Source: Entomortierella parvispora E1425 (Eukaryota > Fungi > Mortierellomycota). From it: DNA of 64,000 bases. The translations under genes were made by a program, and so were the position numbers. The notes under the pieces were generated by a model that was not told the origin of the DNA, searched no databases, and saw only the letters and a program-made list of their open reading frames with translations. Numbering within the stretch: the stretch's first letter is position 1; each line of letters starts with the position of its first letter. Of this stretch, positions 1 through 64,000 are shown in pieces. Location of the stretch: positions 620,001 to 684,000 of the forward strand of contig BQFW01000008.1 of the NCBI GenBank assembly GCA_020891255.1, given 5' to 3'.

Positions 1-893
1 ACAATGCATCCTCCGAAGTGGTCTCTGCCACTACAGCGGGACCGTTGAGCGTCTCTCCATTACAGGAAGCGCTCCAGCAGCATCAATCATGTGGAGATTT
101 GATTCAACAAACGGAACCCAGCGGTGAAGAGGGCTTGCCTCAAGCACAGTCCCCAACAGCGGCGGTCGTACCCCGTGCAAGACCTTTGCATGGGCGTCAG
201 CGCATGTTGTCTCGAGTCCATCGTCATGGACTGATGATGCCAGTCATGGATCGTATGACCCCTGTTCCCAAAGCGCTCTTGCCTGCCTACTGGGAACTGG
301 CCGATACTTTTGTCATGCCTTGGTCCGACACCCAGTTGAATCTGCCGGATGAGATTGTTCAAGAGATCCGACGACAGTTCGAGACGTCAGAATGTTATCT
401 CGAGATGTTTGAGCCTGTGGTTCGAGAGATCCAAGAGCTGGTCTATGTGAATGTCTGGCCCCGTTTCGTGGTCTTTTTGCAGAAGCAGCCCCAGGGATTC
501 CGAGGTCGAATGAAGTTGGCTTGGAAGAGGTTTACAGATCGTGTCTGGGTCGGAAATCACTTTGCAGGAAATCACCACGATGGCAATGGATACAATGGAG
601 AGGGTGGAGTCTACCGAGGACCGACGACGCCACGTCCTCATGAGCTCTCACGAACGTCCTCTGGACAATTCCCAGAGACGATTTATCAGGACGAGGAGGA
701 CATTGCACGAGCACAACAGCAGCAGGCAGAGGGATACATTCAGAATCAGTATAGTTATCTCGGAGGACTTGGAGCAGTTCGACCAAGGGCTGGCGAGGCA
801 AAGGAGGTTAGCGAAGAGGAGTTGGGTCAGTTTGGCGTGATGCAGGAGCTAGATCTCACGGCTCTTCAGCGGATCGTCGTTGACCCTCAATAA
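1..893 (+). CDS. RGS (regulator of G-protein signalling) domain protein, 3' part only (5' end outside window)
   Basis: Frame is open from the window edge to TAA at 891-893. WELADTFVMPWSDTQLNLPDEI...MFEPVVREIQELVYVNVWPRF matches the C-terminal half of the RGS fold (I..F......elNi.......i....F......i..l...n.wprF). Confidence 0.75.
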   Translation, partial: NASSEVVSATTAGPLSVSPLQEALQQHQSCGDLIQQTEPSGEEGLPQAQSPTAAVVPRARPLHGRQRMLSRVHRHGLMMPVMDRMTPVPKALLPAYWELADTFVMPWSDTQLNLPDEIVQEIRRQFETSECYLEMFEPVVREIQELVYVNVWPRFVVFLQKQPQGFRGRMKLAWKRFTDRVWVGNHFAGNHHDGNGYNGEGGVYRGPTTPRPHELSRTSSGQFPETIYQDEEDIARAQQQQAEGYIQNQYSYLGGLGAVRPRAGEAKEVSEEELGQFGVMQELDLTALQRIVVDPQ

Positions 894-1744
894 GTACCTT
901 TTGTTTTCTCTCCATTATTTGCATTCTCACTCCAACTTCTCTCCCCCACTTTTTTTTTATATCTCAGAGTTCTTTTTTTCAGTTCAACTTATCCACTTTC
1001 TCCCTTATCTTCTCCCACCACCATTCATTCATACAACAGAAAAGGGGAAAGCTGGATTGTGTCAATAGTCATGTAAACTAGCTATACCATAGTCACGATA
1101 TTAAACAAAAGGCAGCAGCAGCCGTGAAAACAGGAACATCCATGCTCATTGCCCATTAGTTGCAGCCGCTGTCTTTTCGACCTTTTCCCAAGGTGCTCTC
1201 GAACATTGAGCTGTTCCCACCATCGTGCTACATTGATGATGTATCTGTTGACGATGTACCTGCATCTGTTGTTGAGCTGGATGTGGACATTTGTTTACTC
1301 ATCACTCCTCTCTTGCCACTCTGTCGAGGGTGAGGGCGAGGGTACGGGTACATAGAGAGTCCAATCCACGCCAACAAACAATCACACAAAAAATCGTCTC
1401 TTGCCTCACCTCACCATCTCGACTCTTTCAACCCTCAAAGATCGAGTTTTTTTTTTTTTTTTTTCTTCCGCGGGAGGGAGAACCGCCCTGGGGTCTTTGA
1501 ATGAAACGACCGAGTTTTTTTATATATTTATTTTCCTTTTCAAAAAAGAATGGGGAAGGAAAGGGTTTGTTGACAGTGCCAAAAAGATGAAAGGTTTTGA
1601 AGAGACGAGGCTTGGGAATCATGCCCCCCTTGGCGCGCGGTATGAAAACATGGATCGAGAAGAAACATTACTTTATCCATCATAAAAACAAACAATCAAA
1701 AAAGCATCATTAAAAACACGAACAAAACAAAACTAGTCTTTTTT

Positions 1745-4700
1745 TTAAATCTCTCGATTTCGGACAAGCAGGTTCCAACAGGTATCCAGGTCCTGAGGCC
1801 CAATGGAGAGATCGCAGTCCAAAAAAGTCAAAAACTCATTCTCCATCCGATCCAAATCGTGCACCTGAAGGACCATGGGCGCAGCGTGAGAGGTCGTTGT
1901 GGATGCAGCAGTAGAAGGAGCGGATGAAGAGGCGGTAAAAGCCATGGAGTTCTTGATCGGTGTAGCTTGGATGGGCAAAGACCGGGCTGGAAAAGTTTCT
2001 TCTGGGGTGCTTGTTGTTCTCTTTGCTCTTTCCTCGGAGCTATTAGCAAATATACCACAGCTCAGGGTCGCACAAGAGCCTGCAGCGGCGGCAGAGGATG
2101 ACGCCGACCCCAAAGCAGCTGCAGTGGGCAAAGGAGCAAACTGCAGCACTGCATTTTGAGTTTGGGCACCTGGGGTGGTCATGCTGGGGGACAAGGGCGT
2201 AGTCGCTGCTGTAGAAGGCACTGTAGGAGGCATCGAGGGCGAAAGCGGAGGAGAAGGTGGAGGAGGCGACACAGTGTCTGCCATTGTCGTGGTCGAGGAT
2301 GGCCGCGGTGGTGGACTGAAGAAGGACCCCAGACTCAACAACCGGATCCATTCATAGTTTGAAAAGATCAACTCTGCCCTGGACCGAGCCTCCCAGATCT
2401 TTTCCTCAAGAGCTACTCGATTTTGTTGACGAAGCTCTTCAGGACTCTCCATTGATACTTCCTCTTTGATAGGAAGCATTTCTCCGCAGTCGTCTGCATC
2501 TCTTCCTCCAAGATATTCACCATTGGGACCGCAGATTTCAGGCTGAAGGTCCATTCGAGGAGAAGAAGACGGAGAGGCAGAAGCAGAGGAGAGGGATTGC
2601 TGTTCCTGAAGAAGAGTCTCAATCTCTACACTGCAACGATATTTGGCCGCAATGATGTACGCGACCAAGAAGAGTCGGTGAGAACAGCCGGGTTCACCTT
2701 TTGCCTCGGGATATTTCTATGAGAGTGGGCGAAAGAGCTTGTTAGTCGAGAATAAAAAAAAATGGACTAAAAATATTCTCAAATAAGCTTGAGTTTGGTA
2801 ACTTACAGCCTTCAGTCGGTCCACATAGATCAGGGCCAGTGTCAAGGTGAGGTTCTGGAACGGTACCTTGACCAAAGGGGAAAACCTCGGTGTGACCGAA
2901 GGCGATGGGATGGGGGACGAAATGGTGGACCTTTTGGCGGCCAGACTGTTGTTCCTACCCTCATTTCGAAAGGTGGGAGAGGTTGGGCTGGGCAACAGCA
3001 TGGAACCACGGCGATCGGTCGAAGACAGGGACCAAAGGTCTGGAACATTTCCAATTTGTTGTTGTGGTTGATGGTGCAAGTGGCGTCGGGTCTGATAATC
3101 GTGGTATTCAGACGTCTGACGATGCCTCTTGGCTGCGAGTGAGGACTCTGTCCTAAAAGGTCCCGGTCCAGCAGACATTGGAGACGGCAAAGAATGAGAG
3201 TGATCCTGGAAGGATCGACTGTTTCTCCTCGGTGTGACTGGACCAATAGTGCGACTCCGAGGTGAAGTCATTCCTGCATGGCCGTCGCTATTACTGATAT
3301 TAGGGGTTTGGTAGCTATAAGCGGTAGAGGTCGATGCGGAGGAATTGTTATAGGTATTGGTGTTGGTGTGGGCGTGAGTGTGGTTCGCGTTCTGGGCAGC
3401 AGCATGTTGTTGCTGCAGTTGTTGTTGTTGTTGTCGCTGTGCATGCAGGACCGTCAGTCGACGATGGATGACTGTCGCCTGATTGTGCAAAGCCGAGTTG
3501 TCCGCGGTCAAAGTCAAGATATGGCGGATATAATTAGCCAGTAATAAGAGTGGATTCGACTGCACTGGGTTGGCGGAGGATGATGATGCGGTCCGCGGTG
3601 GCTGCAATTGGTCTTCTGGACCGGGGCGATTGCTATTCTCCGTGTGAACATCCCGATGCTGTAGTTGTTGTTGCTGCAGTAACTGCACCTGTGCGCCTCT
3701 TTCCTGTTGGTCTGAACTCAATCCTGCTTCATGATCGGCCAACTCCTCCGCGGTAACTTTCGAGGTCGAAGGGGAGGCAGGGGGGTGTGATGCTGTATCT
3801 CCTGCTTGTGTTACCGCCTTTGTCGGCCCTGAGGCTGTTGTCAAGTCGGCTGGGGCAGAATCCTGAGCAGGTGCAGAACTGGATTCCCATCGGGAGACGG
3901 TGAGGTGGGTTGAGAATGCTATGAATAGAAAAAGGTGGGTGGCCGCAGTCAGGATAAAAAGAACAAGAGAAAAAGAAAGTTAGTGACATGTATGGATCGG
4001 CGCTCCAGAGCTTTGGCTCATCTTTCAAAAATATTGAATTTTTTTTTCTTTTCAAAATCGACCGAGGAAACAAGTGGAGTGGCGCAAGGCATTGGTCTTG
4101 TCCCAACAAAAGAGCAGAGAGAGAACAAAGAGCACCATGGGTGGATGAGGGGCCAAAGTACAAAAAGGACATGCTGTGTCACCCCAAGCACCAAAAAAAT
4201 CGCACAGCCCACCTTGAAATTACAATGTTTGTTTTCTCTTGACGCATGCATCCCAGCCACGCTGCACATGAGGGATATAGAACATGGGGGACACACCCTG
4301 TCCAAACAATTCGATGTGGGATTATATTCACGTATTTGGAAAAGTACAGATGCTTCGAAGAAAAAGACAACTCGCCCCTTGAAGACACAAGGCACAACAA
4401 AGTAGATTAAGCCTAGAACAAACACGCATGGGCTAAGCCGGTCTCGTACCCTCTCTTCTTCCCTGCTCGAGCGTCTTCTGCGTCGCGCTGCTACTCCCGG
4501 ATAAACCCACGCCCCTTGCAATGGTTCCAGTGATGAGTGAGCAAAAGAAAGATGGGCGACAAAAAGAATTTCGATGAATCGAACGAACCGAGGAAGAAAG
4601 ACACAACAGGGAGAGATGTGGGTCGCGGGCGAGTCTTTCATATCCCGCGGAGCATGGCTCAGCTTTTTTTTTTGAAATTCGATTTTTTTTTTTTTTACCT

Positions 4701-5380
4701 ATCGTCCGATGCTCAACTGTGCCTGCATCCTCGGCCTGGAGTCGCTTTAAACTCTGGCGGATCCCAAGATGTTGCCCCAGGTACGCTCGTTTGCACGCTA
4801 CCGAAACAGGCATACCGTACAATGTCGGTGGAGGTGGAGGTGGAGGTGGATAGTCAAAGTATAGCGGACCATTGTGAGAAGGCTCGTGATTATAGTAGTG
4901 TTGATTATGAAAGCGCGTTTCTGCGGATGTTGTCGAGCGGACTGCTGAGGCGAACGGTGAAGGGTTGTCTGACCAAAGGTCGGGGGATGTTTGAATAGGG
5001 GAACGAGATGGGGCTGCAGGCGCCGACGTGTCAATGGTCATTGCTGGCTGTCTTGGAGCTTCCAACGCCGCCTTAATCCGATCAAAGAGCGAGGGCAAAC
5101 GCCTCTCACTGGAGCTCCGCGGACCTGCATAGGGCGAAGGCCTGCGAGACGACGAAGAGGCGTGGTGTGTTGTCTTTGCCGCACTGGTCCTTGGAGGGGA
5201 GCGCATCCTTCTTTTAGGTGATTTAGAGAATGACAAAGGAGGAGGAGACCTTGCCAAAGAAGTGATTGACGGACGGCGACTGTGATGCTGTTGCTGCTGC
5301 TGCTGCTGCTGATGACGGAGTAGGGGGCTGGTGGGGAGGTGGTCTACTGGATCGATGGTGACAAGACTGTAGAGCTTCAT
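1745..5380 (-). CDS. Pho80/Pcl-family cyclin-like protein, about 882 aa, mostly low-complexity; exons 5380-4816, 3918-2807, 2716-1745
   Basis: Splicing 2807/2716 (GTAAGT..ATAG) yields TLALIYVDRLKAKYPEAKGEPGCSHRLFLVAYIIAAKY, a Pcl-type cyclin box. Downstream IFSNYEWIRLL and DLDRMENEFLTFLDCDL match later cyclin helices. Exon 1 joins in frame via a phase-1 GTATGC donor and TAG acceptor (897-nt intron); exon 1 is less certain than the core. Confidence 0.8.
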
Positions 5381-8029
5381 ATATAGTCGAGATGAGGGTG
5401 GCTTTTAAAGTCGAGAGGAATGAAGGAGAGGGGTGAAAGGGCGGAGAGACTGTGAAAGGGTCGAAAGCGAATCGAACTGATCAAGTTCGGGATGAGGCAG
5501 TGTGGTTCTGTTGATCAAAGGGTCAATTGGGAGACAGGAGAGAGTGGAGGTGTGGATGCAAGGGAGGGGCAGGCAAGTGAGTGTGAGTATGAGTGTGTAG
5601 GAGGATCGACGCGGGAGGGGACAAGGTCGGCAAGCTGGGCCAAAACAAAAGGCGAGAGAATTGAGCTTGGAGGATAGCAGTAGGAACAAACGATTCTTGG
5701 AAAGGGAAAGGGAAAGGGGGCAGTTGCTTCTATTTATTGCCCTCGCTGGTCTCTTTGCTCGGCGGGTCCCCGGCTCTGTCGTCTTAGTTTGGGAATGGCA
5801 GGGTCGTGAGGAAGAAAGGGATCTCCGCGTTGATTGCGGTGATTGCAGGGACCAGGTGTCCGCGAAATTTTTCGGCTCTGACACACGGAAAGAAAAAATA
5901 AATGCTCCATCCACCTCTTTCCATGGTGACGGGGAGAAGACGCCATCGAAACAGCTCTTTGTTTTCTTAGGCAACCAAACAAAAGGAAGAACAGATTGCA
6001 TTATTATTGCTTCTTTGCCTTGCTTTGCTTCGCTTTGCTTGTGAGTGAAGAGAACATAACGGGGGACCGTTCTTTCAAAGGGAGCTGGGATCGATTTTCG
6101 AGGGCCCGTTCTTTCCTGCCCGTCCTTGACAAAATAAAAAAAAATCGAGAGAACAAACTCACGCACAACAAAACAGGCTCGCTCGGTAGTACAACCTGTC
6201 CAGGGCGCGGGGATACCATAGCTGCAGTGCAACGCCAATTTTTGGATCTTCCGCGGACAATAATCACTCCCAGGCTTTGCTTCCGTGCGTGTGCCAACCT
6301 GTGCCAACCTGTGCATGTGGACGAGGCCTTTCCTGCACCAACCAGTCGTCTCTGCGCAAGAATAAAACAAAACAGTTTGCCTTTTGCAATCCTGCAGTGA
6401 AAATAAATATATACCTTTCTGTGCAGAACAACAACGAAGGCAAGTGCGGCTATTGTCATGGGGGGTTCTATGTTTGGCATGGCTATCAAAAGGTCCCACG
6501 TTTTTTTTCTTGGGGGTTTCTGTTGTACCTGCACTGCCGTCATTACGTCAATCCTACAGACGCGTACGACCTTGACCCAAAGAGATATAGTCGAGAGTAC
6601 CTCAAGTACGCAGGGTCAGGCTGGTGTACTTGCCGTAGTCATCTCAATGGTAAAGGGTCTTCCTGTTGCTCTTTGTTCCGAGGAGAGCAGGTGTAGATTC
6701 TATAGATTCGGGCTATTTCACTGTGGCGAAGGCGTCGACCTTGTTGCCGTTGCGACTTCGCTTCTCTATCTTTAGTACATCGCACAGTGAACGATCTGTT
6801 GTTCCATTCATTTACAATAATAGTGCGATAGCCAACGGTCATGAGTCTAGCGTTTGTTGAAGTCATTTTAGCTGCAGTGCTGAACGGTTTCCACATTGTT
6901 TGCGCAATCCTCCAGACACAACCCATCCTCGAAGAGTGTTCGCTTTCCAAGTCCTGCTGGTGAGAGCAGGATCATGATCACCCAAGCATGCTGAGCCCAG
7001 AACAAGGATTCTACACCGTGAGAATCACTTCAAGCTCAAAGGTCCTTCAACAGTTATTCTCTTCTATAACTGCCTTCTGAGCGCATTGATACTGGGGCTT
7101 TGAGATTGTACCCATTCCAAACAGCCGTACTCGCTCTATTCCGACCTAATGAAGCCATTGCAGTTAATGCTCAGGCTCTCTCGTTCGAGGCAGCGATGAG
7201 TTGACTCGTACTACTCCAGTCTGATGGGATCCCACGATTGATACTCCAGGCACGAATGATTTCGTGTCGCGTTCGTGTCAAACAAATATCGCGTTTATAA
7301 GATGAGGGTGAGGAGGCAAGGAGATCAAGCACCTGGTTCGCTTCCCAAACACAATTCCCACGACCACCATGCAGGGTCAGAGCCGAATGAATGAAAGTTT
7401 CTTCGTTTGTCTAACCCACACTTTCGATTTCATTTGCAATTGCCCTCCCACTTGATCCCTACTACGGGTTCCCCATCATTACGAATCAACGGATGTGCCT
7501 GCAGATTGTGATTGCATCGAGGATTTCATTCATGGTGACAAGAGTCGTCTTTCACGAGCTACTATCCCTCAATTGCACACGCTGGCCCTGCTCATCGATT
7601 GCTCACAACACCAACTTTCTCCATGACGGCCATGTGGCTCACCGACCCTTGTCCATAGTTTGACGCTTCATTTCCACTCCACGGTTTTGCTCTCCACCTT
7701 TTTTCCTTCGTTCCGCATTCGCACTCGTAATCCGCTTCCGTCTGTGTTCCTTTGTATCTCTTCTCTGACCACACCTCTGCGCTCGTTCCTCTCCTCTCTC
7801 CTCTCTCCTCTTCTCTTTTCATTTCTGACGATAAACATTGGCCGTGTGCTGCGAATTCCTGCCTTCCCCTAGTCGATTCTTTTTCCTCACGTTCACACCG
7901 GAAGACAAAAAGCTCTTTATGGTCTTATTTTTTTTTTTTTTTTTTTTTTTGCCCTCTTTGAATCTCTGTCCTCATTCCACTCTCCTTCCTCTCCTCATTC
8001 AGTCTCCACAAAAAAAAAAGGGTTCCGCC

Positions 8030-9536
8030 ATGACCTCCATTTCACCTTCACCAGTGCCGTCGGCCCCTCATGTGAGCCTTGAGAGGTCCTCGACCTCAAC
8101 TTCTGTGGGTTCGTCTCGAGCGAGCGTAGTCTCGCCCATCCGCAGGGCCAATGTGACCAGCCCCACCAGCCCCACAGCACGGCCCTCGCTCCCAGGCGCG
8201 CCCAGTAAACGGTTCTCGACCGTCCAGTCCAAGGTCGGCTCACTGGAGGCCATCCATTACAAGCCCAAGCCGTCCGAGAAGAAGATCCAGTCCTTCAAGC
8301 AGGATTTCTCCCATATCAAGTCCAAGGTCGATGCCAAGTTGGTCCTCCCTCCCTCCGAGCCAGGCGTGGCCAAGAGCACGGCCGGCTCTTTTTCTGTCGC
8401 AACTGCTGCGGGCAGCCGTGGAGGTAGTGTAAAGAGACCCACGGTTGTGACAACAACATCAACAACAACAACAGCAAGGACAGCTTCACGCCAGCCCCTA
8501 TCGCCTCCTCCATCACGGACCTCTTCTGCGGTCAGAACGGCCACTCCTGCTGTGATCAGTACCTCGGCTGCTACAGCAACAACCACAACCACAACAGCCA
8601 CCGCAACATCCCCTCGCTCCCCTCTTCATTCTCGAAGGAGCTCCAGTGTCTCCACAACCACGAGCCCACCCTTATCGCCGTCGAGTCCTAACAGTGGCAG
8701 TGCCAACAGCCGTCGGCTCTCCAAACATATTATCCCCACTCAAAAAGCTCAATACGATCATGTCAAATCCAAGGTCGGATCCTTTGACAATGTGGCCTAT
8801 AAGGAGGCGGGACGTGGACGACCCAGCAGCAGGGCCTCGTCCAGTGGCGGCAACGGCGGGGCCTTTTCGCCCAACAATGGTCGATCTCGATCACCGAGTG
8901 GGGCGCGCTCTTCCAATTCTTCCAATGGGGGATCAACGACAGCCTCCACCACGTCAACGGCCCAGAGACGCTTGTCCTCTGGGGGCAGTGGCTTCAAGAT
9001 CCCGCCCTCCAAGAAAGTGGATTACTCCAAAGTCCGGTCCAAGGTTGGAAGTTTGGAGTTTATCAATCATACGCCTCAAGGTGGTAACCTCCGGGTCTTT
9101 AGTGAAAAACTGAACTTCAGGGAAACCGCACAGGTAAAAGACAGCGAGAGTAAAACGAAAGGAAATGAAGGGGCAATGATAGAAAGTGCAGGGGTGGATT
9201 CCTCAATTGTAACCACTTTTTTTTTCTTTTTCTTTCGTCATGTTAAATATAATCCAGTCCAAGATTGCAAAGGAGATTAATATCACCCAGTTCTACCAGA
9301 ACGAAGACCAGTCCTTCGATACTTCGATTCAAGAGGAGCATGAAGGGGAGGCAGTGCAAGGACAGGATAACGGAGAAGCAGTAGCTGAACATCACACACA
9401 GGAGCAGGATGAAAGTATCATTTATGGATCCAACGCCGGCGCAGACGAATTTGAGCCTCCCAAGAACATTCTCACAGTCTTGGCCGAGGTCACTGAGTCA
9501 GTCGGCGAGATTGGTTTGGAGGAGGCTCATTCGTAA
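8030..9536 (+). CDS. Tau/MAP2-like microtubule-binding repeat protein, about 460 aa; exons 8030-9133, 9258-9536
   Basis: Motifs VQSKVGSLEAIHYKP, YDHVKSKVGSFDNV and KVDYSKVRSKVGSLEFINHTPQGGNLRVFSEKLNFRETAQ|SKI align by eye with Tau/MAP2 tubulin-binding repeats (PF00418). The phase-0 GT-AG intron 9134-9257 restores the QSKI motif. Confidence 0.8.
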
Positions 9537-9737
9537 ATATCCATACCACGTCAAGGAACGCTTGTTGATTTGGAAAATAAGACAGATAGGGAGAGTCGAG
9601 AGGCTCTATATTGCATGAAGTTGAACAAGAAGTACGACGACAGCGATACTTGTCATATCACATATCATCAATAAAAATGCCCCTCTTGTGAAGGCTGAGG
9701 GGTTTCTAATATCTCTATTTATTTTTTGAAAGATTGT

Positions 9738-11794
9738 TCACTTCTTCAGCGCCTTTTCTTTTGCAGCAATGTCAACTCCTTCCTCGACCTCTTGCGAGGG
9801 TCTCTTCTTCTTGGAAGCCTGCTGCTCTGCATCTTCCATTTTCGAGACTGGTTGTCCTGCAGGGACGGCTCCTCCAATGGCCTCAACCACGCCTTCCTCA
9901 GCGGTTTCCAGTCTCTGGTTTCGCTTTTGGAGCGCGGCCTCCACCGCGATTTGAGCCTCATGCTTTTCACCGGTGCTCTCTGGTTCAATACCAAAGACTT
10001 CAGAAAACAAAGTAGCCTTAGCCTCAAACGTGCCGTCCTGGATCGATTCTCTGACCTTTGAGAAGAACAGACTGTACTGATGCATGTTGTGGCTAGAGGG
10101 AAAGAGATGCAGCATGGCAACGTCAGACAATAGCGCACGCAGAGATGTTGTCATGATATTACGATGATAAACAGACTAGCTTACCCCATAAGCAAAACTG
10201 TGGCGAGCATCTCATGTGTCTTCAGGAGATGGTTGATATAGGCCCTCGTATGCCGGTTACCCTTGCAGGCATAGCACTCGCAGCCTTCCATGATGGGCTT
10301 GAATTGGTCCGCATGCTCTTCGTCCCACAGATTAATCCAGCGGTTGGTCACAACAGACTTGTTCGTGGTGGGTATTGATGGCGCAGCAGCGGCGGCCTCA
10401 ACACCATATTCATAAAGAGACGCCTTTCCATCCTCTGTCAATTGGTAAGGGTATGACGTGTCGAAAAGATCCACGCCCATTGCCACAGCCTTCAGCACAT
10501 CCTCTGGAGTTGGGAAAAAAAAAAAAAAAGAAAGTAGGACTGAGTTAATGATCATGTCTCTTTCTCGATCCAGCTAAAAGACCTACAGGAGAGTCCAAGG
10601 TCCTTACCTGGTGTGCGGACGCCGTACACCATCTTTGGTTTTTCAGATGGCAGGTGGGTCAAGGAGGTTTGAACATGAGCCAAAATCTCACCCGACCGCT
10701 TCTCGTGCTCCTTTGAAAGAGTGGCCCACAAGTCGTTCGTGTCAATGATGAATCCTTGAACCTGGTCCCGTCTTGCAGTCTCCTGTGCACTCCGAATACG
10801 CTCTTCCTTCATATGTGCTCCCTGTACATGAGCGAATACAGTAATGTCGGTCCAAGGCTGAGAGACAAAAGCGTTGCCTTCTTCCTGATCCTCGTTGGCA
10901 GCTGGGGTCATTTCCGTGTCTCCATCAACAGCATTCTTGGCGTCTCTGGCTTTTTGCTTCTTCTCCCTCTTTGTCCGCTTTTCTTGCTCTTTTTTCCGAT
11001 CCTCCGCCATACCATCGCGTCCTTGTCTCTCTTCCAGAACTTGGTCCAGCCACTTAAGACTGCGATCCACACTCTTTCTCACTCTCTTCTGGGAAGGAAC
11101 CTTCTTGTGAGGAGTTGGGTTCCCTGCCGTCTGGGTCGTTTCCAAGATTGAATCTGTCAAGGCTGCAACAATGTCGGGGCGGTAATGGCGGACGATCTTC
11201 AAGTAATCTTCCAAGGTCAACTGGCGAATTCCCTTGGGCGTAGAGAGAACGACGTGATAGTCAGTGTTGGAGGCACGCTTTGAGAAGGGTTCCAGTGGTG
11301 CCGAGTCATGGAAATCACAGAGGAGAATCAGATCCTGAAGATGAAGATAATCCGCAACACTCATCAGCTTCTGGCTTTCAGGTGCAAATGGGTTGGTCCA
11401 CTTTGAAAAGGACTGGGGCTGATCCGTTTGACTAATTGATCCCACAGAGGACGCGACGAAACAACCCAGAAAAAAAAAAGAACTATGATCAGTGCTCGTT
11501 CTTTGATTCCCTAAGCCAGTATCACGGCTATGTCATCTTCCTATTTGCTTCTGTTTTCCTGGTTCCTTACAGGATCTGCTCCATGGCCACGTTCACACCG
11601 CCAAAGGTCTGCTGCCTCAAGTTGTCGGGGGTGAGGTGGGGGACCGAGCCCTTGATGGAGTACATGAAGCAACCAGGAGTGTCGATCTGTCGTTTTTCCT
11701 GATGAGCGGAGGCGATGGCGAGGGTGCCGGTTCGCGCATGGAGGTGCGACTTTGCAGCGCTATTATCCTGTAACTTGAATGAGAACGACGACAT
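9738..11794 (-). CDS. QTRT2: Queuine tRNA-ribosyltransferase accessory subunit; exons 11794-11571, 11431-10608, 10503-10185, 10092-9738
   Basis: TPGCFMYSIKGSVPHLTPD N-terminal motif, GVDLFDTSYPY, and Zn site CECYAC...HTRAYINHLL...HN. All four exons join in frame with GT-AG introns. Confidence 0.9.
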
Positions 11795-12072
11795 GTGTCC
11801 TTGTTTGCTTGAGAGAAAAAAGTCAGTGATGCATGCAATGAAGACAAAATTAAAGGTTCTCCAGCGTGGTGGCTTGTGTTGTCTTTTGATGTCCGATGCC
11901 GCACATCATATGTAACAGAGGTTTTGTCCATCCTTTTGTTCAGACTTAGTCTTCGTTTCTTTATTGTCAAGATATCTTATGTACATTGTGCTTTGTAAGG
12001 AGGGGGGGGATACATGATAGGCATTCTCCTTCGAAGGGTGTCCTCATCGAGATCATTACAGGATACAGAGAT

Positions 12073-12977
12073 TTAATAGCCGGAATTATCGTCGTCGTAG
12101 CCATCCTCGCCTTCGTTGTCTCCTAGGTCCTTGGGGTTCTCGTCGCTGTCCTCGTCTTCAATACCATCGTCTTCAGCATCGTCGTCGTCATCATCATCAC
12201 CATCATCATCTTCACCGTTGTTTCCTTCGGTTGTGGTCTTTGAAGGAGTGACCTCGGTCTCGTGTGTCACGTCCTTGTGCTTTTCAGTGTTGGAGGTATT
12301 AGGGCTTGGCTGGTTTGGTTGTTGTTTAGGCGCTGGCGTCGTCTTTGAAGTGTCAACGGCAGGTGCAGGTGCCGTTGTCACTGGGATGCAGCTGTTATGA
12401 CAGTCATCAAACTCGATCACACAGCCCGACATGCTGATCGAATTCAATAGACAATCTTCCTGTACTATCAGACACTGTTCTACACAGTTGTGTTGATCTA
12501 CAGCTGTTATTGAGAGGAAAGGACCGCCGTTAGAATGCATGGTTTTTGGAGGAAAAGGAGTGCACTGGGCAAAAAAAAGGGGGTTTGGGGTTCCCAGGAT
12601 TGCATCATGAGAGCAATTTGGGCGTAGCCATAAAACAAAAGCCGTCTCAGAGAACGACTTGGGACTGGAGACTGGAGAGCAAGCTCATTCCCTAGGACCG
12701 TGTCAGTTTGAATGAAATGAAGAGGTCTTCCACCAAGTTTGGTCTCTTTTTGCACATTGCTAGTCCATGCGGTGAGGATGGGCGTTGCGGCATGACGCCC
12801 ACCTGCCAAGAATAGAATGAACGGGGGACAAACGTGGCGCAAACGAGCGTCTGCGGGAAGAGTTGCGCCAAGTTAATGGAGGGGGAATGGACACCTACTC
12901 TCTTGAGGAAGGGGTGCCGCAGTGGCGAGCATGCAGAGGGTCAGACCCACGGAGAGGGTGAGTGCAGTTGTGCGCAT
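12073..12977 (-). CDS. Small secreted protein, about 169 aa: signal peptide, 6-Cys module, Thr/Pro linker, Asp/Glu-rich tail; exons 12977-12899, 12503-12073
   Basis: Exon 1 encodes MRTTALTLSVGLTLCMLATAAPLPQE. A phase-1 GTAGGT donor joins a CTAAC-branch/CAG acceptor in frame to VDQHNCVEQCLIVQEDC...C...C...C. Confidence 0.65.
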
Positions 12978-13408
12978 GGTGGGCAAATTGAACAGGGTGG
13001 AGGGTGTAAATGAAGTGCGGAGGGAAAGGAGAGAGAAGAGTGCGAAGCAGCCGAAGGACAGGAAGGAAGGACAGGAAGGAAAGGAGGAGGGCGAAAAAGC
13101 TGCACGTGATATTTTTGCAATTGCAGAGGGGACGGCCAGGCTTGCATTTAGCGAGTGCGCGGCCAATCGCAGCGACCACCGAGGCCGAGCACCGAGAAAG
13201 CAAGAGGGGGCAGTTTCACGTGTCTTTTTTCCTTTCCTTCTCCACGGCCAGGGACAGGGACAGGCCAGGGACACGATCGCGGGCGGCTCCCTTGCTGACC
13301 TTTCTTCCTTCGTGCTCCCTTCCTTTTCTCTTTGTATTCACCCACTCCTCTCCTCTCCTCTCCTCTCCTCTCCACTCCACTCCATTCATCCATCTCCACC
13401 CCTGCCTC

Positions 13409-15735
13409 ATGAACATCGCCACGCCTCTTCGCACCACGCGCCATCTGGCCAGGTACTGTACCCCCGTTCTTATTCTCAATCTCATTTCATTCCCACGTTG
13501 CACCAAAGCCGAATGCAACCGCAGGCGGACTGACCCGACTACGTCCTGCTTCCTGACGTTAGCTTGCTGACCGGCGTGTCGCGTCCTCAGTTGACAGCCC
13601 AGGTCCGTCGTCGCGCTGCCTCGGCCTTTTACTCTTCTGCAGCAGCCCAGGTGGATGCGCACCAGGTCCCCGAAAAGTCGTTCCAGAACCAATCCAGATT
13701 GCCTCGCTTGCCTATTCCATCACTCGCCGAGACCGCTGCCCGGTACAAGCGTAGTCTGGTTCCCATCTTGAATGAGAACGATTTGGCTCGCGCCGAGAAG
13801 GCTGTGGATGAGTTTGTCAAGCCCGGTGGGCTCGGAGAGACCTTGCAGGGACGCCTTCACGAGATGGACAGGACCGAGAAGCACTCTTGGCTGGAGACCA
13901 TCTGGCTCAACAAGGGATACCTTGAGTGGCGTGAGCCTTCCATGATCAATGTCAACTGGTGGGCCCAGTTCAAGGACTCGCCCCACTTCAACTTGGAGAG
14001 AACACCCGATCGTGGAGTGATCTCGGATGTTCAGATCCAACGGGCTGCCAACTATGCCAGTTCGTTGCTCAACTTTAACGATCTGGTCAACAGCCAGACC
14101 TTGCCCCCAGAATACCAGAGGACGACTCCCCTCTGCATGAACCAGTACAAGAATCAATTTGGTGCATACAGAGTCGCAGAGATGCCTCGGGATAGAATCG
14201 TGACTACTTGGCCCACGACTGCCAACTATATTACCGTGATGATGCGGGATCAGATCTTCAGAGTGCCCGTCACCGGACCCAACGGAGAGCGAGTCTCTGT
14301 TCAGGCGATCGAGCAACAATTAAGACATGTGGTCGAGGCCGTGAACAACACCCCCGAGCATGAGAGACAGGCTGCGGTCGGCGTGTTGACCTCGGAGAAC
14401 AGAGATACTTGGGCCAAGGCTCGTCAAACCCTTCTGGGATTGTCGCCCTTGAACCATGCCACCTTGTCCTCCATCGACAATTCCTTGTTCGTTGTCTGCC
14501 TGGATGATTACAGTTCGGACCGGGATATCGATATCTCCCATCACAACATCTTCCATGCGAACAATGCTCATAACCGTTGGTTCGACAAGTCGATGCAGTT
14601 CATCTTTGAGAACAACGGACGTGCTGGAATTAACGGCGAACATACCCCCGCCGACGCTGTTATCCCTGGCCGCATCCTGGATGAACTCGTGAGAAAGTAA
14701 GCCGACAACTCTGTAGTGAAGATCTTGTCTTGTTCTCGTTTTTGTACTGACTGCTGATCTCTTACGTTGATGTGATTAGCGAGAAGACTGCTGAGCCCAG
14801 AGAGCCAACTCACGCTCAGTTGGCCTCCATCGAGCCCTTGAAGTTTGTGGTCAATGACGAGATCAAGGAGACAATCAAGCAGGCTGAGGTCAATGCCAAG
14901 AAGATGATTGACAATGTCGACAGTTGCTTGATCCACTTTAACGAGTATGGCTCCAACTGGCTCAAGAGCGGTATGTGTCCTCGTGGATATCTTTTTTTTT
15001 TTTCAAGTTGATCATTGCAATCTGGACTATTGTTTCTAATCCTTGATTGCTCCGTGTTACAGTGAAATGCTCCCCTGATGCCTATGTTCAGATGGTTCTT
15101 CAGCTTGCTTACTACCGCCACTATGGCACCTGGACACCCACATACGAGTCTGCATCCGTCAGAGCTTTCCTCGGTGGTCGCACGGAGACTGTCCGAACTT
15201 GCTCCGTCGACAGTGTCGCGTTCGTCAAGGGATTCGAGAACAAGCACGCTGATGTAAGGACCCCCCCCCCCTTTTTTTTTTTTTGTGTCGATAAATGTGA
15301 TCCCCACAGCTCATTTTCGTTCTTCTTTCATAATAGAACATCGAGAAGCAGCGCCTGTTGGCCAAGGCTATTGGCTCGCATCTGGAGTACATGATGGCAG
15401 CTTCTGCAGGAAAGGGCGTGGATCGTCACCTTTTGGGACTTCGCTCTATGATGCAGACCCCCGAGGAGCAGAAGCAGGCTTTGATCTTCCAAGATCCCTC
15501 TTATATCCAGTCGATGTACTTCCGCCTTTCGTCATCCAACATGTCGCCCGGTGACAATTTCTGGGGAGGCTTCGGACCTGTTGTGCCGGAGGGTTATGGT
15601 ATCAATTACGCCATTGGCAAGGAGAACATCAAGTTCAGTATCTCGAGCTTGCGGTCGTGCCCCGAGACCAACTCTCGGGAGTTCCGCGAATCCATCTTGG
15701 GTGCCTTGAGAGATATGAAGAAGACCCTGGGTTAA
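13409..15735 (+). CDS. Carnitine O-acyltransferase (choline/carnitine acyltransferase family), probably mitochondrial; exons 13409-13452, 13563-14696, 14780-14970, 15063-15253, 15337-15735
   Basis: LPRLPIPSL, NRWFDKS, catalytic GEHTPADA, TYESASVRAFLGGRTETVR, GKGVDRHLLGL and GFGPVVPEGYGINY motifs. Arg-rich presequence-like N-terminus. Confidence 0.93.
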
Positions 15736-15821
15736 TGCAAAATGGAGATAGTGAGAGGAACAATTGACCCTGTTTATAGCATTAAAAAAATTGACTGAAA
15801 AAATTGGGCTTTTGTTGTTGT

Positions 15822-17692
15822 TCAAACCACAGGCTCTCCCCTTCGCCTCTTGTCCGGTTGTGCAGTGGGTTCATGGTCAACTTCATACTCCATCTGTGCA
15901 ATTTGAGATATCACGACAGAATAGTTTTTAGCACAAACAACCGCAGGGAAATTGTCGTCCAATTCGGGTTCGGGTCCATCGTTTTCGTCCGAAGACGATT
16001 CATCATTGCTGAAGGCTGGGTCCGCTGTTGAAGTTGCTTGAATACCCAGATAGGAGAGCGCTATTGGGATCACTTCAGCGAAAGAGGGATCGTCCTGATA
16101 AGTGCACCAAAATTCTTGTGGATGGACCACATACTTTTCCACGTCCATCTCTGACGAATAGAGGGCCTGGTAGGCCAAGGTGGCGACGTTCTCAGGCTGT
16201 TCGTCTCCTTCATCCATGGTTTCCATGGTCATGATCTCGGAGCAGGGCTTGTCGGCCATTCGTTGTTGAATCTTGTCTCGCAATAAGTTCATGGCGCTCT
16301 GTTCAAGGGTAATAAATCCTTCAGCAGCTTTCGGGTCCTCGACGGTGGTGGTTTTCATGAAATCACTTGCTGCACACGCCGGGTTCAGATAGATTGCAAG
16401 GAGTTCGTGATCTGATATCTCTGAGAGCGGCCATGATTCCCGTAACTGCGCCTCTAGACTTGTATGTAACGCCTGTGCCTGTGTTGTTTCGACGGTCCTG
16501 ATAGGTAGCAGGACAGTGTAGACATGGGTATAGACCTGTGAGAGTGTCAGCCTGCTAGCTGATGTTCTCGCCCAGTTCATGAAGTTCACTACCGGCTGTA
16601 ACAGGGAAATCATTTCTTCGAGAGCCAAGAACTCATCGTCGTCCATCCTGAACCTTTCCAATGCCTCCGCGTCTTTCTTGAGGTAATATCTGAGGTCTTC
16701 CTCGAGGTCTCCAGACTTCTTTCGTTTTAGATCCTGGATTAGTCTCAAAAGCTTGGGATAGGCCATATGAACTCTTGCTGCCATTGTGAACCACGAGTTC
16801 CATGGGTCCACATCCAAGGTGAAGAGCTCCCATGTGCTGTAGTAGTTTTTTTGTTGTTCCACAGTGAAGAGTTCTGATAACGACGTGCTTCCAGAGATGT
16901 AATGGGTGATGTCCCTGCACTTTCGAAAGATGGCCATGACTGCGCTGTCCTGCTCGATAGAGTTGGTGATGCACAGCTCAGTCTTGTGGGAGGTACAGTG
17001 CACCCAGGGGATGTGAGAAATGTCTTTCGAGTACAGGTCAACAGCCTTCTGGATGTTGCGTCCTTGACCCGTGGTAACGGCCGAGATACGCCCCTGAAGG
17101 CCCCAGTCGCGGATGACTCCATCTAAAAAAAAATGATATGAATAAAGTGCAGGTGGAACGAACAAACGTCCTTTCAGACGAGCAACTTACCAAGTGTATC
17201 TTTGATATCACTGGCCTCTTGATAACCACGGACATGCTCCATGCTCAGGATGAGGGAAATCGCATTAAACGATGGGGAGAAAAAGTGGCCACGGATACAA
17301 AGGAACCTTGTCTCTTCTGAATTTTCGATATCTTCCAGACTCTGGAAGATCTCCTCTGGACGTTCCCAGTCATCGAGAGTGAGGGAGATTTGGCAAGGTA
17401 GCGAGATGAGGTACCCTTTGATATGCTCTTTTTGTTCTCGAATGATCTCGTAAAGTCGATTCTGAAGTATTGCAATGGGTGGCACTGGAAGGTTTTCGTT
17501 GAGGAAATGGCACAGCCTTTTCAGACATGGTGCCTCCAAGAGACTGAAGGAAACCCCTGCTTGCAACACCAGTTGCAAAAGAGCGTCATAAAACTTTATC
17601 ATTTCGTCCGAGGTTGGCTTTCGCACGTTACTGGCGATCTCTTCCCTCTGCCGATCGTAAAGAGCAGACTCGAGCCGCACTTGAGCTGACAT
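15822..17692 (-). CDS. hAT-transposase-derived protein, about 600 aa, probably domesticated and catalytically inactive; exons 17692-17191, 17122-15822
   Basis: hAT-like motifs SLTLDDW, FLCIRGHF, VTTGQGRN (normally TTDNGSN), CTSH (CxxH), DVDPWNSW (normally TRWNST) and FW..Y...P.......LSYLGIQATS (hATC dimerisation region). Intact ORF with a 68-nt phase-1 GT-AG intron. Confidence 0.75.
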
Positions 17693-18018
17693 TGGATGAG
17701 TGTGTTGGTGGCAGGGGCTTGTGTCGTGCAAGTCCAAAAAAAAAAAAAAGAGTGAAAAGATAGGAAAAAGCAAGTGGGCACAAACCAATGCTTTTATCTT
17801 TTTATCTCTTTCCCGCGGGACCGGGAGAGGAGCGGCCCATGCGTGACAGTCAATAACAAAACATGTGCGGAGAGAGTGAGTGGGACAAAGCCACAACATT
17901 TGGATCAAAAAGTCTGACTTTATTTTTGGTGGCGTTGGCCATCGCTGGGCGTCCGATCGACTTTTTCAAAGAGGAGGCGGACATCTTGTCAGCCTGATTC
18001 CTCGCACCAGGATCCTCT

Positions 18019-18347
18019 TTAAAGGTTGCGCTCGCAGTAGGCAGTGCCGCAGGTGTAGCAGCTGGGGCGGATGATCTGGCAGTGCCAGCCCTTGCCGCAA
18101 GGGGGGCAATCAGTGGGAGCTGGGGGGCACTTGAGGCAGTCTGATAGTTCGTCAAATCATGCAAGGAAGGCTGGATTAACGTCATTTCCATGGGTACCAT
18201 AGAGTTGAATAACTGAGTGAAAAAAACAGAGTGAATATCCAAAGTGGAGCTTCTGTTACCTTCCTGGGAATCACCCTGGGCGGCGGCGGATCCGAGCACC
18301 ATTATCATGGCGATGGCAAAGAAAGAGGCAACACGAGTGGAAAGCAT
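18019..18347 (-). CDS. Secreted 69-aa 8-Cys peptide (Opy2-like Cys-rich domain); exons 18347-18260, 18140-18019
   Basis: Signal peptide MLSTRVASFFAIAMIMVLGSAAA, then a phase-1 intron 18141-18259 (GTAACA..CAG). Spliced product ends DCLKCPPAPTDCPPCGKGWHCQIIRPSCYTCGTAYCERNL*. This frame is not in the ORF track. Confidence 0.85.
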
Positions 18348-18440
18348 GGCTGGATTTGGTTGGGTTGGGTTTATTGGTTTTGTTGGTGAAGGAGATGATG
18401 TTGTTTGGATGAGGATGAAAACAGAGGCGGAAGTCCAAGC

Positions 18441-18447
18441 TTTTATA
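18441..18447 (-). promoter_or_regulatory. Candidate TATA box of peptide gene at 18347
   Basis: TATAAAA on the minus strand, about 94 nt upstream of the ATG, followed by a CA-rich 5' leader. Confidence 0.5.
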
Positions 18448-20196
18448 GAATAATAGGCAGTGACTTCAAGTTGCCGGGTGGCTCTATTAGGACGGGATGG
18501 AGGAAAACGCGAAGCAATACAGTCTACCCATGAAGAAGGAGGCTGCAGAAAAACAAGTACGCGTCTTGTCTCCCCGGGTTGCTCCTCGCTTCTCCTCCGG
18601 AGGAATTCAGGTCCGGGTTCAAATATGCAAGTTCTACTACGAAAAGAGAGCAGTCAATGACCAGAAGTCTTGGATCATAGATGCACCAAAAAAAAAACGC
18701 GTCAACCCAGGAATCTGAGAACCCATGGTTATTACCTTCCTACTCACTCCCTCAGACGCGCGATAGCAAGAACCCCGGTCTGCAAAACAAAACAAAAAAA
18801 AAGAAGGACGCAACTAAGCGAAACCGACCATTGCTTCTGTCGGCGATTTAGATTTTTTCGATCGGTGCATTGCATTGCATGTCGCGCAGCCATACCGTTT
18901 GTCTGACAAATGGCGCACACGTTTATATTGACATTCTCCTTCAGTCAAGCTGTTAACCAAACAAAACGATGGGTGCTCAACCGTGGGTAATTTCCCAAAG
19001 GGAATCGTGGCTCTGCCTTTGGGCGTAAACTTGGTCGCGGTTTCAAAGCGTCTTCATGTTTTTGTTACAGTCCCCGGGTTCAATGGGTCTCTAATTGTTC
19101 ACAGGTGCACGTTCTGGGGTGGGGTCCTGGGAAGACGGTTATTGCAAAATGGCATGGGCTCTACCAAAAAAAAAAAAAAAAAAAAAATCTCGCTGAAGGG
19201 CTGTTACACCTTGCATCAATCATTCCCCAACCCAATACGACTCGGTTCTTTCATTCAGTCGGAACATAGGTTCCCGTGAACTCTAGGATCGAGGATTCAC
19301 TAGATAGGCTGTGAGGTAGGCTGTGAGGTGGGAGCTGACGCCATGCCCTCAAAGAACTGATGTTGAAACGACTACGGTATTATTCAACTAGACGTGTGTG
19401 GACGCGTTGGACACAGTACACACAACCCCTGCCATCCTCCTTGTGAATTGGATGCTGGGTGCCTTCCGTTGGATAGCTGCCAACTGCGCACGTTTTGGTC
19501 TATTGCCGCCTCTATAGGTCGTTGCAGCATCTTTGCTTGAAGAGAGGACACTAATCGCAGGAGATACCTTGCAGGGCTTTAATGTGCTTCATGCAAGCAA
19601 GTGTTTTTATTTTTCGAGGGAAGAGGGGGAAGAGGTTCGACATCAGAAAGACCTGCAAAGGAACCAAAACAAGAGTTCTTCCCGATTCCTACTCACCGGG
19701 GTTCTCTCAAATCAAGGAGGCGCTGTATCTGTTCATCTGCATCAGATCTCGCCATCTAACCAGAAGGGGGGATTCTATCAACAGGACATTGTGTGACGGT
19801 ATGGTTGCTATGGTCGAAAGAGTTACTGGGAGGGCAGTTGAGATCTGTCCGCCCGATCCCAAAATCTTTGCGAGACAACGCTGCTTGTCAAACTTTCTTT
19901 TCTGCCCTCCATTCAAGGACTCGCGTCGTTGGGTGATGGCGAGAACGCCGGCGCTCAAGCAACAGGTGGAGTGGGACGCGTTGCGCCTTACTTTGGTTCA
20001 AAAATTCATCGCCACAGACACAATCACTCATCCAAAGTGAAGGGAGGCCCAATGTCTATCAACGAGTAGGTACGATTGCAGCAAAAAAAAAAAGCTTTTA
20101 TTTCTTTTTTTGCCTTTTCTCCAAAGCGTCGAGTGCTTGAGACAAAGTCACTTCAGAAGAAAAGTGCAAAGAGGGGACGGTAGGTGTAGTTGGGCC

Positions 20197-20612
20197 TTAA
20201 ACCTTGGGCTTGCAGGAAGCAGAGCCGCACGATGTGCATGTAGCGTCGATGATGTCGCAGAACTGGCCTTCAGGGCATCCCTGGGCACACATAGGAGGAG
20301 CAAAGCACTGGATACAGGCTATGAAGAGATAAAAAAAATAGTGATTAATATGTAAGTCTCAAGTTGCTGCCACTGAGGTCAAGCTGTCGGAGAGTGGCCT
20401 ATATAGTTCTTACTACTCTCCTTGGGCTTGCAGGAAGCAGAGCCGCACGATGTGCATGTAGCGTCGATGATCTCGCAGAATTGGCCTTCTGGGCAACCCT
20501 GGGCGCACATAGGAGGAGCAAAGCACTGGATACAGGCTATGAAGAGGTATGTAAGTTCCAAGTTGTTGTCACTGAGGTCAAGCTGTCAGAGAGTGGCCAA
20601 TGTAGTTCTTAC
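20197..20612 (-). repeat. Direct tandem duplication of an intron+exon unit (about 199 and 217 nt)
   Basis: 20414-20612 and 20197-20413 align over both intron and exon. The second intron has a net 19-nt insertion. Confidence 0.95.
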
Positions 20613-20709
20613 TATCCTTTGTCTTGCCTGCAGGCATAGCAACGGCTGCGGATGCAAGCATCATCGTCATGGCGACAGCAAAGAGGGAAGCAACGCGGGC
20701 AGAAAGCAT
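20197..20709 (-). CDS. Secreted 113-aa peptide with two tandem 8-Cys (Opy2-like) domains; exons 20709-20613, 20536-20414, 20318-20197
   Basis: Signal peptide MLSARVASLFAVAMTMMLASAAVA. Two near-identical exons encode CIQCFAPPMCAQGCPEGQFC(E/D)IIDATCTSCGSASCKPK, each preceded by a homologous phase-1 GTAAGA..TAG intron. Confidence 0.88.
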
Positions 20710-21952
20710 CTTGATATTGTTTTCTTTGGTGGGTAGTGGAGGGTGGGTGAGGTTGACTTAAGACGACTGGTGAAGAATGGTGATTGCTGGAAGATTGGAA
20801 GAAAATACCATGGAGACTTCCTCTCCTTTTATGAGGAAATGAGGACCATAGCATCCTTTCCTCAGAGACGGCGGGACAACAGTCTTGGCGCTATCAGCTC
20901 CCTGAAAGAGTTGAGCGAGGCAACTTCCGCCCGCCTCGTTGAAAACAAAAAGGCGCGTTTACCGGTTTCCTAACCCAATCTAGAGCTCCCTCAAAGCTGC
21001 AGCCTTCAATGTTGCGCGATCCGGGTAACTCGAGCGGCGTGCGATTTGTTGCATTGCATTGCATTTCAATGCACCCAACGCCAAGTTAAAAAAAAAAAAA
21101 AAAAAAAAAAAAGGCGCACAATTCTTCGATTTCATTCATACCGTCATCTGATGCCATAGCTGCAATTGCGGACCATAGGACAATTCTCTCCAACAAACAT
21201 CTTATGTTGCACGTGTAAGGACCACTCAACTGTCCCACAGGGGTGCACGAAGAGGCAATCGAAGAATCCTGCATGGGAGCAACAAATCGGACTTGGGATC
21301 TCACCATGGGGCTCCTTCCTTCTTTTTTGTCGAATCCTCTGTCCGCCCCGCAACTTTCCAGCATGTGTGAGAGCAAAGAAAAGTACATGCACGGGCGTAT
21401 ATATTGTTCTTTGTGGTTCCAACGGCGTGCAAGTGCCACACAACAGACGGTGGTCCACTGGTAGTAGCGATCAGCTGTGCATCAAGATCGGTCCCCGAGG
21501 ATGACTCAATCTCTCTTTTTTTTTTTTTTTTGAAAAGAACTGCTGATGTTACATGGATATGGTCCCCAATGCAATGTCATCAATTGCTGCGCTCGCAACA
21601 ATTTTGCGAGAAGACATTTGCAGATAGAGAAGACGTGGCGCTGCTGCGTGCCCAAAGGACAGGCTCAAAGAAAGTGCCATACCACATGCTACAGCCATAG
21701 AGTTTTTCATTTTTATTTTTGCGATGAGAGATGGAGGGCAATCATAAATAGCAACGGAATGGACATTGGCATAGAATGAAAGAAACCTACGAAGAAGCGA
21801 CCGCAGAGCCAATAAACAACGTGCTACGTCTCTTTGACATTTAGTTCTCGAGACAGGGGCAGTCTAGTCGATGGGCGCTCCTTTCTCTATTCTAAGCTCC
21901 ATGGGCTGATCATCGGTGAAAGCTTGTGCCGCTGACTTGATTCGTAGTGTTG

Positions 21953-24900
21953 TTACTTGACGCCAAATCCCTCTGATTCGTTCATAGCCCGCATCAACAT
22001 GTTCTTTAGTTTTTCCCGTCCTTTGTAGTTGTACAGACACAGCTGGTTGAAACAAGTGTGAGTGGTCGGATATCTGTTTGAATCATGGCTACCCATGCAT
22101 GTAATCTTGAAAGCCAAGTTGGCAATGCCCGTTGCTGGGTATCGATCCGATGCCGTGATAAACTGCAATAGTCGCCGCTGGTTCTTGTCTTCAAACTCTT
22201 TAAAGATGGACCAAAAGTTCCTATGAATACGAAAAAATGAACATCAAAGGGTTAGCTGATGTCAACATGGCCAGTCGGTGGCACTCCTGTATCCCAAAAA
22301 GTGGGAAAGTGAACACGACTTACTTGATGACCTCGTGTTCGTCGTTAAAGCCCTCATACACTGTCACAGAACGAAGTTGGTCAATGTCCAAAGGTTCTGC
22401 ACTGCCTCTGACGAGAAAGTCAATCTCCTCGGGTCGGAACAATGACAGGGCATGGCCACTGCAGACCAGATAGAACCCACGGCGGAACGACTCGAATTGC
22501 TATTATGACAGGAGACAGTGAGATGATTAGACCAAAGCATTAAAGGGCAATCGAAATCTCAAAACAAGTGGATCATCAAACTTACGTCAAAGATGCTGAG
22601 GTTCATGATGAAGTTGGCGTATCGCTCAACATAATGTCGTCTGTTCTCGCTCGTGACAGGAATGTCCTCACCACCGGGTATCAATGGAACCTCTCGACTC
22701 TCACCATAGGCTTCGTAAACTCCAACAAAATTCAAGCAAAAAACGTCTTCTATGCTGTTATCCTCGTCCTCATAATTCAAAAGCTGATCAAATCCTTTTG
22801 CCAAGTCCTGTGTGACCATTGATTTGGTAGATGCACGGGAGGTTAGTTTTGCAAAAAAAATCTCCATCCAACAAAAAGCAACAAGATCAGCAATTCTTCA
22901 AAGCCGGCGTTAGAGACCAACTTACGGGACGGAATGTTGCCAAGTCTTCCAGGGTGACAGGCGTGTTGAGCAACTTCTTATAAACAGCCAGGGGCAGTGG
23001 CAGGTCCAAAATTGTTGAGTTATAGATGGCAAGTCCGATTACAACTCCCACCAAGTAGAACTGATCTAGAGACTCGAATGAAGCCGGATTAAACCAGCAG
23101 TAGTTGGATTGATCGTCGTAAATGAACATCCCTAAATAAAAAGAGTGCGTTAATAACCAACTTTCCGTCAAAGTGGGCGCCCTCCTTCGTAGCAAATAAA
23201 CAGGTGGATTCTTACCATACTGTGGATCAAATAGCTGACGGACAAGCAAGAGGAACCATTCTTTCCGAAGCCCTCCAGCGTCAACTCCATCTTCACCAAT
23301 AAACTCAATGCGAAGTGATTTCTTGAGATCAATTTCATGTCGAGAGAGCTTGAAAGTGACAATAAGGGGTAAAGTTAATCATCCAATTCACTCAGTGTTG
23401 GCAGTACGAAGGTGGACATCGTTCCTTCGCTGACTTACTTGTGTAAGAGATTCCTCGATCAAATTATTACGATGCACCTTAAGTGTCAAAAGCGGTGCTT
23501 GCTGAAGCTCTGCCTGTGTGAGGAGAGTTATCCCGTTCAATTCGCCCCCGTTTTCGCTTGCTGCCTTCAAACGCTTCTGCATCACAAGAGCTTCTATCGT
23601 CTTCTGCATCTGAATTTCCATTGAGCGCTTTGCATCCCAAGCCATGATCTGCATCTTTGCTCCCATTGAGATTAGGAAAGGGTATTGGCAGAATGTAAAC
23701 ATACTAGTGAGAAAAGAGAAACGATCAGGTCAGACTGACGGGACTGAAAATATAACATCTCAAAGTGTCTCCCAGATTGATAGTGCTTACGCTGATCGAG
23801 ACTCCCAGGCACAGAAATCCACAGGCAAGTCAATGAGGTCCACAATCATGTTGTAGTACTCGTCAATAGGGATCCTTTGTGATTTTGTTGCCGAGTTGTT
23901 GCTAAATGGCACGATCACATAGTCGGATCCCGCTCGATTTTTGGTCCCAATCTCGGCGTCCTTTTCATTGGGCTGGTTTGCTTTGAAAAAGAGGTGCATC
24001 ACCCTTGCTGCTGCCTGGATTCTTGCGTCACTCTGGTAAATGATGTGTTGATTCCGGTCACTTGACTTCTGCTGGTTGGAGAGTCTTTGTGTAATAAACT
24101 TGTTAACAAAGTTCACCCGAGTGTGGAAGATAGGTGTACTCAAACAGCTATTGGAGACGAATGTTAGTCTGAAAGCCAAAAGCAGATAGCGGAGTATGAT
24201 GCGCGCTTTCCTTATCCCACAAAACTCACTTTGTAAACCAACTCGACAAATATTTATGCAATTCGCTTGGTAGATTGCTCATGATCGTAAAGAGTCGCTT
24301 TGTAATGTTGTGGTGATAATCTGACTCCTGAGGCGTTCTATGACGTGACAGCCAGGGGCACTAATGAAAAGGCATTGTTAATACCAATTCTAACTGACCA
24401 TAGGCCTCCAAGGCAGAGATCAATCAATTACCTCCAACATCAGCATGATAAACTTCAGGTCTTCCTTGTCTTTAATTTCTCTGCAAATGAGAAACAGTCA
24501 GTTATTCGTTGCGGCCAGTGGCGAAACAAAAAGTCAAGATGAAAGTCTAGTAGCCCGCGTCTTACTTTCCAGGTCGCTTCAGTATCCCATCCACAGATGT
24601 CATGACAGCCAGCGCAATTGAATTGGGCTATGTGAACAGAGAGGGGCTTACAGAATTAGACTCCTATATCCAAGTCGCGTGCCTTTTCAACAGCCGTTTA
24701 ATTCTCATACTGTACCATAGCCAACAACAAGGCAAAGGCCTTTCTCGCGTCTGCCAAATTTACGCCACACTCATCGTACGTCAAAGGCCGTCTCTAAAAG
24801 AACAGTGGAGAGAAACGGACGATTGTACAAATGAGTGCTATGTCAGCCTGACCTTGTGACCCAAGTTTTTTTTTTTTTTTTTCATCCCGAAGACACATCT

Positions 24901-25868
24901 CCAGCCCTGTCCTTGTGCGAGTCATTACGTTGCTAAAGCTGGCGTTGAAGGCAGCAAACTTTTTTAGTTTTTCGCGCAAAAGAGCCTCCAGATCTGAGTA
25001 ATCGAGGTCTCCTCCCGTCTCTGCTTGTCTATCCTTTGCTCGTTCTATCTCGCGTTCGATCTGTTGCAGAGTAAGTGGTTCCTGTGGCACTATTGTTTCA
25101 AGAGAGAGATCAAAGCGGTTGCCAGGATTTATGGATTAGAACTGGTGCAGAGTTCTTTGTATACAACCTCGTCTGTATTCATAGACACGATCGAGCGATA
25201 GTGTAGCCTCCAATGACCACCACTGTCAGGAGTGGGCAGGACAATCCTTGTCCCGCAGGACTCCCAGGGGGGCTTTTGTTGATCGGGCTGTGTCCATGGC
25301 TCATTCCAGTGTCTACATTCCCTTGGCGTTCCCTTTTGACTATTCTGACCCGACGAACGTACCAATGCCTGGAGCCGCAATCAGGTCGTTGATGGTGTCG
25401 CAAGTAACGCATTGGAAGACCTTGACGGCCTGCGGGTAGCAGAGTTGACTTTCAAGGTGAAAGAGAGTCTGGGTTAGAGGTCCGTTTTGTAGAGAGGACA
25501 AACAATGCATGCAAGTTCGCCTAAACTGGCCTTGAGAAGTAATACTCACCTCTTGCAGTACATGCACTTTCCAATAATCTACAGCCGAATGCATGCAATG
25601 CCTGTTAGCTAAAGTCCAGTCTACATCCGAGACGACGCTCTGCTCTCTTGCATTTAGAATGCCAAGAAAAAGAAGTGCATGCGATAATGAAAAGCCAAGC
25701 GAAGAAAAAAAGCGCGCCGAGCAACGTCGGATGAATGTCACGTACCAAATGACTTCCCTGAGGATCATTCGTGGACGAGGAAGATGCTGATGAAGGACGC
25801 GGCGGAGGGGCATGTTGGGTGCCTTGTTGGAGATAGGAGTAGGGAGAGTATCCCTGCTGACTGGTCAT
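21953..25868 (-). CDS. HECT-domain E3 ubiquitin ligase (Hul4/HERC4-like), multi-exon; start uncertain
   Basis: LKVHRNNLIEESL, ELTLEGFGKNGSSCLSVSYLIHSMV read-through flanked by FDPQYGMF..., FYLVGVVIGLAIYNSTILDLPLP and LLQFITASDRYP. Catalytic YPTTHTCFNQL. N-terminal TCMHC...VKVFQCVTCDTINDL motif. Confidence 0.9.
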
Positions 25869-27070
25869 GGCGCTCTTGGAGTTGGCAATACAAAGAGCAC
25901 GACGGGTGAGTGTGGTGAAGGTCCGGGGGATCCACAGTAGACACAGAGATGGGGAGACGGGTCAATGACAAGAGGACAGAAGGACACAATGGAGAGAACG
26001 GTAGAGTTGGATGGATGGATGCGCCAAGGGATGCAGACGAGAGGAAGGAAGGAAGGAGGCGGGCATATGGGTCTCGTGCGCCCTGGGGGGTCGACAGCGT
26101 GCTGGGCCCATGCAAACAGCTCACACGGTGTGGATGTCGCAATTGAACCAGTCTCGTTTCTCCTGCCCTGGGTCTGTGGCGAAGCAACCGTGCTCTCTTC
26201 CTGCTCTCTTCCTGCTCTCCTCCAATGTGCCTGTGGTTCCGTGGACGGTTCTTCCTGCCCCGTGCTGCTGGCCATGGTGCCCAGTCCACCTCCTGCCTCG
26301 GTGCTTCTGGCCACGCTGCAGCTAGGCGAACCCGGAGTAAAAGTAAATGAAGACACTGTGATTATCTTTTTGAAATATAAAGTCAATGTAGAAAGAAGCA
26401 CGGGGAGCATTGCACTTTTGAGCCCGAGCAGAAGGACCTTCTTGAACTCAACTGGAAGCCACCGTAGCTGTTGACGCGACTGTCCTAGATTCTCCAGATG
26501 CCGGATCCGTATCTTATTTCCGTAAACATGATCAACAGCGCAGCCTAGCACTCCCATCGATGCCCATTCGCAGCTTCTGACGTTCAATTGCGACGTTCTT
26601 GCGTGACGGGGACTTTTATTCAATTAGTCAACTCTTCCAGCAGCATGCACAAGTGCGTTGTGGGAAAGGAACCTCTCAAGGTTCGTCTCGCAGGTTTCAA
26701 TTTTTTTTTTCGATGACAAATTGTCGCGTTCAGGACGCGTTTTTCACCCCCTCCTCCGCAGCAACTCTCTGGTCAATGCCGAGGAAAGTGCGATAGTCTA
26801 CCCTTCCGTTGGATCCTGCTTTGTGTCCGCAGCTTACTGGGACGTCTGCCCTTCGTTATTCTCCTGTTGCTCACGTCTTTTTAGCACCGTTGTACGACAC
26901 GGTTATTTGCGTCGCTCATGCAAAACGAATGAAAAGAAAAAAAAATTGAAGGAAAGAAGCACATAGAAGCACATTGAAGCTTTTGAGGTCTCTACTGGCG
27001 CTCAACCTATCACCCATCTTCTTTCACCTCCGAGGCACGGTCCACTTTTTTTGTCATGGTTCACTTCAGG

Positions 27071-27078
27071 TATAAAAA
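27071..27078 (+). promoter_or_regulatory. Candidate TATA box of oxidoreductase gene
   Basis: TATAAAAA about 140 nt upstream of ATG 27212. Confidence 0.5.
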
Positions 27079-27211
27079 GGGACAGCATTTCTTCCTTGCC
27101 TTCTCTTTTCTTGTTTCTGATATTCAAAAACATTCTCGCTCACACCAAACCAACCAACCAAGTCTCTCCCTCTTCCTTTCTTGCTTACTTATCCACCCAA
27201 ACCTTTCAACC

Positions 27212-28689
27212 ATGGTCACTACTAGCAACAAGACCGTCGTCTTCCGAAAGACCCCCTCAGAGTACCCTGTCGCTGGTGAACATCTCGATGTCGAAACCAG
27301 AGAACTCGTTACTGATCTGAAAGAGAATGAGGTTCTCACCCGCAACCTCTTCCTTTCCGCTGACCCCTGTATGGATCTGGACTCATGAAATATCAGCTAT
27401 TGAATGTCAGGATATCCCTTTGAAAGTAAAACGAAGGTCACCCACTTTTCTTACCGTATGGCAACGCCTCTCTTTGAAACCCTCTTCTACGATTAAACCT
27501 AGACCTTCGAGGCCGTATGCGTCCCAGCCCGTCCTACATTCCTGGCTACGTTATCGGTTCACCTTTGGATAGCTACGGTGTCGCTGAAGTCGTTTCGTCC
27601 AAGAACCCCGCCTACCCCGTTGGAACCATTATCTACGGCACTGTTCGATGGGAAGAGTACAGCGTGATCTCGGCGGATCGCATCTCTTCCTTCGAGATCC
27701 TCCCCAAGGCAAGAGAATTGGCTTCTCGGATCCCTCTGTCCAACTATGTAAGATTTCTTTATCCTTTTTCAGTCTTTTTTTGTTTTGTTTTTTAGTATGC
27801 TGTCCCTTTCTGTACCAATTCTCTGACCTCTATTGCTTGAAAATCGCTACAACAGGTAGGCGTCGCAGGGATGCCAGGTCAGACAGCCTACAGTTCATTG
27901 AAGGCAGTTGCGAAACCCAAGGCGGGAGAAACAATTTACATTTCCGCAGCTTCGGGTGCCGTGGGTCAATTGGTCGGCCAATTGGCGAAGCTGCAGGGCC
28001 TGCGAGTCGTGGGCAGTGCAGGCAGCGATGCCAAAGTCGAGTATCTCCTCAAAGAGCTGAAATTCGATGCCGCCTTCAACTACAAGAACGGATCGGTTTT
28101 GGAGTCGCTCAGAGAGGCCGCCCCTGAGGGAATTGACATCTACTATGATAATGTCGGTGCAGAGCATCTGGAGGCTGCTTTAGAGGTCCTCAACAAGTAC
28201 GGGCGCGTCGTCGGTAAGTTGGTGCTCTATTCATTAGAGCAGCGATCTTCAACACCCTGTACAATCGCCGATGTCGGTGCCAATGCCGATGCCGATGCCG
28301 ATGCCGATGCTTCAAAAAAAAAAAAAAAAAAAAAAAAGAATTGAAATCACTGTGCCACCCTTCCCGCTACTAACTTTGAATGCCATGGAACCTTCACACC
28401 TTGAATAGCCTGTGGACAGATTGCCGACTACAACACGAAGACGCCTTATGGGGTCAAGAACTTAATGTATATCGTTGCTAAAAGCCTCCGTGTGGAGGGC
28501 TTCCTGGTCACGGACTATACAAGGGAACGGAAGGATTTCTTGAATGAGATCAGTCAGTCAATCTTGAACGGCGATATTATCTACAAGGAGGATATTACTG
28601 ACGGCCTCGACAAAGCCCCCGAAGCCCTTATCGGTATCTTCCACGGCAAGAACTTTGGCAAAGCCGTCATTAAGATCGCAGATCTTTGA
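27212..28689 (+). CDS. NADP-dependent oxidoreductase (MDR family, prostaglandin reductase/alkenal reductase-like), 4 exons
   Basis: NLFLSADP|YLRGRM, GMPGQTAY, ISAASGAVGQLVGQLAKLQGLRVVGSAGSDAK, GIDIYYDNVG and NFGKAVIKI. Confidence 0.92.
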
Positions 28690-28911
28690 GTGTTTTGAAA
28701 AATTAAAAAAGAAATAAAGGTCAAGAAATAAAGATGCTGATTCTATCCCACAACAGAGACGCCCATTCCTTGTACTTGAAGGGGAAGCAGAAGAAGAAGC
28801 GTGCGGGCATGCTGTGGCAATCAACAAGAGCAAGTAAGAACTTCTTTTGATATTTTGTTATTATTTATTGTATTATGGTATGAGATGATTATACATGATA
28901 GTCAGACGCCC

Positions 28912-31239
28912 TTATTGGTAGATCTGACTATAGGCGTTGGCACCACCAAGGACGCAATGATCCATGGCATCGGCATCGGTGTTGGTCAACTGCGAGGGGT
29001 TGCCCCACCAGATAGGAGCGGCACCATCCCATGACTGGATACCGAAGAAGATGACAAGACCCGAGACGGCAACACCAGTATCCAAAGCGGCGGACGTAAG
29101 GTAGTTGTAACGGGCCCACCAGTCATAGCGGTAACGTCTGAGGAGGAAGGCAAAGATGAAACCAAGGAAGAGACCGTTGGTGTACATGTAAGGGAGAGCT
29201 GGGGGCATGTTGGAGGTGGCAGCCAACAACACGGGCCAGTGCACAAACTTCAACCAGGTCTTGGTAGGGAACTTCTTGGCCAAAGCCCAGAAGAGCAAAG
29301 GAAGAACAGCACCGACGACGAAACCCCACTGGACTGGACCATAGATGGCACCATCTTGACTACCAAAGACACGACCAGGTCCAATGGCTCCCCAAATGAT
29401 GGAGGCAGAGTAGAAGGTCTTGGTAGAACGGCAAGTGAAGGGGTAACCCTGGGGGGTGCAGACGTTAGGGCGAGTGTTGACCAACCAGGTGGCGGTACCC
29501 AAGTTGATGATGCAGGAAATGACCGAGGAGACGACCTGGGCCATGAACATGGTGCGAGGAGGAATCTTCATGTAGTGTCCCAACTTCAAGTCAGAGACAA
29601 AGTTGAGGGCCTGAACGTTGACAATGTAACCGTAGGTCTTGAAGGTGACGTTGGCAATGGCGTGTCCGGGGAGGAGGTAACCAATGACGTACTCGGTAAC
29701 AATGTTAAGACCGGGCTGCTGGTTGGTAACGGCCTGGACAATACCGACGGGGAGGACAAAGATCAAGGCAATAGCGAGAGCCAAGATAAGGGCCCACCAA
29801 GGCATGTAATCCCAGACAACACAGGTAACCATGGAGAGGGCAATGGTGATGATGAAGAGAATACCGTACCACCAGTCAGGAACCTCGGGGTAGACAGACA
29901 TGAGGCGAGAGTGAATATCCTCGTTCTCGTGACGGGCAGACTTCCAGCGGGCAACAATCTCGCGACCGTTGTAGAGGGCGACGTGAACGAGGGTAGCGGT
30001 CAAACCGGCGAAACCAACTCCGTAGGTCAAGGCAAAGAAGGAGTCCATGCGGAGAGGACCGTAGGCGAGGTAGGAAGCCTCATCTAAGAGACCAGCACTG
30101 TCGAGAACAGCGGTCTTGTTGTACACGGTTCCATCCACCTTGTAAAGAGTAGAGGTGACAATGGGGAAGTTCTTGGAGCCCCAAAGGTCAGTGTAGTAGG
30201 CCCAAGGAACCATGATGTAGGTGACGAGGATGAATCCGACCAAGATGTTGACCTGAGCGAACCAGGGGGTGACCAAGGGAGCGACATAGGCAGAGGCGGC
30301 AGCCCAATCAAGAGCAATGACACCAATTCCGAGGCCGTTCGATCCAGTAAGAGTGGCGAGAACCTGGTTGGAGGGCTTGATCCAGCAAATCCAGGCAATG
30401 GTTCCGATGGTAGGGAAGAGAAGACCAGGCAACCAGTAGTAGATAAACATTCCTCCGGCGACGATCATGAAGTACTTGATGCGGGGCATGCGTCCGTTGT
30501 CCTCCTCACCCTCAAGAACGTGCAGAGAACGGAAGAGCGAGGCAGTGACGAGAGTACCAGGCCAGACCATGTGGGCGGGGCGAACCAAGAAGCGGCGAAT
30601 GATACCGGCGAGGGCGAAACCAGTGATCTGGGTGGTGAGAACCAAGAACATACCGGCGACGAAGGGCTTCTCCGAGTGGTACCAGATCTTCTGCAAGATA
30701 ACAATGTCGACAGCGTAGGCGGTCGAAGTGTTGCAGGCAACCATGGTTCCGATCAAAACGTGCTCCTTGATGGAGAATGGACCAGGGTTGAAAGAGAATT
30801 TGTAACCAAAGAAGGAGAACTGACGGGTAGGCAAGACACGGGCCATGAAGTGACCCATGGGGAGAGAGAGAAGAGCAACAACAGAGTATCCGATACTGAT
30901 GGTGGTTTGGCGAAGGTAAAAGAACTGGTTGACGAAGGAAATGATGGCAGTCCAGAGCAAACCGAGGAACCACATGCGGAAGGTATTGTAGGGAATAGTG
31001 GGGTCATCGGTGTCTGAGAGAGCAAGGGAGAGCACAGGATTCGTTAGAAATCAATTGATGTTTGCTCAACTGTGATAAACAGTTGGATCGGCCAACTTAC
31101 TGTCGATGGTGACACGGACTTCCTCGATGGGGGAGTTGTCCTCCTCTTCGAGGTTGGTGACATGCTCCTCAATGTCCTCGCGGACCTTCTCATCGACGTA
31201 GTCGATCTTGTCGTCAAAGACTTGTTCGGTCTTAGACAT
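28912..31239 (-). CDS. OPT-family oligopeptide transporter; exons 31239-31101, 31013-28912
   Basis: SPIEEVRVTI.NTDDP, NPGPFSIKEH and DLKLGHYMKIPPR signature motifs, with many transmembrane segments. Confidence 0.95.
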
Positions 31240-34196
31240 GGCTGGTATATGGGGGAGTGGTGAGGATGGGGAAGATGACGTTAAGATGTGGAAGGGAGAG
31301 GCGGAAGGCGAAGAGCCGAGTCGGAGGAGGCAAAAGCCGGTGAAAGGGACGGAGGGAGGGCGAGGGGAGGGAGGCGGTGGATCAAAAAGAGAGAGGAAAT
31401 GTTCACGAGGAAAAAAAGAAAAGAGAAGCGGATAACGATCCGTATTTATGGGAAGCGAGGCCAGCGCAAGGGAAGACTGAAGGAGAGTTCTGGGGGTCCT
31501 ATTCGTCCCCTGGGGTGAAGCAAAAAAAAAGAAATGGACAGCGAGTTGCTTCTTTGGTGCGGCCACTGGGCCGTGAGTGGTGCCGAGGAGACGACCAGTG
31601 CGAGGCAAGTGCCTGGAATAGGGTTTCCACGGTGTAGACATATGTGAGGATGGTGACTCTGTCAAAGGGGCAATGGACTAAAAATACAATTGAATTGTAT
31701 TTCAACTTCATCCCCCGGCTCACACCCACTTTCCACCTCGATCGAGATACATGTTATTTGGACTCATATCCTCCAAAACAGGGGACGAAAAACTCATCAC
31801 ACGGCCTCAATCTCGCCTTATTGGACCGCAATGGTCTTACTGTACCGTTGACCAACCAGTTTGGTCTTGCACTCTGCGGAGTTCGCTTGGCTCATCCTGG
31901 CATTGCTCAACGCGGATACAAGCAGTGTCGACAGTGACAGCCTGACGCGGAACTCAAGCCGAGTCGTCGAATGCAGGCTGCACCCTTGTAATCTGGACTA
32001 AGAGTATGGGTACTGTACTATCTCATGAGCCTTTTTCGTCTTCAGATCGTATCTCACCGTCCCTTTGCCTTGCTGCAGATAGGAGGAAAGAGGATCCACC
32101 TTCTGCTTCTTTCTTCTCCCTATCTGTCTCCTGCTCCCTCGCCCATGCAGATGCCTGATCATAGCTTTGCTTCCTTGCCCTGAGGTGCCACGCACAGATC
32201 CACGAGGATGTGGGTGCGATGGGAAATTACATCCCCGGTGCGACCTAACAATTATGTCAACCCTGGACAACTGTGCGCGTTTGTTTACCAATTGACCCTG
32301 GACGAACCATACAAAGAGGGCGAGGGCAGCCAGATCGAGAAGAGAGCGAACAGTCGCCATCCAAAAAGAGTTTTTCTCAGAAAGATTCTGCTTGCTCGCG
32401 AGTGGGTTCACTCTTGCGTTGCTCTGCTGATCAGAAGGAAAGAGAGAAAAAAAAACTTTGATTCCACAAATGAGGAAATGTGTCTGGTCCTGCTCATGAA
32501 ACAAAAGAGTCGGCGCAGAGACACATTCGCTTGAGCGTAATGCACTCTAGTATCGCTCCATCTGCTGGCTCCCTTTTCAGCTTCCCTACAGCCCGAGGAA
32601 GATTAGACAATTAATAATGAGTCCATCCTGCTGCTGTGGGCACAGCGAATGATCAGCCTTCCTCGGACACTCTTCCGTCCAAACCCATCTTTGAGTTGGC
32701 CAATGGTTGTCCCCTGGCCCCATTTTCGGATGATTCTCGGCTTTGCTCTGCTCCCTTGCGTGGCCTTTTCTCGGCAAGATAGACAGCGCCCCCTGTTGTC
32801 CCCTGCTCTGCTCTCCATCTTTGCACGGTACGGCCTCAAGTGTACATTGGCAATCATCCACTGGCAAGAGTGCCTGCAAGTGTTTAAAGTATTGAATCAT
32901 CAGCTCTTTCCCATGAAGGTGGATTGCTAACTCGGGGCACACGGGATACACGGTGGGTTAGAACAACCTGCCTGCCGACTTGATCGGAGGAGCAACGCCA
33001 CAGCGTGCGATCTCTGCGCCATTGCGATCCCTCACATCGGCTCAATTGCCATTCATATCCCAAGCTCCCACCACCTCCCTGAACTCTGTTGCTGTGCGTC
33101 CTATAGGCAATGTACTGCAATATTTCTTTGCCGTGTATATCGCTTCTCATAGAGCAAAAGCAGCAGGTCCTGGTCCGCCAGCGCAAAGTGCACCGATGTA
33201 AAGTTTACGGCGCTCTCCGGGCCTGCACAAATGAACACAACTAATAAACACAAACAATAATCAATTTTTTTTGTTTTGTTGCCTGCTCACCCGGGAAAAC
33301 AGTCTTCCATCGTGGGAAATCAGATCGCAGGAACACAACTGTGCAACACCGTCCTGGGATGCACCATTCTTGCACTTGCAAACGACCAGCAGACACTGCC
33401 ATCCTTGCTGCCATGATCCTTTCACTCTCCAGCAGGCTATCGCACGAGATAGGTAGAAACAAGAATCTAAGGCCCGCCCGAACCTCCTTCCGGAGAATCG
33501 ACACCATTAAGCTCGGATGGCTTCTCGTTGGGCCATCCAAGACCGAGAGTCACCTGCATGAGATGGTGCCCAGAGTCCGCAAAAGAACGTCAGAAACGAT
33601 AAAAAAGAGATGCGATAGGGACGGGAGCATCTGCATAGGATGGCCAATCGGTGCTCGACCGAGAGACTCGCTGGAGTGCTTTCTCTGTCTCGCACCTTCT
33701 TTTTGCACTTGACCAGCTGCTGAGTTTCCCAGCAATGGTTCGGAGTCGAATTCATGGCCTCTGGGCCCTCACCCGGCTCTTACCCACCTCTCTCTCTCTC
33801 TACCAGAGGTAACTTCTGACTCCATATCGTAGAGCTTACTCCCCGGGGGTTGCGCCCATATTGTATCGCACTTTTAACTATCCGGCGCCCACCATGCATG
33901 ATGATGCTGCAGCCACTCACAAGGTGACTTTCTCTAAGGCTGATCACCCTCTGCCGTCATCCCCGCGCTCTTCGACACAGCCCCGCGTGACTCTCTGAGG
34001 AAAGAACCGTATGCGGATAAATCCTTGGATACGTACTTGCACAATTGCTTCTCAAGGAGCCATAGTTTCATATGCTCTTTTTGCCCACGCGATTTGTGAT
34101 ATAGTTCTTGCTGAGGAATGGCTAACGTAATGTATGTTTCGCTCGATAGGATGATCCTGCCCATAGGGGCTCTCTTACAGTGTCAACTTCCGTCTT

Positions 34197-35173
34197 TCAT
34201 CGTCGACGGGTTGCAAGAACACCAATACAAATCCCCGTGGTCAAGACGACAAGGTCGATGAGCAATCTAGGAGCGATCAAGGCAGTCCAATTCTTGCTGC
34301 TACGACTCAGCGACATCAGCAGCGCGCTGCTGCCTGGCCCATCGGCCTCATATCCAACGATATTCTCATCCAACGTCAGCGCAGTTCGGTGGTAGCTGCC
34401 CAGCCATTCAGGCCCCATTCGTTCATGTCGCATCCCGGGCAGTCCATCCAAGCTGACTGCATTGTAGGTTCGCCAATAGTCTGTTACTTTTTCCTCCTCC
34501 TTCTTTGCAAAACCGTTGAGCAAGGTCGGTCGTGGCCCCTTATAATCAAAGTACGGTACGGCGTATCCACAGCTGGTTCCAACTTTTCGAACATCGACCA
34601 TGATGATGCCTCGACAACCGACCGAATTCACAACGGGCTGGGACTCTGGATTTTGATAATGGGCCGAGATGATGTCATTGTACTCGGGAGAACCCAAACG
34701 GACGACGCGACCACGTCCAATGAGTCGCATGATCCTAGGACCTCCTTCAAAGGCCAGAAGCATCAACGTGATACGACCGTTTTCCTCGAGATGACTCTGT
34801 GTCTCGATACCTGAACCTGTAAAGATGATGTTCGTTTCACAGTGAGGTATCCTCGACAAAATGGTTAGCCAAAACATAGATAAATGGACCCGCTCAACCA
34901 CTTCTCTAGGTTTTACATCCGTGTCTGCCTCATGATACATTCGAGCGTGTCCACGTGCGGGATCTTACATTAAAAGGCAGATGAGGTTTCCTTACCAGAC
35001 AGTTCCAGATAGCAGACCGCGTTGGGTCCTAGGATCCGTAGGGAATCGTATCCCTTTGGAGAGGTGTTGACGGTGCCTTTAACAGATGCGGGCGCAGTCG
35101 CAACAAAAAAGATCTTTTGCTTCTTAATCCATTCAGCATGGTCATCACTGATACTATCAAAGAATTGCCCCAT
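34197..35173 (-). CDS. Pyridoxamine 5'-phosphate oxidase-like FMN-binding protein with C-terminal hydrophobic segment; exons 35173-34996, 34816-34197
   Basis: WIKKQKIFFVATAP...VNTSPKG, LSG|SGIETQSHLEENGRITLM..AFEGGPRIMRLIGRG and TSCGYAVPYFDY. Confidence 0.88.
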
Positions 35174-36246
35174 GGTTTCCGTTCCTTGTGGGTTTTCTTT
35201 CTTAATTGCTACTCCACAAAAGGGAAATCGAGTCGAGAGGAGAGGTGAGTGTGTTTTGGGAGAGTGGAGAGGGAAGGCGTGGGTAAAGGAAAGAAGAAGG
35301 AAGAGGGAGGCAGAGAGATCGTGAACGCTTTTTTGATCAAGATAGGCTCCTTCCCTCTCTCCCGCACACGGACCCAGCTATACCGCAGCCTCCCTGAAAA
35401 AGGAGATTTTCTTTGGCAATCCTGCCATCGGGTTGCTTCAAAGGGAAAGCAATTGGATGTAACTTTGCACTAGCTTCCTCTTTTTGTGGTACACAAGGCT
35501 ACTCTTTTTCTCCTTTATCATGTTGTGGTATGATGCTGCGCACCTCATAGGTGGGGTGGGGGTGGTGCGCCCAAGCATGCAGAGCTCGTTCAAATAAATA
35601 AAAAAAAAAAAGAGAAGAGAAAAAGGAGCTAAGCAGACAATAATCTCACCAGTGCACCAGGCCCGGGGCGATGATCGGGTTATGATCGTCATGAAAGCAG
35701 CTATCTGCATACCGAGAGAGAGAAAATTTTCCAATTGGTCTTCTTTCAGGCAAAAGATGCAACTGACCGTTGGCGCGTCAAAAGTAGGCTTTTGTTTTCT
35801 TGGTCCAATCCCTCGTCTTGCACATGTCTCTGGGTGCTGCTAGCCCTTTCTATTTCGCGACTGGATCGAGATCTTGTTGGCCCTTGCTTTTCCAAAAAAA
35901 TCCTACTCGCTGTGGCAGGCGCACCGTTCTTTCGCCAAGAGGCAAAAAGAGGTCAGAGAGGTATAAAGAGTGATGAAAGGGCGACATCATAACAGAGCCA
36001 TCTTGGCTTCCGATGTTATTCCACCAGTCAGAGTGCTGTCGCACAAAATGTCCGTTGGCTATCGTGCTTCGAGGCCTTGAAAGAGCCCGTAGGTCATACC
36101 CTTCTCTCTCGCCCACTCTTGTCTAGGCTGCCGGTTTCAAAGCCGCCGAACGTCAATTGCACAAACCAAGAGAGGGCAATAGCAGCAAACACTGCTACCC
36201 GGCGCCTTTCTTTCACAACTGAACATCGACATCGACCGCTTTTTCC

Positions 36247-36254
36247 TATAAAAA
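36247..36254 (+). promoter_or_regulatory. Candidate TATA box of ferritin-like gene
   Basis: TATAAAAA about 120 nt upstream of ATG 36370. Confidence 0.5.
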
Positions 36255-36369
36255 GGGCCGGGAGAACCAACAGAAACTCCTCGTCCGCTCATCTTCTACA
36301 ACATCCCAACTCTCCAATTGCCCGACCTCCTCTTCCACTCTTTATACATTCTTTTTTCTCTTCCCAACC

Positions 36370-37398
36370 ATGTACTTCTCCACCCTTGGCTTTACCCTCC
36401 TGGCTGCCATTGCTTCGGTCGCCTCCGTCTCTGCGGCTCCAGCGACCACCAGCTCTGCGGCGGCAACGTCCACCAGCTCGGCTCCAACGTCCACCAGCTC
36501 TGCGACTCCAACGCCCACCTGCAACGCCACGGCTGTGAACGTCAAGGTCCTTAACTTTGCTTTGACCCTCGAGAATCTCGAGTCTGCGTTCTACAAGGCC
36601 GGTCTTGCCAAGTTTAACAGCTCCTCCTTCACGGACGCCGGGTTCCATGCCACCGTCCGTGACCGTTTCGTCGAGATTGGTCAGCATGAAGCCGACCACG
36701 TCTCGACCCTGACTTCGATCATCAAATCCCTGAATGGCACAGCCGTCGCACCCTGCAACTACACGTTCCCTATGAACAACGTGACCCAGTTCATGGCTGT
36801 TGCCCAGGCCTTGGAGAACACGGGTGTCTCGGCTTATCTGGGAGCCATTTCGAGTCTCTCTGGTAATGTCTCGACGGCTGCGGCCACCATTGCCACGGTG
36901 GAGGCTCGTCACTCTGCGTATTTGAGCGAGCTCATGAACCAGACCGCGTTCCCGTATGCGTTCGATACGCCCCTGAGCCCCCAGGCCGTGGTGACTCTTG
37001 CGGGCCAGTTTATCAGCTCTTGCCCATACAACATTGGGGTCACGCCCTTTAACCACCTCAATGCCTCCTTGCCCACGGGCAACAGTACCATGGTCACGAC
37101 CTCGTTCAACGGTACCGGTGCCAACTCCACCACATCCTACTGTCAGTTCATCTTTGGCAACATGACTTCTGTCTCGCCTCGATCTAGCTGTGCCTTGCCC
37201 GCGAATGCCGATGGCTACGTCTACGTGGTCGTCACCAACAGTAGCACCCCACTCAACAGCACCAATACTGGCATTATTCTTGCCGGTCCCGCCTTGTTGT
37301 TCAATGGTAACCATACTATGCATGCTAACGGTACTGCCCCTGCTAACGGTACTGCCCCCAGTGGTTCGGGAAGCGGTAGCGGCAGCGGTTCCTCGTAA
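36370..37398 (+). CDS. Secreted ferritin-like domain protein (Rds1/Ferritin_2-like), intronless
   Basis: Signal peptide followed by LNFALTLENLESAFY, EIGQHEADHV, QALENTGVSAYLGA and IATVEARHSA four-helix motifs. Many N-x-S/T sequons. Confidence 0.88.
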   Translation: MYFSTLGFTLLAAIASVASVSAAPATTSSAAATSTSSAPTSTSSATPTPTCNATAVNVKVLNFALTLENLESAFYKAGLAKFNSSSFTDAGFHATVRDRFVEIGQHEADHVSTLTSIIKSLNGTAVAPCNYTFPMNNVTQFMAVAQALENTGVSAYLGAISSLSGNVSTAAATIATVEARHSAYLSELMNQTAFPYAFDTPLSPQAVVTLAGQFISSCPYNIGVTPFNHLNASLPTGNSTMVTTSFNGTGANSTTSYCQFIFGNMTSVSPRSSCALPANADGYVYVVVTNSSTPLNSTNTGIILAGPALLFNGNHTMHANGTAPANGTAPSGSGSGSGSGSS

Positions 37399-37641
37399 AC
37401 AAATCAATCTGTCCGTTTCTATCTTCTCTCTAAGACTTTCTATCCATGATAAGCAGTCTTCAAGTTTTTTGAGTATTGTTCAATCCAAAAAACAAAAAAA
37501 CAAAAACAAAAAAAAAGAACCTAGGAACCTTTCCAGGAATTGTACATAGCACCATTTTTGAATAATACTCTTTTTTTTTCTTCATAACTTGATTCTATAC
37601 ATTGGTGTGGTCGTTACTTGAGAAAAGTATGGAAAAGGAAT

Positions 37642-39623
37642 CTAATAGTCGATACCAACGCCCTTGACACTCTCGCCGTTCTTGACTTTGCGAAGTGCTT
37701 CCAGGACTGGTACAGCAGGACAGCCAGCTGGGGCAAAGTGGATAATGAAATCGCCTTCCTCGTACTGCTTAGGGAAGGTGTTCATAACATGGTCGTTCTT
37801 GTCGTAGAGGTAGACCTGGAAGTAAAAACGTTAGAAAATGGTAATCAGTAACTGGTAGTGAACCCTGCGAGCACAATGAAAAAAAATAAAATAAATAAAA
37901 AAATAAAAGGCCCACTTACTCCTGAGGTCCATTGTGGGTCCATCATGACATCCCAGATTGCAGCCTGCTCATAACTCGACTTTGCGTACCACTCGGTACG
38001 GGTCTGAACCTCATTCAAGAACCGACGGCTCCAGTCCGTATTCTTGATCAACAAAACGCCGGCATTCAATTTTGGATCTCTGACGGGTCGGACAACAACC
38101 AAACTGATCTCATCCTGTTCGGGTCTTTTGTTTTCTTCTGCGAATTTGAGAAGCTCCCGAACATCCTTGTCCATGTCCGCAACAACTGCATCCATGTCCA
38201 TCCAGAACAGCCATTCATAATGAGGCAAGACTTTTTGAAGCGCTCCAATCTTGCCCCAAACCAATCGACGGCCACGGAATTCTTCCTGCGCAAACTCGGC
38301 CGCACGAGCCACAAAGTCGTATCCATGCTTCTCTGCGTACAGGCGCTTGTTTTCAGCAGCGTACAAGGAGGCTTCCGCCATACACATGTCCACATAGATG
38401 TAGGACGAAGTCAGCACGGCAACGTTCTTTTTGCGGTTGACATCCACGGCACAGGCAGCAGTGGGTTGAATGGCCAAGTGATCCGCGATCGGCATCCAGT
38501 CTTCCTGTTGGTAAACCTGTCCGACAACCTCGGTTGAAACATCAATCTTCTCCACCTCGCTTGCCCACAGCTGTCCTTTACCCTTCTCCTGCTTGAACGA
38601 GGGCGCAGTGAAGTAGATTTTGGTGGCATCGATCAAGTTCAATGGCACCTCACGCTCGCTTTCGATCACTGCTCTGTTCTCCAACAACTTTTGTGCGACA
38701 GAGAAGGACACCATAGCAGCCCATGTCCGGGGCTCGCCCCATGTGTAGACAAACCCATTGGGGTTGACGGCTCCTTTGACAGTTTGCTCCATCTTGGGCA
38801 AGTTGACGATCGTGGTTGAGTCAAAGATGGCGATTTTGTCGACCTTGATCTTTTCCTGGGGTACGAAAGTATTGACCTAAGAAGAGGAGGATCCATTGCA
38901 GTAAAGATTAGTCTTTTTTGTTCCCCCGTGTTATTGATATCGTGCAATCAAATGAAGACTTACAGCCCAGTCCAAAGCGTCGCCCCAGACAGAATGTGGA
39001 GCAATCGTCTTGTTGGCGAACATGGAGTCGTTAAACTCCACGAGCTCTCCATAGAGATCCCTGACCTGGGCTTGCATGTACTCGGCAGAGTGGATCTTGG
39101 TCTTGCCCCAAGTGGATCGTCCATGGATATAAAACTTGTAAATGATCCGTCCGTCATAGAGCTTGCAGGGCTCGAGGTTGTTTTTGATCCCAAAGATTGT
39201 CTCGCGCACCCATCGGCGGTTTTGAATCTGAGTCCAGCTCGAAGGAATCACCACCAGGGTATCGTACTGGCCAGAGGTGTTGGGCTCTGGTGGAGGGGTG
39301 TTTGTCGTGGTGGAAGGGGTGGTCGTTGTGTCCTTTGGGAGGTTTACTGAGGTGTCCTTGGGATCCTCAGTTTTCTCGCTATAGTCATCAGTGGTCTTGT
39401 CCTCGTTGTATTGACTTCCAGTATTGCCTTTGCTTGAGCCAGTTCCAGGGTTGGAGTACTCGTATGGGTTTGAAGGGTCTTTGTTCCTGCTGGTAGAGGG
39501 ATCCACATAGGAGGTGCTGTCGTTATAGTCGTTATAAGAGTTGCTCTTGTGGTAGGAGAGGAAGACCACGGCGAGGAAGATGGCGGCCGTGATCCAGTAC
39601 AGTTTCCGGGCGGGCATGGCCAT
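37642..39623 (-). CDS. Type II membrane glycosyltransferase: degenerate GT31-like domain followed by GT34 (Gma12/Mnn10) domain; exons 39623-38964, 38876-37920, 37815-37642
   Basis: N-terminal TM helix. GT34 motifs NKRLYAEKHGY, WGKI, WLFWMDMDA, LNAGVLLIKN, EQAAI and GDFIIHFA. Confidence 0.88.
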
Positions 39624-40170
39624 GATTTCGACGTTGATTCCCGAAAGTCGAAGGGATGATGGAGTTGAGGATGAAAGAAAGGAAAGAGGAAAGGAAAGGA
39701 AAGGGAAAGAAAGGGAACCGACATGAGCTGCAAATGAGCGCTGCCCCTGTGCAAACTCTGTGAAATCATAGTTCCGAGTAGTGGCTGCTGGATATTGCAG
39801 CTAAATTTAGCTCTCTTTGTCTGAGTCTCTCTCTGTCGTCTGTCTGTCCTGTCTGTGTGTCGCTGTGTGTGTGTGTGTTGTCTGGCTGGGTTCATTCCAT
39901 GGGCTGGATGACGCAGGAAGTAGAGTCCAGGAATAGGAACGGGCAGCAGGAATAGCGTCCAGGCAGTCGTCGCCGTAGAAATGAAATGGTGGCGCGCATC
40001 TTGCGCCAACGAAAGAACTCCCATAGTCAACAGTCTGGACGCCTGGCTGCCTTGCTGCTTCCCCTCGCCTATCGCCTGTCACTTTGTCGTCTGACTGTGC
40101 CACCAATATTTGACCGTGCTCATGTCTGCATGTCCGCTTTTCATCTGCTGCTCATTCCAGACCTCGCCTC

Positions 40171-42052
40171 ATGACCCCCGCCGCAGAAACACAAAAAGCA
40201 GACACCACGCTGGACCATACCGCTATCGTGGACCTCCCGATCGAAGTCTTGGCGTCCATTGCGCAATATCTAGTACTTGCAGACAACCTCCAGGACCTGC
40301 TCCATCTTAGTCGATCATGCCGAGTCCTGTACCGGGACCTCTGGTCATCGTCATCTGATATTTGGCCCTACCTCTGGAAGAGTCTCTATGGCGATAAGGA
40401 GCCATCAGCTCTGGAGCCAACAGGTGGACTGCCTGCCAAAGACCGATATAGGTTGACGATTCAATCAAGGCATACAACACTTCTGAATTTGAGAAGCACG
40501 TCGTCCAGTCTTTGTAAATCTTGTCCCCCTGTTCCAGGGGAAGGCATGAGGAATCAGATTCTTTGTCTCTTGGATATAGGAGCTGACTATGGTAAAGGCA
40601 AAGAGTGGAACTTTCATGCTGCATGCGGAGAGAATCGCAATCAGGATAATAGGCAAGCTAACCAGTTTATACAGACTATAGGAATCTGCATTGGATCAGT
40701 CAAGCGACCAACTCTCGATTCTGGGCGTGGGTGGTATTCTTCTGTCTCCAGACACCATTGCGGTCAGCATCCATCTTTCCCAGTCCAGACACGCTTCGTC
40801 GAATCTTTGACATCCTCGCTCGACTTGCCGTCAGAGGTACGCTTTCAGGAGCAATTCTAGCCAGCACAATCAAAGTAGCGCAAAGTAATGACTGACACCT
40901 TCGTTCTGCTTCTTCAAAGATCCTTCTCTCTTGGAAGCGATCTATCGTGACAAGTATGCATCGTTCCGACATCTACGCCGAGCTATCTTTTGCCAGGAAT
41001 TACCGTCTCCACAGTGGCAAATACATGCTGATTCGGCATCCCATACTCAGTTTCCATGGTCCATGGTCCAAGTTTTTTTCATGATTTTGTTCTGCGGACC
41101 CACAGTATGTTCCGTCGACAACCAGGCAGATATGCTAAAGCGGATAGCGCTCGCCAGCTCATTATCAAACGCGAATGGCTTGACAGCAAGCGAAGCATCA
41201 CTTGGGCACCGGGCACGATCGCTGGTTCCGTCATGGTTCAATTTTGGCGACAGCTCGGAGGCAGTCAAACCGATACCATTGACTGCATTACCAAAGCGAT
41301 TCAATCCATTGGACATTCCTGTGTCCAGCAATATATTCAGTCTTACTGGGAGGTGGACAGGGTATTACGCCTATCGAGAGTTTGATCCGATGGTCGAGAG
41401 TGAGTCTGAGGACGAGAACGAATTGGATCAGTTACTAAACCAGAGGCCACCTCGCAACCTGGAGCATTCGGTGAGAGGACTTCGTCTGGATCGGCGCATG
41501 AAGGTGGATTTGGTTTGCTGGACAACCGAGTCAGTAGAGCAAGGTGCTTATAGACCTGGCGGCGATCCTCTCTATCTTTGCAATATGACGGATCTGCACG
41601 CTATGCAGGAAGTGGACCGGTGCTTTCTCGTAGCAAGGTCGAGTTGCACCGATTCTCAAACCAGCGCAAACGTGGACCTCGATGACCTGAATCAGAGTGA
41701 GAACTGGCAGCACCAGCGCATCTTTTCGGGAAGAGGTAGAGATGAGATTGGGGCTTTTGGGATCCGAGGGATAATCTCGGAGAGATCTGGCCTAGTTCGA
41801 ATGGTCAAGAACTACTTTCCAGATCTACAAGAATCATTTAGCAGCGACCTCAGAAACAGAGAGAATGGAAGCCCCCTTGTCGAGTTTGGATCAGGGCACG
41901 ATCGGATGAGCTTTGATCTCAATGGAGAAACGATTGTCTGGTACTATCGTGGGCTGATGGAGACCAGGGAAGGGCCTGGGATCCTAGGGCTCTGGTACGA
42001 CGAAGACGTGTCTGGCCCTTTTTGGCTGTTCCCAGTTGGCGAGAATGATTAA
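40171..42052 (+). CDS. F-box protein with uncharacterised C-terminal domain; 3 exons (middle exon from 40675)
   Basis: IVDLPIEVLASIAQYL...DLLHLSRSCRVLY is an F-box motif. Two phase-1 GT-AG introns keep the frame to TAA 42050-42052. Confidence 0.75.
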
Positions 42053-42337
42053 AGAGGAAAGGCCGTGCGTGAACGGGAGGCCAATTGAAGGACGAGTCAA
42101 ACATGACCATGCGGAGGAGATATTTTTTCAAGCTGAGCGTGAGCGTGGATGTTGCGCGGTCTTTGATTGTGTTTTTGTTTGGTGCCCCCTGGCGCTGGCT
42201 TGGAATGGCCTCTTTCTCTTGTCTCTTCTGTTTCTCTTCTTCTCTCTTTTCTCTTTTCTCTTTTCTTGCATTCATTTCATTTCATTCGTAACCTCATTCT
42301 CAACACTCGCAATTCCATCTCTTAAAACTCAAACACC

Positions 42338-43075
42338 ATGTCTTCAGAATCCGCACTTTCTCCTTCAAGCCCTATTCACACCTACAGCCCCGGCACCTTG
42401 GTCTATGAGGTCAACCTGTCTATTCCTCGTGAGAAAGTAGACGATTACCTTGTCTGGTTGAAGACATTCACAAAGGCAAGTCACTGGCATTGATTCGTCT
42501 CGTTAGTTGTTTATGATCTCCATGAGCTCAAGCCAAGCCCAGTGAACAGATCCCATGTGCCACGACTGAATCGCCGGAGAGTTCCCAGAAAGTTTCCTCG
42601 CGTCTCCTGCTCAAGTCTTTCCTGCTCTACTTACACATCCTCTGCCTCTTTCCACATCTATCTTCACTTCACCAACAGGACCAAGTCAACAAGATCGACG
42701 GCTTCCTCTCCTCCATGGTCTTTTCGCAGCCAAAACCTTGTAAGCCCCGCAATTGGGAGAGCCCCACCCTGGGCCCATGAAACCCAGGCAGATGTTGACC
42801 AGAGCCACCTGTTTGTCGGGATGTGTACCGCAATGTATGTTGACAGAGGTACTTGCTGCGTACTAACGCATCCATACCCTTACTTTTTAGATGGTTTGCA
42901 CTGGTTGTCCGAGGAGGGCAACACCAAGACCTATATCACTGTCCATTATGTCGTTGCATCGCATGCCCACCTGGATGCCTACTTGAAGACGGAGCAGCCA
43001 GCCATTGCAACAGCAGAGCAGGAGCGTTTCGAATTCTTGGTTACCAGTCGCCGTACTCTCAGCGTCGTCTTTTAA
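42338..43075 (+). CDS. DUF4286-like small protein; exons 42338-42475, 42679-42739, 42891-43075
   Basis: LVYEVNLSIPREKVDDYLVWLK and YITVHYVVASHAHLDAYLK...ERF...SRRTL resemble the DUF4286 pattern. Intron 1 has a GC donor (AAG|GCAAGT). Confidence 0.72.
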
Positions 43076-43423
43076 ATCGATCGCCAAGCAATATCACCCG
43101 GATGGAAAGAACAGACGACAACCCAATAACAGTATACAGACAGCAGAGGGGAGGGGGGAATGGAGTCCCTAGAGCTGTTCATTTATTGACAAGCACCATG
43201 GAGTTCGTTTCTCAAATAAAGCGACCCATCCCCAACTGACACAAGCCCAAAACAGAGGACAAACCCGAGGTGATTGCCAGCTAACGATTTATTTTCGATT
43301 ATGAGGACAGAGGCCTATAGGCAAGGAAGAGACGAGTAAAGGACAGGGAGAAGAGGGTATCTATCTAGGATATATGTCCAGGAGGAGCTACAGGCGTACA
43401 AGGAAGACGCACAAGTAGAGCTT

Positions 43424-44370
43424 TTACTTGTTCATGTGCTCTGGCAACAAATAGCTTGGAGTTTCTGCGATGTTGTAAGCTGTCGGCTCTGGAGCACCAT
43501 AGACCACCTTGCAAGGGACGACGCCCGAGTAATGCTTCTTCAAAAGCTCTGGATCTTCCTTGTCCGCGACATCATCGCTTACGCCACCGGTGCGGATCTT
43601 GGCCGAAGCCTTTTCAATCTGGACAGCAATGACTTTTGTGGACTGGAGATCAATCTTGTTGGGGAGTCTGGAATCGTTCCAACGGTCGGCGTGACGGAAA
43701 GGTTGGTTGGTAATGGCCTCCAGTGCTCGGTCTTTTTCCTCAGGAGTGCTGACAAGGCGACCGTGACCAAAGACGACGGCGGATTGATAGTTCATGGAGT
43801 TGTGGAAGGGAGACATGGCCACGACGAGGCCATCGATTTGGGAGACCTAAGGATCGAGAGAGGTTAGATGGTCGAGTTGGACAACGGGTGGATGAAAGTG
43901 CTACAACAGGGGGATTGGACGAGGCTGTGGTCTTACTGTGATGCAGACTTTGGGAGGTTCGTTGGAAGCAAGGGCCTTCATCATACGTCCGCTGACATAT
44001 CTACATTGGCAGGAAGACGGACGCAATTGCAATTAGATCCTTCATGTCCGGACTTTCTTGCTGACCTGCGCCATTCTCAAAAAAAAAAAAAAAAAAAAAA
44101 AATGGTGGAACCTGAAATTCGAGGATGCAGCACTCACCCATGAATGTATACGGTATCATCGATACGTCCGTAACACATTGGCATCACAAATGGCCAATCC
44201 TCCTCGTCTGCGGCACCGGGGGGCAAGGTGAATCCAACATGGGCCAGCAAGTTGTTGTCGAGGATTCCATGAATGGTCTCCGCGTCATAGCGAGCACGAT
44301 CCTTCATGCGATGGATCTGGTTAATGGCCTTGTGCGAGGCTGGGGTGTAATCTGCGGTAGTGGCAGCCAT
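43424..44370 (-). CDS. PNPOx-related flavin-nucleotide-binding protein (NimA/PAI2-like subfamily), 3 exons
   Basis: RARYDAETIHGILD...LAHVGF, PFVMPMCYGR...VYIHG|YVSGRMMK, DGLVVAMSPFHNSMNYQSAVVFG and SAKIRTGG. Confidence 0.88.
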
Positions 44371-45696
44371 GGTTACAATATCTCTTTTCTTGGTCCGTGG
44401 TTGTTGGTGTGATGTTGAGCGGCGGGGTGGTTGTCCTTGAGCGGCGAAAGTTCGGGATTGTTGAGAAAAAAGAATGGGGAGGAAGAGAAAGGAAAAAAAA
44501 AGACCGAGAGTTCTTTTTATTGGGTCGAACAGCCTGGGAGCGGCACGCGCAAAATGACTAATTGAGTGGGCTGGAGTGGTGGAGGTTGGGTTCCGTTGGA
44601 CAGCTGGACATCGCACAACGTGAGAAAAATCCGAGCTCTTGCGTGTGTTTTTCTTACTTTCGTGCAACAGGTCGTCAAAAAGAGGGGACGCCGCCAATTC
44701 TTCCTTCCTTATTGCTCCGAGATCGCTCACCATGACTCCCCTACCCGTCTACTGACTGCACTACCCTCCGACGTTCTGGGCTGAGGGCAATGACAAAGAC
44801 TTTCGCCGAGAGCGCAGATCGTGGTGAAAGCGGACGGGAGGACTCGTGGTTCACTTCAAGATGGCGCAAGACGAATATGGATCTAACATGTCATATTTCA
44901 CCCGAGAGGTGGATTCTGCGTCAATTCAAGTAAACCCCTCAACTTCTCTAGACGGTCGGCGGTGCTGAGCAGAAGGTCAATCAAGGGGTGGCTCTCAATG
45001 GATCCAAGATACCAAGTGGACGACAAGAGAAAGATCGTTGGATCAACTGTGCCGGCTGTGGTTCTCATGGCTCAATCAGTAGTCAACCTCTTGATGACTT
45101 GGGCCGAGAGCAAGAAACCCTATCCTGGTCTATTTCTATTCACTGGGAGCCATTATCGTTCTCATACTATGGCTTCTCGTCCTCCGGCTACTCGATCTAG
45201 ATGGATTTTGCAACTGCGGATCAGACGTTCAAGAGCTGACAAGAGAGAGTCCCGAGGAGTGCAGTGGCGGTGGTTGGCCTGGAATGTTCATTTTGGTGGC
45301 GTGCCTCAATAACCATTGCGCCAGCGCTAGGGAAAAGGAAGGCAGGGGTGAGTGCATTGGCCCCTTTGTCAACGAGAAAGATGTGCTGAGAGTCCGCTCG
45401 CTGTTACTGTGCCGCCTTTACGCCATACTTTGCCGTCGGTAAGTTGGCGTTGAACAACGAGGATCATCGCTTTTATTTTTAGGACTGGCAGTGAATCAAG
45501 GATGAGGGAGTGGAAGTCAACAAAGCGAGAATCATCATCCTGCACTGCCTGCCTGTGTCTCGCAGAGGCAGTTGCAGGGGGAGAGTCGACGGACGTGTGC
45601 GCTGTGTGCGCCCTTCTTGCCTCTGCCAAACACGATGAACAGACAGAAATAGGGGAGGAAAAGGGACGGCGGCGGAGAGACAGACACAGAAAGACA

Positions 45697-45697
<1 letters not shown>

Positions 45698-45749
<52 letters not shown>
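45698..45749. repeat. (GACA)n microsatellite, about 13 units
   Basis: Direct reading of the sequence. Confidence 0.95.
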
Positions 45750-45925
45750 CAAGGATCACGGATATCGTACCCTTCCCTCTTTCACTTCTTCCCTTCCCTC
45801 TGCAATCGTGCAATCGTGCAATCGAGTCTCTCCATTTCAGTTCAACCCTCATTTCCATTCTCCCTCCATTTGCACCCTCGTAGCTCCTTTTTTTAGACCG
45901 TGCCAAACGCTCTTTTTTTGTCGGG

Positions 45926-47615
45926 ATGGTCCAAGCGATGAAGAGAAAGGTTCTCACAGCAACCTTGGTCCTGGTCACAGGCACAGTTCTATTCCACACC
46001 TCCAGCTATATCAACCTACGAGGCCACCAAGTAGAACTCCCTCCCTCCTCCTCCTCCTCCTCCTCCTCCTCCTCGTTCCTATTACACACACCAGCATCAC
46101 CTAATCACCAGCTCCAGGGCGATGATTCTCATGCCCTCCTGCGCAATGTTCAGCCTCTTCCTCCCACGTCTGAGCCCCGTGTTGAAATATCACCGAATCC
46201 TCGGATACAAACCCCACCAGAGGACCAGGGCATCAACTCCAAGATCGACACTGTCGCTGGCTCGACAGTCAGCCACGAGGATGTGCCCAAGCCAGTGACC
46301 CACTTGGATCCATCATGTCGATACCTCGGTTTTTTATCCTATGCTGGTCTCACGAATCAGGCATGTCCCCTTTTTTCTGTGTCAGCAAACAGAAAATGAT
46401 CGTCAGTCCTCTATCTTCAAAGCCTAAAGTGAGAGCAATGATCGTCTAACAGTCTAATTCTTTGCATGGCCGCAATAGTTCATCGCTTTGGAGAACGCCG
46501 CCTATCTTGCCCTGCGACTCAATCGGACTCTTGTCATCCCACCCATGACGACCAACTCCCACGACAACTTCAATTCCAACCAACCTTGGTCCGAAGTCCT
46601 CAATCTCACTCAGTTTACTGAGTTAACAGGAGTTCCAGTCCTGGAGTGGAGTCAAGTTCGGCCCTTGAGCCCTGAGCAGGAAGCGATAGGCCGAGAACAG
46701 GCTCAGCTAGGCTCCCGTTCATTTGCACCTTGGAATCTGTTGGCAGAGGACCTGACCTGTCAAGTCATATACGGCTTTGGAGACTCAGAATCGATTCATA
46801 CTACGGAAAAGACTTTTTTACGTCAGTTCTTGTTCCGACCCAAGTTTGTCCGTCCTCCTGAGAGGGATCCCAAGGCCACCGTCTATGATCGATTAAAGAT
46901 TGGAGCCAAGGACAACCTATTGCTGGAGGATGTGGTGACAATGGATGATCTAGTCGATCGTTACAAAACCTTCACAGAATCGATGCTGTTTTTGAGCCAC
47001 ACGTTCAAGTTGAAGGACCCCTTGGGTAGGCGATCTTGGGACGCGGTCGGCCAACATCTCCACTTTACAGAAAAGATTGACGAGTATGCGACGCGTTTGG
47101 TGAAGAAAAGGGCACCAGAAAGCGGGGAGGATGGCAAGTTCATCGCAGTCCATATTCGGAGAGGAGATATTTGGCAAAAGTGTCGACATTTGCAACATTC
47201 GGAAAGCGATCCTAGCCTGGAGTGCATGGTGCCCTTGGGACGGTATGCAGAGGCCATTGAGAAGGCACAACAATGGGTGATCAAGAACTCCAGTGAAGAA
47301 AGTCAGGAAGGAGGACCTAATCAGCACAGACGGCTCCCAGTTCTCGTGACAACGGATTCCACCTCCAAAAGGGATCACGATATCATGGCGCGTTTGGGTT
47401 GGAGGCGACTGAACCATGACAAATATACGACAGAGGAGGAGATTGGCATCTTTGGGCCAGTCGTGATAGATGCCTGGATCCTTGCAAATGCACATGTCAT
47501 GGTTGGGACAAAAGTGAGCACGATGACTCGAGTAGCTTCCCGTAGACAATGGAGCTGGCATGGCCGTGAGGCTCTATATCCACGGACAAGCCCATCTTGG
47601 GCCCCTCCAGCATAG
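45926..47615 (+). CDS. GDP-fucose O-fucosyltransferase-like protein (PF10250-like), type II membrane; exons 45926-46360, 46479-47615
   Basis: N-terminal TM helix. Spliced GLTNQ|FIALENAAYLALRLNRTLVIPP, plus FIAVHIRRGD, VLVTTDS and IDAWILANAHVMVGTKVSTMT. The intron has a GC donor (CAG|GCATGT). Confidence 0.85.
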
Positions 47616-48061
47616 TAAAATCATCCACATGGCCCAACTATATTAAAGCAAAAAGAAAGGCATAGAACACGATGGAGCCTGGTCGCGCCTCCACCATGTT
47701 TCATGAAGAAGGAAAAAAAAAAAAAGGACTCTTTGGGGGCGGAGCCTTGAATGAACCTCGACTGTTTTGGGCGGATGAGGTTTCTGCCCATGAGTCAAAT
47801 TGGAGTTTTATGTGGCAGGGAGAGGGCTCTATCGACCGCAGCCTGCACGCATCCACTTAGCCTCCAGAAAATTCCCTGCCAATCCTTCCAGCCCTTTCTA
47901 AAAGCAAGTTCACAGAACGCCTCCAGCTCTTTTTCCCTGCTAGGACGTTTTATCTTTTTTATCTTGCGTCCATGTGCACTTGTTTGTGTTCAAGGGTCGA
48001 GATGGGGTGGATGGGTGCACTGTGTTCCGCCTCGCCCCCTTCCCTGTAAGCAGTCCGAATG

Positions 48062-48069
48062 TATAAAAA
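48062..48069 (+). promoter_or_regulatory. Candidate TATA box of VWA gene
   Basis: TATAAAAA about 230 nt upstream of ATG 48293. Confidence 0.4.
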
Positions 48070-48292
48070 AGAGCCCTCTGACCTTCCATTTCTTGTTCTT
48101 TCAACAGACCAACACCCCATTTTCCTTTGTCATCCAAAGAGAAGGACAAAGATATTCTCTTTCAGGACCAGCCATCGAGCATCAAAGAGAACCTCAACAA
48201 GCAGAGCAAGCCAACGCCTAAGACTCTACTCAGTTACCCGACCAAGCAACCAAGCAACCGTCCATTCATCCACCTACCCCAAAAAGAACAGC

Positions 48293-51200
48293 ATGGGTTC
48301 CCTCGAAAGCGACAATGAGTCTCTAAAGAGTACCTCTACTGGAGCCGCCCCCACGGTTGGTTTCTGTCAAGCGTTCCACCCTCTCGAGAACGATGACAAA
48401 GTCACAGTCTTGACCCTTCAATTGCCCCCTGCCTCTGTCTCTTCCTTGACGGCTACTGAGGAGGAGGAAAAGGCCATCGTCCAGCCAGTAGTCAAGGAGA
48501 CCTTCTTCAATATCTGCCTGGATGTTTCGGGATCAATGGCGGGAGCTGCCCTCCGCTGTGCCAAGGAGGCCATGAAGCGCCTGGTGGACCATTTGATCAA
48601 CAACTGTGGTGTCCCCGCGGACCGGATCACCATTTACCTTTTCGCGCACACCTGCCGAGTCCGACGGCTAGGGGGACTCGACGACATTGCATGGATGGAT
48701 TCCATCACTGCTAGTGGAGGTAAGCAACAATATTCCCCAAGGGTTACCACGAGGAGAGCAATGGAAGGTGCCAGAAAGTGAAGGCACAGGGAGGAGGGGC
48801 TGGACCCCTGTTCGCAGCCAGAGGGAAAAAAAAACAAAAAAATGCACTGCCTCTGCAAAAAAGCAGACAGGATGTGATGTGAGCGGCTCTCAGAGCCGAT
48901 GGGGGCAAAATAGCTATTTCTTTTTTTGTCGTTCATGCCTTTCTCATCGCCCAATATCCTTTCTGTTTCCCTTGCTAGGCACCAGCTTTGCGTCCGTGTT
49001 CCGACAGGTCATTGCTCAGACCCAAACACGGATCCAAGAGGTGAGCCAGGACAACGCCGATGTGGCTTCGACCTTGTTCTTCTTCACGGATGGAGAGGAT
49101 ATGGACGCCACCAACTTGTCGACTGCAAAGAACGAGTTTGAACAGTTGCTCAAGGAGACCCCACGGCTAGAGTCGACCGTCCACAGTTTTGGATTCACAG
49201 CTTCGCATGATGCAAAGTTGCTGGGCTGGTTGACCAACGCCGGGTCCGAGAGCGGTTGCTTCCAGTACATTCAAGAGTTGAGTGCGATCGAGACCTCTAT
49301 GTCAAAGACTTTGGACCTCTTGGGCGATTTGGCGATGGTCCAGATGCGCAAGATCGAGATCAGGGACGACGAGACCAGAGGATCAACGGGCGATGAGACT
49401 GAACAAGGAGTATCCTCGCAGCAGGTGGACAACAGCTGGATCCCTGTGAAGTTGGAGGCAGATGGATTGACGGGATCCGTGGTTCTGCGCGACCGAGTCT
49501 TCAACGGAAAGACAATCCAGTGGCGAGAGTATCAAGGTGGCCCCCCCTCAGGCGACGATCTTGTGGCCACTGCCTCGGCTGCACCTGTTCATGAAATCGA
49601 GGTCGAGTGGTTGCCCGAGGCGGATGGTCGTCGAATCCTAAGCATGGCCAACTATATCCAGCCCGAGCTTTTGCGCCTGGTCGAGCGCATCAACCAGGTC
49701 AATGCTAGCACGCGGACCGCGGAGGAGAAGCGATCCGAGATGCGCGAGATTGATGCCGAGACTGAAGCTTATGGCAAGACCTTGGGTATCATGTCCTCGA
49801 CCTCGGTTCGTCTCAAGAACAAGGTTCAGCGCGAATCTTGTATGATTGCATGCCAAAAAACGCGATCTCTTTTGCAGTCTTTCTTGACCCTCAAGGCCGA
49901 CGCCCATAAGCAAGGATCCATCTCCAACACCAGTCTCGCGACCTTCAACGCCCTCGCCTATGGGCAGATCAACGAATCTAAGCTCAAGGCGAAGCTGGAT
50001 GCCCGTGCTGGAAAGAACATGTCCTTGTTTGCGGAGCTGGACGAGAAGGTCTCCAAGATCGTCCAGGGTTTGGATCTTGACAAGCTGGAGGCTGAGACGC
50101 CCGAGGAGACTCTCCGAGAGCTGTCGTGTGCTTTCTCGACCAACAGTTTTGTCGATGCATTGAGGGAGGAAGATTGCTTGTGCATGACATTGGACGTGTC
50201 CAGGAGCGTGAGTGCCATTGCTGACCCCTCCCAGATGGTGATCAAGTCCATTTTCCCCACCTATTTGACGTCGTCCATGTTCACGATGGCGTTGGGACAT
50301 TCGCTGGCGACCAATACCCCCGAGAATGTGCACGGCGGTTTCGACAGAAACATTGATGCCAGTATCGCTCCTGGACTTGCTCACGAGAGCATCACGGCCG
50401 TATTGCCGTTGTATATTAACGAGGATCATTGGAAGGTGGCAAGACTTCGAATGAAGGTAAACATTGCGTTCTTTGTTGATGTATTCATTGACACTGTGAA
50501 CAAAAAAAAAAAAAAATCCCGATTTTAATCCAATTTTGGTCAATTTCCTTCACAATCTAGCCTATCATGGGATACGTCGTCACCCTGGATGCGACAGGAT
50601 ACACGTACAGTCAGTCGACCACAGTCCCCTTCTTGGTCCTGATCAAGGCTCTCGAGTCCCATCCCATGACAGAGTTCAAGCAGCGCCAGATCCAGCTGAT
50701 CCTCCAGACCTGCGATGCGATCTACCGTGGCTCTCAATCCCTTCGCGAGAACACAAAGAAGCTGGTGGAGGGCTTTGTCACGTCCCACACCCTGCGTACC
50801 GTTGATGTTGTTAATAACGTCTATGTTTTGATTGCCCACGCGATCTGTGCCGTTCGAGCTGGCGATATTTCGATTGAGGAAATTCGTCAGTGGATGCCCA
50901 AGCTCGAAGTGTTCATGGTAGAGGAGCAGATTCGCCGTGACATGACCTGGAAGGTCACGGAGGACCTCATGGGTGACGTCAAGGACTGGTTCGGCATTGA
51001 TCACCAGCGTGATGTCTACCAGCCTGGAGTTGTTTACCGCCAAAAGTACGCAGCTTACACGGCGGCCCTGGATAGACAGGGTGCTGATGCTGGAGCTGAG
51101 AACGTTTACCGTGAACTGTTCAAGAAGACTCGAGCGGAGCAAAACCTCAGGACCACTATTGAGCCAAAGGAAGCGGAGGCCGTCATCGAGGCAGCATCGG

Positions 51201-52468
51201 CCCTCTCCATTGCAGATGAGCCCTTGACTGCTCCCGAGTTTGAGGTCCCTACCTTTGACTGCGTGGCCTGGAAGATGTCTAAGGACTCTTTGGATCGATT
51301 GGGAAAGATTCAGGGTGCAGTGTCGCATGGTGTGGATAAGATCTGCCGTCTCTTGAACGTCGCTCATTCTCCAATGGATGATGTTCTCTTTTCCGAGGTA
51401 CTACCCACTCGCTTGGGTACAAAGCCTCCTTTCCAGCTCGCGGACGAATTCTTTGCCAAGTATTCGCCCAAGATTCGGTTGGCGACTCTGCTCCAGTCGT
51501 TTGCCCACACCAAGAACTCGGATCGTCGGTCGGCTGAGGATCTCATGACTCCATTCGAGCACACCTTGTCAGAGGGAGAGGAGACCCTAGGGGATAGTGA
51601 AGATGATGAGGCGATCCAGTTTTTGTCCTCTATTCAGCAAGGAAAGATGTACCAGATGATCAACGAGGTCGTGGTCCAAGCAGAGTCCGATTATCTGGAG
51701 TCCAGGAAGAACGCGACTGTTGGCATCTTTTTGAGGACAGATGACCCATATGTGGCGGCAGGCATCTTGATCGAATCCAAGTTCAGAGGTGGAGCTGGAG
51801 GTCGACTGGTCACAGCATGTGCGCAGTTGAGCATGCAGTTGCCAAAAATCAAGATCCAGATGCTCGTCAATGGTACCCACGAAGGCGTGCAGCTATTCTC
51901 CGACTCGGGTAAGGATATTTTTTCTTTTGATTGTTTGACAGTGCAAGATGTTTGAGCATCTGCTGCTCGAGAATACTCACTTTTAGCATCTTTTGTATCG
52001 GTCTTTAGTCGCGTCCAGCAGATGGTACCCCTGCAAGCGGACGTTGTACCGGATGTTCCGCAACCACCACGACGCTTTCTCTCTGGAGGAATGGTATGTT
52101 GAAAGCCCTTAAGGGGCCTTTGACTTTGTTTCATTTTTTGAGCAAAGTTCGAGTGGTTTGCTGGCATTTAATGTTGGAGAATAATGTGCGAGAGGAGAAG
52201 GGGAAGGAGGGGGATGTTGGCAATATACCCATATACCCAGGCATTCTGTCCCAATGCAATCTTGAACTGACCGAGTTCCCCCTCAACATCCCATTCTGTG
52301 GATAAAAACTATACTTTTAGGCGTGGTATGCATCCTAACAAATACGAAGACTATGTGTCCTGCCGCTACGTGTTCGACGGATGCAAGGGCGAGTTGACTC
52401 TGGAGGAGCAGCAGCTCGTCGAGGAGTGTTTCCGTCGCAAGTACGGCGACCGCAGAGTTGTCGCTTAG
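48293..52468 (+). CDS. Large VWA-domain protein, about 1161 aa; exons 48293-48719, 48979-50456, 50561-51908, 52009-52093, 52321-52468
   Basis: Complete MIDAS motif: DVSGS, G|GTSF (across the splice) and FFTDGED. All five exons join in frame; the summed length of 3486 nt is divisible by 3. Confidence 0.85.
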
Positions 52469-53652
52469 TTCTTCAAGATATGGTGTTTAGAATAAAGAGT
52501 TGGCGTATTCACCTGTATCGTTCCTGGGAAGATGACGCGTGCAAATGCAACTGAACATCGACAAGAGATATCGAGGAGAGGCGAATGCATTGGCCAGATC
52601 AAGCTTTGCTTCTTTGTCATTCACAGTGGCGTGCTCTTCTCAGATCGGATTGCCCAGCTGTGCAACGTCCTGTCGATGGATCTTCGAACAGATCCTCTCC
52701 TGTCCAAAATCGAACGGGATGAAGAGCATTCAAGTTGTTTTTTGTGCCGAAGGCTCGAACAGTGCGCAGGCCGACGTCGGGGATCGTACTGTTCCCAACG
52801 AAATAAAAAAAAAGAGTCTGTGCCAGGAGACAGAGTCGGACCGATCGGTCGAATGAGACCGAATCCACGGACACGTCCTTCATTTTTTATATGGTTGGAT
52901 CTCCCCATCCAGACTCGGCCCGAGCCATTCACAGGGGCGATCAAGGCCGACCCATCCTAGTGAAAAAGAAAGAGGAGAGGGGACGATGATGATGATGATG
53001 AACATGATGCCGACAAGCAGCAAGGTCAGCGATGATGTGATGCCCTCCCTCCCTCCCTCGCTCCCACATGTCAATTGGGCGAAAAGGGAAGGGCAGACGA
53101 GAGAAAATACCAGCGTGTTCTCTGTCCAGTGAGTTTCTTTGTCATTCATTGGGTGACAACGTACCCCACGTTCTGCGCTTTCTAGTTTTTTTTCTTTCTG
53201 GTTTTCTTTGGACGTGCTCACACTCTTGATCACTCCTACTCGTTCCCCTACCTCTTCTTCCCTTCTTGGACTTCCCGTCCGCCCTCGACCCAGTTTACTG
53301 GTATAAATAAATCGCCTAGCCTCTTCTCTTCTTTTTTCCTCTCTTTTTTTTTTGCTTCACTCTTCTGCCATTCTTTCGTCCTGTTTCTTGTTCCTCTCCA
53401 CTCCCTCCCATTCTCTCAACTCTTCTGGATCCTTCTTCCAACCCCTCCCCACTCTTCTACCCTTCGGATATCCCCCTTCCCTGATCTGATCCGTTTCACG
53501 GCCCTCAGCGTCGATCCAATTACTAGACCGGAGAACACTAGATTTCTTTATTTGCCAGAAATCTCATATACCAACAACAGAAACTCGACCTCTTCCAACC
53601 TCTTCCAACCACAGAACAACAACGTAAAAAAACTCCCCGTAATTGTTCAGCC

Positions 53653-55680
53653 ATGGCCGCCAGAGAAAGGAAGTCTCCCTTGACCAACCTGATCGCAGGT
53701 GGATCTGCAGGATTCATGGAAGCATTGATCTGTCATCCCTTGGATACCATCAAAGTCCGCATGCAATTGGCCAAGAATGTCCCGAGAAACGCAGGAGTAA
53801 GTCCCCTACCCTTCCTTGTCCCTCCTTTTTTTCTTTCTGCTTCCTTTCTATGCTTTTTTTTTTTTTTTTTTTTTTTTTTTGTTCTTCTACTGCCGCCCAT
53901 CGAAGGAGAAGACCCGGGAAAGAAAAAATCAGGAGGGAAGGGGGGGAGACCCTGGACAGTAGACATGCTGTGTGCTTTGCAGGAATGAGAATGCCTCATC
54001 CCATGGACCATGGAGTGGGTTCGACATGGACCCTAGATGAAGGGGGTGCAGCAAAGAGATGGCAGTGGGTTCAGGAACGTTAAAAAAAAAAAAAAAAAAA
54101 AAAATTCTGGGGAAATCAGGGCTCAGCTGGGGAAACAGGAACACGACAATTTGCACTTCTAAAAAAAAAAATCATAGGAATCCTATTCTTGCAAGCACCC
54201 TTGTGCGAGCAGGCAGAGATCTTTGCAGTGGACAGACAGAGGTTCTCATCATCGGGATACGATGGGCAGTGGATAAAGACAGTGCAACAAAGTGACAACG
54301 AAAGATGTCTATTGAGCACTTCAGCCGACAATCCTTCATGATCTTCGTGACTAACGGTTATACTTTTTTCATTCGTCCTTTCTTGTGAACCGTTTCTAGG
54401 GAGCCAAGGCACCATCATTCCTGAGCGTCGGTTTGCGTATCATTCAGAGAGAGTCGCCATTAGCCCTGTACAAGGGTCTGGGAGCCGTGACAGCCGGCAT
54501 TGTGCCCAAGATGGCGATCCGATTCACGACCTTCCAGTTTTACAAGGACATGATGGTCGACAAAAACGGCAAGGCCTGGAAGACCAACAATTTGTGGGGT
54601 AAGTTCATTGTGTGGACAGAGAGGTGAACCCAAAAGGGCTTTTTCATTTTTTTTGAATTGTAAATTGGTCACCACAAAAAGATTCTTTGCGTTGGTGGCC
54701 CAAGTCCGCGCTGGAGAAGGCAAAAAGTGGGGGGTGGAAATGAGCAGCTTGTGTAGCCCTTCTCAGTTATACTTTGAGTGGGCGACACAACCCAAAAAAA
54801 AAAAAAAAAAAAAAAAAGAGAGGCAAGGAGGCAAGGAGTTCGTTGGCGAGGCGATGGGAAAAAAAAAGACGTGCTTGGTGAGCACAATTTTTTTTTTTTT
54901 TTTTTTTTACTTTCCCACGCTGGCTCAAATATGATTTTTTTTAATTTTATTGTTGTGGACCGCCCTCCTCCATCGCCGTTTTCTCTTGGGTCTTTCGTCC
55001 GCACAACTCCTTAACTGTTCCTAGCCCCAAGGACTAACACCCAAAACGCTCTCTATCCATCTCATCTCGTTTTAGCCGGTTTGCTCGCTGGTGTGACCGA
55101 GGCCGTTTTGGTCGTCACCCCCATGGACGTTGTCAAGATCCGTCTTCAGGCCCAGCGGCACTCGATGGCCGATCCTTTGGATGTGCCAAAGTACCGTAAC
55201 GCCGCCCACTGCGCCTTCACCGTCGTTCGCGAGGAGGGTTTCGGAGCTCTGTACAGAGGAGTCGGTTTGACCTCTTTGCGTCAAGCCAGTAACCAGGCCG
55301 CCAACTTCCCCACCTACCATTTCTTGAAGGGTTACCTTCAGCGTCTCCAGGATATCACAGAGTTGCCCGGCTACCAATCCGCCACCATTGGTTTGATCTC
55401 GGGTGCCATGGGTCCCTTGGTCAACAACCCCATTGATATTGTCAAGACCCGTATTCAAAGGACCCCCAACCCCGAGGGCTTGAGCGGCTGGGCTCGTTTC
55501 ACGGAAGTGAACGGCTCAATTTTGAAGAATGAGGGCTGGAGAGCCTTTTACAAGGGTGTCACCCCTCGCGTCTTGCGTGTGGCTCCTGGTCAGGCCGTTA
55601 CCTTTGCAGTCTATGAGCGTGTTTCCAGCTGGTTGGATAGCAACTCGGACCGCTTCAAGATCGCCGCGCTCGCTAAATAG
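53653..55680 (+). CDS. SFC1: Mitochondrial succinate-fumarate carrier; exons 53653-53796, 54400-54598, 55076-55680
   Basis: Three PxDxxKxRxQ carrier repeats. CHPLDTIKVRMQL, LYKGLGAV..GIVPKMAIRF and VTPMDVVKIRLQAQRHSMADPLDVPKYRNAAH are characteristic of SFC1/ACR1. Confidence 0.92.
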
Positions 55681-55916
55681 ATGTCCGCACCCGTTCTTTT
55701 GTTTTAATCTGCTTATTTTTTTTTGCACGCATGGCTACCTTTTGTCCACATTTCCACTTCACTTCATCCCATCGCCCCATTTTCATCATACATTAAAGGA
55801 AAAACAAAACAAAACAAAAACAAAGCGACTTTCAATGGCCTCTCCTCTCCTGTCATTATTCAACAGTCTGGGGACACATGGAGAGCTTGAGCAATTGAAC
55901 ACTAGTGTGCCTTGTT

Positions 55917-57175
55917 TTATTCAATCTCATGACTAAGATCATCCTTGGTTCCTGGAACCTTGTGATCCGCCGGATTGGCCTGCAGTTCGTACACAGTGAT
56001 GATGGGGTCGCGCTTGAACTGTTGTCAATTCCAAATATGAAAGGGTTAGTGAAGGAACATCCGATCACCCCTGATGTGCCTCGCTTGCAAGCTGCAGCTC
56101 TACATCCTGTCATGGTCCAAAGTCGTACCTCTGAGAATTCTCCCTTGAGTCCAATGAAGCTGATCCGTGTAGTATCGCCACCAAAGTTTTCGCCAAAAAA
56201 CAAAGTCAAGCTGCGAATGCTCGAGAACTTGGCCACCCTGTTCAATGCCATGCAGTAGAGAGAGAGAGAGAGAGAGAGATTAGTGCCAGATAGCTTGGTG
56301 AAAAAGCAGCAATCAGTGTCAGGATGATATCATGGTAGTCGTTGTTCATCCGTTTACCTTGTCGAGTACTCGGCTACTTGTCCATGGGTATCCTCGACCA
56401 AATCCCACTCCTGGGTTGCTGTTGTTGACTCTGCACTGTCAAAGTCCAAATCGTCTCTGTTAACAAATCTGAGGATGAAGGGAGAAAAAAAAAAAGGAAA
56501 AAAAAGGACGACAATGTTTAGTGTGAAGGAGCGCTGAGAATGGTCTCCAGCATCAAGGTAGTGGTTCAGGCAACGATTCTTACGCCTTCATCTTTTTTGG
56601 TGCAGTCTCGCCTGGTTCGGATCGGAGGGTGATAGACTTTAGCTTGACCATCCCCGTAAATCTAGTCAGCGGACGAATGAGAGATATCTTTTGTTCAGTC
56701 GCTCGCCTTGATCATTTGTCATATGGCCACATTGCTTCTCAGGAGATTACTCACGGGATTCTCATGATAAGTTGTTCGTCAGCATCACTCTCGAGGATCT
56801 AATCAAGGTATGGAAATGTCAATGTTGAGCGATCCAAGTTCCATATCGCCCAAATAAAACTAGAGTTCTAGACCTGCCATAGTGAACATGCACCAGTGTC
56901 ATCCCAGATCGAGCTGCATGTGCAGTTTTTCCGCAAATATTTACCTTGGTATCGTCCATTTTCTCGTGCCAGGGCTTGAGAACATCTCTGCCCTGGCCCA
57001 ATTCAGTCTCGTTCAGGCAGACAACGTTGTCGTGGTCGATACGTTGATAGAGAGACTCGTGAACAAGGTCTGAATCAGGTGCCTCGTCGTGGTCATGGTC
57101 GTGGTCATCGTGTCCATGATGACCATGTCCATGTCCGTGTCCGTGTGCGTGTGCTTCGTCGTGGCAGTGGCTCAT
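55917..57175 (-). CDS. PITHD1: PITH-domain protein with His-rich N-terminus, multi-exon
   Basis: SLYQRIDHDNVVCLNE, LESDADEQLIMRIPFTGMVKLKSI, FFGENFGGDTTRISFIGLKGEF and YELQANPADHK. Confidence 0.9.
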
Positions 57176-57772
57176 TGTTGTGTGTGAATGTTGAATGACG
57201 CGTTTGTGGGAAACAAAAGAGAAGACATGCATGCATGCAACTTTGAGTCTCTTGCAACCAAGCGGCCTTTGAAAATAGCACGTGATCAAAAGAGCGGGTG
57301 GCTTTGATTATTGTAGAATAAGAACTTGGGAGCTCTGCCGGTCAGTTTGATCTTCCTTTTCACTTATCCAAAAGAAGGTGTGTGCACCCTCCAGGATCCA
57401 ACCGCCATCCGATCCATCCATCATCAGGAGTTCGTCCATCCATCCATCCAGACTCAAGGATCAGCACTCTAGCAGCAACGGATTACTTTTGTCGAGTGAG
57501 CGATCACATCAATTGCTCTCCCCAAAAGTTTTCTCCAGTCAACCGTCGTCGTTGGCAAGATCAGCATCTGGATTCTTTTTTTTCAGCAAGATCTTGTGAT
57601 CCTCATGAGGATTCTCAGCTACTACTGCAACGAGTTCTTTTATCCAACGACAACAACAATAGCAACCACTCGACTCTACATCAATGGATTCAACGACCAG
57701 GATTCGCTTGGATGTAACAAGATTTCAGACGTCTGATCAATATTCTCTTCATCTTCCAAACCATTAGACAAA

Positions 57773-58387
57773 ATGGGAGCTTACAAGTACCTCGAGGAGT
57801 TGGCCAAGAAGAAGCAGTCGGATGTTATGCGTTTCTTGCTTCGCGTTCGCTGCTGGGAGTACCGCCAGTTGAACGTCATCCACCGCGCTTCCCGCCCTTC
57901 GCGCCCCGATAAGGCCCGTCGTTTGGGATACAAGGCCAAGCAGGGTTACGTTATCTACCGTATCCGTGTTCGTCGTGGTGGTCGCAAAAAGCCCGTCGCC
58001 AAGGGTGCCACCTTCGGCAAGCCCGGTGGACATGGTGTTAACCAGCTCAAGTACCAGCGTTCCCTCCAGGCCACCGCCGAGGAGCGTGTTGGCCGCAAGT
58101 GCGGAAACTTGCGTGTCCTCAACTCGTACTGGGTTAACCAGGACTCGACCTACAAGTACTTCGAGGTCATCTTGGTCGATCCTTCCCACAAGGCTATCCG
58201 CCGCGATGCCCGCATCAACTGGATCGTCAACCCCGTCCACAAGCGTCGTGAGGCCCGCGGTCTTACCTCCGCCACCAAGAAGAACCGTGGTTTCGGAAAG
58301 GGTCACGGCTTCCACAAGACCATTGGTTCCGGTCGTCGTGCCAACTGGAAGAGACGCAACACTCTCTCCCTCCGCCGCTACCGTTAA
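57773..58387 (+). CDS. RPL15: 60S ribosomal protein L15
   Basis: 204-aa [35 protein letters not shown]...[11 protein letters not shown], a near-canonical eL15. Confidence 0.99.
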
Positions 58388-58838
58388 AGGGTTTCTTAGA
58401 AACCCCTTTGTGGCGTGGATGGGTGGGTTGCTGGATTATTTCGTCAGGACTCCTGTCAGGATGTTATGAAAATAAAAGCTCACCTTCTGCTCAAAATAAC
58501 CTACTGGATACTGGATACACTGGATTGATTGATATATGAACATGCAGGCGCCAGACAGTTGCATGATGGATGTGGGCTTTGTGCACAGGCCAAAAAGCAA
58601 ATTTTCTAGAAAACTTGGGCGAAGCAAGTGGCTTTTAGGGGACAGATGGTCTATGTTTTGACCCAGAATCTACTGTTGGCTTCCTCACCATGTTATTATT
58701 CAAAGTTCAAGAAAACAATAATGATGGAGGCAAAAGTGCAATAGGGATCTCATGACGGTTCACCTTGGACTCTTATATCCGAGTCTGGGTATCTTGTTTT
58801 GATTAGGAGCATGCTCGGGAGTTCTATCTCTAGCTTTT

Positions 58839-61082
58839 CTAATTGATGCGCTTGGTGTGTCCTTTCCACTCTTGTTCTCTGAGGACATACTTTTGCAGCT
58901 TGCCAGTACTCGTCTTTGGCAATTCTTTGACAATAACGATCGAAGATGGGCACTTGAATCCAGCCATACGTTCCTTGCAGAAGGCAATCAGAGCTGGGCC
59001 GTCCACGATCTTGTCCTGGCTCAATCCGGGCTTGAGGATAACGAAAGCCTTTGGCGTTTCTCCCCACTGAGCGCTTGGTACCGCCACCACCGCAACTTCC
59101 AGGACCGAAGGATGCTGTGAGATGCAAGATTCAACCTCCAGAGTCGAAATGTTTTCGCCGCCACTGATAATGATGTCCTTTTGACGATCCTGAATTCCAA
59201 TATATCCATCGGGGAATCGAACTGATGGACGTGAAAAGGTAGTAGGAAAAAAAAACGTAAGAGAGTTGGAGAAGACAGTCAGCAAAGCGCTAAAGAATAT
59301 ATGTCGGTATTCCGCCCAGGTCAAGATGTACAAACCTGCAAGATCACCACTGTGGAACCATCCACCATGGAAGGCCTTGGCAGTTGCCTCGGGGTCGTTG
59401 TGATATCCTTTCATGACCAGATTGCCTCTAAAGACGATTTCGCCGACATCCTTTCCATTCCAGGCCACATCCCGCATTTCAGTATCGACCACACGGACAT
59501 CGTCCGATACCAAATAGACATGTCCCTGTCTCGCCAAGTTTTGAGCACGTTCCTCCAAGGACAGGTTCTCAAAGCCTGGCTGAGGGTAAGACTTTGTGAT
59601 GGGTCCATAAGTCTCTGTGAGTCCATATACGTGGCAGATATCAAGGTTCAATTCCTTCATGCGGGCAATCAAAGTCGAAGTTGGAGCAGATCCCGCTACG
59701 GTGCATGTGATGGATCTTGGCATCTTGACGGCGTCTGGATGGTGCACGATTTGGATCATGATAGTTGGAGCTCCGTTCATGTGGGTGACATTCTCCGTCT
59801 TCAGAATCCTCCAAATGAGATCGTAGTCGATCTTGCGGATCATGACGTGTGTGGCTAATCAAGAATATTTGAGAAAACATGTTTAGCGAATGGTGAAAAA
59901 AAAAGACGGAAACACAGCGATGGGTCCGATTGTTTTTCCTCATTACCTGCAATGGCGGTTACGGCGTAGGGGAAGATCCAGCTGTTGGCATGGAAGAGTG
60001 GTACGAGAAACAGATGCACAGAGTCTAGGCTCAATTGTGCCTCAATGGCATTGCCCAAGGCCGAAAGATAAAGTCCGCGATAAGTGTAGAGGACCCCCTT
60101 TGGTTTTCCTGTGGTACCACTAAATTGGAGTGGAGTTGAGTGGGAATACGTCAAGGAGGCACGGCGTGGATTAGACAATCATTTCTTTTTCAATGGAGAT
60201 CAGGAAAGGCTCTTGAAAAGAGCGCCGATTTTCTGTGCTCTTCCTTACAGCAAGGGGGGGGAGACCCTGTTCTCTGATTGTGCTCGTCATTTTTTCTCAC
60301 GTTTTCGCTTGGCCTACCTTGTGTAGCAGATGGAGACCCCGTCATCCTCATTGTCCGATTGTTGCAGTCCACTCCATCCGAGAGTTTGGGCTTGTTCCAT
60401 TCCCTTGGCCAAAAACTGTTCATATGGGTCTGAAGGCAACCCCGAGTCGTCAATGACCACCTTTGGTAACTTTGAATCCTTGATTAGTGCCAGGTACTCT
60501 TGATCGCAGAGTACAGCCTTTGCGCCAGAGTGCTCGAGAATATAGGCGACCTCCGCAGGGGCCAGACGGGTGTTGATGGCGCAGATAATGGCATTGGCAC
60601 CAGGGATACCGAAATGAGCCTCGAGCAATGCGGGAATGTTGGGCGCAATGATGGCGACCCTGTCTCCTGGGCTGATCGACAGCTGAGATTTTAATGCATA
60701 CGCAAAGGCCACGGAGCGCTGATTAAGCTCCTTGTAAGTGTATCGTCTTTCTCCATGGATGACGGCGACCTTGGAAGGGTAGATGGTTGAGCTCCGTGCA
60801 AGGAAATGGACAGGATTCAACTCGGACCTGTTGGCGGCCGAAGAAGAAGGATTGACGCGGTCTTTGTATATCGGAGTAGGAATAAAAGAGTATAAGAATG
60901 CGTTTCACGATGAATGGACACGGCGCGTTCTTGTCAAAGACATGAAGAGGGATGACCGATGGAGCACAGGACTTACGAGGAGCATGAGCAAGGGAGGGAG
61001 CAGGAGCCGAGGAGGGGCCACCAATGGTGTTGGTAATGTGCTGGATGCGTTCCTTTGCAATTGTGGATGCGTTGGGAGCCAT
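58839..61082 (-). CDS. AMP-dependent acyl-CoA synthetase (AAE/acetate-butyrate CoA ligase-like), multi-exon
   Basis: LNPVHFLARS, spliced YTSGTTGKPKGV, PLFHANSW, HVYGLTETYGP, WFHSGDLA, DIIISGGENIS and LPKTSTGKLQK. Confidence 0.93.
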
Positions 61083-62718
61083 GTTGAGCCAGACAGTCAG
61101 GGTGGGAAAGAGAGTGGAGTGTGGAGAGTGGAGAGAAGAGTGGGAAAAGAGCTGACGAGCAAGAAGGAGGGGAAGGGAGGACAAGCAAGGTTGACGAGGA
61201 CACCGAGAGAAAGAGAGAAAGAGACAAGAAAGAGACAAGAAAGAGACAAAGAACGAGAGAACGAGAGACAAAGAACCTTCTGTGCCCTGTGTGCGCATGC
61301 ACCGGGCCAATCGGTCGCGCCAGCGGGGACGATCCCTCCCGTGATCTTTTCTCTTTACTCTGCGTCTTTTTGACGCGACTTGCGGTCTGGCGTCGTGTGT
61401 GTCGTGTGTGTGTCGTTATCGTGTGTGTCGGGGCGTCTGTAGCTGGTGCCATCCTGGCATTCACTGACCGTTGCTGGCTGGCACGGACTCGACCCTTGCT
61501 TGCTTGCTCGCTCCCTTCTTTGTCCCTCTTTCTCTCTTTTTCTCTTTCTGTCTCAACGGACGCGTTGTTGTTTGTTGTCACCGTTCCATTCCGGGCTAGC
61601 ATGCAGCAACCAGGGCCAGGTTGGCGCAAAGACTGGCTCACAGTTCTAACAGACACACACTGGTCGCAATGCAAAAAAAGGGAGGGAACGAACGGACAAA
61701 GGGGCGGGGACGAGGGTAACATGCAGGACAAGGGGGAGGAGACACCCAATATTGACTTGTCATCCATCCCCAAGGGGCCTCCTGTTTGACACGGCGCTGT
61801 CTGTTTGCACAGACAGAAGACAGGAAGAACTCCTTTGTTTTGCCTCTTGCCTCTCATACAAAAGCAGGAGAAGGACGCACACAACGGCCCAACGACCTGC
61901 AAAACCAACGAAACCGCGGCCAGGACCGTTCGTTCCTTCATCTCTTTCTCTTTTACCCCATTGGCAACCATCCAATCCTCCATTCCCGCCCATTGAACCT
62001 TTTTGACCAGCATTACATTCCTTTTCTCGACTTCACTCCGCCCACGCTTGTCCACGGACTACGGACTGAAAGAAAAAAGTGAGAGCCAGCAGTTCGTTCC
62101 GGTCCCTGCGGTGCCTGTCCACATCGCTGCCCAAGCTCGCCACACATTGGTCTCCTGTCCAATAATAACCCCACACACGCCCCGCCTGCAGCGTCTTTGC
62201 TTCTTTTTGCGCAACGGCCTTTTATTAAGCGTCCAGCTGTTTGATTGCCAATTTATTGGTCCAACGGGGGTTCTTCCTTCTCGTCTTTTCTTGGTTTCGA
62301 GTCTTTCAGTCTTCCTCCTCTCTCTCTTCTTCCTCTTCATCTCTAGCACTCTCTCCATCCACTCCTTCCGCTCTCCCTCCCACTCTCGCCTCTGGCTCCA
62401 CCCACCCGTCTCTCGGATCCACTCACCCTCCAGCAACGCCCACTGGCCACCGTCCTTCCTCTTGCGCTTGACCCTCCACCACAACGAGGCTTTGTCTTGA
62501 CACTGTTGTTGTGTTATCTTTGTCTGCTCTCATCCCGGCGCTTCCGTTCATTTATTACTTTTCTTTCCCTCGAGTCGTCTCCCTCGCACAAGCAATTGCA
62601 CTGACGGATCTTTTTTGGACACAGGCCTTTTCCTCCCCTGTGTCTCTTTTCTGACGTGAACGTCGAGCAAAAAGCAAGCTTCTTTTTTTTTTTCTTCCTC
62701 CTCTTTTTCTTCTTCATC

Positions 62719-63273
62719 ATGCCTTCTTCTTCCGACTACACCTCGTACTCTCCCAGTTCATCGTCGTCACTCACCATCATTGCATCACCCGCACCCTCTT
62801 ACGTCTCGACCCACCTACCCTCGAAACTCAAGGCGTTCTTCAAGTTTGGGAGCAGCGGGAGCAACAACAGCAACCGCAAGTATCTGTCCAAGGACCCGTT
62901 TGACCCCCACGCACCGCACCCGCACGACCTGTCCTCTTCCTTGCCCTCGTCTCCTCAAGTTCCGTCCCGTAACAACACCAACCGCAAGTCTGTAAGTACA
63001 ACAGCCCAGGGAAAGCATCCCATCCACGGCAACACCATGACAGGAGCACACCGAGAAAGGGGACAGATGATAGTCAGGACAGACAGGACAGACAGGACAG
63101 ACAGGACAGACAGGACAGACAGGACAGACAGGACAGAGAGACAAAAGACAGGCAGGAACAGCCAACGGCACATCGCGCAAATCGATATTGACCGCACAGT
63201 TCATCCACACGTCGGTGAAACAGACAGCGATCAGGACCCTCGCTCTCAGTTTGTTTCTCCCTTCCTTTCAAGG

Positions 63274-63304
<31 letters not shown>

Positions 63305-64000
63305 GGACTGAAGGGACAAACAGACGACCATGAGTCGCACCCGTCTGCCCATCCATCCATCTCTCTCTTCATGCAAGTCAGCACCCCCCCATCCACCCAC
63401 CCCCTCGCTCTCTTTTTTCTACTTCACTTCTGCTCCACCCCATCCCTCCATGTCAACAAACAGGCCGCATTGCCATCGCGCTACTGTCCCTGTCCCTGTC
63501 CCTGTCCCTGACCCTGACCCAGCTGTCACTGCCCGGAAAAGACGAAAAGACGGAAAATCAAACTATTAATACGTGCACACAGCGAGAAAGAAGCGAAAAG
63601 GAACAAAAAAGGCACCCACTCGGCTGATTCCTTTCTCCACCCACACCCACACCCACTCACTCGCTCACTCGCTCAGCCCATTCCCGCCCATTGTCCTTGC
63701 TCCCCTTCTCTCTCTCATTCTCTCTCTCCTTCTCTCCTTCTCTCATTCAAACAATACCACCGCCATGCAGCTACTAACCTGGTCCCTGTCTCTCGTCCCC
63801 TCCTCCGCGGAATCGACACAGTTCCTTAGACGAGCTGCCTCAACCCCTGCACTGGACGAGCCAAAGCAAAAAGGAAACAAGGGCTCAAGCGCCAACAGTC
63901 ACTTGGGAACCTATAATCCATCCTCACCCGCCGCAAGATCCAACTCGACTCTCAGCTCCACAATGACCGCCACCACAGCCACCACAGCCAACTACCTCAA
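62719..64000 (+). CDS. Unknown Ser-rich protein, 5' part only; exons 62719-62991, 63822->64000
   Basis: ATG, then a phase-0 GTAAGT donor, TACTAAC branch at about 63772 and CAG acceptor. Spliced NRKS|FLRRAASTP stays open to the window end. No domain recognised. Confidence 0.65.
63075..63137. repeat. 9-bp minisatellite (CAGGACAGA)x7 inside an intron
   Basis: Direct reading of the sequence. Confidence 0.95.

Follow-up and report, generated by a model that had tools for sequence, protein, structure and literature searches.

A tau/MAP2/MAP4-type repeat protein encoded by the early-diverging fungus Entomortierella parvispora

In a window of 64,000 nucleotides (the whole stretch of DNA that was analysed), we characterized a two-exon gene whose product is confirmed, by profile and pairwise searches, as a true member of the Tau/MAP2/MAP4 repeat family (PF00418). 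The host had been taken for an early-diverging fungus, and it is one: Entomortierella parvispora belongs to Mortierellomycota. The explanation that we consider probable for the observations as a whole is that the protein is a Tau-family member that binds microtubules through its repeats and was inherited vertically from the ancestor of fungi and animals.

Tau-type repeats and family membership

Against PF00418 (Pfam, Tubulin-binding), a profile of a 31-residue repeat with a curated cut-off of 27 bits, the whole product scored 101.5 bits (E 2.1e-29) over four stretches. Searching the PDB with phmmer returned tau chains only (best E 5.8e-17), bar one chance-level match at E 4.9, and these two results bear out the Tau/MAP2-type repeats that the preliminary description had read from the letters. 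Among the PDB matches are 6cvn and 6cvj, the models of tau on microtubules from Kellogg et al. 2018.

Repeat blocks lie at aa 61-108, 241-260 and 327-385 (Table 1). KVGS cores occur at aa 68-71, 248-251 and 338-341, in agreement to within 1-3 bases with three KVGS segments proposed earlier, and two further cores are degenerate (SKVD at aa 97-100 and SKIA at aa 369-372), leaving KVGS in three of the five repeat-like units. When pieces were scanned alone, aa 318-358 reached 53.9 bits (E 1.6e-14), aa 232-272 32.3 bits and aa 52-93 27.9 bits (E 2e-6), and aa 86-125 gave a weak 15 bits (E 0.024). HMMER aligned aa 328-367 with human tau R3 and the start of R4 at 22 of 40 residues identical, much as in the near residue-for-residue alignment put forward before, and the identity of repeat 4 to MAP2 and starfish MAP4-like repeats is 48-52%. 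The PGGG-type turn is present in repeat 4 only, as P-Q-G-G; it has been lost from repeats 1 and 3, with KPKPSE standing at the PGGG position of repeat 1.

The segment after repeat 4 was aligned by both HMMER and BLAST to the start of tau R4 and MAP2 R4. Scanned alone, aa 352-395, which hold the post-intron SKIAKEINI piece, gave no Pfam match, and by sequence this segment would be a degenerate pseudo-repeat at best; the earlier argument that the appearance of SKI after intron removal speaks for a real motif is therefore weak. Across 17 aligned fungal sequences the repeat cores are invariant, including Q66-S71 in repeat 1, and the most conserved columns in Mortierellaceae and Bifiguratus are QSKVGS, SKV..N and D.S.V.SK..S..H.P.GG..F.EKL.

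Table 1. Features of the gene and its product (positions in the window).
Feature	Position	Strand	Residues	Details
Probable 5' untranslated region	7800..8029	+		Intron-less X10 contig reaches at least 7800
Whole gene, ATG to stop	8030..9536	+	460 aa	Product P0001 / EMPS_05859
Exon 1	8030..9133	+	aa 1-368	368 codons
Repeat 1	8210..8308	+	aa 61-93	Core SKVGS
Degenerate repeat 2	8309..8353	+	aa 94-108	Core SKVD without GS; conserved in Mortierellaceae
Linker 1	8354..8710	+	aa 109-227	Ser/Thr/Pro-rich, basic, predicted disordered
Motif RRLSKHIIPTQK (fungus-specific), then repeat 3	8711..8809	+	aa 228-260	Core SKVGS
Linker 2	8810..9007	+	aa 261-326	Ser/Gly/Arg-rich, basic
Repeat 4, most Tau-like	9008..9118	+	aa 327-363	KVDYSKV-SKVGS-..INH.PQGGN..V.SEKLNF
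Degenerate pseudo-repeat RETAQ / SKIAKEINITQFYQ	9119..9308	+	aa 364-385	Split by the intron; conserved in Mortierellaceae
Intron	9134..9257	+		124 nt, GT..AG, phase 0, between ..ETAQ and SKIAKE..
Exon 2	9258..9536	+	aa 369-460	92 codons and stop
Acidic C-terminal tail	9309..9533	+	aa 386-460	Net charge -18

Gene structure and layout of the product

The gene begins with the ATG at position 8030, and the spliced 460-aa product is letter-for-letter identical to NCBI EMPS_05859 of E. parvispora. Its N-terminus, MT.VS..P, is conserved among orthologues. The intron that had been predicted from the sequence is independently supported, since its position and phase recur in two other Mortierellaceae loci (L001 and Linnemannia elongata L002) and a contig from sequencing run X10 lacks the 124 bases; judged by these comparisons, the intron at 9134-9257 is real and the prediction stands. 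The introns of the two loci are unrelated in sequence and full of stops, and the flanking sequence is conserved. The X10 contig (1880 nt, from an approximately 87%-identical relative) joins 9133 to 9258, skipping exactly 124 bases bounded by GT..AG; the library type of X10 is not on record, and the reading as a spliced transcript comes from the contig being intron-less. Of the 40 listed differences to this relative, 32 fall at third codon positions. The X10 contig was the one intron-less contig among four untyped runs examined over the gene; no RNA runs covering the gene were listed, and a search for runs of any kind gave DNA-like or untyped runs only. The putative 5' untranslated region holds a T-run at 7928-7952 and an A-run at 8010-8019. 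Together these sequence comparisons suggest a real and expressed-looking gene.

The two linkers between the repeat blocks are roughly 130 and 67 aa long and about 50% Ser/Thr/Pro. Measured on aa 102-240, linker 1 has an S+T+P fraction of 0.53, a net charge of +15 and a pLDDT below 50; linker 2 has a net charge of +9. Net charge is about +37 over aa 1-385 and +5 over aa 1-60, and the charge layout of the repeat region is Tau-like, with basic repeats and basic linkers. The acidic tail, which could fold back on these basic repeats, carries a conserved motif EPPKNIL.VL.EVTESV at 9453-9518 and a weakly predicted helix at aa 439-451. AF2 produced no confident fold (mean pLDDT 44.7) and the ESM Atlas pLDDT was 0.41, and by these models the product is predicted to be intrinsically disordered, as tau is. 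ESM Atlas searches returned large animal clusters only and yielded no structural match, in keeping with the predicted disorder. A Pfam scan of the product detected neither the MAP2 projection domain (MAP2_projctn) nor an RII-binding domain.

Distribution, origin and proposed function

PF00418 proteins turned up in about 38 Mortierellaceae, in Bifiguratus, in Mucorales, in Glomeromycota and in at least 10 chytrids from at least 7 genera, which places the family in Chytridiomycota and all three Mucoromycota lineages; taxa were taken from the best 150 of 1482 representative matches, a fraction of which were named. Dikarya, Zoopagomycota, Blastocladiomycota and unicellular animal relatives were not seen among the matches listed. 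In Mucorales, Glomeromycota and chytrids the canonical repeats form an uninterrupted array of 4-9, most of them with PGGG, and Bifiguratus also keeps PGGG in most of its repeats; by sequence comparison the Mortierellaceae version appears to be the most derived fungal form. An end-of-array motif, KL.F(K/R)E.A.P(K/R)(I/T)D, is common to a chytrid, Mucorales, echinoderms and vertebrates. The HIIPTQK motif is fungus-only and common to Mortierellaceae, Bifiguratus and Glomeromycota: IIPTQ occurs in 34 of 38 Mortierellaceae as well as in Bifiguratus and Racocetra, and in none of the 129 other proteins compared (mostly animal, along with three from Mucorales and some unnamed).

With relatives across Mucoromycota and chytrids, the repeat probably predates animals. 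A tree built on the last repeat and tail (56 columns) is a deep polytomy with support limited to within-group clades, and is thus unable to prove vertical descent. Mortierellaceae cluster with Glomeromycota and Bifiguratus (SH-aLRT 89), and no fungal group is strongly supported inside an animal clade in this tree. A single split separating fungi from animals was not rejected by an AU test (p 0.53), and the tree with fungi as one clade is slightly better than the free tree. Repeat-by-repeat nearest-neighbour scores were uninformative, as the repeat is too conserved and group sizes differ. On the simplest reading, the family most likely descends from the opisthokont ancestor and was lost in Dikarya, and between the deep origin and the transfer left open in the preliminary description, deep origin better fits the distribution across Chytridiomycota and three Mucoromycota lineages and the AU result.

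It is unlikely that an ancient horizontal transfer linking an early fungus with the animal lineage instead brought in a gene of the same family and function, either before the chytrid/Mucoromycota split or more than once. Such a transfer would suit a family that, among the matches listed, occurs only in animals, chytrids and Mucoromycota, with no unicellular holozoan, Dikarya or Zoopagomycota, and would become more competitive if unicellular holozoans truly lacked the family; these absences are weak, however, being drawn from the best 150 of 1482 representatives. A striking resemblance to animal repeats is seen in Bifiguratus, Mucorales and chytrid P0222, and the repeats of Mucorales score equally well against invertebrate and other fungal repeats, whereas Mortierellaceae repeats are the least vertebrate-like. 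That two distantly related fungal phyla carry the family, with fungal introns and architectures particular to each lineage, also speaks against transfer, as do the lack of supported nesting of fungi in an animal clade and the slightly better fungal-clade tree. A transfer into the fungal stem would be hardly distinguishable from vertical descent.

For a vertically inherited microtubule-binding protein, we propose that each repeat would lie along a microtubule protofilament in the fashion of tau, with the Ser-Lys-Val-Gly-Ser core and the subsequent His/Pro-Gly-Gly anchoring it on tubulin. Through its long basic linkers one molecule would be able to span several tubulin dimers, and the outcome would be stabilised or spaced microtubules. 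Binding would fall when Kin1/MARK-type kinases phosphorylate the KVGS serines and when the numerous S/T-P sites are phosphorylated. Tau repeats are reported by Kellogg et al. 2018 to bind along protofilaments via the KXGS region. MARK/Par-1 phosphorylates KXGS, and fungi possess Kin1-type MARK relatives. Chytrids and Mucoromycota would have retained the gene and Dikarya would have lost it, and the link to coenocytic hyphae proposed in the preliminary description is unneeded to explain the gene, since the family-bearing chytrids are not hyphal coenocytes of that kind. The analysis shows family membership, gene structure, conservation, distribution and disorder, and microtubule binding, KVGS phospho-regulation and vertical descent of the fungal protein are what we infer; our literature search found no microtubule-binding experiments on any fungal PF00418 member. 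The broader proposal, that lattice-binding MAPs of the Tau/MAP2/MAP4 type were present in the fungus-animal ancestor, disappeared towards Dikarya and live on in chytrids and Mucoromycota as functional, KXGS-regulated microtubule stabilisers, strikes us as evenly balanced.

Quite improbable, by our estimate, is that the Mortierellaceae protein is a Tau-repeat homologue that no longer binds microtubules and serves as a disordered scaffold of another sort, which might for instance bind actin, membranes or RNA, or drive condensates. The repeats are dispersed rather than contiguous and only one keeps the P.GG turn, which counts against Tau-like binding, as does an acidic tail able to fold back on the basic repeats. 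The loss of KVGS from two units, the long low-complexity linkers between repeats and the lineage-specific conserved motifs (HIIPTQK, SKIAKEINI.QFYQ and EPPKNIL.VLEEVTE) would likewise fit a scaffold. However, no columns of the protein are better conserved in Mortierellaceae and Bifiguratus than the repeat cores, a pattern that points to selection acting on the very residues through which tau contacts tubulin, and a single tau-type repeat with flanks is already able to bind microtubules. An artefact, whether animal DNA contamination, a mis-predicted gene or chance or convergent low-complexity similarity, has a negligible probability and was rejected: Ser, Thr and Pro make up 37% of the protein, a composition that yields spurious matches, but the matches fall in the non-low-complexity repeats (E 1e-14 for one 41-aa piece), and the gene lies on a 3.3-Mb fungal contig with an upstream neighbour syntenic with Linnemannia, carries a short fungal-type intron at a conserved site and recurs in about 38 Mortierellaceae genomes.

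Reviews present Tau/MAP2/MAP4 as an animal, largely neuronal, invention. It is a known trend that 'animal-like' genes gone from Dikarya are retained in early-diverging fungi, and this trend accords with the presence, in two deep fungal phyla, of canonical repeats that share up to 55% identity with human tau R3; the repeat probably originated before the animal-fungus split. The novelty first attached to the gene, that of a family generally described as metazoan, is lower than supposed: UniProt/UniRef already gives these fungal proteins the automatic name 'Microtubule-associated protein', and a Rhizopus delemar homologue is noted, in a single sentence, by Sündermann et al. 2016 (PMC4815063). That sentence was the sole literature mention we found, with no functional or dedicated evolutionary study of fungal PF00418 proteins; the fungal family is already auto-annotated and not a new kind of system, and its value is that of an overlooked lead. 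If the ancestral reading is true, the usual 'animal-only' description of the family would be overturned, and transformable, non-neuronal, non-animal organisms would become available for studying how tau-type repeats read the microtubule lattice. Should the fungal proteins bind microtubules, they would offer simple systems in which no other family members mask phenotypes, suited to questions such as the role of a minimal tau-type repeat, KXGS phosphorylation and why Dikarya dispensed with the family.

Comparison with known systems

Like vertebrate Tau (MAPT), MAP2 and MAP4, the fungal protein carries PF00418 repeats with KXGS cores and an 'EKL.F' inter-repeat, together with a His/Pro-Gly-Gly turn in repeat 4, and the vertebrate proteins are about 48-55% identical to this fungal repeat. 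Vertebrate and fungal proteins alike are disordered, the fungal one by prediction; in both, basic flanks rich in Ser/Thr/Pro surround the repeats, and the last full repeat is followed by a degenerate pseudo-repeat. Whereas the vertebrate repeats form a contiguous C-terminal array, the fungal ones are dispersed (2 + 1 + 1 + pseudo), and the vertebrate plan, in which an acidic N-terminal projection domain and a proline-rich region come before 3-5 contiguous repeats in the C-terminal half, does not describe a protein with scattered repeats and a basic N-terminus. Unlike the vertebrate family, it has no acidic N-terminal projection, MAP2 projection or RII-binding domains, and its tail is strongly acidic (-18). 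Vertebrate Tau/MAP introns fall after PGGG, and the fungal intron instead precedes the SK core of the pseudo-repeat.

Fungal EPPKNIL.VLEEVTESV.EL.L lines up with the vertebrate LAKQGL tail by eye and in an HMMER end-to-end alignment. We do not claim homology between the fungal tail and the vertebrate form, ..L(A/S)TLA..V(S/T)A.LAKQGL, as the match was not significant (phmmer E 0.47, hhalign E 0.44).

Among fungi, Saccharomyces cerevisiae Mhp1 ('MAP-homologous protein 1') is a microtubule-stabilising protein originally likened to MAP4. To our knowledge Mhp1 lacks PF00418 repeats, and no Dikarya protein was among the matches listed.

Invertebrate Tau/MAP2-like proteins (starfish MAP4-like P0062, mussel P0063 and nemertean P0056) resemble the fungal protein in being short, with little beyond repeats and flanks, and are 40-52% identical to its repeat 4 and pseudo-repeat; C. 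elegans PTL-1 and Drosophila tau are further such proteins. In contrast to the fungal protein, P0062, P0063 and P0056 have contiguous repeats with PGGG and are without HIIPTQK and EPPKNIL. The same family includes other fungal members in Bifiguratus (P0038), Mucorales (P0057, P0058 and P0073), Glomeromycota (P0059 and P0178) and chytrids (P0229, P0236, P0212, P0215 and P0222), and those of Bifiguratus and Glomeromycota carry HIIPTQK before a repeat, as in Mortierellaceae.

Gene structure and splice junction

The Tau-type gene has two exons, and its 460-aa product is identical to EMPS_05859 (P0001) of Entomortierella parvispora (Mortierellomycota), which lies on a 3.3-Mb contig and is named 'hypothetical protein' by NCBI and 'Microtubule-associated protein' by UniRef. 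The coordinates and peptide strings in the preliminary description were right to within a few bases, and N-terminal conservation among orthologues backs the start codon. In the loci of an environmental relative (L001) and of Linnemannia elongata (L002, 278-nt intron), the intron occupies the identical position and phase (..AQ/SKIAKEIN..); these introns are unrelated in sequence and stop-rich, and their flanks are conserved. We compared four untyped sequencing runs under the same species label (X4, X5, X9 and X10) against window 7800-9800. A 1880-nt X10 contig spans 7800-9130 and resumes directly at 9255-9540, joined at the 9133/9258 junction (alignment output: 'skips 124, GT..AG (cut +3)'). 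Contigs of X4 and X5 (both from the X10 sample) and of X9 carry their own intron of 114-118 nt at this junction, and the simplest reading is that the X10 contig represents spliced mRNA, beside genomic or unspliced forms. Shared position and the joined X10 contig thus bear out the intron proposed from sequence. The X10 relative is ~87% identical in nucleotides, and third codon positions account for 32/40 listed differences (manual count), as expected of a reading frame that is translated and under constraint.

Across the gene, the four runs show ~12% nucleotide divergence from the window and a different intron sequence; two or more lineages of species rank probably share their label. Close before the ATG, in what is presumably the 5' UTR, are two homopolymer runs at which assembled contigs break. 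The upstream neighbour, a large multi-exon gene, is syntenic, with the same position and orientation in Entomortierella and L. elongata; the downstream neighbours of the two are not alike. Directly downstream and convergent with the Tau-type gene is a run of ORFs containing a Cys-x-Cys-x2-Cys..His stretch, which looks like one multi-exon gene.

Features of the Tau-type gene, its product and its surroundings (nucleotide positions in the window unless marked; PF00418 stretches scanned alone)
Feature	Position	Strand	Details
Upstream neighbour	1748-5404	-	counterpart L002 299-3090 (-)
T-run	7928-7952		25 nt
A-run	8010-8019		10 nt
Tau-type gene	8030-9536	+	two exons
Exon 1	8030 (ATG)-9133	+	368 codons
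Intron	9134-9257	+	124 nt, GT..AG, phase 0
Exon 2	9258 to stop at 9534-9536	+
Downstream ORFs	9738-11445	-
N-terminus	aa 1-60		basic, Ser/Thr/Pro-rich
Repeat 1	aa 61-93
Degenerate repeat 2	aa 94-108
Linker after repeat 2	about 120 aa		basic, S/T/P-rich
Motif RRLSKHIIPTQK	aa 228-239		directly N-terminal to repeat 3
Repeat 3	aa 241-260
Linker between repeats 3 and 4	about 67 aa		Ser/Gly/Arg
Repeat 4	aa 327-363		P.GG turn kept only here among repeats
Pseudo-repeat	aa 364-385
Acidic tail	aa 386-460		net -18; conserved motif EPPKNIL.VL.EVTESV
PF00418 stretch	aa 52-93		27.9 bits
PF00418 stretch	aa 86-125		15 bits, degenerate SKVD core
PF00418 stretch	aa 232-272		32.3 bits
PF00418 stretch	aa 318-358		53.9 bits, E 1.6e-14

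Family membership and conservation

Exon 1 alone scored 101.5 bits against PF00418, the Tau/MAP2/MAP4 repeat (cut-off 27, E 2.1e-29, four stretches), confirming the proposed membership, and a phmmer search of all PDB sequences returned tau chains, including the microtubule-bound models 6cvn and 6cvj, and nothing else of note (best E 5.8e-17). The family resemblance is beyond chance. HMMER reproduced the earlier alignment to Tau R3-R4, pairing aa 328-367 with human tau R3 and the start of R4 at 22/40 identical residues; over this segment BLASTP identities were 48% with MAP2 and 52% with a MAP4-like protein of starfish. Both programs align the post-intron SKIAKEINI with SKIGS..NI, where the next repeat begins. 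By itself this segment has no Pfam match; it is a degenerate pseudo-repeat and not independent proof, and the argument that SKI, appearing after intron removal, shows the motif to be real is weak.

AlphaFold2 (17-sequence alignment) gave a mean pLDDT of 44.7 with just two weak helices (363-374 and 439-451), and the ESM Atlas model has a pLDDT of 0.41; the protein is predicted to be intrinsically disordered, as is tau. Invariant columns across 16 Mortierellaceae and Bifiguratus lie nearly all within the repeat cores (QSKVGS; SKV..N; D.S.V.SK..S..H.P.GG..F.EKL). Tau-microtubule cryo-EM work places the counterpart residues in tau facing tubulin, so the invariant columns point to selection on these residues.

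In the Mortierellaceae tail (window 9453-9518, aa 434-455), EPPKNIL.VLEEVTESV.ELGL aligns with the vertebrate tau/MAP2 C-terminal ..SPQL.TLA..VSASLAKQGL, and SIIYGS upstream echoes EIVYKS of tau; the likeness is collinear but not significant (E 0.44-0.47).

Distribution and descent of fungal members

In a search with exon 1, the matches were orthologues from about 38 species of Mortierellaceae and a homologue from Bifiguratus adelaidae, with fish tau and mammalian MAP2 ranking next. Further searches used the Bifiguratus protein, a fungal profile and a Spizellomyces protein, with clusters then named; the profile gave 1482 matches at E < 0.001 among 1.84 billion cluster representatives. The matches listed include Mucorales (Helicostylum, Syncephalastrum, Pilobolus, Benjaminiella, Rhizopus microsporus), Glomeromycota (Racocetra, Cetraspora) and Chytridiomycota (two species each of Spizellomyces and Geranomyces, Powellomyces, Thoreauomyces, Phlyctochytrium, Rhizophlyctis rosea with two paralogue types, Clydaea, Irineochytrium). 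In most of these, 4-9 fully canonical repeats, PGGG included, stand in an uninterrupted array, and the most derived fungal form is that of Mortierellaceae. No proteins of Dikarya, Zoopagomycota, Blastocladiomycota or unicellular holozoans were seen among the matches listed, many of which are nameless.

Chytrid members fall into at least two paralogue types (P0222, P0215/P0351 of R. rosea; P0229, P0236, P0212, P0324-P0326 of Spizellomycetales): one short, very animal-like, with four repeats and ending ..KLNFKETAAPRIDAS, the other carrying 5-7 repeats and ending in a conserved PLGGHV.IV.EP..Y.TK..LA.AA. P0240 (Irineochytrium annulatum, 663 aa) has ~10 degenerate repeats with AAPRVDARSDHKAGGGDVKIFNEK units, fused to a ~300-aa C-terminal region that is ankyrin-repeat-like by eye, an architecture not seen among the animal proteins examined; the fusion could alternatively be a gene-model artefact. 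Several distinct 50%-identity clusters (P0059, P0178, P0182, P0184, P0188, P0221, P0234, P0274; those named are from Racocetra and Cetraspora) have in common the C-terminal motif PELT.AQ(K/Q).YD.SW(I/L), a pattern suggestive of expanded paralogues that have a conserved tail of their own.

The preliminary description offered deep opisthokont origin or transfer. The fungus-only motif HIIPTQK precedes a repeat in Mortierellaceae, Bifiguratus and Glomeromycota and occurs in 0 of 129 other fetched proteins (mostly animal, three Mucorales, some unnamed). The end-of-array motif KL.F(K/R)E.A.P(K/R)(I/T)D is common to one chytrid, Mucorales, echinoderms and vertebrates, which argues that the ancestral protein already consisted of repeats closed by a terminal pseudo-repeat. 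Built from the last repeat and tail (45 rows, 56 columns), a maximum-likelihood tree recovered Mortierellaceae (98), Glomeromycota (98), seven chytrids (100) and vertebrates (96) as clades and is a polytomy at depth; no fungal group nests with support inside an animal clade in it. When six long-branch rows were removed, constraining all fungi to one side of a branch gave a tree that slightly outscored the free one and was not rejected (p-AU 0.53); the same was true of Mucoromycota (p-AU 0.60). With the family present in two deeply separated fungal phyla, and given these motifs and a tree that does not contradict it, we favour inheritance from the opisthokont ancestor, followed by losses; an ancient transfer to the stem lineage of fungi appears unlikely.

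Predicted action and relation to known proteins

By analogy, the fungal protein probably acts as tau does. Its repeats would bind longitudinally along protofilaments, using the S-K-V-G-S core and the His and Pro-Gly-Gly that come after it. The disordered, basic linkers would contribute electrostatic attraction to the acidic surface of tubulin and give three or four anchors, set far apart, the reach to span several dimers. Phosphorylation of KVGS serines S71, S251 and S341 by a Kin1/MARK-type kinase would weaken binding, as would that of many S/T-P sites, and the acidic tail may fold back onto the basic region or recruit partners.

The initial observation was correct, and the gene product is a genuine member of the family, though one that was already catalogued. 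Its novelty is reduced by fungal members already auto-named in UniRef and by Sündermann, Fernandez and Morgan (BMC Genomics 2016, PMC4815063), who give one sentence and one figure panel to a MAP of the 'fungus Rhizopus delemar' with 'distinct' architecture; our full-text literature search found no paper analysing or testing fungal or chytrid Tau-type proteins. That the tau repeat apparently predates animals is too little appreciated. The protein belongs to the PF00418 family and is an orthologue of no vertebrate subfamily, because, unlike those, it lacks a contiguous repeat array and an acidic projection domain, and the similarity of its tail to the LAKQGL tail is not significant.

Follow-up and report, generated by a model that had tools for sequence, protein, structure and literature searches.

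Our analysis of a 64,000-nt window of Entomortierella parvispora E1425 (contig BQFW01000008.1, positions 620,001 to 684,000; "the window" below is this whole stretch) indicates that a three-exon gene on its minus strand likely acquired its second cysteine-rich module by tandem duplication of an intron together with the following exon, and that selection has likely kept both modules of its predicted secreted product. The gene is a Mortierellaceae gene that was probably missed by annotation. Specifically, it comprises the following elements:

20709-20613, minus strand: exon 1, 97 nt, encoding MLSARVASLFAVAMTMMLASAAVAMPAGKTKD plus 1 nt; putative signal peptide.
20612-20537, minus strand: intron 1, 76 nt, phase 1, with donor GTAAGAAC and acceptor TTCATAG; homologous to intron 2.
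20536-20414, minus strand: exon 2, 123 nt, symmetric (1-1), encoding the first 8-Cys Opy2-type module, CIQCFAPPMCAQGCPEGQFCEIIDATCTSCGSASCKPKES.
20413-20319, minus strand: intron 2, 95 nt, phase 1; an intron 1 copy that carries a 19-nt insertion and differs at 8 positions by substitution.
20318-20197, minus strand: exon 3, 122 nt, encoding the second copy of the module (…EGQFCDIID…KPKV), with stop codon TAA at 20199-20197.

Read by eye, the N-terminal segment encoded by exon 1 is laid out like a signal peptide, starting with a basic n-region (MLSAR) and continuing with a hydrophobic core of 14 residues and an A-x-A site; cleavage would be likely after AVA at residue 24. This layout is kept in relatives P0004, P0021, and L012, and exon 1 shows 39% amino-acid identity to the N-terminus of Gryganskiella P0021. 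Exons 2 and 3 each encode a module of 35 residues with 8 Cys, and have in common the reading CIQCFAPPMCAQGCPEGQFC[E/D]IIDATCTSCGSASCKPK. Splicing of all three exons would yield a product of about 113 aa with 16 cysteines and with 6 residues between the modules, predicted to be a small, soluble, secreted, disulphide-rich protein of about 9 kDa. Exon 2 also contains an alternative in-frame donor, a GT at 20416 beside the GT at 20413 (GAGA/GTA/GTAAGA); use of this donor would give an exon 2 of 120 nt rather than 123 nt, and products could then differ by one Ser.

The two intron-exon units are 92% identical in an alignment of 199 with 217 nt. The intron portion contains 8 substitutions and one 19-nt indel, the common exon portion contains 5 substitutions, and donor and acceptor sequences are the same in both units. 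A repeat finder recovered the same pair of units independently (families D1 and D5, with D5 at 90% identity over 67 nt). Counted codon by codon, 5 of the 114 positions compared over 38 codons differ between the exons: four differences are synonymous (TGC/TGT, GGT/GGA, CCA/CCT, and CAA/CAG) and one exchanges Glu for Asp (GAG/GAC). This is exactly the list given in the original prediction, and its description of homologous introns of 76 and 95 nt, both in phase 1 and flanking a symmetric exon 2, agrees with our alignment and with the exact coordinates fixed on the minus strand.

The exon copies have a dS of 0.19 and a dN of 0.011 (dN/dS ~0.06; Fisher p 0.007, from 4 synonymous and 1 non-synonymous changes over 24 and 90 sites, five substitutions in total), as would be expected under the purifying selection that had been proposed for both copies. 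The two modules appear to have been constrained as coding sequence since their last common sequence, and, given this ratio and p value, both therefore appear to be translated. The intron distance (K 0.11) is not different from the exon dS.

As in tandem exon duplication generally, the adjacent exons and the introns preceding them are homologous, and symmetric phases keep the reading frame. The ancestral gene would have had one module in one terminal exon, like the neighbouring gene at 18347 and the Gryganskiella and Podila counterparts described below. A tandem duplication of about 200 nt would then have taken in both the phase-1 intron and the module exon, with breakpoints probably in a short common stretch represented by GCAAGACAAAGG where exon 1 ends and by GCAAGCCCAAGG where the module ends. 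Exon 1 ends in GCAAGACAAAGGATA, before GTAAG, and the module exon ends in GCAAGCCCAAGG, before TTTAA in exon 3; these two ends have 10 of 12 bases in common. Exon 2 ends in GCAAGCCCAAGGA-GAG-TA, before GTAAG; here the module end is joined to the junction of exon 1 with intron 1, and three additional bases keep the frame. Unequal exchange or slippage at short homology would fit this junction pattern. The 1-1 phase of the unit would preserve the reading frame and therefore give a two-module protein, in which both modules would since have been kept by purifying selection. The original prediction had called this exon shuffling; tandem copying of an intron and an exon stands, but the event is internal to one gene and involves no shuffling between genes.

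Animal extracellular Cys-rich modules, EGF-like and others, have been multiplied by tandem duplication of phase 1-1 exons. These cases resemble the present one in that a symmetric phase-1 exon corresponds to one autonomous disulphide-rich module and is multiplied together with its intron; here, in contrast, the setting is an early-diverging fungus, the event lies within one gene, and the module is a fungal Opy2-type module. The mechanism itself is textbook, and the window case is a clean but ordinary one.

The window contains a second gene of the same family, with a single module:

18019-18347, minus strand: single-module paralogue, PF09463 33.5 bits, above the cut-off; exon 1 at 18347-18260, phase-1 intron at 18259-18141, and exon 2 at 18140-18019 (CLKCPPAPTDCPPCGKGWHCQIIRPSCYTCGTAYCERNL).

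Its exon 1 is 78% identical in nucleotide sequence to exon 1 of the two-module gene (repeat family D6), it has a phase-1 intron and the same 8-Cys module, and 1,850 nt separate the two genes; the paralogy and the spacing of 1.85 kb that had been claimed are both correct. The modules themselves are 36% identical between the two genes, and the paralogue is 62% identical to Gryganskiella KAG0043412. Alignment of the flanks of the two paralogues gave no convincing homology outside the genes except a GCATT repeat. In particular, the 13-mer GCATTGCATTGCA, a (GCATT)n run, has 2 exact matches in the 64-kb window versus 0.15 expected, one near each gene:

21051-21063: GCATTGCATTGCA copy 1, about 340 nt upstream of the ATG of the two-module gene.
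18867-18879: GCATTGCATTGCA copy 2, about 520 nt upstream of the ATG of the paralogue.

The same 13-mer has 38 matches in the 38.9-Mb genome, and it may be a common cis element or a relic of gene duplication.

To place the module, the Pfam scan, protein search, and fold prediction were performed exon by exon. The Pfam Opy2 profile (PF09463) has 35 positions and eight cysteines, and a curated cut-off of 22.1 bits; exon 2 and exon 3, each alone, score 21.5 and 21.3 bits, slightly below this cut-off, and the two modules joined in one protein would give a higher sum. All three window modules align over profile positions 1-35 of 35 without gaps. A six-frame scan of the whole 38.9-Mb genome with PF09463 returned matches in these two genes only, and detected no canonical Opy2. 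A profile of the window modules returned one more relative from the genome, a degenerate, seven-Cys module on contig 10 behind a phase-1 intron:

L007 1357-1617, contig 10 at about 860983-861243, plus strand: short hydrophobic exon 1, phase-1 intron, and module CQVCDELPFCSPPCRYGNYCNIIDYTCSTVCMTATSLE.

This module has lost its eighth Cys and may be a decaying copy. Two other genome matches were judged spurious: L008 lies antisense to a Gln-rich ORF, and L009 scores 16.8 bits and contains an internal stop.

An AlphaFold2 model of the module (exon 2) has a mean pLDDT of 87.6 and contains one beta hairpin. The model weakly resembles EGF, TNFR-CRD, and furin-like repeats, none significantly. A sequence search of the PDB gave nothing meaningful (best match, a nodulin peptide, E 0.014), Foldseek with the model against the PDB gave nothing at E < 1, a wide VIA-align search with the model gave nothing at Z >= 2, and an ESM Atlas search gave uninformative scores, below 0.8.

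Relatives were found with profiles. A word-index protein search with the 68-aa exon-2 frame and the 45-aa paralogue frame, a method insensitive for such short queries, gave no match; P0004 and the 45-aa query share four 5-residue words, yet that search gave nothing. A three-module profile compared with 1.84 billion representative proteins gave 22 matches, the convincing ones being hypothetical proteins of Mortierella, Podila, Lobosporangium, and Gryganskiella, and also of Syncephalis and Mycena. Several relatives exceed the Pfam Opy2 cut-off (44, 96, 90, 29, and 31 bits), and some carry the automatic UniRef name "Membrane anchor Opy2 N-terminal domain-containing protein". In one match, P0022 (414 aa), three Opy2-type modules are combined with a protein-kinase-like region (Pfam Pkinase, 42 bits), so that the module occurs there in another architecture. 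The Mortierellaceae relatives have 1, 2, 4, or about 5 modules per protein, and include:

KAF9099639.1, Mortierella sp. GBA35: 2 modules.
XP_021881382.1, Lobosporangium transversale: 2 modules.
KAG0222596.1, Mortierella sp. GBA43: 4 modules and a partial one.
KAG0043411.1 and KAG0043412.1, Gryganskiella cystojenkinii: adjacent genes, one module each.
KAG0354455.1, Podila minutissima: 1 module.

Like the window gene, the Mortierellaceae relatives have a putative signal peptide and tandem 8-Cys modules and end soon after the last Cys, and gene pairs occur in the same order as in the window: a variable-copy gene, then a single-module gene. In contrast, the window modules are only 42-57% identical to the nearest Mortierellaceae modules, and the window gene differs from its relatives in having the shortest linker (6 residues) and introns that can still be aligned with each other. 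KAG0043411 and KAG0043412 have adjacent locus tags on one 15.5-kb Gryganskiella cystojenkinii contig. KAG0043411 has the putative signal peptide and C-x5-C-x3-C spacing in common with the two-module gene, and is its apparent positional counterpart, with one domain only. The module nearest to the duplicated one is that of the single-module protein Podila P0006 (57% identity). Identity between the two modules of the duplicated gene is 97%, whereas all other modules lie at distances above 1.3 substitutions per site in a domain tree of 36 columns, the branching order of which is too weak for orthology calls; orthology with the single-domain genes would rest on Cys spacing, signal peptide, and gene order.

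A further gene pair in the same order as in the window, a multi-module gene followed by a single-module gene, is present in a soil metagenome contig:

L011, contig Ga0247824_10013546: four-module gene at 1804-2918; one-module gene at 3241-3567, on the same strand.

In the four-module gene, a signal exon is followed by four module exons, each with phase-1 introns at its boundaries, and one domain per phase-1 exon is found also in L012 and L007. The L011 module exons are 74-90% identical, and their introns no longer align. In particular, exons d1 and d4 are 90% identical in DNA sequence and have unrelated introns, which suggests either exon-limited gene conversion or strong constraint.

The last observation bears on the age of the window structure. 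Two modules could be an old feature of the gene, with the 92% similarity of the units produced by later gene conversion between them (concerted evolution). The d1/d4 pair of L011 fits such a history, as do the very similar modules inside single genes of Mortierella sp. GBA35 and GBAus27b, since similar modules within a gene are the pattern expected either from conversion or from repeated duplication. In the window gene, however, similarity extends over the whole intron, and the intron distance of 0.11 is near the exon dS of 0.19, as fits a single event involving the whole unit; moreover, Podila P0006 and Gryganskiella P0021, the nearest counterparts identified, are single-module proteins. We therefore regard old modules homogenized by conversion as unlikely, while giving this account somewhat more weight than the others considered here.

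Still less probable, in our view, is that the mature mRNA contains only one module exon, with exon 2 skipped or used alternatively, the product being monovalent and the other exon being spare or regulatory. Tandemly duplicated exons often become alternatively spliced, and skipping of the symmetric, 1-1, exon 2 would keep the frame. The original prediction had raised skipping, and retention of intron 2, as sources of monovalent isoforms; retention would indeed read …KPKESSKNYIGHSPTA and then a stop. Against single-exon usage, four of the five exon differences are synonymous, versus about 21% expected if unconstrained, the exons are less diverged than the introns, the donors and acceptors of both units are intact and identical, and annotated relatives have 2 to 5 modules per protein. 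An assembly artefact is hardly credible: tandem repeats can be mis-assembled, but the 13 substitutions and the 19-nt indel that separate the copies form a pattern shaped by selection, the 38.9-Mb assembly consists of only 20 contigs, and the locus gave a single match when the genome was searched at the DNA level. The original prediction had likewise called an artefact unlikely.

Tandem duplication of the whole intron-exon unit is the reading we prefer, but its original description as recent and "caught in the act" is overstated. A neutral divergence of 0.11 (intron) to 0.19 (dS) suggests that millions of years have passed since the duplication, or since a conversion of the whole unit. The same process has also repeatedly made genes of 2 to about 5 domains in related fungi. 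The doubling in the window is therefore lineage-specific and one instance of recurrent tandem exon duplication; of the events seen in the family it is the most recent, given that its introns are still recognizably homologous.

In yeast, the mucins Hkr1 and Msb2 are bound at their HMH domain by the eight-cysteine CR domain, which is the extracellular part of the membrane anchor Opy2 (PMC13233613). The window gene resembles Opy2 in having an eight-cysteine module that aligns end to end with the 35-position Opy2 profile, and in the predicted placement of this module outside the cell via the secretory pathway. It differs in three respects: the yeast anchor has a membrane part and a cytoplasmic part, whereas the window gene stops 4 codons after the last Cys; the window gene carries the module twice; and its product is predicted to be soluble, of about 9 kDa, and not a signalling anchor. 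Specifically, no transmembrane segment follows the CR domain, as TAA ends the window gene there and the relatives end there too; no open frame continues the gene beyond the stop on the minus strand; and no sequence that could correspond to the cytoplasmic Ste50-binding region follows the second module. Lacking membrane and cytoplasmic parts, the window gene is therefore not an Opy2 orthologue; as read from sequence, its product would be a stand-alone secreted CR-module protein.

By a weak analogy with the Opy2 CR domain, the module may function in extracellular binding, with a valency that would be set by exon copy number. A bolder extension of the analogy, which we offer as a long shot, is that secreted CR modules might act as soluble ligands or antagonists of Msb2/Hkr1-class mucin sensors, either of the fungus itself or of neighbouring fungi, with an exon-tuned valency of 1 to about 5. 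If so, the Opy2 ectodomain of Dikarya and the secreted proteins would represent two uses of one mobile extracellular module. Two other roles were considered. A cationic antimicrobial peptide was judged less likely, the mature two-module protein being slightly acidic when residues are counted by eye, and a Kex2-processed repeat precursor was judged unlikely, the linker KPKEST having no dibasic site.

The window gene provides a tidy natural example of a small, predicted secreted protein gaining a second putative binding module while intron homology is still visible. It also draws attention to an unstudied family whose members, predicted to be secreted, consist of the Opy2 Cys-rich module alone and occur in Mortierellaceae, with matches in Syncephalis and Mycena; a literature search found no paper on secreted Opy2-domain proteins. 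The family could help to ask what the Opy2 module binds outside the yeast osmosensing complex.

The window also contains a gene of a multi-copy family:

28915-31035, minus strand: uninterrupted OPT oligopeptide transporter ORF, Pfam 614 bits.

The best named matches of this ORF are from Gryganskiella cystojenkinii (86%) and Mortierella antarctica (85%), and none of the proteins returned is identical to it. All organism-named matches among the 120 listed are from Mortierellaceae, a family assignment that is safe, and the Entomortierella parvispora proteins listed there are 75-76% identical to it.
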